From: Diplonema japonicum
Lineage: Eukaryota > Protista > Euglenozoa: Diplonemea
DNA: 64,000 nucleotides
Direction: 5' to 3'
NCBI GenBank assembly: GCA_964019335.1
Contig: OZ025710.1
Location: 440,299-504,298 of the forward strand
The notes under the pieces were generated by a model. It was given only the letters and a program-made list of their open reading frames with translations, did no database searches and was not told where the DNA came from. The position numbers and the translations under genes were made by a program. Below, in pieces: positions 1 through 64,000 of the stretch. Position 1 is the first letter of the stretch; each line of letters begins with the position of its first letter.

Positions 1-13
1 CTGGGCACCTCGA

Positions 14-81
<68 letters not shown>

Positions 82-1960
82 ACAGCAGTGATTTTTGAGA
101 ACTTTTTTTTTCTGGCAAAAAAAAAAAAAAATTCGTTCATCTTTCATTTTTATTTCACAGCTTCCCCCCCCTCTCCAGCAAAAAAAAGAGAGAAAAAAAA
201 AATAACAGAAAAAGAAAGGCTTTTTAAAAAAAAAAAAAGAAATAATTTCAAAATAGAACGAAGGTAAAAGAGGAGAGGAGGGGAGTAAAGAAAAGGAAGA
301 GAAAAAAAAAAAAAGAAGGAGTCCCTTCTCTTATACCCTTTTTTCGTGATCTTCGCTGCCACCCCTCATTTTTTTATTTCCCCCCCCTTAATTAGTACCC
401 CTTGTGGATTAAGGAAGTACTAATTATAACACCCTCATTCCCCCACCCCTTCTGATTTCGCGAGCACCGGAGTACCCCTTGATGATAGTAATGGCAAGGT
501 TGGCATTGCGCTTTACAAAGCTACCTTAAACGCTGCCGAGCAAGTTTATTTCTCTTTTATTTTCCCTTCTCCGTGACTGGTTTTTCAGCAATACCAATGT
601 AGGGGGAGGGGGAATAAATGAAAAAAAAGTGCGAAAATAAACCATAAAAAAGAAATCCCCCCCCCCCCCCCCAACTTTGGGAAAGTAAACAACTAAACAG
701 CGCCTTTTGACTTTTTTCTCGTTTACGTGATTCCCGCGTAGTTCCCCTTTCCCCTGTATGCAAGTATGTAAGCCGCCCAGTGGAATTTTTTTTTTTTTTT
801 TTTTTTACCGTACCGGTCTGACTCCTGTGCCCTTTTTTTCTTTCTTTTTTCTTAGAGACAAAAAAAAAAAAGAATAAAAAATATATGTGGTGGTGGTCTT
901 TTTTTTTTTAATTTTTATTTTTATTTTTTTTTTTTCCTCTCTCGGTGGTTGGGTTACAATTCCCCCATCATTGTGAGGGGAAGAAGAAGGGAAGATATAT
1001 AGTAGCATATAAAGTACCTCAGTCAGTGGGGGGGGGGGGGGGGGAAATGGGATTTAAAAAATAAAAAAAATATACCGCGTGCAGAAAGGCTCTCTGTAAA
1101 ATTCTACAAGAGTGGCCTTTCTCCCGAGAAACCCTTTTATTTCCTCTTTTTTTTTTCACTTCTCCTTTTCGGTCTTTCGTCCCTTTGTTCTCCTTTCTTT
1201 CATCCCCCTTATATGTTGTGAGAGTTTTAAGGCTTTTTTTTTTTTTTTTTTTTTGGTTGGTTCCTTTGTTGAGGTCTTAGCTTTCCCCACTGAAGGTACA
1301 CAAAAGGGAGGGAAACATAGGTAATATACCAGCAAATCAAACAAGAAACTAGGTTATGGGTTTTTGCTTGTGGTGTGCAGCCACCGTCTACTCTTTTGGT
1401 TGGCTGCAGCAGGAAAGGCAACACTAATTAATGTCAATAAGAAAAAAACTTGCTTTTAGGTCCGGCAAGCAGGTTTCGGGGAGAAAAAAAAATGGCTCTG
1501 CCCCCTTTTTCCAATGTGACTTCTCTTCTTTTCTTTTTTTTTTTTTTTCCGTTGCTGTTCCTCTATTTTTTTTTGTCTAATAATAACTACAAAAAAAAAT
1601 GCGAAGAAAAAAAAAAAAAAAAAAAAAAAAGGCTCTTAATAATAACTACCATCTGCCAATACCACACTAAACGGGTCAAGGGGGCCCCTGGGTTACCAGG
1701 AGGCCTTCTGCTTAGATGGCAAACAACAATGATTCCTAAAAGTAGGAATTGAAGTTTCTTTTTTGTGTCAGAATGCGAGCTTTCTACCTACCTATCTCCT
1801 GACCCTCTTAAGTGTCCCTCCCTTCCCCCTTTAGAGCTTTCTGTATTTTTATGGCAAAGCAGGGGGGAGAGGAAGATGAAGGATGAAGAGGGATATTTTC
1901 TTATTATTCTTTTTTCTCGTTGCTGTCCTTCGACCGTGTCCAGAAACACGAGTTTGGCCT

Positions 1961-1994
<34 letters not shown>

Positions 1995-2459
1995 TTTTCT
2001 CTTTTTTTTTTTTTCTTTTTTTGTGCGGGAAGAACAAAGGAAGTATTAAAAAAAAATCTTTTTTTTTATTGTTCCTTTTCTTTTTTTTTTCTTCTTCCTG
2101 CCTTGATGTATGATAAACCATTAAAACTGAAAGGCCACAAGACTTAGATTCTTATATTAAAAAAAAGTGGAGGATTTTTGCCATATACATAAATTCTGAT
2201 GATAAGATGGGGAAGAAGGAGTGGAGTTTTTGTTAAGTGAATGATGAGCACCCACCCGCACACTGAAATTTATCTTTTTTATTTTTTTTATTTTTTTATT
2301 TTTGGCAAGGAGATCTTACACATGTTGTCGATATGCTAACTTCAATTTTACTGGCAACAAAAAAAAAGGGGTCCTTTTAGGGGGGGTTTTTTTTTTCCCC
2401 TCTTTTTTTTTTTTTTTTTTTTAGGCGTCCTGCCACATACCGCAGGTACCCTTAAATGT

Positions 2460-2512
<53 letters not shown>

Positions 2513-4337
2513 GATTCGGTATCTTTCCATTTCTTTAAAAAAAAAAAAGCCCTTTTGTTTCTCGCCAGCCAACAAAAAAAAAAAAAAAAAAAAAAACCGT
2601 CAAGTTATTTTTCTTTTTGGGCAGCGGAAAAAGGTCCCCCCCTCCCTCCCCTAATTTCCAGGCTTATCTGTTACTTCTCCGGTTCAGTTGCGTTCGGCCC
2701 CCTCTGCCGCCACCTTGTTTTTACATTTTTTTTCTTTGATAGGCCGTTACCAGCACTCCCCCCCCCCCCCCCCCCTCATAGTGATTTTCTTCTTTAGAAG
2801 ATTATCGCACACAGAAGCAGCAAGCTCAAGTGATGTTTTTTTTTTTTTTTTTTTTAACCTTAAAATGCCTCTTTTCCTGACTTTTTTTACTACTTCTCTC
2901 GACATCTTCTTCGCCAAAGAACGGTTACACTACTGCAGGGGAGGGGGGGTATGTTGGCAAGGAAACGTGTTACCGTAGCTGGTTTCCTTATTATTCAGAA
3001 GAAATCGTGTTCCCTTCTTTAAGAAAAAGCCCCCAAAAATAAGGAAACGTGCTTCCATTCCGTATCTGTTTCTTTTTTTTTTTTTCAAAAAATACTTGGG
3101 AACACGTTCTTGCCAACATAGCTAGCCCTGGGGGGGGGGGGGGGTGTTAGAGAAAAAAATATGCACTCCCATCCCATTTCCTTGATCGTTATTCTTTTTT
3201 TTTTTCTCTTCTTTCAATGGGAAAAAAAAAAAAAAAAAAAAAACTCAAACAAAAAAAAGGGGAAAAAAAAATATCAGTAGTAAAGAAGAAGCATTGTTTT
3301 TAGTTTTTTTTTTTTTATAGAAATTAACTAAAAATAGTCTATCTTCTCGCACTGAGCAACCAAAAAAAAAATAATAATAATAATAATAATAATTCAAAAG
3401 TCACCCAACTAGGTGCGCAAACAAAAGAATTTTTTTTCTTTCCTTTTTTTCGTTTAATAAAAAGAAAAATGTAAGAGGTACAGCACGGCCACACGGTTCT
3501 TTATCAACAGCAACAAAACCAAATCTGTTGTTCTCTCTGGTGTTGTTTTATTTATCGGGGGGGGGGGGGGGGGGGTTGTTATTTGGTGGAGATCAGAAAC
3601 CCTCCCCTTCCCATTCTTTTTTTTGGGGGGATCTTTTTTACACAATTCTGCGCATAGTCAATTTCGATTTAAAAAAAAAAAAAGATATCTGTTTTTTTTT
3701 TGTTGAAAACTAATGCTTCACAACACCATTCCACACCACCACCAGTATCGGTCTTGGGTGCGATGAACGGCTTTGCATTCGTAAATGTAAAGAAAAAAAA
3801 AGGAAAAAAAAACTTTTTTTCGATACATGCACGCAGGAAGGTTTAGGACACCCCCTTTTTTTTCTACAACCAAACAAAAAATAATAACTTTTCTGATCAA
3901 TTTTCAAAAAAAAAATGAAGAAGGAAAAAAAAAAGGGGGGAAAAAAAAAGAAAAGGCTCACAGAAAGAAAAAAAAAAGAGAGAAAGAAAATAAAGAAGGG
4001 GTTGTGGAAAGAACAAAATATTTAGGCCCCCCCCCGCCGTACGTTGTTCCTGTTTAGCTGAAAGGGGGAGGGGGGGAAAAAAATGAAGGCCGGAAGAGGA
4101 TGGATCATGCATTACGTGAGGGGTGGTACAGAAAGAAATACAAGATTTTTTTTTCCCCTTCGAGGATGAACCCCAGAGGACGAACGAAAAAGAAGAAAAA
4201 AAAACCATCCAAAAACCTTGCCCATCCCCAGGTGCCTTTTTGCGATTCTAAATCCCCCTCCCTCTCCTTCTCTGATTCTAAATCCCGCCCCTCTCCAAGA
4301 GGCAAACTTTGAACTTTTCTTTTCCGTGTGTTGTTTT

Positions 4338-4378
<41 letters not shown>

Positions 4379-4405
4379 CTCCGCATACCTAAAAGAATAG
4401 TTTCT

Positions 4406-4452
<47 letters not shown>

Positions 4453-4634
4453 TCCAGAACAAAAAAAAAAACGGAGGAAGCGAGACCTCATCCTTCACCC
4501 CTCCCCCTTGTTAGCGGTGTTGCAGGTGGTTGCAAATCCTTCTGCCACACAGCACTCCAGTAAATGCTCTTTCTATCGAGAAAGAACCTTGTGGCGCGCT
4601 GTCAAGGAGAAAAAAAAAATAAATAAAAACCGAA

Positions 4635-4667
<33 letters not shown>

Positions 4668-4820
4668 CTAAAGCCTCTTTAGAACACCTGTTTTTGACTT
4701 CTCCCCAAGGTGTGTCCTGAGCAACACAAGGACACACAGATCCCGTTCACATCATCGACCTTTTCTCGTCAAGGGCTTGTAGGACGGCATTCAAAAAACT
4801 CGTTTCTAGAGGTGCTTCAA

Positions 4821-4862
<42 letters not shown>

Positions 4863-4973
4863 CAAAGCTGGGAAAACCACCGAAGAAGGAAAAACCGCTG
4901 TTAAAGGGGGATGCAGGTAGTGGATGAGAACAAGGGGGGCGTCTCTCAAAGACCTCCTTTTAACTCATGTATT

Positions 4974-5020
<47 letters not shown>

Positions 5021-5568
5021 CCCTTTTTCTGTAGTTGCGGGTAGGGACCCCCAAAGTCATACAGTATTTTTATTATTATTATTATTATTATTTTTTTTTA
5101 ATCTCCCTGTAATAAGGAGAAAAATATTGTAATTAAAACCAAATAAATAAAAGGAAGAAAAAAAAGGGGGGGGGTTAAGTTTTGTATGTCCATTGCACGT
5201 TTTGTTTTTTCTTCTTTTTCTTTTTCCTCCATGGTTGTTGTGACCACTCCCCTATGTGTTTCCTGCCCCCTTTTCCCCGTTATTTTATTCAAGCTGATAT
5301 ACTGGGTCTCGAAGAGAAGGGAGGAACCCCACCGCTTGTCTTAAGATGTCATGTTTTGTGCACCATGTGCCGTGGACGCAGATAAGGAAAAACCCCTCTT
5401 CTTCATTTTGTAGTGCTTTTTTTTTTTTTTTTTTTTTTTTTATCTCTGAAAAAAAAACGGACTATTAATGTAATGAAAGAGTATGACGGTGTGAAGGAGT
5501 ACCCTGAAGGGGTCTTTGCATCGATCTACCTGTCAAACAACAAATATCCCCTTCCCTTCCCTATCCCC

Positions 5569-5607
<39 letters not shown>

Positions 5608-5726
5608 CTCTTTGCGTCCTCAAGTGAATCGATTTTTTTAATTTTTTTTTTTAAAGGGGTAAAAGTCAACATTCAGTTCACAGTCTCTTGTGAAACCGTA
5701 TTCCTACTTTTTCCTCAAAAAAAAAA

Positions 5727-5758
<32 letters not shown>

Positions 5759-6470
5759 AAAGGAGAACGGGAAGAAATAAGAACCAGGAGCTAAGAAGGG
5801 ACGAAAACCCCCCCAAAAAAAAAGGAAGGAAGAAGAAACCTCCTTCTGTTGCCCCCACTCTCGCTTCCTCCCCTTTTTTTTTTCTCCTTTTTTTCTTTTC
5901 TTTCTACCCCCCCTTTTTTTTATTCCCACGAAGATCTCTGGGAGTGACATGAACAAAAGTACAGAAGTTCAAGAAACTAATCGAGAAGACGAACATGTAT
6001 GACATGCATTGTGCGAGGTAAAAGGTAGCCTTTCTAGTCGTAGAACTTGAGAGTGATATCCCTATGGCCATACTCACGCTGAAGGTCACATAAGAAACTG
6101 ATATCTGCAACGAAAGTGAGGCTCCAGAACGAGAGGACCAAGAGAGACTGACGCCCTAGGGGCGGTCCTCATGTGGGATTTGCCTTAAGCATCGCCTTTT
6201 TTTTTTCTTCTTTCCCCTCCCCCTTTTTTTTTTCTCCTCATCTTTTTCCTTTTATTTCTCTATGGCGCTGGTCTGAAGAATGGCTTCACACCTATGCTTA
6301 CCCCCCCCCCCCTCCCCTACCCCCACCTCCTCGTTCCTTCCCTTCCCCTCCCCTGGCAGCGCGCATTTCGTCAACCACACGCTGCGTGCCGCTTTTTTTA
6401 CTTTTCTTTTTTTTTTTGTTGTACCAAATAAGCAAAATCCTCACACAAAAGCACATATACAACAACAACA
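1..6470. repeat. Low-complexity intergenic region of poly(T), poly(A), poly(G) and poly(C) tracts
   Basis: Many homopolymer runs of 10-60 nt. ORFs here translate only to poly-F/poly-K and no credible gene is visible. Confidence 0.85.
2936..3130. mobile_element. Possible ~195-bp MITE remnant
   Basis: Imperfect terminal inverted repeat: CAGGG..TATGTTGGCAAGGAAACGTGTT (2936-2971) versus AACACGTTCTTGCCAACATAGCTAGCCCTG (3101-3130). Internal AAACGTG-like motifs recur. No target-site duplication seen. Confidence 0.35.
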
Positions 6471-6489
6471 ACAACAACAAAAAAGAAAA

Positions 6490-8031
6490 ATGAAAATGAC
6501 CGCCCCAAGAGCGGTGGTGTTGCTGGCACTGGCAGCATCGTGCAAGGCGATGACAAGGGAGGAGGTCCTCGACTTTGTCATCGAAAACAAGTGCACCGAA
6601 CCCAAAGGTGTGCTCGACCCCGCCTCGCCCCTATGCACCAAGTCTGAGAACATCGCAGCAGGGGACCCAGTGTTCTACTTGAGGACCGACCGCCTTAACG
6701 CGCAGGCGATGCACTCGTTTCTCAGCCAGAACTACAAAGGTGACGACCGCATCGTGTCGACCATGGAGTTCGGGAATGTGGGCACGACTACCGAGACCTA
6801 CCAGTCCTTCCACGAAATGACCTACAATAGAATGATATCCGGCAAAGAGTACTGGTACAGAGACGGTGGGAACTTCATGGAGATCGAGGGCACGCACTCA
6901 TCCTACGTCGGGACTCAGGACCCCAACTACCCGCAGAGGTTTTGCGGGAGCCCGGTAGAGACCCCAACAGGTTCCCAATGCTCCTGCACGGACGATGCTT
7001 GGCTCCTGTTCCCGAACAACATCGTGAAGGAGGCGCCGCCGGTGGCGGATATCAACTGGCAGAACATCGTGTCCGACAGTAACCCTACGCCATGCGGCAC
7101 CGGGAAGACACAGACCGTAACCACCTCCTATCTCGGGCCGGTTCAATACCTCGGTTACAAAAAGCCTCTCGACACCATTGTGTCCTCGCACAAAGTAGGA
7201 ACTACGAAGGCTGCGATAGAGAGGCAATTTTATACAAAGGAGTACGGGCACACGAAGTGGGAGGCGTGGTGCAAGGACGAGTCACCGAACTCGGGATGCG
7301 AGGCGAAAGCTTTAACCTCTTGGTGTTCGGGCCCCGACACGGAAGGTGAATGGAAGAGGTACGACTGCAGGGAATGGACGAACATCAGGTCCCTTCCTGA
7401 AGAGAAGCAAGGCATTGGGTACAACCTCCGTTCCATCAACTTCGAGCTACCGCCCCATCTGTGGGACGCGCCTGACTTTTTGATCAGCGCAATGGGGAAT
7501 GTTGTCATCAACGGCGATGGAGGGATCGGCACCATGCAGTACTGGAGTGTGCAGAACAATCCCAACTCGAACTCTGTGCAAGTTGTGGACATGCCGCACG
7601 TTTACAACTCGACAGGTGAAGCGTCCTTGACGGACCACAACACAGTGTTCAAGTTCACGGATGTTGGTGGGGCGTACACCTTCGGGCCCACGTCTCTTGC
7701 ATCCATGCGTCCATTATTATGGCAACAGCCATCGCTCAAAATCACTTTCGGTTTCGATGTGAAGCTTGCGTCGTCGGACTCCACCACAGGCGTAATCCTC
7801 AATTACGCAGTGGACGTCTATAAAAATGGATTGCCGACGACCCTCGGAACAGGGAACATTCAATGTGTGGTGGGTGTCAGCCCCAACTGGCAGAGGTGCA
7901 GCCACTCATACACCTTTTCTCTCCCGTCTTGGCAAAAGGGCGACACCTACGGACTTGCCTTGTACATACAGAAGACTACCGCTTCTGGTGAATTCTATGT
8001 TGATGACATCTTTGTTCAACCTGTTGTTTAG
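6490..8031 (+). CDS. Secreted Cys-rich 513-aa protein with C-terminal CBM4/9-like beta-sandwich, copy 1
   Basis: Signal peptide MKMTAPRAVVLLALAASCKA. The C-terminal NVVINGDG...W...WQRCSHSYTF...EFYVDDIFV pattern resembles galactose-binding-like CBMs. The start is set by identity with the other copies. Intronless. Confidence 0.85.
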   Translation: MKMTAPRAVVLLALAASCKAMTREEVLDFVIENKCTEPKGVLDPASPLCTKSENIAAGDPVFYLRTDRLNAQAMHSFLSQNYKGDDRIVSTMEFGNVGTTTETYQSFHEMTYNRMISGKEYWYRDGGNFMEIEGTHSSYVGTQDPNYPQRFCGSPVETPTGSQCSCTDDAWLLFPNNIVKEAPPVADINWQNIVSDSNPTPCGTGKTQTVTTSYLGPVQYLGYKKPLDTIVSSHKVGTTKAAIERQFYTKEYGHTKWEAWCKDESPNSGCEAKALTSWCSGPDTEGEWKRYDCREWTNIRSLPEEKQGIGYNLRSINFELPPHLWDAPDFLISAMGNVVINGDGGIGTMQYWSVQNNPNSNSVQVVDMPHVYNSTGEASLTDHNTVFKFTDVGGAYTFGPTSLASMRPLLWQQPSLKITFGFDVKLASSDSTTGVILNYAVDVYKNGLPTTLGTGNIQCVVGVSPNWQRCSHSYTFSLPSWQKGDTYGLALYIQKTTASGEFYVDDIFVQPVV

Positions 8032-8240
8032 AAAAAAACAGAAATTTCTGTTTCTTTTCTGGTGAGCGGAAGAAAAGGAAGGGAAAACGAGTGAAATTGG
8101 CCTCCTGGAACTGAAAATAATTTGGAACCAGGAGCCAAGAAAATCCTCTTTTTTTTTCTCCTATACTTCTTAATCTTCTTCTTTTTCCCTCGACCTGTTT
8201 CCCTCTATTTCTACCACACCCACATTTATTTATAACTATT

Positions 8241-8706
8241 GGCCCGCAGGGCCCGAGTGCAAAAAAACGGGTAACGAGAGTTAAATAATGGCTCATTTGG
8301 CGGCAAGTAAGTCGTTTTATTTCACTCTTCGTCATTTGAGTCACTCACTCTTCACTGCTTTCACTGCTGTTTTTTTTCACGCAGGTCAGCCTTTTTGGGG
8401 AGTTTCCTAAGGTAATATGGGGTTGCTATTTCGCCGTAGCATTTAAAGGGGAAGTAAGGCACTTATTCCCACTTTTAAGGGCTGGAATGGCCTCAGATGG
8501 CCAAAAATAGTCAAAATACGCCCACCCCAAAAAAATTTTTCAAGGGGTTGGGTGCATTTTTTTCCACGGCGAGACTCATTTTTCCACTCTGAAGGGCCAT
8601 TATTTAACTGCAAAATCTCATTATTTAACTAGTTAAATAATGGCCATTTCGCGTTAAATAATGAGGCCCCTAGTGAGTGAAGAAAATGACGAAGAGTGAA
8701 ATAAAA
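8241..8706. mobile_element. Palindromic non-autonomous element (left hairpin arm deleted), unit 1
   Basis: Near-identical to 24496-24960. Internal inverted repeat TTTTATTTCACTCTTCGTCATTT...AAATGACGAAGAGTGAAATAAAA. Confidence 0.75.
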
Positions 8707-9005
8707 TTATATATAATTTTTTTCACTTGAATTCAATTTTTTTCCTTTAAACCTTAATGACTTTTCGTCGGGGCATGAAAACCTTCACGGGATAGAAGAA
8801 ACACTCCTGCTGCAGGTTGGCTCCCTTCAAATTTTTATTATAGTTGCTTGTACGCCAGGCGGTTTATAAGCAACCAAAGTCATTCTTCTATTTATTATTA
8901 TTATTATAAGCCATAAAAACAAGCATCCCCCACCCACAAAAGCACACACACACAAACACACAAAGAAAAAAAAAAAGAAAAAAACAAAGAAAGAAACAAA
9001 GAAAA

Positions 9006-10547
9006 ATGAAAATGACCGCCCCAAGAGCGGTGGTGTTGCTGGCACTGGCAGCATCGTGCAAGGCGATGACAAGGGAGGAGGTCCTCGACTTTGTCATCGA
9101 AAACAAGTGCACCGAACCCAAAGGTGTGCTCGACCCCGCCTCGCCCCTATGCACCAAGTCTGAGAACATCGCAGCAGGGGACCCAGTGTTCTACTTGAGG
9201 ACCGACCGCCTTAACGCGCAGGCGATGCACTCGTTTCTCAGCCAGAACTACAAAGGTGACGACCGCATCGTGTCGACCATGGAGTTCGGGAATGTGGGCA
9301 CGACTACCGAGACCTACCAGTCCTTCCACGAAATGACCTACAATAGAATGATATCCGGCAAAGAGTACTGGTACAGAGACGGTGGGAACTTCATGGAGAT
9401 CGAGGGCACGCACTCATCCTACGTCGGGACTCAGGACCCCAACTACCCGCAGAGGTTTTGCGGGAGCCCGGTAGAGACCCCAACAGGTTCCCAATGCTCC
9501 TGCACGGACGATGCTTGGCTCCTGTTCCCGAACAACATCGTGAAGGAGGCGCCGCCGGTGGCGGATATCAACTGGCAGAACATCGTGTCCGACAGTAACC
9601 CTACGCCATGCGGCACCGGGAAGACACAGACCGTAACCACCTCCTATCTCGGGCCGGTTCAATACCTCGGTTACAAAAAGCCTCTCGACACCATTGTGTC
9701 CTCGCACAAAGTAGGAACTACGAAGGCTGCGATAGAGAGGCAATTTTATACAAAGGAGTACGGGCACACGAAGTGGGAGGCGTGGTGCAAGGACGAGTCA
9801 CCGAACTCGGGATGCGAGGCGAAAGCTTTAACCTCTTGGTGTTCGGGCCCCGACACGGAAGGTGAATGGAAGAGGTACGACTGCAGGGAATGGACGAACA
9901 TCAGGTCCCTTCCTGAAGAGAAGCAAGGCATTGGGTACAACCTCCGTTCCATCAACTTCGAGCTACCGCCCCATCTGTGGGACGCGCCTGACTTTTTGAT
10001 CAGCGCAATGGGGAATGTTGTCATCAACGGCGATGGAGGGATCGGCACCATGCAGTACTGGAGTGTGCAGAACAATCCCAACTCGAACTCTGTGCAAGTT
10101 GTGGACATGCCGCACGTTTACAACTCGACAGGTGAAGCGTCCTTGACGGACCACAACACAGTGTTCAAGTTCACGGATGTTGGTGGGGCGTACACCTTCG
10201 GGCCCACGTCTCTTGCATCCATGCGTCCATTATTATGGCAACAGCCATCGCTCAAAATCACTTTCGGTTTCGATGTGAAGCTTGCGTCGTCGGACTCCAC
10301 CACAGGCGTAATCCTCAATTACGCAGTGGACGTCTATAAAAATGGATTGCCGACGACCCTCGGAACAGGGAACATTCAATGTGTGGTGGGTGTCAGCCCC
10401 AACTGGCAGAGGTGCAGCCACTCATACACCTTTTCTCTCCCGTCTTGGCAAAAGGGCGACACCTACGGACTTGCCTTGTACATACAGAAGACTACCGCTT
10501 CTGGTGAATTCTATGTTGATGACATCTTTGTTCAACCTGTTGTTTAG
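9006..10547 (+). CDS. Secreted 513-aa protein, copy 2
   Basis: Translation identical to copy 1. Confidence 0.85.
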   Translation: MKMTAPRAVVLLALAASCKAMTREEVLDFVIENKCTEPKGVLDPASPLCTKSENIAAGDPVFYLRTDRLNAQAMHSFLSQNYKGDDRIVSTMEFGNVGTTTETYQSFHEMTYNRMISGKEYWYRDGGNFMEIEGTHSSYVGTQDPNYPQRFCGSPVETPTGSQCSCTDDAWLLFPNNIVKEAPPVADINWQNIVSDSNPTPCGTGKTQTVTTSYLGPVQYLGYKKPLDTIVSSHKVGTTKAAIERQFYTKEYGHTKWEAWCKDESPNSGCEAKALTSWCSGPDTEGEWKRYDCREWTNIRSLPEEKQGIGYNLRSINFELPPHLWDAPDFLISAMGNVVINGDGGIGTMQYWSVQNNPNSNSVQVVDMPHVYNSTGEASLTDHNTVFKFTDVGGAYTFGPTSLASMRPLLWQQPSLKITFGFDVKLASSDSTTGVILNYAVDVYKNGLPTTLGTGNIQCVVGVSPNWQRCSHSYTFSLPSWQKGDTYGLALYIQKTTASGEFYVDDIFVQPVV

Positions 10548-10756
10548 AAAAAAACAGAAATTTCTGTTTCTTTTCTGGTGAGCGGAAGAAAAGGAAGGGA
10601 AAACGAGTGAAATTGGCCTCCTGGAACTGAAAATAATTTGGAACCAGGAGCCAAGAAAATCCTCTTTTTTTTTCTCCTATACTTCTTAATCTTCTTCTTT
10701 TTCCCTCGACCTGTTTCCCTCTATTTCTACCACACCCACATTTATTTATAACTATT

Positions 10757-11222
10757 GGCCCGCAGGGCCCGAGTGCAAAAAAACGGGTAACGAGAGTTAA
10801 ATAATGGCTCATTTGGCGGCAAGTAAGTCGTTTTATTTCACTCTTCGTCATTTGAGTCACTCACTCTTCACTGCTTTCACTGCTGTTTTTTTTCACGCAG
10901 GTCAGCCTTTTTGGGGAGTTTCCTAAGGTAATATGGGGTTGCTATTTCGCCGTGGCATTTAAAGGGGAAGTAAGGCACTTATTCCCACTTTTAAGGGCTG
11001 GAATGGCCTCAGATGGCCAAAAATAGTCAAAATACGCCCACCCCAAAAAAATTTTTCAAGGGGTTGGGTGCATTTTTTTCCACGGCGAGACTCATTTTTC
11101 CACTCTGAAGGGCCATTATTTAACTGCAAAATCTCATTATTTAACTAGTTAAATAATGGCCATTTCGCGTTAAATAATGAGGCCCCTAGTGAGTGAAGAA
11201 AATGACGAAGAGTGAAATAAAA
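10757..11222. mobile_element. Palindromic element, unit 2
   Basis: Copy of 8241-8706 at +2516. Confidence 0.75.
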
Positions 11223-11521
11223 TTATATATAATTTTTTTCACTTGAATTCAATTTTTTTCCTTTAAACCTTAATGACTTTTCGTCGGGGCATGAAAACCT
11301 TCACGGGATAGAAGAAACACTCCTGCTGCAGGTTGGCTCCCTTCAAATTTTTATTATAGTTGCTTGTACGCCAGGCGGTTTATAAGCAACCAAAGTCATT
11401 CTTCTATTTATTATTATTATTATAAGCCATAAAAACAAGCATCCCCCACCCACAAAAGCACACACACACAAACACACAAAGAAAAAAAAAAAGAAAAAAA
11501 CAAAGAAAGAAACAAAGAAAA

Positions 11522-13063
11522 ATGAAAATGACCGCCCCAAGAGCGGTGGTGTTGCTGGCACTGGCAGCATCGTGCAAGGCGATGACAAGGGAGGAGGTCC
11601 TCGACTTTGTCATCGAAAACAAGTGCACCGAACCCAAAGGTGTGCTCGACCCCGCCTCGCCCCTATGCACCAAGTCTGAGAACATCGCAGCAGGGGACCC
11701 AGTGTTCTACTTGAGGACCGACCGCCTTAACGCGCAGGCGATGCACTCGTTTCTCAGCCAGAACTACAAAGGTGACGACCGCATCGTGTCGACCATGGAG
11801 TTCGGGAATGTGGGCACGACTACCGAGACCTACCAGTCCTTCCACGAAATGACCTACAATAGAATGATATCCGGCAAAGAGTACTGGTACAGAGACGGTG
11901 GGAACTTCATGGAGATCGAGGGCACGCACTCATCCTACGTCGGGACTCAGGACCCCAACTACCCGCAGAGGTTTTGCGGGAGCCCGGTAGAGACCCCAAC
12001 AGGTTCCCAATGCTCCTGCACGGACGATGCTTGGCTCCTGTTCCCGAACAACATCGTGAAGGAGGCGCCGCCGGTGGCGGATATCAACTGGCAGAACATC
12101 GTGTCCGACAGTAACCCTACGCCATGCGGCACCGGGAAGACACAGACCGTAACCACCTCCTATCTCGGGCCGGTTCAATACCTCGGTTACAAAAAGCCTC
12201 TCGACACCATTGTGTCCTCGCACAAAGTAGGAACTACGAAGGCTGCGATAGAGAGGCAATTTTATACAAAGGAGTACGGGCACACGAAGTGGGAGGCGTG
12301 GTGCAAGGACGAGTCACCGAACTCGGGATGCGAGGCGAAAGCTTTAACCTCTTGGTGTTCGGGCCCCGACACGGAAGGTGAATGGAAGAGGTACGACTGC
12401 AGGGAATGGACGAACATCAGGTCCCTTCCTGAAGAGAAGCAAGGCATTGGGTACAACCTCCGTTCCATCAACTTCGAGCTACCGCCCCATCTGTGGGACG
12501 CGCCTGACTTTTTGATCAGCGCAATGGGGAATGTTGTCATCAACGGCGATGGAGGGATCGGCACCATGCAGTACTGGAGTGTGCAGAACAATCCCAACTC
12601 GAACTCTGTGCAAGTTGTGGACATGCCGCACGTTTACAACTCGACAGGTGAAGCGTCCTTGACGGACCACAACACAGTGTTCAAGTTCACGGATGTTGGT
12701 GGGGCGTACACCTTCGGGCCCACGTCTCTTGCATCCATGCGTCCATTATTATGGCAACAGCCATCGCTCAAAATCACTTTCGGTTTCGATGTGAAGCTTG
12801 CGTCGTCGGACTCCACCACAGGCGTAATCCTCAATTACGCAGTGGACGTCTATAAAAATGGATTGCCGACGACCCTCGGAACAGGGAACATTCAATGTGT
12901 GGTGGGTGTCAGCCCCAACTGGCAGAGGTGCAGCCACTCATACACCTTTTCTCTCCCGTCTTGGCAAAAGGGCGACACCTACGGACTTGCCTTGTACATA
13001 CAGAAGACTACCGCTTCTGGTGAATTCTATGTTGATGACATCTTTGTTCAACCTGTTGTTTAG
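11522..13063 (+). CDS. Secreted 513-aa protein, copy 3
   Basis: Translation identical to copy 1. Confidence 0.85.
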   Translation: MKMTAPRAVVLLALAASCKAMTREEVLDFVIENKCTEPKGVLDPASPLCTKSENIAAGDPVFYLRTDRLNAQAMHSFLSQNYKGDDRIVSTMEFGNVGTTTETYQSFHEMTYNRMISGKEYWYRDGGNFMEIEGTHSSYVGTQDPNYPQRFCGSPVETPTGSQCSCTDDAWLLFPNNIVKEAPPVADINWQNIVSDSNPTPCGTGKTQTVTTSYLGPVQYLGYKKPLDTIVSSHKVGTTKAAIERQFYTKEYGHTKWEAWCKDESPNSGCEAKALTSWCSGPDTEGEWKRYDCREWTNIRSLPEEKQGIGYNLRSINFELPPHLWDAPDFLISAMGNVVINGDGGIGTMQYWSVQNNPNSNSVQVVDMPHVYNSTGEASLTDHNTVFKFTDVGGAYTFGPTSLASMRPLLWQQPSLKITFGFDVKLASSDSTTGVILNYAVDVYKNGLPTTLGTGNIQCVVGVSPNWQRCSHSYTFSLPSWQKGDTYGLALYIQKTTASGEFYVDDIFVQPVV

Positions 13064-13272
13064 AAAAAAACAGAAATTTCTGTTTCTTTTCTGGTGAGCG
13101 GAAGAAAAGGAAGGGAAAACGAGTGAAATTGGCCTCCTGGAACTGAAAATAATTTGGAACCAGGAGCCAAGAAAATCCTCTTTTTTTTTCTCCTATACTT
13201 CTTAATCTTCTTCTTTTTCCCTCGACCTGTTTCCCTCTATTTCTACCACACCCACATTTATTTATAACTATT

Positions 13273-13738
13273 GGCCCGCAGGGCCCGAGTGCAAAAAAAC
13301 GGGTAACGAGAGTTAAATAATGGCTCATTTGGCGGCAAGTAAGTCGTTTTATTTCACTCTTCGTCATTTGAGTCACTCACTCTTCACTGCTTTCACTGCT
13401 GTTTTTTTTCACGCAGGTCAGCCTTTTTGGGGAGTTTCCTAAGGTAATATGGGGTTGCTATTTCGCCGTGGCATTTAAAGGGGAAGTAAGGCACTTATTC
13501 CCACTTTTAAGGGCTGGAATGGCCTCAGATGGCCAAAAATAGTCAAAATACGCCCACCCCAAAAAAATTTTTCAAGGGGTTGGGTGCATTTTTTTCCACG
13601 GCGAGACTCATTTTTCCACTCTGAAGGGCCATTATTTAACTGCAAAATCTCATTATTTAACTAGTTAAATAATGGCCATTTCGCGTTAAATAATGAGGCC
13701 CCTAGTGAGTGAAGAAAATGACGAAGAGTGAAATAAAA
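13273..13738. mobile_element. Palindromic element, unit 3
   Basis: Copy of 8241-8706. Confidence 0.75.
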
Positions 13739-14037
13739 TTATATATAATTTTTTTCACTTGAATTCAATTTTTTTCCTTTAAACCTTAATGACTTTTCGT
13801 CGGGGCATGAAAACCTTCACGGGATAGAAGAAACACTCCTGCTGCAGGTTGGCTCCCTTCAAATTTTTATTATAGTTGCTTGTACGCCAGGCGGTTTATA
13901 AGCAACCAAAGTCATTCTTCTATTTATTATTATTATTATAAGCCATAAAAACAAGCATCCCCCACCCACAAAAGCACACACACACAAACACACAAAGAAA
14001 AAAAAAAAGAAAAAAACAAAGAAAGAAACAAAGAAAA

Positions 14038-15579
14038 ATGAAAATGACCGCCCCAAGAGCGGTGGTGTTGCTGGCACTGGCAGCATCGTGCAAGGCGATG
14101 ACAAGGGAGGAGGTCCTCGACTTTGTCATCGAAAACAAGTGCACCGAACCCAAAGGTGTGCTCGACCCCGCCTCGCCCCTATGCACCAAGTCTGAGAACA
14201 TCGCAGCAGGGGACCCAGTGTTCTACTTGAGGACCGACCGCCTTAACGCGCAGGCGATGCACTCGTTTCTCAGCCAGAACTACAAAGGTGACGACCGCAT
14301 CGTGTCGACCATGGAGTTCGGGAATGTGGGCACGACTACCGAGACCTACCAGTCCTTCCACGAAATGACCTACAATAGAATGATATCCGGCAAAGAGTAC
14401 TGGTACAGAGACGGTGGGAACTTCATGGAGATCGAGGGCACGCACTCATCCTACGTCGGGACTCAGGACCCCAACTACCCGCAGAGGTTTTGCGGGAGCC
14501 CGGTAGAGACCCCAACAGGTTCCCAATGCTCCTGCACGGACGATGCTTGGCTCCTGTTCCCGAACAACATCGTGAAGGAGGCGCCGCCGGTGGCGGATAT
14601 CAACTGGCAGAACATCGTGTCCGACAGTAACCCTACGCCATGCGGCACCGGGAAGACACAGACCGTAACCACCTCCTATCTCGGGCCGGTTCAATACCTC
14701 GGTTACAAAAAGCCTCTCGACACCATTGTGTCCTCGCACAAAGTAGGAACTACGAAGGCTGCGATAGAGAGGCAATTTTATACAAAGGAGTACGGGCACA
14801 CGAAGTGGGAGGCGTGGTGCAAGGACGAGTCACCGAACTCGGGATGCGAGGCGAAAGCTTTAACCTCTTGGTGTTCGGGCCCCGACACGGAAGGTGAATG
14901 GAAGAGGTACGACTGCAGGGAATGGACGAACATCAGGTCCCTTCCTGAAGAGAAGCAAGGCATTGGGTACAACCTCCGTTCCATCAACTTCGAGCTACCG
15001 CCCCATCTGTGGGACGCGCCTGACTTTTTGATCAGCGCAATGGGGAATGTTGTCATCAACGGCGATGGAGGGATCGGCACCATGCAGTACTGGAGTGTGC
15101 AGAACAATCCCAACTCGAACTCTGTGCAAGTTGTGGACATGCCGCACGTTTACAACTCGACAGGTGAAGCGTCCTTGACGGACCACAACACAGTGTTCAA
15201 GTTCACGGATGTTGGTGGGGCGTACACCTTCGGGCCCACGTCTCTTGCATCCATGCGTCCATTATTATGGCAACAGCCATCGCTCAAAATCACTTTCGGT
15301 TTCGATGTGAAGCTTGCGTCGTCGGACTCCACCACAGGCGTAATCCTCAATTACGCAGTGGACGTCTATAAAAATGGATTGCCGACGACCCTCGGAACAG
15401 GGAACATTCAATGTGTGGTGGGTGTCAGCCCCAACTGGCAGAGGTGCAGCCACTCATACACCTTTTCTCTCCCGTCTTGGCAAAAGGGCGACACCTACGG
15501 ACTTGCCTTGTACATACAGAAGACTACCGCTTCTGGTGAATTCTATGTTGATGACATCTTTGTTCAACCTGTTGTTTAG
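14038..15579 (+). CDS. Secreted 513-aa protein, copy 4
   Basis: Translation identical to copy 1. Confidence 0.85.
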   Translation: MKMTAPRAVVLLALAASCKAMTREEVLDFVIENKCTEPKGVLDPASPLCTKSENIAAGDPVFYLRTDRLNAQAMHSFLSQNYKGDDRIVSTMEFGNVGTTTETYQSFHEMTYNRMISGKEYWYRDGGNFMEIEGTHSSYVGTQDPNYPQRFCGSPVETPTGSQCSCTDDAWLLFPNNIVKEAPPVADINWQNIVSDSNPTPCGTGKTQTVTTSYLGPVQYLGYKKPLDTIVSSHKVGTTKAAIERQFYTKEYGHTKWEAWCKDESPNSGCEAKALTSWCSGPDTEGEWKRYDCREWTNIRSLPEEKQGIGYNLRSINFELPPHLWDAPDFLISAMGNVVINGDGGIGTMQYWSVQNNPNSNSVQVVDMPHVYNSTGEASLTDHNTVFKFTDVGGAYTFGPTSLASMRPLLWQQPSLKITFGFDVKLASSDSTTGVILNYAVDVYKNGLPTTLGTGNIQCVVGVSPNWQRCSHSYTFSLPSWQKGDTYGLALYIQKTTASGEFYVDDIFVQPVV

Positions 15580-15788
15580 AAAAAAACAGAAATTTCTGTT
15601 TCTTTTCTGGTGAGCGGAAGAAAAGGAAGGGAAAACGAGTGAAATTGGCCTCCTGGAACTGAAAATAATTTGGAACCAGGAGCCAAGAAAATCCTCTTTT
15701 TTTTTCTCCTATACTTCTTAATCTTCTTCTTTTTCCCTCGACCTGTTTCCCTCTATTTCTACCACACCCACATTTATTTATAACTATT

Positions 15789-16254
15789 GGCCCGCAGGGC
15801 CCGAGTGCAAAAAAACGGGTAACGAGAGTTAAATAATGGCTCATTTGGCGGCAAGTAAGTCGTTTTATTTCACTCTTCGTCATTTGAGTCACTCACTCTT
15901 CACTGCTTTCACTGCTGTTTTTTTTCACGCAGGTCAGCCTTTTTGGGGAGTTTCCTAAGGTAATATGGGGTTGCTATTTCGCCGTGGCATTTAAAGGGGA
16001 AGTAAGGCACTTATTCCCACTTTTAAGGGCTGGAATGGCCTCAGATGGCCAAAAATAGTCAAAATACGCCCACCCCAAAAAAATTTTTCAAGGGGTTGGG
16101 TGCATTTTTTTCCACGGCGAGACTCATTTTTCCACTCTGAAGGGCCATTATTTAACTGCAAAATCTCATTATTTAACTAGTTAAATAATGGCCATTTCGC
16201 GTTAAATAATGAGGCCCCTAGTGAGTGAAGAAAATGACGAAGAGTGAAATAAAA
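15789..16254. mobile_element. Palindromic element, unit 4
   Basis: Copy of 8241-8706. Confidence 0.75.
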
Positions 16255-16553
16255 TTATATATAATTTTTTTCACTTGAATTCAATTTTTTTCCTTTAAAC
16301 CTTAATGACTTTTCGTCGGGGCATGAAAACCTTCACGGGATAGAAGAAACACTCCTGCTGCAGGTTGGCTCCCTTCAAATTTTTATTATAGTTGCTTGTA
16401 CGCCAGGCGGTTTATAAGCAACCAAAGTCATTCTTCTATTTATTATTATTATTATAAGCCATAAAAACAAGCATCCCCCACCCACAAAAGCACACACACA
16501 CAAACACACAAAGAAAAAAAAAAAGAAAAAAACAAAGAAAGAAACAAAGAAAA

Positions 16554-18095
16554 ATGAAAATGACCGCCCCAAGAGCGGTGGTGTTGCTGGCACTGGCAGC
16601 ATCGTGCAAGGCGATGACAAGGGAGGAGGTCCTCGACTTTGTCATCGAAAACAAGTGCACCGAACCCAAAGGTGTGCTCGACCCCGCCTCGCCCCTATGC
16701 ACCAAGTCTGAGAACATCGCAGCAGGGGACCCAGTGTTCTACTTGAGGACCGACCGCCTTAACGCGCAGGCGATGCACTCGTTTCTCAGCCAGAACTACA
16801 AAGGTGACGACCGCATCGTGTCGACCATGGAGTTCGGGAATGTGGGCACGACTACCGAGACCTACCAGTCCTTCCACGAAATGACCTACAATAGAATGAT
16901 ATCCGGCAAAGAGTACTGGTACAGAGACGGTGGGAACTTCATGGAGATCGAGGGCACGCACTCATCCTACGTCGGGACTCAGGACCCCAACTACCCGCAG
17001 AGGTTTTGCGGGAGCCCGGTAGAGACCCCAACAGGTTCCCAATGCTCCTGCACGGACGATGCTTGGCTCCTGTTCCCGAACAACATCGTGAAGGAGGCGC
17101 CGCCGGTGGCGGATATCAACTGGCAGAACATCGTGTCCGACAGTAACCCTACGCCATGCGGCACCGGGAAGACACAGACCGTAACCACCTCCTATCTCGG
17201 GCCGGTTCAATACCTCGGTTACAAAAAGCCTCTCGACACCATTGTGTCCTCGCACAAAGTAGGAACTACGAAGGCTGCGATAGAGAGGCAATTTTATACA
17301 AAGGAGTACGGGCACACGAAGTGGGAGGCGTGGTGCAAGGACGAGTCACCGAACTCGGGATGCGAGGCGAAAGCTTTAACCTCTTGGTGTTCGGGCCCCG
17401 ACACGGAAGGTGAATGGAAGAGGTACGACTGCAGGGAATGGACGAACATCAGGTCCCTTCCTGAAGAGAAGCAAGGCATTGGGTACAACCTCCGTTCCAT
17501 CAACTTCGAGCTACCGCCCCATCTGTGGGACGCGCCTGACTTTTTGATCAGCGCAATGGGGAATGTTGTCATCAACGGCGATGGAGGGATCGGCACCATG
17601 CAGTACTGGAGTGTGCAGAACAATCCCAACTCGAACTCTGTGCAAGTTGTGGACATGCCGCACGTTTACAACTCGACAGGTGAAGCGTCCTTGACGGACC
17701 ACAACACAGTGTTCAAGTTCACGGATGTTGGTGGGGCGTACACCTTCGGGCCCACGTCTCTTGCATCCATGCGTCCATTATTATGGCAACAGCCATCGCT
17801 CAAAATCACTTTCGGTTTCGATGTGAAGCTTGCGTCGTCGGACTCCACCACAGGCGTAATCCTCAATTACGCAGTGGACGTCTATAAAAATGGATTGCCG
17901 ACGACCCTCGGAACAGGGAACATTCAATGTGTGGTGGGTGTCAGCCCCAACTGGCAGAGGTGCAGCCACTCATACACCTTTTCTCTCCCGTCTTGGCAAA
18001 AGGGCGACACCTACGGACTTGCCTTGTACATACAGAAGACTACCGCTTCTGGTGAATTCTATGTTGATGACATCTTTGTTCAACCTGTTGTTTAG
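16554..18095 (+). CDS. Secreted 513-aa protein, copy 5
   Basis: Translation identical to copy 1. Confidence 0.85.
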   Translation: MKMTAPRAVVLLALAASCKAMTREEVLDFVIENKCTEPKGVLDPASPLCTKSENIAAGDPVFYLRTDRLNAQAMHSFLSQNYKGDDRIVSTMEFGNVGTTTETYQSFHEMTYNRMISGKEYWYRDGGNFMEIEGTHSSYVGTQDPNYPQRFCGSPVETPTGSQCSCTDDAWLLFPNNIVKEAPPVADINWQNIVSDSNPTPCGTGKTQTVTTSYLGPVQYLGYKKPLDTIVSSHKVGTTKAAIERQFYTKEYGHTKWEAWCKDESPNSGCEAKALTSWCSGPDTEGEWKRYDCREWTNIRSLPEEKQGIGYNLRSINFELPPHLWDAPDFLISAMGNVVINGDGGIGTMQYWSVQNNPNSNSVQVVDMPHVYNSTGEASLTDHNTVFKFTDVGGAYTFGPTSLASMRPLLWQQPSLKITFGFDVKLASSDSTTGVILNYAVDVYKNGLPTTLGTGNIQCVVGVSPNWQRCSHSYTFSLPSWQKGDTYGLALYIQKTTASGEFYVDDIFVQPVV

Positions 18096-18304
18096 AAAAA
18101 AACAGAAATTTCTGTTTCTTTTCTGGTGAGCGGAAGAAAAGGAAGGGAAAACGAGTGAAATTGGCCTCCTGGAACTGAAAATAATTTGGAACCAGGAGCC
18201 AAGAAAATCCTCTTTTTTTTTCTCCTATACTTCTTAATCTTCTTCTTTTTCCCTCGACCTGTTTCCCTCTATTTCTACCACACCCACATTTATTTATAAC
18301 TATT

Positions 18305-18770
18305 GGCCCGCAGGGCCCGAGTGCAAAAAAACGGGTAACGAGAGTTAAATAATGGCTCATTTGGCGGCAAGTAAGTCGTTTTATTTCACTCTTCGTCATT
18401 TGAGTCACTCACTCTTCACTGCTTTCACTGCTGTTTTTTTTCACGCAGGTCAGCCTTTTTGGGGAGTTTCCTAAGGTAATATGGGGTTGCTATTTCGCCG
18501 TGGCATTTAAAGGGGAAGTAAGGCACTTATTCCCACTTTTAAGGGCTGGAATGGCCTCAGATGGCCAAAAATAGTCAAAATACGCCCACCCCAAAAAAAT
18601 TTTTCAAGGGGTTGGGTGCATTTTTTTCCACGGCGAGACTCATTTTTCCACTCTGAAGGGCCATTATTTAACTGCAAAATCTCATTATTTAACTAGTTAA
18701 ATAATGGCCATTTCGCGTTAAATAATGAGGCCCCTAGTGAGTGAAGAAAATGACGAAGAGTGAAATAAAA
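18305..18770. mobile_element. Palindromic element, unit 5
   Basis: Copy of 8241-8706. Confidence 0.75.
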
Positions 18771-19069
18771 TTATATATAATTTTTTTCACTTGAATTCAA
18801 TTTTTTTCCTTTAAACCTTAATGACTTTTCGTCGGGGCATGAAAACCTTCACGGGATAGAAGAAACACTCCTGCTGCAGGTTGGCTCCCTTCAAATTTTT
18901 ATTATAGTTGCTTGTACGCCAGGCGGTTTATAAGCAACCAAAGTCATTCTTCTATTTATTATTATTATTATAAGCCATAAAAACAAGCATCCCCCACCCA
19001 CAAAAGCACACACACACAAACACACAAAGAAAAAAAAAAAGAAAAAAACAAAGAAAGAAACAAAGAAAA

Positions 19070-20611
19070 ATGAAAATGACCGCCCCAAGAGCGGTGGTGT
19101 TGCTGGCACTGGCAGCATCGTGCAAGGCGATGACAAGGGAGGAGGTCCTCGACTTTGTCATCGAAAACAAGTGCACCGAACCCAAAGGTGTGCTCGACCC
19201 CGCCTCGCCCCTATGCACCAAGTCTGAGAACATCGCAGCAGGGGACCCAGTGTTCTACTTGAGGACCGACCGCCTTAACGCGCAGGCGATGCACTCGTTT
19301 CTCAGCCAGAACTACAAAGGTGACGACCGCATCGTGTCGACCATGGAGTTCGGGAATGTGGGCACGACTACCGAGACCTACCAGTCCTTCCACGAAATGA
19401 CCTACAATAGAATGATATCCGGCAAAGAGTACTGGTACAGAGACGGTGGGAACTTCATGGAGATCGAGGGCACGCACTCATCCTACGTCGGGACTCAGGA
19501 CCCCAACTACCCGCAGAGGTTTTGCGGGAGCCCGGTAGAGACCCCAACAGGTTCCCAATGCTCCTGCACGGACGATGCTTGGCTCCTGTTCCCGAACAAC
19601 ATCGTGAAGGAGGCGCCGCCGGTGGCGGATATCAACTGGCAGAACATCGTGTCCGACAGTAACCCTACGCCATGCGGCACCGGGAAGACACAGACCGTAA
19701 CCACCTCCTATCTCGGGCCGGTTCAATACCTCGGTTACAAAAAGCCTCTCGACACCATTGTGTCCTCGCACAAAGTAGGAACTACGAAGGCTGCGATAGA
19801 GAGGCAATTTTATACAAAGGAGTACGGGCACACGAAGTGGGAGGCGTGGTGCAAGGACGAGTCACCGAACTCGGGATGCGAGGCGAAAGCTTTAACCTCT
19901 TGGTGTTCGGGCCCCGACACGGAAGGTGAATGGAAGAGGTACGACTGCAGGGAATGGACGAACATCAGGTCCCTTCCTGAAGAGAAGCAAGGCATTGGGT
20001 ACAACCTCCGTTCCATCAACTTCGAGCTACCGCCCCATCTGTGGGACGCGCCTGACTTTTTGATCAGCGCAATGGGGAATGTTGTCATCAACGGCGATGG
20101 AGGGATCGGCACCATGCAGTACTGGAGTGTGCAGAACAATCCCAACTCGAACTCTGTGCAAGTTGTGGACATGCCGCACGTTTACAACTCGACAGGTGAA
20201 GCGTCCTTGACGGACCACAACACAGTGTTCAAGTTCACGGATGTTGGTGGGGCGTACACCTTCGGGCCCACGTCTCTTGCATCCATGCGTCCATTATTAT
20301 GGCAACAGCCATCGCTCAAAATCACTTTCGGTTTCGATGTGAAGCTTGCGTCGTCGGACTCCACCACAGGCGTAATCCTCAATTACGCAGTGGACGTCTA
20401 TAAAAATGGATTGCCGACGACCCTCGGAACAGGGAACATTCAATGTGTGGTGGGTGTCAGCCCCAACTGGCAGAGGTGCAGCCACTCATACACCTTTTCT
20501 CTCCCGTCTTGGCAAAAGGGCGACACCTACGGACTTGCCTTGTACATACAGAAGACTACCGCTTCTGGTGAATTCTATGTTGATGACATCTTTGTTCAAC
20601 CTGTTGTTTAG
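19070..20611 (+). CDS. Secreted 513-aa protein, copy 6
   Basis: Translation identical to copy 1. Confidence 0.85.
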   Translation: MKMTAPRAVVLLALAASCKAMTREEVLDFVIENKCTEPKGVLDPASPLCTKSENIAAGDPVFYLRTDRLNAQAMHSFLSQNYKGDDRIVSTMEFGNVGTTTETYQSFHEMTYNRMISGKEYWYRDGGNFMEIEGTHSSYVGTQDPNYPQRFCGSPVETPTGSQCSCTDDAWLLFPNNIVKEAPPVADINWQNIVSDSNPTPCGTGKTQTVTTSYLGPVQYLGYKKPLDTIVSSHKVGTTKAAIERQFYTKEYGHTKWEAWCKDESPNSGCEAKALTSWCSGPDTEGEWKRYDCREWTNIRSLPEEKQGIGYNLRSINFELPPHLWDAPDFLISAMGNVVINGDGGIGTMQYWSVQNNPNSNSVQVVDMPHVYNSTGEASLTDHNTVFKFTDVGGAYTFGPTSLASMRPLLWQQPSLKITFGFDVKLASSDSTTGVILNYAVDVYKNGLPTTLGTGNIQCVVGVSPNWQRCSHSYTFSLPSWQKGDTYGLALYIQKTTASGEFYVDDIFVQPVV

Positions 20612-20820
20612 AAAAAAACAGAAATTTCTGTTTCTTTTCTGGTGAGCGGAAGAAAAGGAAGGGAAAACGAGTGAAATTGGCCTCCTGGAACTGAAAATAA
20701 TTTGGAACCAGGAGCCAAGAAAATCCTCTTTTTTTTTCTCCTATACTTCTTAATCTTCTTCTTTTTCCCTCGACCTGTTTCCCTCTATTTCTACCACACC
20801 CACATTTATTTATAACTATT

Positions 20821-21286
20821 GGCCCGCAGGGCCCGAGTGCAAAAAAACGGGTAACGAGAGTTAAATAATGGCTCATTTGGCGGCAAGTAAGTCGTTTTAT
20901 TTCACTCTTCGTCATTTGAGTCACTCACTCTTCACTGCTTTCACTGCTGTTTTTTTTCACGCAGGTCAGCCTTTTTGGGGAGTTTCCTAAGGTAATATGG
21001 GGTTGCTATTTCGCCGTGGCATTTAAAGGGGAAGTAAGGCACTTATTCCCACTTTTAAGGGCTGGAATGGCCTCAGATGGCCAAAAATAGTCAAAATACG
21101 CCCACCCCAAAAAAATTTTTCAAGGGGTTGGGTGCATTTTTTTCCACGGCGAGACTCATTTTTCCACTCTGAAGGGCCATTATTTAACTGCAAAATCTCA
21201 TTATTTAACTAGTTAAATAATGGCCATTTCGCGTTAAATAATGAGGCCCCTAGTGAGTGAAGAAAATGACGAAGAGTGAAATAAAA
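20821..21286. mobile_element. Palindromic element, unit 6
   Basis: Copy of 8241-8706. Confidence 0.75.
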
Positions 21287-21585
21287 TTATATATAATTTT
21301 TTTCACTTGAATTCAATTTTTTTCCTTTAAACCTTAATGACTTTTCGTCGGGGCATGAAAACCTTCACGGGATAGAAGAAACACTCCTGCTGCAGGTTGG
21401 CTCCCTTCAAATTTTTATTATAGTTGCTTGTACGCCAGGCGGTTTATAAGCAACCAAAGTCATTCTTCTATTTATTATTATTATTATAAGCCATAAAAAC
21501 AAGCATCCCCCACCCACAAAAGCACACACACACAAACACACAAAGAAAAAAAAAAAGAAAAAAACAAAGAAAGAAACAAAGAAAA

Positions 21586-23073
21586 ATGAAAATGACCGCC
21601 CCAAGAGCGGTGGTGTTGCTGGCACTGGCAGCATCGTGCAAGGCGATGACAAGGGAGGAGGTCCTCGACTTTGTCATCGAAAACAAGTGCACCGAACCCA
21701 AAGGTGTGCTCGACCCCGCCTCGCCCCTATGCACCAAGTCTGAGAACATCGCAGCAGGGGACCCAGTGTTCTACTTGAGGACCGATTTGGGAAACGTGCA
21801 GGCGATGCACTCGTACCTCAGCCACGACTACAAAGGTGACGACCGCATCGTGTCGACCATGGAGTACGGAGGCTTCCACGAAATGACCTACAACAAATCC
21901 GGGTACTGGTACTTAGACGGTGGGAACTTCATGGAGATCGAGGGAGCATTCTCATCATTCATTGGGACTCAAGATCCGAACGGACCCCAAAGATTTTGCG
22001 CAAGGTGGGAACAGAACGGCCAGTGCTCCTGCAACGACGATGGATGGCTCCTGTTTTCGAGCTCACTTTCAGACCCGCTGAAGTACCAGCCCGCACTGCC
22101 CAGACAGGACGACAACCTCATGGACATCCTCAATCTGAAAAATGAAAATCTTGACGCCTGCATGGACTCCTCCAACGTGGAGACTTTGAACTTCCGCGAG
22201 CTTTACAAGTACAAGAACAACCGCACGCTTGACACCATTGCAACCGCGCACTACACCGGAGTCGTGATGGAAAGACAGTATTTCACGAAAGAATACGGAC
22301 ACACGAAATGGGAGGCGTGGTGCATCAAAGGGAAGATCATCAACACGGCAACGAACGAGACGTGCGAACCCGACAAAGCATTCAACCCTGTGTGCTCTGG
22401 TGATGACAGGGATTTCAGCGGGTTGTGGGTAAGGTACGGTTGTAGGGAGTGGACCAACATCCACCCACTGCCCGAGAACAAACAGGCAATTGGATACAAC
22501 CTGCGTGCGTTCGGTTTCGAGCTGCCTCCCAATCTCTGGAAGTCTGGGTACGTCAACGCAGTTTCAAACATTATTAGAAACGGTGACGGTGGGACAGGGA
22601 ACAAGGACTATTGGAAAGTGTTTGGTGCCAGCCAGAGTGCTGTCCAAGCGATCGTCCTGCCAGAGTCGTTCGGATCCTTCGAGAATCAAAACACAGCATT
22701 CTACTTCACAGGAACCTTAGGGTACTCACTAGGACCGATTAACCTTAATTCGATCCGGCCGATTGTGTGGAACAGAACTTCACTGTCACTTTCCTATGGG
22801 ATCGACGTGCAGCACAGCGGGACAGGTGGCCCCGTCACTGTTTCCTTCTCGTTGACTCTTTACAAAAACAATCTTCTTATTTCCGCAGATTCTACTCCAG
22901 AGACTACCTGCATTGTTGCAAACAACCCGAACTGGACGAGGTGCACCGACACCTACAGATTTTCTGACCCGAAATGGGGAAATGAGATCTTCCAACCTGC
23001 CATGTACGTGATAAAGCCAACCGAGTCGGCCGAGTTTTTCGTGGACAACATCTTTGTGGTTGTCAATGTTTAA
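21586..23073 (+). CDS. Divergent/chimeric 495-aa paralog of the array protein (copy 7)
   Basis: Identical to the array gene through ...VFYLRTD (nt 21785), then progressively divergent. Keeps LDTI, ERQ.FTKEYGHTKWEAWC, CREWTNI, FELPP.LW and EF.VD.IFV. Confidence 0.88.
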   Translation: MKMTAPRAVVLLALAASCKAMTREEVLDFVIENKCTEPKGVLDPASPLCTKSENIAAGDPVFYLRTDLGNVQAMHSYLSHDYKGDDRIVSTMEYGGFHEMTYNKSGYWYLDGGNFMEIEGAFSSFIGTQDPNGPQRFCARWEQNGQCSCNDDGWLLFSSSLSDPLKYQPALPRQDDNLMDILNLKNENLDACMDSSNVETLNFRELYKYKNNRTLDTIATAHYTGVVMERQYFTKEYGHTKWEAWCIKGKIINTATNETCEPDKAFNPVCSGDDRDFSGLWVRYGCREWTNIHPLPENKQAIGYNLRAFGFELPPNLWKSGYVNAVSNIIRNGDGGTGNKDYWKVFGASQSAVQAIVLPESFGSFENQNTAFYFTGTLGYSLGPINLNSIRPIVWNRTSLSLSYGIDVQHSGTGGPVTVSFSLTLYKNNLLISADSTPETTCIVANNPNWTRCTDTYRFSDPKWGNEIFQPAMYVIKPTESAEFFVDNIFVVVNV

Positions 23074-23167
23074 AATTGTTCAATAAATTTCCCCCTTTTC
23101 TCCTCTTGCTTCCCCAGTTCCACTGAAAGAAACAACTTGAATATTAAACACGTGCCAAGAAAATGTA

Positions 23168-23238
23168 GCGTAAATGGTCTAGTGGTAGAATGGCTCCCTG
23201 CCACGGAGTCGGCCCGGGTTCGATTCCCGGTTTACGCA
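23168..23238 (+). tRNA. tRNA-Gly(GCC)
   Basis: GCGTAAA/TTTACGC acceptor stem, anticodon loop CT-GCC-AC, GGTTCGATTCC T-arm, followed by an oligo-T Pol III terminator. Confidence 0.95.
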
Positions 23239-23754
23239 TTTTTTTGTCCTTGTATTGTTTCCACACCGGTACACTTCTGTGCTGCTTCGTGAGTTTTTTC
23301 CATCTTTTTCCCACTTTTTTTCTCCATTTCCTTCGCAAATGAGCTCTTTTCTAACAGGTCTTCCTGTTAAGCACACCAGCAACAAGATTTGTGGAAGTTG
23401 AAGAAGTGCACCTCTTGCTTAAAAGATTCATTATTATTTATTTCATTATTATTTGAAAACGTCTGTAGCTAAAACTTTCATGCATGGCCCGTAGAGATCT
23501 GCTGAAAGCCTTGCATGACGGGACCCTCGCGATTCAGTGGGCATAATATAGTTGCTGAGTACTAAGCAGGAAACCATACCAACTGAATTTTTGTTTTCTG
23601 TAAAGTTGGCGGCACGAAATTTTAGTTTGGCCACTTTCTAGTTCGTCTTATTAAACCCCCCCCCCCCCCATGCAGTAGTTTTTCCTTATTATTACAACTG
23701 AGAGTCCATCAACCACCAAGACACCATGGAATATTTCCTCTACTGAAATTGTCA

Positions 23755-23836
23755 GCAGTCGTATCCAAGTGGTTACGGAGGTGGACTAGAAATCCATTGG
23801 GCTCTGCCCGCGCAGGTTCAAGTCCTGCCGACTGCG
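23755..23836 (+). tRNA. tRNA-Ser(AGA)
   Basis: GCAGTCG/CGACTGC acceptor stem, CT-AGA-AA loop, long variable arm GGGCTCTGCCC, GGTTCAAGTCC, G73, T-run downstream. Confidence 0.95.
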
Positions 23837-23870
23837 ATCTTTTTTCTTTTTTTACAATCCTAAATAAGAT

Positions 23871-24398
23871 ATGGGTGCAAATGAGATTGATTTGACCGAT
23901 TTGACAGGGGAACACTACGGTCTCCTGGCAGCGTTAGCTGAAAAGGACAGTGAACGAGCCACAGAAGCGGTGGGGAGAATACTGGAAGAGGTTGAAGTGC
24001 TAGAAGCAGACTTGGAGATGGTACCTATGGTGGCAGCAAGGATAGATGCGGACTGTGGTATCCTGCAGTCGAGAAAAAGAAGTAGCGCACAAATATCTGA
24101 AATGGCATCAAAATGTAAGAGTTTACGTGAAGAGGTGTCTTTCTACTGCATCCCGGAAGAATACACAGCAAAATACGACGCCCTGTTGGCGGATCTCACA
24201 CATGGCTCCACCATTCCCGAGATCGAGGCAGCTATTAACTCGGAAAAGAAACGCGAATCAAAACAAAAACAAGAGCAACAGTGCACACTTGAGCTCGAAG
24301 CACTCAAGGCAGGCCTTTCCCAGCTCTACGATCTTGCAACAACTGCATCTTTAAAGTGCCAATACATGCTGAAAGAAGGCGACAATGAACCTGTATGA
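23871..24398 (+). CDS. Hypothetical 175-aa helical/coiled-coil protein
   Basis: ATG-initiated ORF with normal complexity and an E/L/A/K-rich helical composition. No family recognised. Confidence 0.6.
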   Translation: MGANEIDLTDLTGEHYGLLAALAEKDSERATEAVGRILEEVEVLEADLEMVPMVAARIDADCGILQSRKRSSAQISEMASKCKSLREEVSFYCIPEEYTAKYDALLADLTHGSTIPEIEAAINSEKKRESKQKQEQQCTLELEALKAGLSQLYDLATTASLKCQYMLKEGDNEPV

Positions 24399-24434
24399 GA
24401 GAAAACTTCATCACAACAAAAGGGAAAAAATAGC

Positions 24435-24960
24435 ATTTATTGCCAACAAATAATGAGTCATTATTTAACTCGAGTTCCCGAATTTTTTGCACGAGGGCCC
24501 GCAGGGCCCGAGTGCAAAAAAACGGTAACGAGAGTTAAATAATGGCTCATTTGGCGGCAAGTAAGTCGTTTTATTTCACTCTTCGTCATTTGAGTCACTC
24601 ACTCTTCACTGCTTTCACTGCTGTTTTTTTTCACGCAGGTCAGCTTTTTGGGGATTTTCCTAAGGTAATACAGGGTAGCTGTTTCGCCGTGGCATTTAAA
24701 GGGGAAGTAAAGCACTTATTCCCACTTTTAAGGGCTGGAATGGCCTCAGATGGCCAAAAATAGTCAAAATACCCCCACCCCAAAAAAAATTTTTCAAGGG
24801 GTTGGGTGCATTTTTTTCTACGACAAGACCCATTTTTTCACTCTGAAGGGCCATTATTTAACTGCAAAATCTCATTATTTAACCAGTTAAATAATGGCCA
24901 TTTCGCGTTAAATAATGAGGCCCCTAGTGAGTGAAGAAAATGACGAAGAGTGAAATAAAA
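24435..24960. mobile_element. Full-length palindromic non-autonomous element (Crypton-like family), solo copy
   Basis: A ~120-nt hairpin (24440-24560) centred on GGGCCC-GCA-GGGCCC, followed by the same ~400 bp found in each array spacer, ending GAAGAGTGAAATAAAA. Confidence 0.75.
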
Positions 24961-25146
24961 AAAAAAAACACACACACACAGAAGCAGTCATCGAAGAGAA
25001 GCAAGAGAGACAAACGAGGCAAGGAGTCCGCCTCACCGACACCGAAATAATGACGTGCCCAATTGTAGCACTTGCTTTTAAAAGTGTATTTGGCATTCTT
25101 GTTCTTCATAAGCAAGTACTCAAGGTGAATTAAAAAAGATAAGAAA

Positions 25147-27157
25147 ATGAGCCACGAAGAAGAAACCCCCATTAAGGGCAAGGAGGAGCTCCTCCAGACT
25201 CACTTGAGCGAGCTGACCAAGAAGTACTCCCTGAAGCCGCGTCTGGACTACAAGACAATCAAGGCCGTGAACGGTCCCCTGGTCATCTTGGAGGATGTGA
25301 AGAACCCGAAGTTCGCTGAGATCGTGAACATTGAGCTCGCAGACGGTGAGAAGAGGAGGGGACAGGTACTTGAGATCGACGGAACGAGGGCCGTTGTGCA
25401 GGTGTTCGAAGGCACATCTGGGATTGACGCCAAGAAGAGTCACTGTGAGTTCACAGGGAAGATTCTGGAGTTCGGTGTTGCTGAGGACATGCTTGGTCGT
25501 ATTTTCAACGGGTCCGGGAAGCCCATTGACAACGGTGGTGACGTGATCGCCGAGCAGTACCGTGACATCTCTGGTATCCCTATCAACCCCCAGTCCAGGG
25601 AGTACCCCAAGCAGATGATTCAGACTGGTATCTCGTCCATCGACGTCATGATGTCCATCGCCAGAGGACAGAAGATTCCTCTCTTCTCCGGTGCGGGTCT
25701 TCCCCACAACGAGATTGCCGCCCAGATTGTGCGTCAGGCCGGTCTTGTGAAGCAGCCTGGCCAGGAGCAGTCCACCGAGGAGTTTTGCGTTGTTTTCGCT
25801 GCCATGGGTGTCAACCAGGAAACTGCGCGTTTCTTCAAGGAGGAGTTCGAGCACAATGGTGCCTTGTCGAAGGCAGTTGTGTTCTTGAACCTTGCAAACG
25901 ACCCCACCATCGAGCGTATCATCACCCCTAGGTTGGCCCTCACCACTGCTGAGTACCTCGCCTATGACTGCGGTCTCCACGTCTTGGTCATCCTGACTGA
26001 CATGTCTTCGTACGCCGACGCCCTTCGTGAGGTGTCTGCTGCCCGTGAGGAAGTTCCCGGGCGTCGTGGTTACCCCGGTTACATGTACACCGATCTTGCC
26101 TGCATCTACGAGCGCGCTGGGCGTGTGAACGGTAGGTCTGGGAGTATCACTCAGTTCCCTATCTTGACCATGCCTAACGACGACATTACCCATCCTATCC
26201 CTGACTTGACGGGATACATCACCGAAGGGCAGATCTACGTCGACAGGCAGCTGAACAATAAGGGTATCTACCCCCCCGTTAACATCCTGCCGAGTCTGTC
26301 CCGTTTGATGAAGAACGCCATTGGCAAAGACGACGAGACGGGTGAGATGATGACCAGGGAAGACCACAGTGGTGTCTGCAACCAGATGTACGCCGCCTAC
26401 GCCATGGCGAAGGACGCGCAGGCCATGAAGGCTGTTGTCGGTGAGGAGGCTCTTAACGAGGAGGACAAAAGGTTCCTTGAGTTCCTTGGCAAGTTCGAGG
26501 AACAATTCCTCCGACAGGTGTGTGAGAACAATCCATCTCAAACTTTGACAACAGGACTACAACGAGGACAGGAACATCTTCGACTCACTTGACCTTTGCT
26601 GGGAGTTGCTCAGAATTTTCCCCAAGGTATGTAACAAAAACCTCCACCTGATTATGCGTCCAGCAAAAAGATCCCGTGAGCTGCAAAATCTCGTATCCTC
26701 GGTAGTATAGAGGTCAGTATATCCGCCTGTCACGCGGATGACCCGGGTTCAATTCCCGGCCGGGGAATTTTTTACTCCCCGATATTAACATTTATTGACT
26801 GTTTATTGTTGATGTGAAAAAATTCCCCGGCCGGGAATTGAACCCGGGTCATCCGCGTGACAGGCGGATATACTGACCTCTATACTACCGAGGATACGGG
26901 ATTTTGCCTCTCACAGTCTTTTTGCGGGATGACCACTGAGTTGGACTGGCCCTTGCCTGGGCCAACAGGAAAAGGCTTGCAACTCGCTGTGTTTTGTGTC
27001 ACCTTTTCACGCTTGGGGTGCACGCATTTCATACTCCACCCAGGAGAGTAACAATTCAAGTGGAGATGGGTAATAATAATAACAATCACAGCTGTCGCTT
27101 GACAAGATCAGTCCCAAGCTTGTGGCACAGTTCTACGAGCGCAGGAGCCGCAAGTAG
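25147..27157 (+). CDS. ATP6V1B: V-type H+-ATPase subunit B, 502 aa; exons 25147-26517, 26555-26626, 27092-27157
   Basis: Diagnostic motifs [43 protein letters not shown] and [21 protein letters not shown]. Two GT-AG introns restore the C-terminus ...FLRQ|[24 protein letters not shown]|[21 protein letters not shown]. Confidence 0.95.
26696..26767 (+). tRNA. tRNA-Asp(GTC), intronic, sense copy
   Basis: TCCTCGG/CCGGGGA acceptor stem, CT-GTC-AC loop, GGTTCAATTCC, oligo-T downstream. Confidence 0.93.
26823..26894 (-). tRNA. tRNA-Asp(GTC), intronic, antisense copy
   Basis: Exact reverse complement of 26696-26767, with its own oligo-T terminator. Confidence 0.93.
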
Positions 27158-27633
27158 AATCATGAGCTGACACACCTTTTTCGTTTTTTATTTTTCTCTT
27201 CGTGTTTCGCTCAAATGTATCCACGACCTTCTCGTATTTTTCCCGTTCCCTCCCTCCCTTTTCTTCTTTTTCTTCTTCTTTCTTTTGGCGTCCTTTCCTA
27301 TTGTGCAATTGTTTACCTTGAAGCACGCGTGCGGGAAAAAAAGAACACACTACGAGAAGAGAAGAAGAATTGAGGTACTGGTACCGGTTTTTATTTCTTT
27401 TTTTCTTTTCTTCTTTTTCCTTTAAACATCGGGTCAAATAAAGTGTGGAATCCCTCCCCCAAGAGACCTCGTCCATTTCTCACCCTCCAAACTCCGTTAT
27501 ATTTTTCTTTCCCCCCTGCACCTCCCCCCCCTTTTTTTTAGCGTTTCTTTTCTTTTTTATATATTACTTTCAGATTGATCGCAAGGAACACCGCAAAATA
27601 GGGAAGAAGGAAGGGGAAGAAAAGCAAGAGCAA

Positions 27634-28980
27634 ATGCGTTGGTACCCGAAAGTAGAAGTTCAACACATAAAGGGCACGGATCATGGTGAAAAAACGAAGC
27701 AATACATCATCCCGTTTTTGAAGTACGAGGGTGATGGCCTGTGGAAGGTGCTGTGGACAGACGGGAACGGGGTGGTGTGGGAGGGGTGGGAAAATATCAC
27801 GGAAGTGAAAACAGACATGAAGGCGGAAGCAGGCGACGAAATCGAGTTTTGGTGGATAGACTTCGATGATGCCCAAGGTAACACTATCTGCGTGAAGAAA
27901 TACTACACGAAGGATGGAATAGAATCTCGGTCTAGGGATACAAGACACAACAACTTGAATTATGCCACCCCTTCGACATCAAACCTCCGCATGGCTGTGG
28001 ATGGACTGAAATCTACACCGCAATCCCTCAAGGGTACTACAAACTTACTATGTAACCTTCTCCTCTGGAAAAGAGCGAACCATTGGGCGTCCTTTACTCC
28101 TGAAGAATTTGAACTCCTTTACGCATACTACACCCACGTCACAGGTTCACCCTCGGGGGTCTTCTACAGTACACAAGCAGCGTCGATACTAACCACAGCA
28201 TCTCTTATAACGCATTGCACTGACCACTCCTTGTTGTCTAAAAAGCAGCGAATAAGGCTAGTCACGGTAGGGTTTGATTGTTTGTCGCACCCCGCCTCGT
28301 ATAAGGAGCACTCCCGCGATGTGTACACTGTGTCGTCTTGTAAGAAATGTGGGTTCACGTCCCCCGCAGTGCAAATCTTTCGCAATACGCTTCTGTGCGC
28401 ACACCATCACCGCATGAGTGCCGAAACTGACGGGTGGGACACCAACTCATGGAGTTCAGAGGAAAAGGTCGTAGAACAAGAATACAGAACAGAGTCGAAG
28501 ACAGCCGAGCAGAAAGATTATGATCCATGGGTTCTTGAGGATGAGGAGAGAACTGGAAGCGAATTAAAACAGTCGAGGCAGCCGAAATATGAGAAAGAAG
28601 AAGAAGAACCCATTGTACCCCCCACCAGGCCTGTTCTTGTCCCGCTCCGAATCGAGGTACCTGAAGACGTTACCAAACCCCCAGTAGATATAAGGAAAGC
28701 AATGCAGACATTAAGGAAAAAGGAAAAATACGCTGTGGGCAGTGGGCATGTTTGCAAGACTGCAAGAGAGTGGGCAGAAGAAGTGGAAAAGCTGAAGGAG
28801 AAGAAGCGTGTCCCATCCGATTTGGAGATCGAGGGGGATGAGCTGGCGTTCCTAGAAGAGCTGCCGACGGTTAATACTGGCATGTACAGAACGAGTCCCG
28901 ATGGGAACCGATACGTAAAAAGAGCATTCATGCTTCGTTACGGAAGCACGAGGCAATGGGAGAACGCACACAGAGTGTGA
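27634..28980 (+). CDS. Hypothetical ~448-aa protein with a short C-terminal R-x2-PDG-x2-Y-x4-F-x3-YG-x4-W module
   Basis: Long ORF of normal complexity from the ATG at 27634 (MRWYPKVEV). The upstream in-frame part is a low-complexity pyrimidine tract. Confidence 0.7.
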   Translation: MRWYPKVEVQHIKGTDHGEKTKQYIIPFLKYEGDGLWKVLWTDGNGVVWEGWENITEVKTDMKAEAGDEIEFWWIDFDDAQGNTICVKKYYTKDGIESRSRDTRHNNLNYATPSTSNLRMAVDGLKSTPQSLKGTTNLLCNLLLWKRANHWASFTPEEFELLYAYYTHVTGSPSGVFYSTQAASILTTASLITHCTDHSLLSKKQRIRLVTVGFDCLSHPASYKEHSRDVYTVSSCKKCGFTSPAVQIFRNTLLCAHHHRMSAETDGWDTNSWSSEEKVVEQEYRTESKTAEQKDYDPWVLEDEERTGSELKQSRQPKYEKEEEEPIVPPTRPVLVPLRIEVPEDVTKPPVDIRKAMQTLRKKEKYAVGSGHVCKTAREWAEEVEKLKEKKRVPSDLEIEGDELAFLEELPTVNTGMYRTSPDGNRYVKRAFMLRYGSTRQWENAHRV

Positions 28981-29500
28981 GGTGCGTGAGAACCACCATT
29001 TCTATCTATCTCCTGTTGGCCCTACTGGCCCATCCCTCAACCTTTTCACACCTTCGGATGTGGATTTGGGATCAATGTTTGTGGACCCAGGCATTATCTT
29101 CACACCTCTCTTGCCTTACCTTGTACTCCTGTCCTTGGAAAAAAGTGGGAGTTGAAGAAATTACAGAAGAACGAAACAAAGAAGAAGAACCCCCCCCCCT
29201 CCGCCCAAAGACACACAACTAAGTACAGCACTAAATGGCGGCTGTATAAAACAACCCCCTACCTCTCGAGGGCGATAAGACCAGCTCGTCAACAGAGATA
29301 TTTCTTTTTCTTTTTTTTAAAATATTGTTTTCCCAGCAATACAGGGATCAACCACGCGTGGCTAGCTATTTGTGATTTGATTATTACCCCCCCTGTTTTT
29401 TTCTCTTTTCTTCATCAGGAATCTGTGGCTAAGGCAATCTGATGAAGTTTCGCCACGATAAGGGTAAGCTTAGTTTGCACACCCACCCATCCGCTAAAAA

Positions 29501-29657
29501 AAAAAAGAGTCGGCTGATTGTTTGTGCAAGCCGTTTTCACCTACAGTAGGGATAAACGGACAAGCTGCCTCTACTCTTTTTTGCAATAACAATTCTTTTC
29601 AAAAATTTGTTTACTTGTTCCAGCAAAAAAGAGTCGGCTGATTGTTTGTGCAAGCCG
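29501..29657 (-). repeat. 3' split direct repeat block B1-A2-B2
   Basis: AAAAAAGAGTCGGCTGATTGTTTGTGCAAGCCG occurs at 29501-29533 and 29625-29657. 29518-29630 is identical to 33405-33517. Confidence 0.92.
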
Positions 29658-29730
29658 GACCCCCCATATAGAGGAGGGTTAAGCGCCCAGGAATACCATG
29701 GGGCACCGGCCTCTACGTTTTCTTGGTGAA

Positions 29731-31287
29731 CTAGCTGTTCACCCACCTGCGCTGCCAAGCCAGCCTAGTGTAGGCGTCGGCGGGGTTGTCCTTCGATGGG
29801 ACGTATCTCAGCTGGAGAGTACAATCCCGTTCCTGCAGTACGGATTGCAACCTCGCGATCCAACCCATCGTCCCTTCGTCCAGCGCGTATCCCCTTGCCA
29901 CAGCCCCGATAACGGCCTTGTTGTCGCAGCCGCCCACAATGGCCAGACCGCCGCCTGCCCCCGACACGAGCTCCACGAGGCGTAACACCGCCACCAGCTC
30001 TTTCTCGAAGATCGGAATGTCCTTCCAATCCCGCGGAAACACGCCGCATGCGTAGCGGTCCTCGCCCACGGTGACACCCCATCCCAGCATGCTCGCGTCC
30101 GAGAAGGCCTCCACCGGCTGTCTCGAGCGACGGTCCCAGACACACCACAAATTTTGGGCCAACTGTTCCGTCTCACCAGCCAGGCAAGTCCGTGTGTCCT
30201 CGTCCAAGGTAACCTCCGTCTCCCAAAAACTCTTCCGGCGCATGCTCTGACCCCTTGAAGTGCGGGACATCCAGCGAAGAATCGGTACCACCCCCACGAA
30301 GGGCCTCAGCGTAGCATGCCGTCTCCAAAGCAGGACGCCGGCGAGCCTCCACCACAGTCTAACCGGTGCCTCCCGAGCGCGCAAGAGTGTAGAAGCGGGC
30401 CCGGCCACCTTCTGCACCCATCTTGTACTCATTCGCCATCGCTTCTCCCCGAGATCGATCTCCAAACCGAGCGTCTCCATCTTGGAGCACGGCTCCACCC
30501 GGTCGCCAATCACCACGCGAAACTCCGTGCACAGCGACTCGAATCTGGCACAGACCTGTTGCAGGGCGGCAAGCGTAGCAGCTCCAAACAAGTTGTTGTC
30601 TATCCATGCGTGATGACGAGCAGGAACGTCCTCCGTCGCTGCAGCACCCAAAGCTAAGCATACCCGTTGAGCACCCTGCGGAGCCGCCCGATACCCCATG
30701 GGTAGCCTCGTCAGCCTGAAGTAGGAAGGCATGTCGTCCCCCGCGCCTCGGATTCGGAAGGAAAAGAACGGCCTAACCGCCTCCGGTAAACCGAACTGGA
30801 AGAAAAAGGAGCGGAAATCGTACTCTGCGCAGTACTCGCAGCTCATTAGATCGGCGATGATGTCCCGGTATGCGGGCAGGTTGCAGCTGGGCAGAGGCAC
30901 GTCCAAAGTAGCGTTGTTGAAGTCCGTGCAGGCAAGGATAAAGCGCAGCCTCGAGGGATCCTTCTTCGGGACAGTGAACGCGGAGTGATACCACGGGGCG
31001 GAGGACCTCGTTGACGGCTCGGTCAAACCCATCATCCAGAGGGAACGTGCGTGGGGTCGTAGCTTTTCGTTAGGGGGACCCGGAGACTTCCTAAAGGACT
31101 GCTTCACCACGCTTCTAAGGAAATGGACGTCCGTCCACCATCGTAGAGAACCCTCCAGCCTAGGGAACCTGAGCAACAAGCCATCCGTGTCGATCGTGGA
31201 GGTGGGTATTCTGTCGACCTCACCGATGTACGCCGCCTTCGGCAGCCACACTCGAACCCAGCTCCAGCCACGACTCCACATAATCAT
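29731..31287 (-). CDS. Reverse transcriptase + RNase H of the YR retrotransposon
   Basis: RT: FTVPKKD..RLRFILAC, YDFRSFFFQF, RLPMGYRAAP, WIDN at the YxDD position. RNase H: FSDAS..GWG, IFEKELVAV, CDNKAV, YVPSKDNPADAYTR. Confidence 0.93.
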   Translation of the reverse strand: MIMWSRGWSWVRVWLPKAAYIGEVDRIPTSTIDTDGLLLRFPRLEGSLRWWTDVHFLRSVVKQSFRKSPGPPNEKLRPHARSLWMMGLTEPSTRSSAPWYHSAFTVPKKDPSRLRFILACTDFNNATLDVPLPSCNLPAYRDIIADLMSCEYCAEYDFRSFFFQFGLPEAVRPFFSFRIRGAGDDMPSYFRLTRLPMGYRAAPQGAQRVCLALGAAATEDVPARHHAWIDNNLFGAATLAALQQVCARFESLCTEFRVVIGDRVEPCSKMETLGLEIDLGEKRWRMSTRWVQKVAGPASTLLRAREAPVRLWWRLAGVLLWRRHATLRPFVGVVPILRWMSRTSRGQSMRRKSFWETEVTLDEDTRTCLAGETEQLAQNLWCVWDRRSRQPVEAFSDASMLGWGVTVGEDRYACGVFPRDWKDIPIFEKELVAVLRLVELVSGAGGGLAIVGGCDNKAVIGAVARGYALDEGTMGWIARLQSVLQERDCTLQLRYVPSKDNPADAYTRLAWQRRWVNS

Positions 31288-32374
31288 AGGTTCTGAACAC
31301 GTCCGTCAAACTGACCGGCCAACGCGGCACCGCCGGCTGAGACCTCACTGCAGGCTGGCGCCTCCCGCCCGTGTCTCCGCCGACGCCTGCCACGTCTCGG
31401 GAGGTATATATAACCTCGTTGTAGACGCCTCTGCGTGTCGAGCCATGCTCTGGGCCGTTCCTTCCCCCAGACGTCGCGCCACGTGAGTCAACGCCGCATG
31501 TCTTATGTCGTGAGCCGTGACGTTTAAGCTCTTCATCAGGAAACGGTTGTACGCTACGCGGGATATCGTTGGGAAGACCCTTCGGTCCGGTGTAGCCGAC
31601 CGCATCCTTCCTTCGATCCACCGCTTCGCAGACCCAAATAGGTTTCCGTCCGACGGGACCACGACCCCCTGACCCTTCCCTTGTCGGTCGGTCTTCCCGC
31701 CAACCAGCATGATCAAGGTCTCCCCGGGGCGGGGGAACACGTGCCCTATTAGAAGACGTTCTACGTCCACGAACCGACCGGCCGTGCTCCATTGCAAGGA
31801 CAGGGCAGCCGTCAACATGTCCTGCGGGGACGAGATCACACTGAGCACCTGCTCCCGTGACACCAGAATCCTCTGGCTTTCTAGGCGATGGTTGAAAACC
31901 TCCAGTCTCCCTTGGAGGGAACGACGATAGGCTGCCGTCGGGCCGACCTGACCCATCCGCCAGTAAGTCATGTACTGTAGTGCGGAGGAAGCGGAAATCT
32001 GCCCCGCACTGCGTTTCCTTTCTATCCATAGCAGGAAGGCCTCCTCCTCCGATATCGTCGGATGCCATCTGCGTACCTGCTCCGCGAATTGCCGACCCCT
32101 GCGAAGGACCGAGACCACCGAGTCTTGAGATTTGTAGCAAGTCCCCATGAACTCTTGCGTTTGCAGTAGTAGGGGTCCCACTTCCTCCTTCGCGATCGAA
32201 TAGTCGTTTAACCGCGGCCGACCCTTCGGAGTCGCAGAGGGAGTGAGAAACGTTTTTGATAAATGAAAAAGAGGAGCGAGCGGGGGGAGGGAACCGTTGA
32301 CGGGAGCTAGAGAAGTACTGTTCTGATTGGTACGAGTTAGGGATGGTGGATGAGTCAGCTGTCAATGCCTCGCC
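31220..32374 (-). CDS. Long overlapping ORF (>=381 codons) in the -1 frame relative to gag/YR; candidate N-terminal part of Pol
   Basis: Stop-free across the whole YR gene, entered by -1 slippage at A AAA AAG (32380-32374), and overlaps the RT ORF start. No recognisable motif. Confidence 0.4.
   Translation of the reverse strand, partial: GEALTADSSTIPNSYQSEQYFSSSRQRFPPPARSSFSFIKNVSHSLCDSEGSAAVKRLFDREGGSGTPTTANARVHGDLLQISRLGGLGPSQGSAIRGAGTQMASDDIGGGGLPAMDRKETQCGADFRFLRTTVHDLLADGSGRPDGSLSSFPPRETGGFQPSPRKPEDSGVTGAGAQCDLVPAGHVDGCPVLAMEHGRSVRGRRTSSNRARVPPPRGDLDHAGWREDRPTREGSGGRGPVGRKPIWVCEAVDRRKDAVGYTGPKGLPNDIPRSVQPFPDEELKRHGSRHKTCGVDSRGATSGGRNGPEHGSTRRGVYNEVIYTSRDVAGVGGDTGGRRQPAVRSQPAVPRWPVSLTDVFRTYDYVESWLELGSSVAAEGGVHR
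31345..32361 (-). CDS. Tyrosine recombinase of the retrotransposon
   Basis: Catalytic R-K-H-R-H-Y set: STAGRFVDV, GGKTD, TAHDIRH, MARHAEASTTRLY. The frame is open back to the gag TGA (32364-32362). First in-frame ATG is at 32148. Confidence 0.92.
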   Translation of the reverse strand, partial: QLTHPPSLTRTNQNSTSLAPVNGSLPPLAPLFHLSKTFLTPSATPKGRPRLNDYSIAKEEVGPLLLQTQEFMGTCYKSQDSVVSVLRRGRQFAEQVRRWHPTISEEEAFLLWIERKRSAGQISASSALQYMTYWRMGQVGPTAAYRRSLQGRLEVFNHRLESQRILVSREQVLSVISSPQDMLTAALSLQWSTAGRFVDVERLLIGHVFPRPGETLIMLVGGKTDRQGKGQGVVVPSDGNLFGSAKRWIEGRMRSATPDRRVFPTISRVAYNRFLMKSLNVTAHDIRHAALTHVARRLGEGTAQSMARHAEASTTRLYIPPETWQASAETRAGGASLQ

Positions 32375-33400
32375 TTTTTTGGACCCCCACCGTTGAAGTA
32401 ATTCGGTCTCTTTGAGGGTTCTGACCTAAGAGGTTCCGACTTTACCGCCGCCGCCAGCCGAGCCGCGGCGCTGATGACATTGCCATCAACCTTCGTCCAT
32501 TCCAATCCTTCCAGCCTTTCCTCGTACACCAAGGCCCTTTCCATGCCGGATTGGCGATCCGGAGCCTTGGCCCTGATACGGCAACACTCCAGCTGGACCA
32601 TGAGATCGTGCGCCAGCGGAAACAGGGCCTCCCCTACCGTAGAGCGGGAAGATATGCGTCAGGTACCGGAACAACCTACGAACATCGTGTTCGTGTCCAC
32701 GCGCAGTGTCCCGGGCGTCCTCCGGGATCGGTCCGTAGCGAGTCCGGATGTTTCCAAGGAGCTGACGTCTGAGATGGGCGTGCGTGACGTGTCCGACCCA
32801 GGACGTCACTCTTCTGGTGTCCACCGAATACGGAAGTTCGTCTGGCACCAGTCCTGCTTGGCCCCCTTCCAGGCCTGCGTGGCCTCCTCCTAGGCCTGCT
32901 TGGCCCCCTCCCAGGCCTGCGTGGCCTCCTCCCAGGCCTGCTTGGCCCCCTCCTAGACCTGCTTGGCCTTCTCCTCGACCTGCGGGGTCGGTGGATCCCT
33001 CCTGGTCTGCGAGGCCCAGACTCTTGAGCCCCCCCGGGCTGCTCAAGAATGCCCTGAAGGCGCCCATCAGCCCCTCCGTCAGGACGGGGGCCTGTTTCTC
33101 CTCCCTAGCGGGGGAGCCCAGCAGCACCAGAGGTTCGCCCTCCTTCTGGACCGCCCATAGACACCGGGGGCAGAGCCAACCCCTGGAGCCCAGGTCCTTT
33201 AGAAGGTGGGTTCCATCCCTTTTGTGGACCTGCCTGAGGCAGGCTTCGTTGCCCAGGCAACCACATCTGGGGCAATGGAACCCCGTTTTGTGCTCCCGGT
33301 CGCAGCCGGCAGCACAGTCCGGGTCCGCCGGCGCCGTGGGGGCCCCCTCCGGGTATAGCATAACCGACAACTCCGACGGGTCGATGTCTGCGCAAGCCAT
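32362..33400 (-). CDS. Gag-like ORF1 with N-terminal PHD-like finger; apparently split by a frameshift near 32640-32655
   Basis: ATG at 33400 (MACADID). Cys pattern C-x3-C-x9-C-x2-C-x4-N-x2-C...W-x-C-x2-C, then GLGGGQA repeats. A protein-like continuation STVGEALFPLAHDLMVQLECC...KKARH* lies in the next frame. Confidence 0.7.
32849..32975 (-). repeat. 21-bp coding minisatellite (GLGGG[Q/H]A) x about 6 in ORF1
   Basis: Repeated CCTGC(T/G)TGGCC(C/T)CCTCC(C/T)AGG units on the + strand. Confidence 0.85.
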
Positions 33401-33404
33401 ATTT

Positions 33405-33517
33405 TTGTTTGTGCAAGCCGTTTTCACCTACAGTAGGGATAAACGGACAAGCTGCCTCTACTCTTTTTTGCAATAACAATTCTTTTCAAAAATTTGTTTA
33501 CTTGTTCCAGCAAAAAA
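33405..33517 (-). repeat. 5' repeat A1 of the retrotransposon (113 bp)
   Basis: Identical to 29518-29630, offset 3887 bp. Confidence 0.92.
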
Positions 33518-33751
33518 AATAAGTTTCTTGTCAGAAACAATGCCTCCGGAAACAAAACGGTAGTAAGCATTGGACGACCATTTTATGCTGCTAGTTTTTT
33601 TTGGGCGAAAACAACTTTTTTTTCCCCAAGAGACTGGATATGAAGATTTTCAGAAATCCCTGCGACAATTAGCGAATAGTTGACCGCATCCAAAAGAAAG
33701 AAAGAAAAAAAAAAAAAAAAAAAAATACAAAGGTCCACACTATCATAATAA

Positions 33752-34683
33752 ATGACCGATGCAGTGAAGGATGTGACGGCGGGCACCATCAGTGGGATGT
33801 GTTCGAAGTTGATCGAGTACCCGTTCGACACGGTGAAGGTGCGACTCCACACCGACACAACGGGAAGGTACAAGGGCGCGCTTGACTGCTTGAAGAGCAC
33901 ATTTAGCGAAGAGGGTCTGAAGGGCATCTACAGGGGCGTCGGGAGCCCCATTGCTGGTGCAATGGCGGAGAACGCCACCCTATTCTGGGCGTACGGCATG
34001 GCACAGAGAAACGTAAAGTCCTATTATAACATGGGCGAGAAGGACCAGCTGTCCCTGACGCAGCTTGCCCTTTGTGGGTCTGCTAGTGGTGTTGCCGTGT
34101 CTCATGTGCTGTCTCCTGTAGAACGGGTGAAGTGTCTGATGCAGCTGCAGGAGATCGGGCTGACGAAGACAAAGTACTCGAACTTTGTTCAATGTGCAAT
34201 TGGAACCATCAAGGAAGGTGGCATTGCGAACCTCTACAAGGGCCACACTTCCATGCTTCTCAGGGAGCTCCCCGGCAATGCCGCGTGGTACGGCTGTTAC
34301 GAGTCCTTCTGCAAGCTGTTCTGTAACTACCGGTCGTGCACCAAGGACGACCTCCCTTCTTCTTACATCGCCCTTGCTGGTGCTCTGGGAGGCTGTGCCT
34401 ACTGGTCTGCTTTCTTCCCTGCCGATGTGGTTGGGTCACGCATGAGGGGGGCTGATGCTACATCCTTCTCGGCAACCTTTAAGGAGATCTACGCCACGCA
34501 AGGCGTGCGGGGGCTTTATAATGGATGGGGTATTACTATGGTATGTTCGGGGAAGGGGGGAAAAAAAAAAATATATATATATATATATATAATAAAAAAA
34601 TGAAGATCCGTGCTTTCCCTGCCAACGCTGCCATCTTTGCAGTCTACGAGAAGGTCAGGAAGGAGTTGGACACCGTCATGTAG
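33752..34683 (+). CDS. Mitochondrial carrier (SLC25; ornithine/carnitine-carrier-like), 288 aa; exons 33752-34540, 34606-34683
   Basis: Three PxD/ExxK/R repeats (PFDTVKVR, PVERVKCL, PADVVGSR). The GTATGT...AAG intron restores ITM|IRAFPANAAIFAVYE. Confidence 0.9.
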
Positions 34684-35335
34684 GCGTATAGCGTTGGGTA
34701 GCCAGAATTGAATCTGAGTTTCTTTTTTTTGATATGGTCAATTATTTTATTATCAAGCCCCAAGGCAACAAAGGAAAAAAGCCCAAAAAAATTCCTTCAC
34801 TCACGCCCGTGCTTATTCTTTTGAGTTGTTTGATCGATTTACACCTTTCTTGGTACCTTTTTCGAGTTTTTTTTTTTTTACAAAATAATTGACCATATTG
34901 AAGTCTTTGTATGCACGGAAAACGATGGAGGAGAGAGGGGAAGAGAGAAATAAAAAAACGTTTCAGAGACATTGATTTTCCCCCCCTCCTTTCTCGAGGA
35001 CCCCCTCAGGAGAAAGGTGAACAAAGAAAGAAAGGAGGGAAATAAAAAGGAGGGGAACAAGAAAAAAAAAAGAAAGAAAAAAAAACGTTTCAATATGTAG
35101 CCAGTTGTTTTGCTATTTTGTCAGTGGACCCCCTTCTCACAAAAATGAAGAGAAAAAAAAAGAAGAAACACTTCCGCATCAGTAGATAGAAAAGAAGAAG
35201 AAAAATAAAAGAAATAAGAAAAGAGAGAAATAGGAACGGAGAGGGCACACCTCCTGCGTACAGTATAATACCCCCCCCCCCCCCCCCCCCGTATCTTTTT
35301 CTTCACACCAACCAGAAGGGCGAGGACACCACATA

Positions 35336-35587
35336 ATGCATGTCCGTGTGCGCAAGTTGTACAAGGAATTGCTGCACCTCTCGGAGTACCACCCAACCCT
35401 TCCATCGAACAGAGTCCGCGAGAAGATTCGTTTAAAATTCATGGAAAATAAGAACATCGAAGTAGGTAGCAACGATTGGAAGAGGAGCCTTGCATGGGGA
35501 CGGTACTGGGTGAAGGAACTAGAGGCCCTGATCTACTTGCACAAATACAGAGCGTTGAGAGAACGGTACAACACTGAAGAAGACTGA
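35336..35587 (+). CDS. ETFRF1: LYR-motif protein, LYRM5/ETFRF1-like
   Basis: VRKLYKELL LYR motif, and C-terminal GRYWVKELEALIYLHKYRALRERY typical of LYRM5. Confidence 0.75.
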   Translation: MHVRVRKLYKELLHLSEYHPTLPSNRVREKIRLKFMENKNIEVGSNDWKRSLAWGRYWVKELEALIYLHKYRALRERYNTEED

Positions 35588-35731
35588 ACGAGAGATGGGA
35601 GATGGGAGGGAGTACTAACCACTATTCCCCCCCCCCCCCCCCCCCCCCCTCATGGTGTCCCGTCTTTCTATTATTCATAAATCTCGAAGACCACGGTGGA
35701 CCGTGGGAGGGAGGGAAGAAAAAGAAAAAAA

Positions 35732-36895
35732 ATGAAAAATGCAGATGCGTCTCAGGTGACTTTTCAGCACCCCGTCATGACAGACAGCAACACCTGCGGG
35801 ACGAACACACCTTCACCAAGGTGCAGGCTACGAAGGCAGAACTTAAGTTTCAGTTTAAAGGCTGCACACGCACATGGGACAGGGACCCGGCGATGCTTGA
35901 GCACAGGGGGTATGGATGTTGGAAAACTGATTGATCGAAACGATAACAACGATGAGGATCCCCCCGCAAGCAGGACGAACCTGGAAGTGAACTTCAAGTT
36001 CGGCGATGAGGATGTTGAGGACAGCGTCTCGGCTGACGAGGACAGCGAAGCTGAGCAGGCGGCTGTTCCTGTGCAAGACCGTCACGACTTCCGGTATCTC
36101 GTCGCAGGGGCGTGCCTGCTGACGGCCGCCTCAGGTTACACCAACGCCATTGCAGTGCTCAGTATCGGCAAAACGGCTACCCATGCCACTGGCGCCACTA
36201 CCTACACCGGCATCCACATTGTCTCCGGCCAGTACCAAGCTGTGATGCAAGCCGTCGCAATGCTTCTGTCGTTCCTGTCTGGCTCCATCATATGGAGTGC
36301 TTTTGGTGGCTACGGATCAGAGCGGTTCGTATTAAAGCCACGGTATGGTGTGTTCTTGGTGGGAGGAGGCTGCTTGCTGAGTATCGGGCTTTGGTCGGTG
36401 TCCGCGGGCCACGGCACAGCGGGGGGCTGCGTGATGTCGTTCTGCAGCGGGGTGCAGAACGCGCTGTGCACATCCTTCAGCGGTGCTGTGATACGGACCA
36501 CCCATGTCACGGGGATGCTCACCGACATCGGGATCTCCATTGGACACTACCTGCACGGCTTTTTCACCAACACCCTCACCACATCCCCACCCCCAGACAC
36601 GTGGAAGCTTCGCATCCTTCTCCCCCAGTACGCTTCGTACCTTACCGGTGCCTTTCTCGCTGCACTTTTCTTCTCGCTTGTTGGAATCACTGCAGGGTAC
36701 CTCGTTTCCTGCAGCCTCACCCTCGCTGGGATGGCGTACATCTTTGCAAGCAGCAAAGGCCACTTTGACACGCTCGTCGAGGAAGAACTCGAGGAACAAG
36801 AGATAGAAGAGATGGAGAGGAGGTTCTCTGTCGCTCTGCACACCGCACTCCACACAGGCGTCGGGTCAGGAAGGGGGTCGTTTATTAGGTCATGA
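35732..36895 (+). CDS. DUF1275/YoaK-family membrane protein
   Basis: SGYTNA, THATG, SFLSGS, SGVQNA and RTTHVTGMLTDIG motifs plus multiple hydrophobic helices. Start codon uncertain. Confidence 0.85.
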   Translation: MKNADASQVTFQHPVMTDSNTCGTNTPSPRCRLRRQNLSFSLKAAHAHGTGTRRCLSTGGMDVGKLIDRNDNNDEDPPASRTNLEVNFKFGDEDVEDSVSADEDSEAEQAAVPVQDRHDFRYLVAGACLLTAASGYTNAIAVLSIGKTATHATGATTYTGIHIVSGQYQAVMQAVAMLLSFLSGSIIWSAFGGYGSERFVLKPRYGVFLVGGGCLLSIGLWSVSAGHGTAGGCVMSFCSGVQNALCTSFSGAVIRTTHVTGMLTDIGISIGHYLHGFFTNTLTTSPPPDTWKLRILLPQYASYLTGAFLAALFFSLVGITAGYLVSCSLTLAGMAYIFASSKGHFDTLVEEELEEQEIEEMERRFSVALHTALHTGVGSGRGSFIRS

Positions 36896-37336
36896 GACTA
36901 CTCAACATGCATTGTCATGCATCCTTTGCTTTTCCCCCCCATATTTTCTTTGGTTAAGTAAAACATCCCTTTTACCCATTGCGACAACTGGTGAGCGGCT
37001 ATTCCCAGGACCGCTGTGTCGTCATGCGGATACTGTGCGAGTTCGGGTTTTCTGTGCGGTGATGTGTTTCTACAGGGACCGTCATCGGTTGTGCTTGCCA
37101 GCCGATGGCTTAGAGCACTTGGCCTAGCATATGCGGGGTGGTAGTAGATACATGATCCACCTGCTGCTGTTGTCGTTGTCGTCGATTTGGGTCACTTCGT
37201 TACCATTCATGTGTTGGTCTTCCGGCTGGGACCACGTGGAGGTGGGTCCTGGGGCGGTTCGACACGGGGTGCTCACAATAAAAAAGACAGTGCTACATAA
37301 TAATACACATATGCCCGGAAGAAGCGAGCCACTATA

Positions 37337-40192
37337 ATGTCCAAGCTAATGGAATATCATGAATACAGTGCGCAGCTGGAGCGGGATAGTGTTGTGGGGC
37401 AGCAGTTCGGGGCAGTGCTGCGGGCAGCGAAGCAGGGGTGGGTGGCACCGAGCGGTGCAGCTGCGGGAAGGTTGCGGACGCCGTCGAGCCCGAGCACATC
37501 AGCTACCTCAGCAGCGCATGAGGACGCACATGCCCAACTGGCTGGGTTGCAGAAGAGGCTTGCAAGGCTAACGTCACACGTGGACAACACGTTAAGTAGC
37601 CACACCTGGGTGAGACCTCAACTACAAGCAGCTCCGATGCCCGTAGTGGTACATAATCCCGAAGTGCCTGAAATACAAAAACCTGTCACCACTCCTGTTC
37701 CTGATCCTGTTCATGTTCCAGCCTCTGCTCACGTTCGCACCCCGGTCCCTGCGGAAGACCTTATCGTGCAGGAGAACAGCAGGCTACGGGACGAGCTTAA
37801 CAAGCTGAGGGAGGAACGAGGAAAGACCGAGGAGTTGGATCAGTTGCGGGAGAAGCTCGACAAAACCCTCGAAACTACCACGAGGGTCACTACAGAGAAC
37901 GAGAAGCATCTGGCTTGTCTCACAGAATCTGAAACAAAGCAACGGGAACTTACCGAGGAATTGAAAAACGAGTTGTCGTTGGTACGTGACACGCGGCAGC
38001 GGGTGGAAGCTGCTGCGATAACAGAACTGAAGAAGGAGAATGAGGTCTTGAAGAACAGGAACGCTGCTTTGGGAACGGCGCAGGAGAAGCTGCAGAAGGA
38101 GATCGCTACCTTGAAGCAGAAGATACCAAAGAAGAAGCTTGTCCAGTCAGTAGGGGTGGCCACTGAGACGCCTGTGAAAGTAGTAACCACTACTACCACA
38201 AAAACAATGGGCAGAACGCCTGTCATATCGAAGAAAAGGCGGAAGAAAAGTGGGACTGAAGCTTCTATGCCAGTACCTGTAGAGTTGCAACACCGTGCGG
38301 CTCACGAAACTCCTCGAACATCTGAGAAGACACCGCATACAGCACAGAAGTCCACTCGCGTGCGGGAGGTCATCCAAGAGCCCCGTGCATCCCACGAGAC
38401 GGTTCGGGCAATACAAACAGCCGTGCTCAACGCACAGAGCTACTCCGAAGAGCCCCCTCCTGCAGAGTTCGATGTCGTCCGGTGTACCCCTCCAGTGAAG
38501 AAAACCGTCAGGCCTGTCATCTTTCCTGAAGAAACCAACAAGAATCCGTCCTCTCCTGCAGAGCCGGAACCCAAGCTGCAAGTTGCGCGCCACGCTGCTG
38601 CAGTAAAGAGGTTGAAGGATCGGGAGTCGCTCTCCAATTCACCGGGAAGAGAAACAGATCTTGAGTCCGCTTGGTTCGCGCTGACCACGCCAAAGAAAGA
38701 CTCGCCTGTTGCCATTCCAGCAGAGCTGAAGACGCCCGAGTTCCCTCATATCTGCGACACTGATGACGAGAGCATGCACTCGTCATGCATAAAGATGTCC
38801 CCATCGCCGGCTGCTCCTCCTCCTCCACCTGCTGTGTTGTTAGAGCAAGATACAGAGAAGATGCTCGAGAAATGGAGGGAGAAGGTTAGACAAGAGGAGC
38901 AGCTGGCCGAGCAGCGTCGACAGGAAAAACTGCGGAAACAAGAACAAGAGGACGAAGAACAGTGGAAGAGGAAAAAGAAGCAGATGGAACAAGAAGAACA
39001 GAAGATGCTGGAGAGCATCCGGCGGAGGGGGGAGGAAGAGGAACACAAGGCACGGGCTGCTATGGAACAACAGGTGCTGAAGCAGAAAAGCGAGATTGAA
39101 AATTTGGACAGAGAGATTGAAAAGCGTGTACAACAGCAGGAAGAAGAAGAAGAACGAGCGCTGAAGCAGAAGAGGGAGCTCGAGACATTGGAAAAAGAGG
39201 TTACAGAGCAAAAAAAGAAACAGGAAGAACGAGAAGAAAGAGAAAGACAAAAACGAGAAGCAGAAGAGAAGAAGAGACAGCAGGAAGAAGAAGCGGCACG
39301 GGAAAAAGCAAAAGAAGAAGCACGCAAAAAAGAGGAAGAAGAGAAGGAAAAAGAGTACTCTGAGGTTGCCTCGGCGAGCACAGCAAGCACTGATGCCACG
39401 CCACTCCTCGTAAGGGACCTTCCAACTGATGATGTGCTTGACGGGGCGTTGGACAGTGCTGACAGTACACCCTTGCAGTCTCCTGAGAACCCTGAGGAGG
39501 AGAGCGCACATGGCAGCTTGGAAGATGACGAGAAGAAAGAAGAAAAGGAAAAGTATATGGACAAAAAGGAAGCTACAAACAAGTCGCAGACAATGTCGGA
39601 GCTGTTGTCGACGTTGAACTTGAAACTGCCGCCACCTGCGATGCCTTCCACTCCGCCTACTGGACCAGTGACGAATAGAGGCAAAGAAGTACTGGAGTCA
39701 GTTCTGGCAAAACGGTCGCCCCGAGGCCGCCCACCAGCGTCCCCTCAGCTGCCTCAGAAGACAATAGGCAGCCCGATAAAGCTCGGCGCAGGTCGGGGGA
39801 GGGCTTCTCCAATAAGCCGTGCTTCCGACTCGCCCCTGCGCCCTTCTGCAGGCCGTGGACGGGGATCCGATTGGGGCTTCGATTCACCTCTGCCAACTGC
39901 AGGCCGTGGGCGGGTATCCGACTCCCCTCTGCCATCTGGTCGCAGGCGGGCATCCGATTCACCCCTGCCAACTGGCCGTGGGCGGGGCCGTGGCATGGGT
40001 GGCGGCAGCAGTTCTCCTTTGCTTTCCACTGTTATCAGTAATAGAAGCAGCCAGCGCGAGCGGACCACGACACCCAGAGACTCCCCCACTCGACTCCCTC
40101 CCTCCCTTCAACTTAAACAGCTTCTTGACACTTCCAAGATTGCTTCCCCCGCTGTGCAAAAGCATGTCAAAAAACCTCCCCAACGCGAGTAA
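37337..40192 (+). CDS. 951-aa coiled-coil / disordered protein with C-terminal (SDSPLxxxGRGR) repeats
   Basis: Long ATG-initiated ORF with two E/K/Q/R-rich coiled-coil segments and a Pro/Ser-rich tail. Confidence 0.8.
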   Translation: MSKLMEYHEYSAQLERDSVVGQQFGAVLRAAKQGWVAPSGAAAGRLRTPSSPSTSATSAAHEDAHAQLAGLQKRLARLTSHVDNTLSSHTWVRPQLQAAPMPVVVHNPEVPEIQKPVTTPVPDPVHVPASAHVRTPVPAEDLIVQENSRLRDELNKLREERGKTEELDQLREKLDKTLETTTRVTTENEKHLACLTESETKQRELTEELKNELSLVRDTRQRVEAAAITELKKENEVLKNRNAALGTAQEKLQKEIATLKQKIPKKKLVQSVGVATETPVKVVTTTTTKTMGRTPVISKKRRKKSGTEASMPVPVELQHRAAHETPRTSEKTPHTAQKSTRVREVIQEPRASHETVRAIQTAVLNAQSYSEEPPPAEFDVVRCTPPVKKTVRPVIFPEETNKNPSSPAEPEPKLQVARHAAAVKRLKDRESLSNSPGRETDLESAWFALTTPKKDSPVAIPAELKTPEFPHICDTDDESMHSSCIKMSPSPAAPPPPPAVLLEQDTEKMLEKWREKVRQEEQLAEQRRQEKLRKQEQEDEEQWKRKKKQMEQEEQKMLESIRRRGEEEEHKARAAMEQQVLKQKSEIENLDREIEKRVQQQEEEEERALKQKRELETLEKEVTEQKKKQEEREERERQKREAEEKKRQQEEEAAREKAKEEARKKEEEEKEKEYSEVASASTASTDATPLLVRDLPTDDVLDGALDSADSTPLQSPENPEEESAHGSLEDDEKKEEKEKYMDKKEATNKSQTMSELLSTLNLKLPPPAMPSTPPTGPVTNRGKEVLESVLAKRSPRGRPPASPQLPQKTIGSPIKLGAGRGRASPISRASDSPLRPSAGRGRGSDWGFDSPLPTAGRGRVSDSPLPSGRRRASDSPLPTGRGRGRGMGGGSSSPLLSTVISNRSSQRERTTTPRDSPTRLPPSLQLKQLLDTSKIASPAVQKHVKKPPQRE

Positions 40193-40452
40193 TTCCTGCT
40201 TTTATTTTGTATCCCCCTCCCCACTCCCCCCTTTTGTATAATGGTGCAGTTCCTTTTTATTCTAGTTTTTCTGTTCAATTTTAATTTTCTGTGAAACCAA
40301 TTTGGTTCGTCGGTCCAAGATATTCTTTTTGCACAGAATCGTTCTTTTACACGTTGGTGTTCTGTGCATTTTGCTGTGTTTCTGCGCACTCGAGCATTCG
40401 TTGCCGCACTCTATTTTTAAAATCACATTTCTACAGCGTACACTAAAACAAC

Positions 40453-43400
40453 ATGGGAGATACCAAAAAGGGGGTCATCCAGAAGCTCAGGACGCTCGAC
40501 AAAGTTGTGTTCAGCCCGTTACTGGATAGCATAGAGAGGTGCGAGGAGGTAGGGAAGCAGGTTCTGGAATGCGGTGGATACAAGCAGGTAGGGGTGTTGT
40601 GGCAGGGCACTGGCGGAAGGATCATCGTGATAATGGAACGAACTAACAAACCCGAAATGCTCGACATCAGCTGCCTGAAGCACTCAGAGGTGGTAGACGA
40701 CGTAAGGCAGGGTGACATCTTCGAGAATGTGGACACTTACATGACAACGATGGAGGCAAAGCTCGAGTCACAAGGGGTCCCCGACAGTAAGCAGTACTCT
40801 ATCCAACTGCAGGACACGGGGTCGAAGTTTACTACGACTGTCACCAGCGATTCTGTCATCGTGTCTGCTTTCTCGAAGCTCACCCCCACCTACTTTGACC
40901 TGTGCCTCCGTCTGAATTCCTCCGCCCTTGTCTACTACAACAAAACAGTGGCGGGGAACCTCACCCATTCGGGTGACATCGTAAATGGCCACGAGCTCCT
41001 CCACACTGTGAAGCTTCGTAGCTGCACTGCTGACGATGTTGTTGTCCCCTTCCTCACTGGCTACCGCAGCACACCCCTCCGCAGGTTCGAGGAGCACCGC
41101 CCAGTCGTGGTGGTGTGGGACCATACCACCAAGGAGTGCTTTGTGATTCGTGTCCCGCTTGACGAAGTGACCATTGGAGACCACACACTCTGCGCGCCTA
41201 TTGTCGGTAGGCAAGGGAGAGACAACATGATCCACTGGGAGGTGCTCGCGAACCCCTGCGTCGGTTCAGGTGCTGCACCGTCTTTCAACTCCGACAGCAT
41301 GGCTTCTTTGGAACGCGCCCGTGAAAGTGGTTCAAAAACCGAGCCTGCAAAGCCTGGGTTCCTTGCAAAGGCTGCAAACCTCTTCAAGAAAACGCTTTCG
41401 TCTACTGACAAACCTTCTGTTGATGTGTGTGAGACTCCCGCACCGAAAGATGTCCAAGTGCTGGTGGAGGGAAATAAGAGGAAAGTCGTGATTCTACACA
41501 CCGAAGACGTAGACCCCTCGTTCATCAACATCGTCCCCGATGTGTACATTCCCTTCGGGGGGTCGATGGCCTTCTGTGACGCGGCGCACAACTACCACCC
41601 AGACTACCACACAGCGGAGGGGGAGGTGAAGCAGGATAAGGAATCGGTGCTGCTACCATGTGTTGTACCTGGAGGCCTGGTGGGTGGGCTGCTACTCACT
41701 GCGGGCAAGGTGTGCGCTCCTATGAAGAAGGGAGTAGACCTTGCGGAGTTCTACAGGACGACCGAAATGCTGGTGGTTGTGGTTTCTGACAGGATGATCG
41801 ATGCTGCAAGAGAAGTGAACCCCGACATGCGCCTTAATGGATTGTACATCGTTGTTCCCAGCGTAGACCCACCGGCTGCTGTCTTCGCCGAAAAGAACAA
41901 AATGCGAGAGTACCTTCTGGGGCTGAACATGAACGCAGCCATGTCACTGGCAGGTCCTCAGTCATTCATTGTGGCAGGGCTGAAGGACCCTTCCACGGGG
42001 CTATACCGTTACTTTTCTCTGGACGGGGTAGGGCTGAGATGGTTGGTGGAGTCACCCGTGATACCTTTCGAGGAAGTGACGGCGCAGATGGAGGACCTCC
42101 GCGAGTGGGTGAAGTCTACGACAGAGGCCGATGAATGTGTGAGGTCAGTCGGTGTGCTAGTGGACAGACGTACAGCAAAGGTTACTTTCCAGGGAGCGCT
42201 GTACGAGGTGGCAGCGCTCACAAAGCTGTTCACAGAGCTCACGATTGACGATTTCACGGAAGCGAAGACAGACATGAAGGAAGTGCTGGCACAGCTGCGC
42301 ATGTTGCTCGACGACAGCGAGTTGAAGAAGCTTGGGAAGACGCTCACCACAGTGCTGAGGGAGAAGATGGTCCCTGCATGGCAGATGACAGAGGAGGAGA
42401 AAGGGAGCCTGGATGATATGCTTGCAGGGAACATGAAGCTCTCTGCGTCATACAAGGAGCACAAGGCAAAATGCAACAAGACTAAAGCGGCCCTGCAGTG
42501 GCTAGTAGAGGAGCTGGGGTGCATGGTGTCGTCGTCAAAGGCGGGGACGATTGGGTTCAATATCCAGAAGCTCGCAAAGGCGCAGAAAGTAGCTGCGAAT
42601 GTAGGAGTCGCTTTGAATATGTCTCTGAAGGACTTCACCGACCTCACAGAGCAGCACTGTGGGGAGGCGGGAGCGGTCGTGTGCAGTGTGAACAGAGACG
42701 CGATGAGGGAGCTGCTTGCTGCGGTAGCGACGACAACCTTCTCGGACTTTGCTTCCGACAAGTGGGAAGAGTTGATGCAGAGAAACCCTCTGAGCTGGGA
42801 CAAGCCCTTGTTCGACGCGAACACAGTGGGTGCACTTCTCGAAATGACGAAGGAGGCAAAGGCACACCCCCTGTCGCAGAAGGCAGGCTGCAAGTCACAG
42901 ACCCTTGCTCTGCCCAACAAGTTCGCTGAAGACACAAAATCATCTCTCGCTCTGTTCCTGCTTGACAGGTTCATAGAGATGAAGGACCCATACATTGCAA
43001 AGTGGTACGCCCACGCGGACTGGCGCCCCGTCGCCGTGCTCAGGATCCTGCTGCGTTCGACGATTTCCGACGCTTCAATGTGCAGGGACATCAGCCCCGC
43101 CATTTCCCCTACGAACAAGGACTTGGGATTCTTCCTCGCGACAGTGATCCTGGCACAGATTAGACAGATCACGGAGCGCCGTTCTGCTGGATCTGAGGTG
43201 GCCTTCGATGACACGATTTCGCAAATCACGCGAGGTCTCTATGGTTTCGTGTTGTGCTTGCTGGCGTCGACAGGGACGGGGCAGCCGTTGAGCACAGCGT
43301 GGCAGATCGTCAGTGAGTCGACGGAGGTACCGAACCTCCCGCGTGAGCACGAGTGGGTGTACTATGGGGAGCTGGCCAAGAACTTCCACGGAACCGGGTG

Positions 43401-45147
43401 GGACATGAAGACGCTGCAGCGGAACATCACATGGCTACTAGTGCACTGGGCACACTTTAAACTCGTGCAGCCTATGTGCAACGCTCTGCGAGGGACGACA
43501 AAGAGTGGGAAGGACCTTGAGACAGGGTTGAAGCTGGAACACAAGACTTATTCGTACCTCTTAGGAGACACAATGGCAGCAAAATCAGTAGAGCACTCTC
43601 TACAGACTTACGGGAAACCGCACCTCACGGCGACAATGATGGGTGCAACTTTCGCAGGGAAGTCAACCCTTGTGGAGAACCTTGTGGGGCAAGAGCAGAA
43701 GAAACGGACTCCGGAAGGCGACGGCCCAGAGAGGACAGTGGACGGGGCCTACTACGACATGCCCGACGGTGGCGAGAGGCACGTGACACTGGTGGATGTC
43801 CCAGGGGACAGGGGGAGGTCGAAGAACTACTTTGCACACGCGTCCCACGGCAGTGCAGGGATCATGGTGGTCTCTGCTGACAACTTCGCTGCGGAATTCT
43901 TGAAAGACAAGCAGTTCGAGGGGAGGGGGCGCACACACGGCAACATGTGGCTGGTGGCGGGGAAGAAACACATCATCGTAGCCATCTCCAAGATGGACAA
44001 GGTAGGGTATGCACAGGAGGCATATGACAAGGCAGTGACAGCAGTCAAAGCCGGCCTCCCTAAGGCAATGCAGATGGTGTTTGTACCTGTGGACAAGAAA
44101 GGCGCGAATGTGCACGAGAAGTCCGACCTGACACCTTGGTACGAAGGGCCGTGTCTGAATGAGATGTTGCAGAAGAACGTAGTGATTCCAGATCTTGAGA
44201 AGAATAAGGCAATGAAAATGACTATCTCGCACCGCTACAAGGTTAAAGGGGTAGGCTACGTAGTTGTGGGGAAGGTAATGCAAGGCGTTCTCGAGAAAGA
44301 CGACGTCATCACGTTCCTAGGCACCTCCAGTGGGCCTATCGAGTCACGTGTGAAGTCCATCCAAACCCACCCCGGAAAAGTTCCCATTACGAGGGCCGAG
44401 GCAGGCGACGTGGTGGGCGTGTGCTTCGCAGCCTGTCATGACAGGCTCCCGACAGGTGGCTGTATTGCGGTTCACGATTACATGAAAAGCGAGTGCGTGC
44501 AGCACCACACAGCCGTAGTGCAGGGTACAGGGAAGCTTATAAAGCGTGGGATGGAGCTGCAGCTATACACCGACACTTCGCGTGACACAGTGCGCATTAC
44601 AGATGTGGAGATGCTGGACAGTCAAACCAAGGGCACAGGGAAGATACAGTTCCGCTCTCGGTACAGGGGCATTATCCTGCACAATGAAAGCAGGCTTGTC
44701 TTCATGGACGGGCCAGTGGTGGTGCTCTACGGGAAGGCAGACAATGGGGTCGTTGTTGTGGACGAGGAAGCGAAGAAGATGCTTTCCCAGGCAGCGAAGA
44801 AGAGGGAAACGGCTGTGCCCAGCAGGTTGGCAGCGCCACTGCGCCTTCCCCCCTGTCTAGTTGAGAACCCCTTGGGTGCCGTGTTGCAGGAGTTAGTGCT
44901 GAAGGACAGCCCCGCTCTCCAGCAGTTTGCCGAATCTGGACAGGCCCTCTCCTCCGAACAGCTGGCGCGTGTGACGAAGTCGCTGGCTGATTGCCGCCCT
45001 CCCACAGCATCTGTCCTCAAGGCCTTGTGCGAGGTCGCAGGGCTGTCCCTCACAGAGAACTCCTTTGCAGCCATCATCGAGGAACTCATCTTCGGTGAGG
45101 GTTCTGCTGCCGCCGAGTTTGCCATTCTCAAGAGGCTTGGTTTCTGA
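40453..45147 (+). CDS. 1564-aa fusion: TerD-like domain + unknown helical region + degenerate eEF1A-like GTPase (domains I-III) + C-terminal helical tail
   Basis: TerD-like FDL...LVYYNK...LTHSGDI.NG (about 40890-41265). eEF1A-like GATFAGKSTL, LVDVPGD, IIVAISKMD, FVPV, PWYEGPCL, YKVKGVGYVVVGKVMQGVL, VKSIQTH, AEAGDVVGV (about 43620-44735). Confidence 0.85.
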   Translation: MGDTKKGVIQKLRTLDKVVFSPLLDSIERCEEVGKQVLECGGYKQVGVLWQGTGGRIIVIMERTNKPEMLDISCLKHSEVVDDVRQGDIFENVDTYMTTMEAKLESQGVPDSKQYSIQLQDTGSKFTTTVTSDSVIVSAFSKLTPTYFDLCLRLNSSALVYYNKTVAGNLTHSGDIVNGHELLHTVKLRSCTADDVVVPFLTGYRSTPLRRFEEHRPVVVVWDHTTKECFVIRVPLDEVTIGDHTLCAPIVGRQGRDNMIHWEVLANPCVGSGAAPSFNSDSMASLERARESGSKTEPAKPGFLAKAANLFKKTLSSTDKPSVDVCETPAPKDVQVLVEGNKRKVVILHTEDVDPSFINIVPDVYIPFGGSMAFCDAAHNYHPDYHTAEGEVKQDKESVLLPCVVPGGLVGGLLLTAGKVCAPMKKGVDLAEFYRTTEMLVVVVSDRMIDAAREVNPDMRLNGLYIVVPSVDPPAAVFAEKNKMREYLLGLNMNAAMSLAGPQSFIVAGLKDPSTGLYRYFSLDGVGLRWLVESPVIPFEEVTAQMEDLREWVKSTTEADECVRSVGVLVDRRTAKVTFQGALYEVAALTKLFTELTIDDFTEAKTDMKEVLAQLRMLLDDSELKKLGKTLTTVLREKMVPAWQMTEEEKGSLDDMLAGNMKLSASYKEHKAKCNKTKAALQWLVEELGCMVSSSKAGTIGFNIQKLAKAQKVAANVGVALNMSLKDFTDLTEQHCGEAGAVVCSVNRDAMRELLAAVATTTFSDFASDKWEELMQRNPLSWDKPLFDANTVGALLEMTKEAKAHPLSQKAGCKSQTLALPNKFAEDTKSSLALFLLDRFIEMKDPYIAKWYAHADWRPVAVLRILLRSTISDASMCRDISPAISPTNKDLGFFLATVILAQIRQITERRSAGSEVAFDDTISQITRGLYGFVLCLLASTGTGQPLSTAWQIVSESTEVPNLPREHEWVYYGELAKNFHGTGWDMKTLQRNITWLLVHWAHFKLVQPMCNALRGTTKSGKDLETGLKLEHKTYSYLLGDTMAAKSVEHSLQTYGKPHLTATMMGATFAGKSTLVENLVGQEQKKRTPEGDGPERTVDGAYYDMPDGGERHVTLVDVPGDRGRSKNYFAHASHGSAGIMVVSADNFAAEFLKDKQFEGRGRTHGNMWLVAGKKHIIVAISKMDKVGYAQEAYDKAVTAVKAGLPKAMQMVFVPVDKKGANVHEKSDLTPWYEGPCLNEMLQKNVVIPDLEKNKAMKMTISHRYKVKGVGYVVVGKVMQGVLEKDDVITFLGTSSGPIESRVKSIQTHPGKVPITRAEAGDVVGVCFAACHDRLPTGGCIAVHDYMKSECVQHHTAVVQGTGKLIKRGMELQLYTDTSRDTVRITDVEMLDSQTKGTGKIQFRSRYRGIILHNESRLVFMDGPVVVLYGKADNGVVVVDEEAKKMLSQAAKKRETAVPSRLAAPLRLPPCLVENPLGAVLQELVLKDSPALQQFAESGQALSSEQLARVTKSLADCRPPTASVLKALCEVAGLSLTENSFAAIIEELIFGEGSAAAEFAILKRLGF

Positions 45148-45699
45148 CAAGAGAGAAATATCCAATAACCACTATCCTTCGCCTTCGAGCACTTTCGCGT
45201 GCTTGGGCTCGCTCTTTAATTCTTAAACTTTACTTCTCCCCCCTCCCCCCTTCTTTTTCTTCCTTCCTTTTGGTGAGCAAACACATCTTGGTACCAGGCG
45301 CCCCTGCTAAGCAGAGACACCGCATTTAAGAAACAGGAGAAGAGTCAAGTTGACAGGGCTTGTGCAGGGCGCCATCAACGTCTCATTTAGCTTTTATTTA
45401 TTTATTTATTTTTCTTTTTTTTTGCTGTTTAACTATTGTCGAGAGTAAGAAACTAGTTATTTTTATTTGGCAGCGCTAGTGGGTTTTTCCTCTTTTCCCC
45501 CCCTCTCTTATCAGAACCAATGTGCCCCTAGAAGCCTCTCTTTGGCTCGGGGACGGTTGACATGTCGTACCTTCTTTCTTCTAACCTTTCCAACACCTTC
45601 GAGCACATTCTGTGCTTGGGTTTTTGCCCTTTTTTTTTTATTATAATAACTCAGTACCCCTTTGGTGGAGCCTTGCAAGTGGTTCCTTGCTTCATTCTT

Positions 45700-45732
<33 letters not shown>

Positions 45733-45839
45733 CATATTGTCCTTACCTCAACTGTGATCAACACGGAAGCACTCTTATTTTAGTTATCATCAAATAAAAT
45801 CAACCACCAAGCCTCCAGGTCCCCAGGGCCTTGTCAACT

Positions 45840-48800
45840 ATGCACGCAAAGAAGATCATAGCGTTACTCGTATCTGCGGTTGTCTGTTATGTCCTAGTGA
45901 CAAACACAACAAAAATAAGGAAGAACCCCCGTGTTACAAGACCTTTAAGAAGATCCCTCCGAAAGCAGGAGAGGAGCCTGACAGAAGCAGAGCAGGAAAG
46001 GTGCAGTGCCGAGATAGCGGCACTTGAAAGCCTCAACCTCGATTTCACCATCGCCAAGATGCTGTCTGGCACTTCGCTTGCTGTGATGCGAGGCAGCGAC
46101 ATTGTGAGCAGCATGCTTCTGTCATCAGGGCTTTGGGAGCAGCAAGAAACAGCGAAGGCTTTCAAAGCATACGATTTAATGCAACAAAAGGAAAGCACCT
46201 GCGCACAGCCCCCCTGTGTGGACAAGGTGTTCCTTGATGTTGGTGCAAACCTCGGGACGTGGACCTTCTACGCCGCGCAACACGGCTACCACACTGTCTC
46301 TGTGGAGGGGTCGCCACCCAACTTCGCACTTCTTCAGCTCAGTAAATGTTTGAACCCTGATTTGGCACCCAGAATCAACCTTATAAATGCTTTTGTGAGC
46401 GAAGGACATGAGCACTGCCTGATTATGTGTGATCTTTCGAATCAGGGCGATGTCATGCTCAACTGCCAAGACCATGAGTGGACTGAACCCGAGATGGTGA
46501 CACACAGGGAAATGCTACGCGTGAAGGAGAGGAGGATGAACGTTCTCCTGACACGCACAATGACAAGGAGGCTGGACGATGTGATTGCTGAGGCACTTGC
46601 GGCCCACCCGAACTTCCCGAATGTGTTCCGTGGGATGAAGATCGACATTGAGAGTTCTGAGCTGATGGCCATGAGGGGAGCACCCAAGCTTCTTGCAGGT
46701 CAAGGGGCTGCTGAGCTTCCCATCATCTTCAGTGAGGTGTGGTATCACATCCGTGGTGGGCCCCAACCTGATGCTTACTTCCAGCTGATGAGGGCAGCTG
46801 GTTACGAACTTCGTGATCCTTCTTGCCTGTGGGTGTGGTTCGCTGAGCAAGATGCAGCCACCCTTGCAAGGATCATGAAGAACGGCATCGAGAACGTGGT
46901 ATGCAGATGGAAAACAAAAAGATCTAAATATTTTTCAGTGCTTCGTCAAGAAGGGTTCGATACCTGCTCCGGTACCTCAGCCACCTCCAGAAGTCGCACT
47001 GCCTCCTCCGGTGGTACCAGCCCCAGTGCCAGTACCAGAGCCAGCCCCAGTACCAGTGCCAGTACCAGTGCCAGCCCCAGTTGTACTTGCTAAACATGAA
47101 AGGCACATCACTGATGCTGAGCGTCAAACGTGCAGCGCAGAGATTGCGGCACTTGTGGGTCTCAACATTGAGTACGCAATTGTCAAGACGCCATTGGGGA
47201 TCTCGCTTGCGGTAATGAGAGGCAACGACATAGTGAGCAAGGCACTGCTTGAGTACGGGCAGTGGGAGCACCCTGACACAGTGCAGGCCTTCGAGGCCTA
47301 CAACAGGGCAGTGGAGCACAGAGAGAAAGGTACATGCGCACAGCCCCCCTGTGTGGACAAGGTGTTCCTTGATGTTGGTACAAACCTCGGGACATGGTCT
47401 TTCTATGCAGCACTGCAGGGAATGCACACTGTCTCTGTGGAGGGGTCACCACCCAACTTCGCACTTCTTCAGCTCAGCAAATGTTTGAACCCTGAATTGG
47501 CACCCAGAATCAACCTAGTGGACAGCTTTGTGAGCGAAGGCTCTGAGTACTGCCTGGTTGTGTGCGACCTTGCGAACCAGGGTGACGTCGCTCTCAACTG
47601 CCAAGCAGAGGAATGGACAGAACCTGCGATCGACAGCTACAAGGCTGAGTTCACGAAGCACGACCGCAACGTGCGGCTGACACGCACCACGACAAAGAGG
47701 TTGGACGACATTGTTGCTCAGGTGTTCCAAGAGCACCCGAACTTCCCGAATGTGTTCCATGGGATGAAGATCGACATTGAAGGGTCTGAGCTGATGGCCA
47801 TGAGGGGGTCACCCAAGCTTCTTGCAGGTCAGGGGGCTGCTGAGCTTCCCATCATCTTCAGTGAGGTGTGGTATCAGATCCGTGGTGGGCCCCACCCTGA
47901 TGCTTACTTCAAGATGATGAGGGAGGCTGGCTACGAACTCCGCGACCATACTTGTGGCACTGTGTGGCCTGCTGAAAAGGATACGAAAATCGTGACAAGA
48001 TTGAGCAGTTCAAACATTGAGAATGTGGTATGAAGCAGAAGAAGAAATAAAACAAACTAACAGTGCTTCGTGAAAAAGGCCGTGTCTGCACGCTTGGCTG
48101 GCCCACCGCTGCCCCCACTGCGTGCCCACGAGAGGCGGATAACTGACGAAGAACGCCAGAGGTGCAGTGCCGAGATAGCGGCACTCGACGAGCTCAGCAT
48201 CTCATTCACTGTTGCCAAAGCGGCGATGGGAGCATCCATTGCTGTGATGGCAAGCAATGACATTGTGAGCCAGTTCCTTGTGACATCCGGGAAATGGGAA
48301 CAGTCCGAGACCGTGAAAGCCTTCCAGGAATACGATGTCGTTATGCAACAGAAAGCCAAGGGTACCTGCGCACAGCCCCCCTGTGTGGACAAGGTGTTCC
48401 TTGATGTTGGTGCAAACCTCGGGACGTGGACCTTCTACGCAGCACTGCACGGCTACCACACTGTCTCTGTGGAGGGGTCACCACCCAACTTCGCACTTCT
48501 TCAGCTCAGTAAATGTTTGAACCCTGATTTGGCACCCAGAATCAACTTCGTGGACAGCTTTGTGAACGAAGGCTCTGAGCACTGCCTGGTTGTGTGCGAC
48601 CTTGCGAACCAAGGCGATGTGACTCTCAACTGCAAAGCAGAGGAATGGACAGAACCTGCCATGACGGCCTACAAGGCTGAGTTCACGAAGCACAACCGCA
48701 ACGTGCGGCTGACACGCACAATGACAAGGCAGCTGGACACCATCATCGCTCAGGTGTTGGAAGAGCACCCGAACTTCCCGAATGTGTTCCATGGGATGAA

Positions 48801-49063
48801 GATCGACATTGAAGGGTCTGAGCTGATGGCCATGAGGGGAGCACCCAAGCTTCTTGCAGGTCAAGGGGCTGCTGAGCTTCCCATCATCTTCAGTGAGGTG
48901 TGGTATCACATCCGTGGTGGGCCCCAACCTGATGCTTACTTCCAGCTGATGAGGGCAGCTGGCTACGAACTCCGCGACCCTACCTGTAAGAATGTGTGGC
49001 CTGCTGAGCAGGATCCTGCCACGCTCAACAGGATGAAGAGAACACTCATTGAGAATGTGGTAT

Positions 49064-49102
<39 letters not shown>

Positions 49103-49140
49103 TTCAAACAACATAACCATAGTGCTTTGTGAAGAAATAG
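45840..49140 (+). CDS. Type II membrane protein with three FkbM-family (Methyltransf_21) domains, about 1053 aa; exons 45840-46898, 46939-48027, 48064-49059, 49123-49140
   Basis: N-terminal TM anchor. Each domain has FLDVG.NLGTW, VSVEGSPPN, MKIDIE.SE and IFSEVW. The same phase-0 GTATG...AG intron at ENV|CFVK joins the ORF-track fragments in frame through Pro-Val linkers. Confidence 0.85.
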
Positions 49141-50907
49141 GCATGGTTGGCATAAAAGAGTTAAGGAGCTTAAAGGGAGATAAAAGGTAGCGAAGAGAGG
49201 TGAAGATTTAAAAAAAAAAAAAAAAAAAAAGAAACTCTTCGTGTTGTGCTATTGCACGCTGAAGAAAGGAAGAAGATTCGTGCTATCTGGGAGGGGGGAA
49301 GGAGATCTTTAGTTTAATAGTTAGCCCTTCTTCTCACAAAGGCAGGGGGGGGATTGATAAGTTTCGGTGAACGGGTGGGTGCTCACCGTGAAAAAAGAAA
49401 AGAAAAGAAAAAAAGAATACTGTAAAATTTCTTAAGCTTGTCCTGGTTACTACTCATTCTTGTTTCTTTACTTCGCAGGAGGCTGTGCTCATGCGGAATT
49501 GTCGCTTATCTTTACTTTGAGTTTACTCCCCCCCAAGGGGTAAACTCTTAGGGCTCAAAATCTTTTTAAGGAATGCTACATCAAGAACGTAGGTCCACTG
49601 CAGGGATAAAAAATAAAATAAAAAAAGAGAGAAAAAAAAAAAAACTTTCAATTCATTTACACGTCCTACAGAACTTTATTCTAATGACCCTTTCCTGCCC
49701 TCAAAAAAAGAAAGAAAAAAAAAAAAAAAGAAAAAGAAAAGGAAAAAAGAACCCCGGACTATTTGACACTGAATAGTCTTCTCTTTGAGGCGGCAGGTAT
49801 TCGGCTACAAGAAAAAAAAGGAAGAAAAAAAAAGGAAAAGACGAGAACAGGTGGACCGTAATTTGAATTTTCACATTAAAAGGGGGGAGAGGAGCCAGGG
49901 AAACTTTTTCTACTATAGGAGAAGAGCTGGTTTCGCGTTTAAAAATATGTTCTTTTTTTATTTAAATTTATTTTTTTTTATTTGCCGCTCATATCTCTAT
50001 ATTTGCTGAAAGCATCTATTTTGTGACAGGATGATGGAGAATTGGCCTATTTGCATCGGAGATATGAGCGACAAAAAAAAAAAAAAAACTTTTAATGAGG
50101 TTTACAGTATTTCTAATTTTTATTTCTTTCCCCTTTTTTGCAAGAAAGCCATGTGAGTTACGGGTTATAAAGAGGCAACTGTAGTGGCAATTTGTTGCTT
50201 AACCTGTGGCCGGTTCTACCGGCCTTATACAAATAACTAGTGCCGGCTTGTCTTCCCCCCCCCTTTTTTTTTCCTTCCCCCCTGCCGCGCTCGCAAACAA
50301 GCCTGTCATTTTCCTTCTCGCCCTTCTACCTTTTGTCATCATCTGGGTAGCCTGGGTCTTTAACACTGCGGGTTAGAATTTTTTTTTCTCATTTTTTAAC
50401 TTAATTTTTTTCATTTTCTCATTCTCTTTGTTTTTTTTATTCTCCCCCCCCCCCCCAGGCTGGATTGTCTTTTTATTTCAAGTTAATTCAAGTTTTTTTC
50501 TTCTCTCCATGCCCTTTGTCGTTCCCCCCCCCCCTTTTTTTTGCGCTGTTAAGAATTGCTGAAAGTCAAATCGAAAACTGGGCAAGTCCTCAACGAATTG
50601 TTGCGCGAAACGAAAATTCAGACTTGCCCCTCCCCTTTATGAAAAACGGCTAGCACCAGTGATCAATAGGCAGCAGCTGGGGAGTTTTTTTTTTTTTTTT
50701 TTTTTTTTTTTGGTGTAAAATTGTCGATTGTCACCACCAATACCGACAATTTGCCTCCAATAAAAGCCCAGTGATGCTGCAAAGAAGAAAAAGTAGCCAC
50801 GTTACGGTGAGTTTGTTTTTGCAATTCTTCTTCTTTTTTTTTTTTTCTTCTCGTCCCTCCTTCTTCCTCCTTCGCTTCTCCCCCACCACACACAGGGGGA
50901 TATAAAG

Positions 50908-53900
50908 ATGCGTTCAAAATGGATAATAGGCGCTGTTGTAGTTTCTGCGGTCTTCTTCATCTTGCTATCCAATCCCGGTGTGAAGGCAAGGTACGCGGCG
51001 AGAAATATAGTGAAGCAGCAACACTCGACAAGCAAGAAACGGAATCGAGAGAGAGACCTAACGGATGAAGAGCAGCAGAGGTGCTCCGCGGAGATCAACA
51101 GATTGGAAGACATGAAAGTGCAGTTCGCAATAGCCACCACAATTACTGATGTTTCGCTTGCTGTGATGGCAAGCCGTGACCTTGTCAGCAACAACCTCCT
51201 AGACCACGGGCAGTGGGAGCACCACGAAACCGTGACCTCCATCAAGGCCTATGAGGCAGCAATGCAACAGCAGGCGAAGGGTACCTGCGCACAGCCCCCC
51301 TGTGTGGACAAGGTGTTCCTTGATGTTGGTGTAAACCTTGGATCATGGACCTTCTACGCAGCGCAAGAAGGCTACCACACTGTCTCTGTGGAGGGGTCGC
51401 CACCCAACTTCGCACTTCTTCAGCTCAGCAAATGTTTGAACCCTGTATTAGCACCCAGAATCAACTTAGTGGAGAGCTTTGTGAATGAAGGCTCTGAGCA
51501 CTGCCTGGTTGTGTGCGACCTTGCGAACCAAGGCGATGTGAGTCTGAACTGCAAAGCAGAGGAATGGACAGAACCTGCCATGACGGCCTACAAGGCTGAG
51601 TTCACGAAGCACAACCGCAACGTGCGGCTGACACGCACAATGACAAGGAAACTAGATGATGTGATTGCCGAGGCACTTGCGGCCCACCCGAACTTCCCGA
51701 ATGTGTTCCATGGGGTGAAGATCGACATTGAAGGGTCTGAGCTGATGGCCATGAGGGGAGCACCCAAGCTTCTTGCAGGTCAAGGGGCTGCTGAGCTTCC
51801 CATCATCTTCAGTGAGGTGTGGTATCACATCCGTGGTGGGCCCCACCCTGATGCCTACTTCCAGCTGATGAGGGCAGCTGGTTACGAACTCCGCGACCCT
51901 ACCTGCCAGCATGTGTGGCCTGCCGAGCAAGACGCAGAGGCTGTCACTCGGTTAAGCACTACGAACATCGAGAATGTGGTATGTGAATGGTAAACAAAAA
52001 ATCGATAACTAACAGTGTTTCATGAAGCAGCGCCTTCCCGCGACCGTGGCGGTCGTTCCTCTGACTCCACCACCCACTCTACCTCCCGCACTCCCCAGAC
52101 CAAGGCATCCTCTTAGGAGGCACGAGAGGTACATTACGGACGAAGAGCTTCAGAGGTGCAATGTAGAGATCGCGGCACTCGACGCGCTCAAAATTGACTT
52201 CGCCATCGCCAAGATGGTGACAGGAGCCTCGTTAGCTGTGATGCGAGGCAGCGACATTGTGAGTGGCATGCTTCTATCATCCGGCACGTGGGAACATTCT
52301 GAGACCGTGAAAGCCTTCCAAGCATACGACAGACTTATGCAACAGAAAGCCAAGGGTACCTGCGCACAGCCCCCCTGTGTGGACAAGGTGTTCCTTGACA
52401 TTGGTACAAACCTCGGGACATGGTCTTTCTACGCAGCACTGCAGGGAATGCACACTGTCTCTGTGGAGGGGTCACCACCCAACTTCGCACTTCTTCAGCT
52501 CAGCAAATGTTTGAACCCTCTATTGGCACCCAGAATCAACCTTATACATGCTTTTGTGAGCGAAGGCTCTGAGTACTGCCTGATTATGTGTGATCTTTCG
52601 AATCAGGGCGACATCATGCTCAACTGCCAAGACCATGAGTGGACGGAACCCGAGTTGACGGCACACAGGGAAATGCTACGCGTGAAGGAGGGCAGGAAGA
52701 ACGTTCTCCTGACACGCACAATGACAAGGAGGCTGGACGATGTGGTTGCCGAGGCACTTGCGGCCCACCCGAACTTCCCGAATGTGTTCCATGGGATGAA
52801 GATCGACATTGAGAGTTCTGAGCTGATGGCCATGAGGGGGTCACCCAAGCTTCTTGGAGGGCAGGGAGCTGCTGAGCTTCCCGTCATCTTCAGTGAGGTG
52901 TGGTGGGAGATCCGTGGTGGGCCCCACCCTGATGCTTACTTCCAGCTGATGAGGGCTCATGGCTACGACCTTCGTGACCCCACCTGTCAGCATGCGTGGC
53001 CTGCGACGCAAGATGCAGCCGTGGTCGCAAGGTTGGGGAGAACGCGTATGGAGAACTTGGTATGGTAGTGATGTTCTTCCCAAAAATAAAAATAAAAATA
53101 AAAATAGTGCTTCGTGAAGTTGGGCGTGGCAGCAACGACACCCCTCGTTCCTGCCCCCGTAGTCCCCGTCCCCGTCCCCATCCCGCCCCCTGTCCCAGTG
53201 CCCACACCACGGATCCATCTGCAACGACATGAAAGGCTCTTGACCGACGAAGAACGTCAAACGTGCAGCGCAGAGATCGCAGCACTCGACGAGCTCAAGA
53301 TCACCTATGCCATCGCCAAGATGACAACAGGTGTGTCCCTTGCCGTGATCCGAGGCAGCGACATTGTGAGTGGCGTACTTCTGACAAGCGGCCTTTGGGA
53401 AAACGCAGAGATGATACAAGCCTTCCAGGCCTACAACAGGATCATGCAGCACAATCCAAATGGCACCTGCGCACAGCCCCCCTGTGTGGACAAGGTGTTC
53501 CTTGATGTTGGTGCAAACCTCGGGACGTGGACCGTCTACGCGGCACTGCACGGCTACCACACTGTCTCTGTGGAGGGGTCACCACCCAACTTCGCACTTC
53601 TTCAGCTCAGCAAATGTTTGAACCCTCTATTGGCACCCAGAATCAACCTTATACATGCTTTTGTGAGCGAAGGCTCTGAGCACTGCCTGATTATGTGCGA
53701 TCTTTCGAATCAGGGCGACATCATGCTCAACTGCCAAGACCATGAGTGGACTGAACCCGAGATGGTGGTGCACAGGGAAATGCTACGCGTGAAGGAGGGC
53801 AGGAGGAACGTTCTCCTTAAACCCACAGTGACAAGGAGGCTGGACGATGTGATTGCTGAGGCACTTGCGGCCCACCCGAACTTCCCGAATGTGTTCCATG

Positions 53901-54238
53901 GGATGAAGATCGACATTGAGAGTTCTGAGCTGATGGCCATGAGGGGGTCACCCAAGCTTCTTGGAGGGCAGGGGGCTGCTGAGCTTCCCGTCATCTTCAG
54001 TGAGGTGTGGTATCAGATCCGTGGTGGGCCCCACCCTGATGCTTACTTCCAGCTGATGAGGGCTCATGGCTACGAACTCCGCGACACCACTTGTCAGAAT
54101 GTGTCACCTGCAGAGCAGGACAGGGCTGCGGTTGCCAGAATACAAAGGCACAGAATAGAGAATGTGGTATGCATAAGAGTGTTTCTGATCATAAACAATA
54201 CATCACAGTGTTTCGTCAAAAGCAAGCCTGTGCCATAG
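50908..54238 (+). CDS. Second triple-FkbM type II membrane protein, about 1067 aa; exons 50908-51978, 52016-53059, 53108-54166, 54209-54238
   Basis: Same architecture and the same intron position in each domain (37, 48 and 42 nt). N-terminal TM anchor. Confidence 0.85.
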
Positions 54239-55129
54239 CGAAGCAAGGTCGATGTTAGGCATTTTATTATTATAATTATGGTTTTTTTTTCTTTTTTTTT
54301 TCTTTCTTCTCTTTCTTTACTGGAACAAGTATATACTTTGGAAAATTGTTCCAACTCTTCTTTTTAGCACGAACAACAAATAGAAAGAACTGCAACTTGC
54401 CAAGTAGCCTCGGGATCAGCTGTCTTGTGCCTGCCCCCCCCCACTTTTTTTCCAACTCGTGCAAGTCGCGAGGTGTGGGGGGCCCTCCTACTCTTTTTCT
54501 TCATCCCTTTTCACCGTAACACACTTGCAACTAAACCTCCCTTCCCCTTTTTTTTTTCTTTTTTTTTTTTTCTTTTTTTTGCCGACTGTTTCCGAAAGGG
54601 TGAAATGCAGATCCGTCACGTTTTAGTTTTGATCCATTATGTGTGGTTTTTCTTTCTTCCTCCCCCCCCCCCCCCCCCGGTTTTTTCCGTTTGGTGATTT
54701 CCCTTAGTCCTGTGTGCAGCAAGCAGTTAGGGGAGCCCGCAGTCCGCAGTCCGCGTGGTTATTTTACCTGTTTACGTTGAGTCTTAAACAGAGGGGCAGA
54801 GGGAAACTTCTGCGCATAGAATCTATTTTAACCATTGAAGGACGAAGCACTAGATATCTAGCGATCAAAAAAAATTAACCCGGGTCTGCGGTATAATGTA
54901 AATATGTTTTTTTTTTTTTGTTTACTTGAACAAGAAAGAGCAGTGGTAGCATTGTTGGGCTTATCTTTTTCTACAGGGTAATCCCTGGCTGTTCAATCGA
55001 CAATCAATCGACTCTTTTTTTCGGGAGTTTTTTTTAAATATGCTCCTGGACGTGATAACGGGAAATCTTTTGAATGGATAAAATTATGGAACTCCCCCCA
55101 CCAACAAAAAAATACGGGTATTTTTTTTT

Positions 55130-55163
<34 letters not shown>

Positions 55164-55484
55164 AACGCTCCATCCTTGAAAACCCCGGCTCGTGTCAAAT
55201 TACAACAAAAAAAAGGGGAGGGAACAGAAAACGAGAAACGACAGCATTAAATTGAATAATAAAAATAAAAAAGCGAAAACCGAACAAATGAAAAAAAAAA
55301 AATTACATTTATTAAATGGACCACCCCGGGAGAGAGGGGGGGGTCGGGAGGGCACCAGCTTCTTGGCCTTTTTCTTCTTCTTGTGTACGGTCAGTTTGTC
55401 CCATTGTTTTCCTTTTCTCCCCCCCCCCCCCCAGGGTTGTTGCTGTTGATGGCTGCTGCACGGGAGTTATCAAAGCAGCCGCCA

Positions 55485-55515
<31 letters not shown>

Positions 55516-55889
55516 CTTTTTGTTTCCCCCCCTACTTTTTACCTCAACTGGAACCCCGAACAAACGCCCTAGTGTGTTACGTTAGATACCGGGAAAAAAA
55601 AGGGGGGGGGGGAAGGAATTTTTTTTGAAAGTTCTGTTATTCTATTTTGTGGCCTCAAGGAATGAGATACAACGAAAAAAAAAAAGAAGAAAAAAACCCG
55701 TTGATTTACGGACCCACTTGCTTAAGGCGGCAACAAAATTGCCCACACACAGCAAGCCTTGCCGTGTTGTTCTTGCTTGTCTCTTGAATGTCACCTCTGT
55801 TAACAAGCAGCACTCTTGTGTCCCACCTACGCACAATGCCAAAAAAAAAAAAAAAAAAAATAAAAAAAAGGAAAAAATAAAAAAAAAAA

Positions 55890-56906
55890 ATGCCGCGCCC
55901 CCCAACACAAGCCCTCGTAGCTGCTGTACTGGCTCTTACTATGTTCATGTACATAAGCGGCACTTCGGATAGGTTCATGCCTTGCAAGCCTGTTCCACCC
56001 CCGAAGCACGAGCCCGTCCCGACACTCACAACAGGGCCGCAAGGGATCCTTCCCGTCTTCCAAGCGGAGCCCGACCTGACCCTGTTCAGGTCCAGGCTGT
56101 GCTCCTACACTCACGCATCACAGGAATGGGTCACCGCGTACATCAACAACATGGGCGACGGCCCCAACAGGCTGCACAGGAAGCAGTGGGAGTTCGCCGT
56201 CATCGTCGAAGCACTCGACAAGCTTCGAATGTTGGGACCGAACAAGATAGGGCTTGGGTTCGCTGTTGGGCAGGAACCCCTGGCGAGGTACTTCGTGAAG
56301 CGAGGGTCTTCGGTCACCGTCTCCGACATGCCTTTGCAAGGGAACTTCAGGAAGGAGTGGGCATCAACAGGCCAGCACGCTAACGAACTGGAGTACACGT
56401 TCAGGCCTGGTATTGTGACGCTGGAGGAGTACAAAATGAGAGCTAACTTCGAACCGATTGACATGAACAACATCCCGAAGCACCTGCTGCAAGGTCACTA
56501 CGACTTCATATGGTCATGCGGGTCACTGGAGCACGTTGGGGTCGGGCAGGCGTCGCTGCAGTTCATCATCAACTCCCTGGACGCACTCAAGGTGGGTGGT
56601 GTCGCTGCACACACCACAGAGTTTCTGTTGAACAGCCAGTCCACTTTCGAAGCCCCTGGGCTGAACTTCTTCACTGAGCAGGAGATGCAAGACTGGGCCA
56701 CCGTCCTCCGGGAGCTTGGGCACACAGTAGTCCCACTGGAGTTCGCAGCGGGGACCACCTTTGACGTGGACTCTCTAAAAGACCATCGCTACAGCAACCA
56801 CATCCAAGTAAAGGACATGCACACTATTCACACATCAGTCAGCTTCATCGTTATTAAAGGAAAGCCCACTGGGAAACATGTGCCCCTGCCGAGAAGGCGG
56901 AAGTGA
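55890..56906 (+). CDS. Membrane-anchored class I SAM-dependent methyltransferase, 338 aa
   Basis: TM/signal segment, then HRKQWEF, GLGFAVGQEPL, VTVSD, IDMNNIP, YDFIWSCGSLEHVG, LKVGGVAAHTTEF. Confidence 0.82.
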   Translation: MPRPPTQALVAAVLALTMFMYISGTSDRFMPCKPVPPPKHEPVPTLTTGPQGILPVFQAEPDLTLFRSRLCSYTHASQEWVTAYINNMGDGPNRLHRKQWEFAVIVEALDKLRMLGPNKIGLGFAVGQEPLARYFVKRGSSVTVSDMPLQGNFRKEWASTGQHANELEYTFRPGIVTLEEYKMRANFEPIDMNNIPKHLLQGHYDFIWSCGSLEHVGVGQASLQFIINSLDALKVGGVAAHTTEFLLNSQSTFEAPGLNFFTEQEMQDWATVLRELGHTVVPLEFAAGTTFDVDSLKDHRYSNHIQVKDMHTIHTSVSFIVIKGKPTGKHVPLPRRRK

Positions 56907-57439
56907 AAAATTTTTTTTGAAACAAAATAGAATAGACCATGAACTAGTAATAAAGAGAAAAAAAAAAAAGAAAGAAAGAAAAAAAAAAGAAAAGAAAAAA
57001 GATAAGCAATCAAGAAGTTTTTTTGAAAAAAAATTAAATAGTTTCGGTACAAGTAGGACAATGTGTGCTGCTTGGATATCGCTTTGCTGGTTAGTTTTGG
57101 AATCTAAGAAGAAGAAGAGAAGAAAAATTAGATATCAATGGTGGAGGGGATCGTGTCCCCTCTTCCCCCCCCCCTCCAAAGATCACAGTAGATTTCTGTT
57201 TTCGTGTTTTTTTCTCCCTCTTTTTTTGTTTACTTGAGCCGGGCTTTCAAGGGTGGGAGTGGAAATAAGATTGAAAATAAGATTTTACTTTATGTCACTC
57301 CTAGCTTTATTTTCACTCTCAGTTTATCTTGAAATTAAGTGCAGTGAAATAATGTTAGGGATACAAAGGCAGAGGCGTCGAAAGATCATAAAGCAAGATC
57401 AACGCCATCGTCCAACGAAACTTCGGTATAAAAAAAAAA

Positions 57440-57640
57440 ATGCAGAGTTTTCCCAGGGTTGCACTTCTTTTGAAGCGGTGAAAAAAGCTTCAGTGCTTAG
57501 TCAGGAACAAATGAATGAGTATCTGGCAATGAAATTCAGCGACCCCTACAACATAGTGCATCAGGCATATGCAGCTTGCATGTTTGCAAGCGGGATGAGG
57601 ACAAAAGAGTCGCACAAACTGAAATTTAGCGACGACACCC
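57440..57640 (+). pseudogene. Truncated Crypton-like tyrosine recombinase fragment
   Basis: KKASVLSQEQMNEYL...YAACMFASGMRTKESHKLKFSD matches YR box I (G-x-R-x2-E-x3-L-x3-D). Downstream HxxR and Tyr motifs are absent. Flanked by AGTGAAATAA-type motifs and hairpins. Confidence 0.6.
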
Positions 57641-57715
57641 AAATCCCACTTTTCACCTGTTGTAACCCTGCCACCTCCCACCCTTTCAAACCCGGCTCTT
57701 GTTAAATAAAACAAC

Positions 57716-57869
57716 TTATTAGTGAAAATAAGAGCATTATTCCACTTGTGGTGGCAGGTTTAACTCGTAGCTTTTTACTTCACGAGCGAAGCGAGTGAAC
57801 TAAGATCCCTACTCGTTAAACCCCCTGCCACCACGCGTGAAATAATGCTATCTTATTTTCACTTAATAA
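57716..57869. repeat. ~155-nt imperfect palindrome centred on GC-GAA-GC
   Basis: TTATTAGTGAAAATAAGAGCATTATT...GTGGTGGCAGG...CACGAGC GAA GCGAGTG...CCTGCCACCAC...AATAATGCTATCTTATTTTCACTTAATAA. Confidence 0.85.
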
Positions 57870-58059
57870 ATAGCTGTTTTTTTCGTGATGAAAGCAATGC
57901 TCCAGAAGGGGAGTATTAACAGATAGACCCCCCCTCCCATAGGGCGGCCCTCTAGCGGGGGGCTTGTCCTGTACTTGAGTTTTTTTTTTTTTTTTTCTAG
58001 GCACGCCACCGCGGTGAGCCGTTGCTAACCACTATGTTCCTATCATAGTGAATTTTTCT

Positions 58060-58177
58060 TTTTTATTTACTGCCAACAAGTAATGACTTTACCGTTACCT
58101 CGAGGACGGTAAGTCATTACTTGGCGGTAGGTATGTGTGAAGAGTGCGTGAAGTAATTTCAGAATAGTGAAATAAAA
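58060..58177. repeat. Short hairpin element related to the 24435 element
   Basis: TACTGCCAACAAGTAATGACTTTACCGT...ACGGTAAGTCATTACTTGGCGGTA, ending AGTGAAATAAAA. Shares TGCCAACAA.TAATGA and TTGGCGG arms with 24440-24560. Confidence 0.7.
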
Positions 58178-58984
58178 TGAATGGATTTCGTTTCATTCTT
58201 GCGTGCCCTTCCCCCCCCCCCCCCCCCCCCCCCACCCCCACCCCACCCTCCCTCTTCTCCTTCCTCGAAGAGACGGTGCTTAGTGCTTAGACTTTAAACC
58301 CTCCCTCCCCCCTGCCGTTCATTACTTTATGTCTTTTCATTTTTTGATTGATCAACTTTTGTCCTTTGCAAAAAAAAAAAGGGAAAAAAAAAGAGGTCGA
58401 GGCAGCATTGTCTGGATAACCCGGCTTTGCACAATAACACCCCAATTTTACTTAAAATGCAGCATCTAAGGTGCCTCAAGAGTAATGATCAAGCGCACTT
58501 GTGACCCCTGGTACAACCCGGTCGGGTTACTGTTAAAAGTACTTAGCGAAAAATATATGGTACTACCCAGCCCCCGAAAATCCGGGTTTTTAACACCCTA
58601 TTTTTTACTTTTTCAAGGGGTTCCCTTGGGATTTGGCTTAACATGACCTTTTTCAGAAAAACCAATTCTTAACACTTTCCCAGTTCATGCAGAACTTCGA
58701 CGTTGGTATCTTTGGAGCCAAACTTGCATTCTCTACCCCCCCTTTTTTTTGCACTCATAAAACTTGAAAATTGAAAAATTTGTTTTTTTAAGGGGGTTTT
58801 AAGATGTCATTTTGTTGACCTTTTTTTTCCAGACGAGCTCATATATCCCACTTTAAAAGAAGAGTCTGTGTGTAAATAGGGAGGGTGGGGGGGGAGAGAA
58901 ACAAAGAAAAAGGGGTTTTAAAAAAAAAGGGGGGGGGGGAAACGAAACAAAACAAAAACAAAAAGGTAGTGCAAACTTGCTAAG

Positions 58985-60082
58985 ATGGCTCGCCCCCCAC
59001 CATCGACACTGGTTGCAGTGGTGCTCCTCCTCACGGCTTTCCTGTACGTCAGCCACAACCAGGCCACCACGGGTGAAAGTGGGCGCACGACTGTGCACGT
59101 TCCTGTACCTGTGCCCGTCCCTGTCCCTATCCCTGTCCCTGTCCCTGTCCCTGTCCATGCTGGTAGTTCCCAACCCGTGGGCGCCTCGTTCGCTGGGCGC
59201 CCTGCATTCGGCTGCCTTCCTGAGCTCCAGATTGAGCCCAACCTGACTGCCTTCAGGTCCAGACTGTGCACCTACACCCAGGTGTCGCAGGAATGGGTCA
59301 CGACGTACCTGGCAGAAATGGGCGACGGCCCCAACAGGATCCACAGGAAGCAGTGGGAGTTCGCCGTCATCGTCGAAGCACTCGACAAGCTGAACGTCAT
59401 CCGCGAAGGGTCGCGTGGGCTTGGGTTCGCTGTTGGGCAGGAGCCCCTGGCGAGGTACTTCGTGAAGCGAGGGTCGAGGGTGACAGTGTCGGACATGCCT
59501 CTCCAGAACAACTACAGGGGCGAGTGGGCATCGACAGGCCAGCACGCTGGTCAGTTGGAGAACACATTCAAGCCTGGCCTAATCACGCTGGAGGAGTACA
59601 CAATGAGAGCTAACTTCGAACCGATTGACATGAACAAAATCCCGAAGCACCTGCTGCAGGGCGAGTACGACTTCATATGGTCATGCGGGTCACTGGAGCA
59701 CGTTGGGGTCGGGCAGGCGTCGCTGCAGTTCGTAATCAACTCCCTGGACGCACTCAAGGTGGGTGGTGTCGCTGCACACACCACAGAGTTTCTGTTGAAC
59801 AGCAGGGACACCTTCGAGTCTAACGGGCTGAATTTTTTCACTGAGCAGGAGATGCGTGACTGGGCCACCGTCCTCCGGGAGCTCGGGCACACCGTTATCG
59901 AGCAGGAGTTCGCAGCAGGTACAACCTTTGACATTGACGCACAGGGTGATCACCGTACAGACAACCACATCCAGTTGTTGGACCACTACAGCAAGGCTCG
60001 CGTGCACACATCAGTCAGCTTGATCATCATCAAGGGACCGCCTACAGGGAAGCATGTCGACCTGCCACCCAGACGGAAGTAG
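58985..60082 (+). CDS. Membrane-anchored class I SAM methyltransferase, 365 aa; paralog of 55890-56906 with a (VP)n stem
   Basis: Same motifs as 55890-56906, with long nucleotide-identical blocks shared between the two. Confidence 0.82.
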   Translation: MARPPPSTLVAVVLLLTAFLYVSHNQATTGESGRTTVHVPVPVPVPVPIPVPVPVPVHAGSSQPVGASFAGRPAFGCLPELQIEPNLTAFRSRLCTYTQVSQEWVTTYLAEMGDGPNRIHRKQWEFAVIVEALDKLNVIREGSRGLGFAVGQEPLARYFVKRGSRVTVSDMPLQNNYRGEWASTGQHAGQLENTFKPGLITLEEYTMRANFEPIDMNKIPKHLLQGEYDFIWSCGSLEHVGVGQASLQFVINSLDALKVGGVAAHTTEFLLNSRDTFESNGLNFFTEQEMRDWATVLRELGHTVIEQEFAAGTTFDIDAQGDHRTDNHIQLLDHYSKARVHTSVSLIIIKGPPTGKHVDLPPRRK

Positions 60083-60372
60083 TGTCGTTCATCAAACTTC
60101 TCAAACCCCTTTTAAAAAAAAGAAAAGAAGAAAAAAAAAAAAGAAAAAGCAGCGAGTCGAGAATAATAATAAGAAAAGTCCCGTATTTCCAACATTAACA
60201 AGAGAGAAGAAGCAAATTCAAAATGCAAACAAGGGTAAGGGTAGGGTCGGCGGCCGTTGCACCGCATTTCCCCCCCCCTTTTTTTTTCTTTTTTATGTGT
60301 TTCACATTTTTTTTAAATCAAAATCTGATATCGCGACCGGTATTTATTTCCACACCACCTTTAAAAAAAAAG

Positions 60373-60410
<38 letters not shown>

Positions 60411-60625
60411 CGGATGTTGAACAAAATAAAATAGAAATGGGAAGGGGGTGAAACCCCTTCTCCCCCCCTCCTGTTGTTGCTCTTTCGACGGCTTTAATAA
60501 TACAAAAAAGTGTTTTTCTCCCCCCCCCCACCCCCACCCCCTTCCTCTTGTATTATTGATTTTGTCGAAGACAACTAGCGCCCAATAGTTGATTGTTTGC
60601 ATGCAAGGTGGAGGGGAAATTATCG

Positions 60626-60692
<67 letters not shown>

Positions 60693-61041
60693 CTGCAGGT
60701 ACTGGGACTCAAAAGAGGTGCTTTGATCTAATATTATCAATTTCACTTTTTTATCAAAACTGTTGGGTTTGCGTCCTTAAGGGGAAATAACTCTGATAGT
60801 TTATTTGTGTTATGTGTTTCGTTCCCCCCCCCTTTTTTTTTAATAGTTTGTAACCCCTCGATAAAAAAGTGGTACTTTTTTCCCCAGACCTACACTGGGC
60901 ATCATTTGCCTGGCAATCATAGTCATTGTTCTAAGCTTGAAAACTATTTGAAAGCGTGATATTGCAATGAGGTAACTTTTTTTTGTTGCACCCCCCTCCC
61001 TAATGCTAGCCAACTCATCACGGGCATACGGGACGAGCGAG

Positions 61042-61078
<37 letters not shown>

Positions 61079-61478
61079 AAGAAAATGAAGAAAGAAAGAA
61101 ATCGAAATTTTTGCATCCGAAGGCTTTTAAGGCGTTGGGTTAAAGAAAAAAAGAAGAAGGAAAAAAAAAAGAAGGAAAAAAAATAATCTTTTGACTGACT
61201 GTTTGAGTACTATGGAGCACCCGAATCCATGGCTACAAAGGCAGGGTTTTTTCTTCTTCTTCTTTTCCTTCTTCTTTTTTTTTTATTCCTTTCTCTCTTT
61301 GCCTCGTCATATAATAGTAATTAATATTTTTTTTTTTTAAATCTTTCTTCCACCTCCCTTCCCCTCCCGTTCTTTTCTCACTTCATAATTTGCCCCTCTT
61401 ATTTATGTTATTGTCACCCCCCCTAGTTTTTAACAAGACAACTTCACAATTTACAGAATTCCTGCACCACCTTACACA

Positions 61479-64000
61479 ATGCGTTGGTGTTTGCCTCTTG
61501 TGGGCATCAGCTTCGCCCTCATGTCCGAGTGCGCGGAGCCCGAGAAACCTTATTGGGATGAATTCATCAGAAGACCTAAGTTCGCAGACAGGCTGAGGTT
61601 CCACCCCGACACAGGAGAGGAGTTGCTAAACAGGCGCGCTGCCGTGTGCAACCTGACAGGGACGTGGCAGGGGCTGCAGGTGGGGCCGCGCACAGATGAG
61701 TACTCGATGACGACGACGGGCCCCAACACCTTCACGGTGATCGCTGTGACGGCGGGGAACTGGAGCTACGGGGAGGGCACCATCGACAGCCAGACGGGGC
61801 ACGTCCACGTCGACATCGACAAGTCCAGTGCGCAGGGCATCTCCGTGGACGGGACCATCACGAACTGCTCGCACATCGCATGGGCCAACGGGTGGGTCTG
61901 GAAGAAACAGAACCTAATCAACAAAGTTCACGTCATCTTCATGAACCACCTCGACATTGGCTACGCCGTCCACACACCTGAAGGCAACCCTATTGGCTTC
62001 ATGGCCACCGTGCTGAACACCTACATCCAAGAGCACTTCCCCAGCGCCATCGAACTGGCGCTGTCCATGAGGGCCTACGGTGATGATCGCTTTGTCTACA
62101 CAACGCACCCCTGGCTCGTGTGGCTTTACCTGAATTGCCCGCCAAACACCAAATTCGCTAACGGGACGTCCCTCTACTGCCCTACCGAGGCTGAGAAGCA
62201 GAATCTTGCAGCAGCCGTGAACAGGAGCGACGTTGTGTGGCATGACGGGCCGTTCAACCTTCAGAACGAGGCTGTCGGGTGGGGGCCCTTGTTCGAGTGG
62301 GGCTTGGAGTTCACGAACGCCATCTCGAAGGCTTTCGGGAAGCCTAACCCGAAGAACAAGGTGTACAACCTGAGGGACGTGCCGGGCACTACTAGGGGCG
62401 TGGTCCCGTTGTTGGTGAAGAACGGGTACACTTCAATCACCATTGGGCAGAACCCCGGCACCCCTGCCACCGGTGGGTGGGGCCCGCATAAGATGTTCCT
62501 GTGGAAAGACAAGAACACCAACACGGAGATCCTCACTATGAACCATGCTGGTGGCTACCCTGGTGATCCGGGTCCGAGCCCCGAGGACTGCGGTGGGCTC
62601 TGCAGGAACGACTGCATGATGTTCGATGGGTTTGATGAGGCGCTGTGCTTCGCCTTCCGCACAGACAACAGCGGTCCTCCACCGTCCATCCAGGCAGTGC
62701 TTAACATCTATGAGATCCTGCACTCCGAGTTCCCTGGTGCAGACGTCTTCGCGTCCACGCTGCACGAGTTCACCGACAGGGTCAACAACTCCACCATGCG
62801 GTCGACCCTTCCCGTCTTCACGCAAGAGGTCGGCGACACGTGGATCCAGGGCTTGGGTACTGATGTGCTCATGTACGCGCAGTACCGTGCCTTCACCAGG
62901 GAACTCGAGAGCTGCGTCACGTGCAACATCAGCGACCCGAGGATCTTGAACGCAACAATGATGCTGCTTACAGTCCCCGAGCACACTGCCGGGCTTGGTG
63001 GCCCTGCTGAGTGGAACACGTGGTCGAACGCAGAGTTTGCTCATGCAAGGTACGAAGCCGGTTGGGCCGAACAGACCAACGTATGTCTTAAAGAGATCCT
63101 TACAACACCCAACAGAGTTATATCGAGCGCCGTGCTTGGATCCCGTACGCAGTGGAAGCACTGGAGAACCACCCTGTGAGGAAGCGTGTTGAGGTATAGT
63201 TGTCAGGGACATGTAAACACACCACAGGCTGCTTTGACCGAATTGGAAAATGTAAAAGAGCCCAATCTGTCGGGATACAAGAAGGAGAAGCTTGGCGACA
63301 CGTTCACATGCCATGGTGTGCATTACAAGTTCACTTCAAGCTGCGGTCTGGAAAGGGCATTCCTCGGTGGGAAGGAGTGGGCTTCGAAGAGCAACGTGCT
63401 TGGCGACATCGTGTACAGCACTTACACAACTGCCGATTTTAACAAAATGGCTGTGCCGTACGTCGGGCCTTGGGGGGACACATGTGGTTTCTACAAGCCG
63501 AACATGACGGAGAACGCAAACACCACGAGAGGCGACTACCGCCCGATGAACGCTGATGGCCATGTGTGGGTGAAGCCCAACCACTGCGAGGCATTGTGCA
63601 AGGTGACATACCCAAGCAATGTGCACACAAAATACGGAGCACCTTCGCACACATGGGTGAGTGTGGAGGTGGCAGACAAGGACACTATTAACCTGGAGAT
63701 GCTGAACTTCAACAAGACTATGACAAGGCTGACCGAGGCATTACACTACTCCTTCTATCCAGTGCGTGATGGGGGCTACACGTGGACCCTTCACAAACTG
63801 GGGCAGGAGATCTCGCCTTATGACACGATCCTGAACGGGAACCCGAAGCAGCACAGTGTGTGGCCTGGTGTCACGTACGGCGACCTTGCCATCAACGCTC
63901 TTGATGCTTCTGTTGTGTCCCCCATCACGGCGGATGCCCCTCCCACTCCCTTCCTATTCGACCTTCACCCACTACAGGCCGACTCCATTACCGGGATGGG
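61479..64000 (+). CDS. Secreted GH38-N-like / DUF5054-type glycoside hydrolase (3' incomplete); exons 61479-63080, 63116-63193, 63228->64000
   Basis: Signal peptide, KVHVIFMNHLDIGY, YTTHPWLV, DVPG.TRG, DNSGPP, EVGDTWIQG, EHT.G. Two 34-35-nt introns restore SYIERRAW... and YGAP...NKTMTRLTEA. Confidence 0.82.

Follow-up and report, generated by a model that had tools for sequence, protein, structure and literature searches.

The window, a 64,000-nucleotide stretch of Diplonema japonicum DNA, carries a YR retrotransposon with the following features:

29496–33522, minus strand: whole element, ~4027 bp (4.0 kb), taken as the span of matches to other genomic copies
33405–33517, minus strand: 5′ split direct repeat A1, 113 bp, 100% identical to A2 (repeat search)
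32489–33427, minus strand: N-terminal 313 codons of the gag-like ORF, whose frame is lost at a 5-nt deletion of the window copy near 32641
32365–32658, minus strand: C-terminal 98 codons of gag in the gag frame of the family, translated end ...GGGPKKARH
32365–32425, minus strand: gag/pol overlap in the ORF map, 21 codons long up to the gag stop, with the −1 (pol) frame open from 32425
32374–32380, minus strand: A AAA AAG heptamer in X XXY YYZ phase with gag, candidate −1 slippage site, invariant in seven copies
32362–32364, minus strand: gag stop TGA followed by C (32361), the sole stop that separates gag from YR within their common frame
32230–32355, minus strand: unstructured C/U-rich linker, 40% C and 28% U, open in the YR and pol frames
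32149–32223, minus strand: YR-frame codons 47–71, upstream of the first ATG, under protein-level selection (families A and B compared)
31345–32148, minus strand: YR from the conserved Met72 (ATG 32148–32146) to its TGA stop (31347–31345), with HDIRH and TTRLY motifs
31223–32425, minus strand: pol-frame (−1) 'spacer', 401 codons, stop-free, not conserved as protein
31246–31248, minus strand: 2-nt deletion private to the window copy, splitting the spacer from RT (other copies and contigs compared)
29731–31305, minus strand: RT and putative RNase H part of pol, open over 524 codons up to the TAG stop (29733–29731)
29501–29657, minus strand: 3′ repeat block B1-A2-B2, with A2 at 29518–29630 and 33-nt B repeats at 29625–29657 and 29501–29533 (repeat search)

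The genes follow one another in the order gag-like, YR, RT/RH, no methyltransferase domain was detected with Pfam, and the split direct repeats A1 ... B1-A2-B2 are 100% identical for both A and B. The insertion site is oligo-A, with A-rich loose ends on both flanks in the reads. From its sequence, we assign the element to a young family of VIPER-like YR retrotransposons, of the order DIRS, in a diplonemid. The RT matches Pfam RVT_1 (E 3.9e-7) and is 40% identical to Pol of D. papillatum; RNase H has no Pfam match in the element, and the TDAS...DN...ADxYTR motifs were recognized by eye in relatives only. YR matches Pfam Phage_integrase with E 1.6e-3, below the gathering score, with the HxxR and RLY motifs present, and has homologues in D. 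papillatum at 41–44% identity. Relatives of the gag-like ORF, which contains a variable 21-nt repeat (GQAGLGG, 32848–32983), occur in D. papillatum and other diplonemids. Since the D. japonicum transcriptome contains a YR ORF that is 98% identical, the family is transcribed.

The window copy is defective: the 5-nt deletion breaks gag and the 2-nt deletion parts the −1 frame from RT, and both are absent from other copies and from short-read contigs. At ~32641, the 5 nt missing here are present in six other copies and in Logan contigs of three runs; at ~31247, the copies L009, L010 and L011 and the contigs of all four runs have the missing 2 nt and keep the −1 frame continuous into RT. These deletions bear on a sequence-only reading of the locus, which had gag end in the frame of CAT TGA and had let the −1 frame reach the RT ORF. 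In the window copy only the last 98 codons of gag (32658–32365) are in the first of these frames, the main 313-codon gag ORF (33427–32489) lying in another; the second statement holds for the family, but in the window copy the −1 frame overlaps the RT ORF (31305–29734) out of frame. L011 is a natural copy that displays the ground plan of the family, with an unbroken gag of 347 aa from its ATG and the same C-terminal end, and with a pol-frame ORF that runs from the overlap into RT.

The family gag terminus reads CCA AAA AAG GCG AGG CAT TGA, with the heptamer 9 nt before the TGA, and its frame closes at 32364–32362. As that reading had noticed, A AAA AAG at 32380–32374 is in X XXY YYZ phase with this frame; no other A AAA AAG in gag is in phase, and this one lies inside the 21-codon overlap. 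The −1 frame, described there as open for more than 381 codons, extends over 401 (32425–31223), or 381 aa if counted from TTG 32365. It was likewise correct that the YR frame is the gag frame behind a single TGA-C with no ATG for 71 codons: after the gag TGA this frame is open for 338 codons (32361–31348), and its first ATG is codon 72. An assembly artefact can be discounted for the A6 run: seven copies agree on it, and short-read contigs contain no indel there. Rare codons make up the site, CCA encoding 7 of 74 Pro and AAA 9 of 36 Lys. Heptamer and TGA are kept in all seven copies of this family (family A), and the pol frame of L011 is open, as the sequence-only reading would have it; copies within a family are 92–99% identical, so that conservation among them carries little weight.

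Family C of the same genome, ~35% identical, has an in-phase CCA AAA AAG, again of rare codons, directly before TGA in a 9-codon gag/pol overlap, with heptamer and TGA kept in all seven of its copies. Given the peptide P-K-K, the probability of the heptamer is ~0.024 in A and ~0.038 in C (~1e-3 jointly), and alignment of the gag tails places the two heptamers at apparently non-homologous positions. In both families gag, TGA and YR lie in one frame. Family B has no heptamer; its pol is in frame behind the gag TGA and its YR is +1 to gag, and three copies with 98–100% identity are collinear at the gag/pol junction, with no net indel. In this comparison of only three families, all from one genome, presence of the heptamer goes with the layouts that require a shift: A and C have it, whereas B, with pol in frame, does not.

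Openness of the pol frame was evaluated by synonymous-codon shuffles of YR, with stops counted in the pol frame. In four diverged families of this genome the pol frame is stop-free across YR, where the shuffles predict 8–12 stops, a result with P of ~1e-4 to 1e-6 in each. For family A, ~10 stops were expected and 0 seen (0 of 20,000 shuffles gave 0; naive P 2e-5); for family B, ~12 were expected and 0 seen (P ~1e-6); P was 2.5e-4 and 0.025 for the two halves of family C, and 5e-5 for family D. The +1 frame over YR carries 11–19 stops, matching expectation, and in family A the openness extends to the 98 codons that precede any ATG of the pol frame (P 0.005). In the overlap, the pol-frame peptide retains 34% identity, with gaps, compared with 60% for YR on the same DNA; as this peptide is not conserved, selection acts on passage rather than on sequence. 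Conserved pol sequence (PRWPVSLTDVFRTYDYVESWLELGS) begins at ~31330, directly after the YR stop. The pol frame has no conserved ATG: the first is codon 119 in A and codon 44 in C, and in family B none occurs for 348 and 340 codons past the gag stop. By these comparisons, selection maintains a −1 frame that is open all the way from its overlap with gag, across YR and into RT.

From the frames, the selected openness, the recurring heptamer and the coding signature ahead of Met72 (below), we infer a scheme of translation and the proportions within it. Most ribosomes would end at UGA and produce Gag. A minority would slip back one base on A_AAA_AAG into the pol frame and traverse the YR region as non-conserved spacer, giving a Gag-spacer-RT/RH fusion. 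YR would probably be made by translation that continues from gag via UGA readthrough, since its conserved N-terminal part already begins before the first AUG. To this account as a whole, a family with a −1 slip for Gag-Pol and probable readthrough for YR, we assign a probability of roughly 0.6. Dual recoding had been the proposal of the sequence-only reading. Its slip to Gag-Pol is well supported by the family comparison and seems likely to us, whereas readthrough to Gag-YR is plausible but weaker, and we advance it tentatively.

Several observations run against this account. In family B, YR is +1 to gag, so that readthrough of the simple kind cannot serve all families as the means to express YR. 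In the animal and yeast systems examined to date, A_AAA_AAG promotes only weak −1 shifting. YR elements moreover lack a protease, so that the fusions would remain unprocessed. The downstream stimulatory RNA structure contemplated in the sequence-only reading did not materialize: downstream of the heptamer, neither A nor C has a predicted stem-loop, and MFE folding, a method that does not cover pseudoknots, was no better than for shuffles (z +0.2 to +1.2). Nor was a known readthrough motif (CARYYA, CUAG) or structure found 3′ of the TGA in A or C, where CAG CUG (5/6 positions of CARYYA) and GCC GCG follow, respectively. Conservation in relatives, another expectation of that reading, is divided: the open pol frame recurs in four families and the heptamer in A and C, but the base after the gag TGA differs among families (C, G, A). 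The C/U-rich linker might act as a splice-acceptor tract, stimulate recoding by binding a protein or, once translated, form a Pro/Ser-rich linker in the protein.

YR might instead have its own start, Met72 or an upstream near-cognate codon used through leaky scanning or internal entry, so that the gag-YR TGA would be a coincidence of frame and only Gag-Pol would be recoded. Met72 is invariant in families A, B and C and in D. papillatum, which suits such a start, as do the position of YR outside the gag frame in family B, the lack of conservation in the post-TGA context and a chance of ~0.23–0.29 per family that the YR frame between TGA and the conserved block is open. Comparison of A with B nevertheless indicates that YR coding begins before its first ATG. 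Over the 26 codons ending at M72, 16 of 26 residues are identical, 10 of these through different, synonymous codons, at 60% nucleotide identity, whereas the other two frames over the same stretch retain 6/27 and 9/27 residues. In families A and C the interval from the gag TGA to Met72 lacks an ATG, as do the 109 codons of open YR frame that lead up to the Met of family B. Moreover, families A, B and C share no conserved near-cognate start, and a ribosome that scans from the 5′ end must traverse all of gag. With this strong coding signature before Met72, we consider a separate YR start somewhat unlikely.

At least 26 codons of YR coding upstream of Met72, with no ATG, also weigh against separate mRNAs, a model in which full-length RNA would yield Gag only and YR and/or Pol would be translated from subgenomic RNAs, cis-spliced or SL trans-spliced at an AG past the C/U tract, with heptamer and TGA incidental. 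Diplonemids do trans-splice their mRNAs, and in A, B and C a strongly pyrimidine-rich stretch of 100–130 nt follows the gag stop, with AG dinucleotides beyond it, as in UUUUCUAUUCAG of family B. Splicing would tolerate the difference in YR-versus-gag frame between B and A/C, and the invariant Met72 would also fit. However, in family B the pol frame is kept open right from the gag stop, its first 348 codons contain no ATG, and a spliced leader would have to supply the start; the rare-codon heptamer is found in A and C and is missing only where pol is in frame; and, as weak evidence, no retro-copy or transcriptome ORF starts at such an acceptor. Separate mRNAs are thus, in our judgement, unlikely.

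A single-frame Gag-Pol would also arise if RNA polymerase added one A to the A6 run, so that a minority of A7 transcripts encoded the fusion. One additional A would, by reasoning, shift gag into the pol frame, folding predicts no structure that would stimulate ribosomes, and slippage at A runs is known in other systems (PMC5009743). In family C, however, the stop follows the heptamer immediately, as is typical of P-site slippage by ribosomes, and no A7 variant is present in the contigs, which represent DNA and drop rare variants. A6 is moreover short for efficient slippage by cellular polymerases, and we regard this origin of Gag-Pol as quite improbable. That heptamer, TGA context and open frame reflect mere chance in a decaying GC-rich repeat is very improbable, for although the window copy is defective and the window has other long spurious ORFs, the shuffle tests in four families, the recurrence of the rare-codon heptamer and the complementary layout of family B all argue otherwise.

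A broader proposition, which we offer as speculative, is that diplonemid VIPER-like elements possess a compact, structure-independent dual-recoding module at the gag end, yielding three proteins from one RNA, with assignments permuted in evolution. Families A and C would use A_AAA_AAG for Gag-Pol and the adjacent UGA for Gag-YR; family B would use UGA readthrough for Gag-Pol and reach YR via a +1 shift; and the entire YR gene would be read in two frames by different ribosomes. Seven codons ahead of the stop, family B has a candidate +1 site, UUC_UUU_CGC, similar to the influenza PA-X site UCC_UUU_CGU (PMC3498833). For YR retrotransposons, we found no description in the literature of a −1 slip combined with readthrough at the gag end.

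Among known elements, kinetoplastid VIPER and TATE, with the short derivative SIRE, have the same order of gag-like, YR and RT/RH genes (PMC6681497). VIPER further shares a size of ~4–4.5 kb, split direct repeats A1...B1-A2-B2, the lack of a methyltransferase, a long RT/RH ORF, a euglenozoan host and abundant short derivatives built from the two ends. In T. cruzi VIPER, gag has 492 aa, YR 338 aa and RT/RH 948 aa (PMC6681497); by our arithmetic these cannot fit ~4.5 kb, and the ORFs must overlap. Published accounts of VIPER/TATE give ORF phases and overlaps, and we found no frameshift or readthrough signal proposed in them. Unlike VIPER, the present element resides in a diplonemid and its closest proteins are from Diplonema (40% identity); its likeness to VIPER is one of layout and domains. 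DIRS-1 of Dictyostelium and DIRS1-like elements likewise combine extensive YR-pol ORF overlap with the lack of a protease or DDE integrase (PMC3266345), but have inverted terminal repeats, an internal complementary region and a methyltransferase, in place of the split direct repeats and undetectable methyltransferase seen here.

The heptamer itself is identical to bacterial A_AAA_AAG sites (E. coli dnaX, IS elements), and family C shares with them the stop directly 3′ (PMC5009743). Bacterial efficiency depends on a single tRNA-Lys (PMC5009743); the host here is a eukaryote. Retroviral and LTR −1 sites (HIV U_UUU_UUA, HTLV/MMTV A_AAA_AAC) also set a shift heptamer in a short gag/pol overlap, and retroviral Gag-Pol fusions made by a −1 shift or by a leaky stop (murine leukaemia virus) parallel families A/C and family B, respectively. 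Unlike retroviral cassettes, the heptamer here ends in G with no 3′ stem-loop predicted by MFE folding, a non-conserved spacer of ~340 codons that overlaps another gene comes before RT, and past the same stop the zero frame encodes a second enzyme, YR. In arterivirus nsp2, −2/−1 frameshifting is stimulated by a protein-bound C-rich motif. The resemblance, and it is only that, lies in one site with several products, no RNA structure and a C-rich tract 11–19 nt downstream, which in families A and C reads CUCAYYC.

The features that the sequence-only reading had placed at the gag end of this VIPER-like element, namely the heptamer A AAA AAG, a TGA-C context, an open -1 frame and a tyrosine recombinase (YR) frame, are all present on the minus strand.

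33522-29496, minus strand: whole element, ~4.0 kb
32425-31223, minus strand: -1 frame, 401 open codons
32380-32374, minus strand: heptamer
32364-32362, minus strand: gag stop TGA, where gag ends ...GGT CCA AAA AAG GCG AGG CAT TGA C
31305-29734, minus strand: reverse transcriptase (RT), Pfam RVT_1

The frame past the gag TGA remains open for 338 codons, has its first ATG at codon 72 (Met72) and encodes the tyrosine recombinase. TGA as a sense codon was rejected, with no in-frame TGA in the gag, YR or pol ORFs of a second copy (L011) or in those frames that are open in the window copy; all Trp residues in these frames are encoded by TGG, and TGA also terminates YR and some pol ORFs.

The repeats of the element follow the order A1...B1-A2-B2, with A repeats of 113 bp and B repeats of 33 nt, each set being identical. 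The 62.5 Mb genome holds ~7 long copies with 92-98% identity (family A) and dozens of short derivatives built from the element's two ends. SIRE-like derivatives (many loci, for example L017-L034) consist of 200-340 bp from the start of the element fused to 38-135 bp from its end, corresponding to window 33200-33522 and 29496-29630; read depth of the termini is ~100x that of the interior. In the alignment of copies, the losses of 5 nt at ~32641 and 2 nt at ~31247 and the gain of 12 nt at ~29741 are private to the window copy. Short-read contigs from 4 runs in 2 studies, with depth ratios that look DNA-like, carry the majority indel states and an A6 run without indel. Restoring the 5 nt extends the 313-codon gag ORF into the frame ending CAT TGA, and restoring the 2 nt makes the -1 frame continuous with RT. 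L011 naturally has both: its gag, counted from the ATG, is 347 aa long with the C-terminus ...GGGPKKARH, and its pol-frame ORF leads out of the overlap and reaches the RT motifs. Because the deletions of the window copy are absent elsewhere and L011 shows gag and pol intact, the window copy is, on this alignment, broken, and the plan of the family is gag, a single TGA and YR in the gag frame, with pol (spacer plus RT region) in the -1 frame, starting 21 codons ahead of the gag stop and spanning the entire YR. Every translation was made from a natural copy, without building a consensus or repairing a sequence.

A 21-nt tandem repeat in gag (GQAGLGG units, window 32848-32983) is variable in copy number, with 21-nt and 42-nt indels among copies. 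Two family A copies on contig C83, L014 (~427.7-429.3 kb) and L010 (429.2-432.6 kb), are arranged in tandem and have one 113-bp repeat in common. Compared with L011, C>T or G>A changes at CpG make up 74/82 differences in L014, the first tandem copy (~1/3 of CpG positions hit), and 21/31 in L010, the second; dispersed family A copies carry 0-3 CpG transitions. This looks like CpG hypermutation of the tandem pair, by 5mC deamination or a RIP-like process on the duplicate, in a diplonemid. On contig C115, one family A copy ends at window-equivalent 30730; on C49, another starts at 30729 (L011, L015). The L011 translation (~4300-4500) enters a masked (X) stretch and then a short tandem repeat, perhaps the mark of an interrupted or rearranged copy.

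A six-frame search of the genome with RT recovered three sister families beyond A, which served as independent comparisons.

Family B: ~60% amino-acid identity; L042, L043 and a third copy on contig C93
Family C: ~35% identity; seven copies
Family D: ~27% identity

The third family B copy (G000:C93:141838-142612) has a 2-nt deletion within YR, and a relative on C95 (G000:C95:96639-96848) shares 74-75% identity with the gag end of family B. The split YR of family C was discarded as a signal, since it comes down to a single nucleotide in the length of a G run within the YR motif VGGKTD. This run is G5 in L045, L046 and L051 (~1030-1040) and G6 in L047 (~985); the G5 state breaks YR and pol into two frames and reflects either a lesion that these copies have in common or a homopolymer error of the assembly.

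Synonymous codons were shuffled within YR, preserving its protein and codon usage, and the stops that arose in the overlapping pol frame were compared with those present.

Stops in the pol frame over YR
Family A: expected ~10, seen 0, P ~2e-5
Family B: expected ~12, seen 0, P ~1e-6
Family C, two halves: expected ~6.7 and 2.7, seen 0 and 0, P 2.5e-4 and 0.025
Family D: expected ~8.3, seen 0, P 5e-5

The remaining frame over YR contains 11-19 stops, matching expectation, and not one of the YR codons beginning AA, AG or GA (60-72 each in family A, B or D) follows a T-ending codon. Judged by this test, the open pol frame across YR is maintained by selection. Between A and B, the same DNA encodes pol-frame peptides with 34% identity, with gaps, and YR with 60%; conserved pol sequence starts immediately past the YR stop. 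Because the pol frame is kept open while its peptide over YR is not conserved, these comparisons indicate that ribosomes must traverse the YR region in the pol frame and that the product there is a spacer. One DNA stretch would be read in two frames, with the pol frame kept for passage alone and not for the peptide sequence it encodes. In Flectonema, a 958-aa pol ORF likewise has ~440 non-conserved codons ahead of the conserved pol region. The family B pol frame runs for 348 and 340 codons past the gag stop without ATG. The first pol-frame ATG is codon 119 in A and codon 44 in C, positions that are not conserved, and the 98 codons ahead of it in A are also open (P 0.005). Taken together, the missing ATG in B, the unconserved ATGs in A and C and the open codons before them therefore argue that pol translation is continuous with gag.

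In family C, gag ends TCG ACT CCA AAA AAG TGA G, with the heptamer in phase and directly 5' of the stop; the -1 frame opens just 9 codons upstream of the stop and, as in A, YR is in frame past the TGA. The family B gag ends ACG AAG CGT TGA A, without the heptamer, and pol continues in the gag frame past TGA for 709 codons; in the third B copy, this gag-TGA-pol stretch is free of net indels. Conservation of the heptamer and the TGA is complete, at 7/7 copies in family A and 7/7 in family C. Across the relatives, the heptamer recurs in A and C and the pol frame is open in A-D; the TGA-C context is not conserved, the next base being C, G or A by family. By this distribution, presence of the heptamer follows the need for a frame shift, A and C having it and B doing without. 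Its codons are rare in family A (CCA for 7/74 Pro, AAA for 9/36 Lys) and are used for 5/42 Pro and 16/50 Lys in C; with P-K-K taken as given, both families would have a shifty heptamer by chance with a probability of ~1e-3. In the gag-tail alignment, PKK of A faces TPKR of C (CCT AAG AGG), and therefore the two heptamers are possibly not positionally homologous.

From this comparative pattern, we assign a probability of about 0.65 to Gag-Pol being made by -1 slippage at A_AAA_AAG. The figure includes transcriptional slippage, which is itself an improbable substitute for ribosomal slippage at this site. Minimum-free-energy folding of the RNA downstream of the heptamer (A, C) or the TGA (B) gave nothing beyond shuffled controls. 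The stretch downstream of the gag stop is C/U-rich and could act as a linker in the protein, as a splice-acceptor tract or as a stimulator bound by protein.

Met72 is invariant in families A, B and C and in Diplonema papillatum. Over the 26 YR-frame codons that end at Met72, A and B are identical at 16/26 residues, 10/16 of them by different codons, at a nucleotide identity of only 60%; the two other frames give 6/27 and 9/27. This signature points to protein-level evolution of the 26 codons in the YR frame, and family C has part of the pre-Met72 motif. No ATG lies between the gag TGA and Met72 in A or C, none of the 109 open YR-frame codons ahead of the Met in B is ATG, and a comparison of A, B and C revealed no conserved near-cognate start upstream of Met72. 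Because a coding signature precedes Met72 without ATG or conserved near-cognate codon, YR translation seems to originate upstream of it. In A and C, YR would be reached via readthrough of the gag UGA; a YR frame open from the stop to the conserved block is expected by chance in ~1/4 of cases per family. In family B, YR is +1 relative to gag, and a different route is therefore needed there. A speculative candidate for a +1 shift is UUC_UUU_CGC, seven codons ahead of the stop, which resembles the influenza PA-X +1 site (PMC3498833). Production of Gag-YR via UGA readthrough is a tentative proposal, less likely than not, and the complete double switch of the sequence-only reading, with slippage yielding Gag-Pol and readthrough yielding Gag-YR, is somewhat less likely still. 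Between two sister families, the roles of frameshift and readthrough in reaching the shared pair of downstream genes appear to have been swapped.

The best RT matches are D. papillatum proteins (40% identity), and gag has relatives in D. papillatum, D. ambulator, Lacrimia and marine metagenomes. The Diplonema japonicum transcriptome (EukProt) contains a YR ORF that is 98% identical; this makes the species very probably the host and shows that family A is transcribed; a frame switch in the transcriptome ORF P0007 was put down to indels of its source copy. P0013, a gag from another species, ends ...VAKK, which at the protein level is uninformative on the heptamer. A metagenome scan with YR gave no match, and one with RT gave two 2.4-kb contigs (29-32% identity) without detectable YR or heptamer, which are likewise uninformative. 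In the D. papillatum protein P0001 ('Pol polyprotein, partial'), ~150 aa of the YR N-terminus are fused straight to the conserved pol region; this gene model is a chimaera of two overlapping frames. Its sister models are labelled 'Aspartic protease' and contain no detectable protease domain. In diplonemid genomes, gene callers at present split or wrongly fuse overlapping YR/pol ORFs, as in P0001.

Papers on VIPER/TATE, DIRS1-like and fungal DIRS/Ngaro elements report overlapping or 'frameshifted' ORFs and propose no recoding signal (PMC6681497, PMC3266345, PMC3783388), and YR elements are absent from a large recoding review (PMC5009743). No link between YR retrotransposons and programmed frameshifting or readthrough was found in openly readable full texts; for DIRS, Ngaro and VIPER, the literature searched gives the overlaps and phases of the ORFs and no explanation of their expression. 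Recoding at gag-pol junctions is classic. Recoding in YR retroelements, A_AAA_AAG in a eukaryote without visible stimulator and a second enzyme gene, read in two frames, beyond the gag stop all appear to be undescribed. [quoted passage not shown] Families A and C on the one hand and B on the other would then show the same pattern as retroviruses, in which some lineages rely on a shift and others on a leaky stop.
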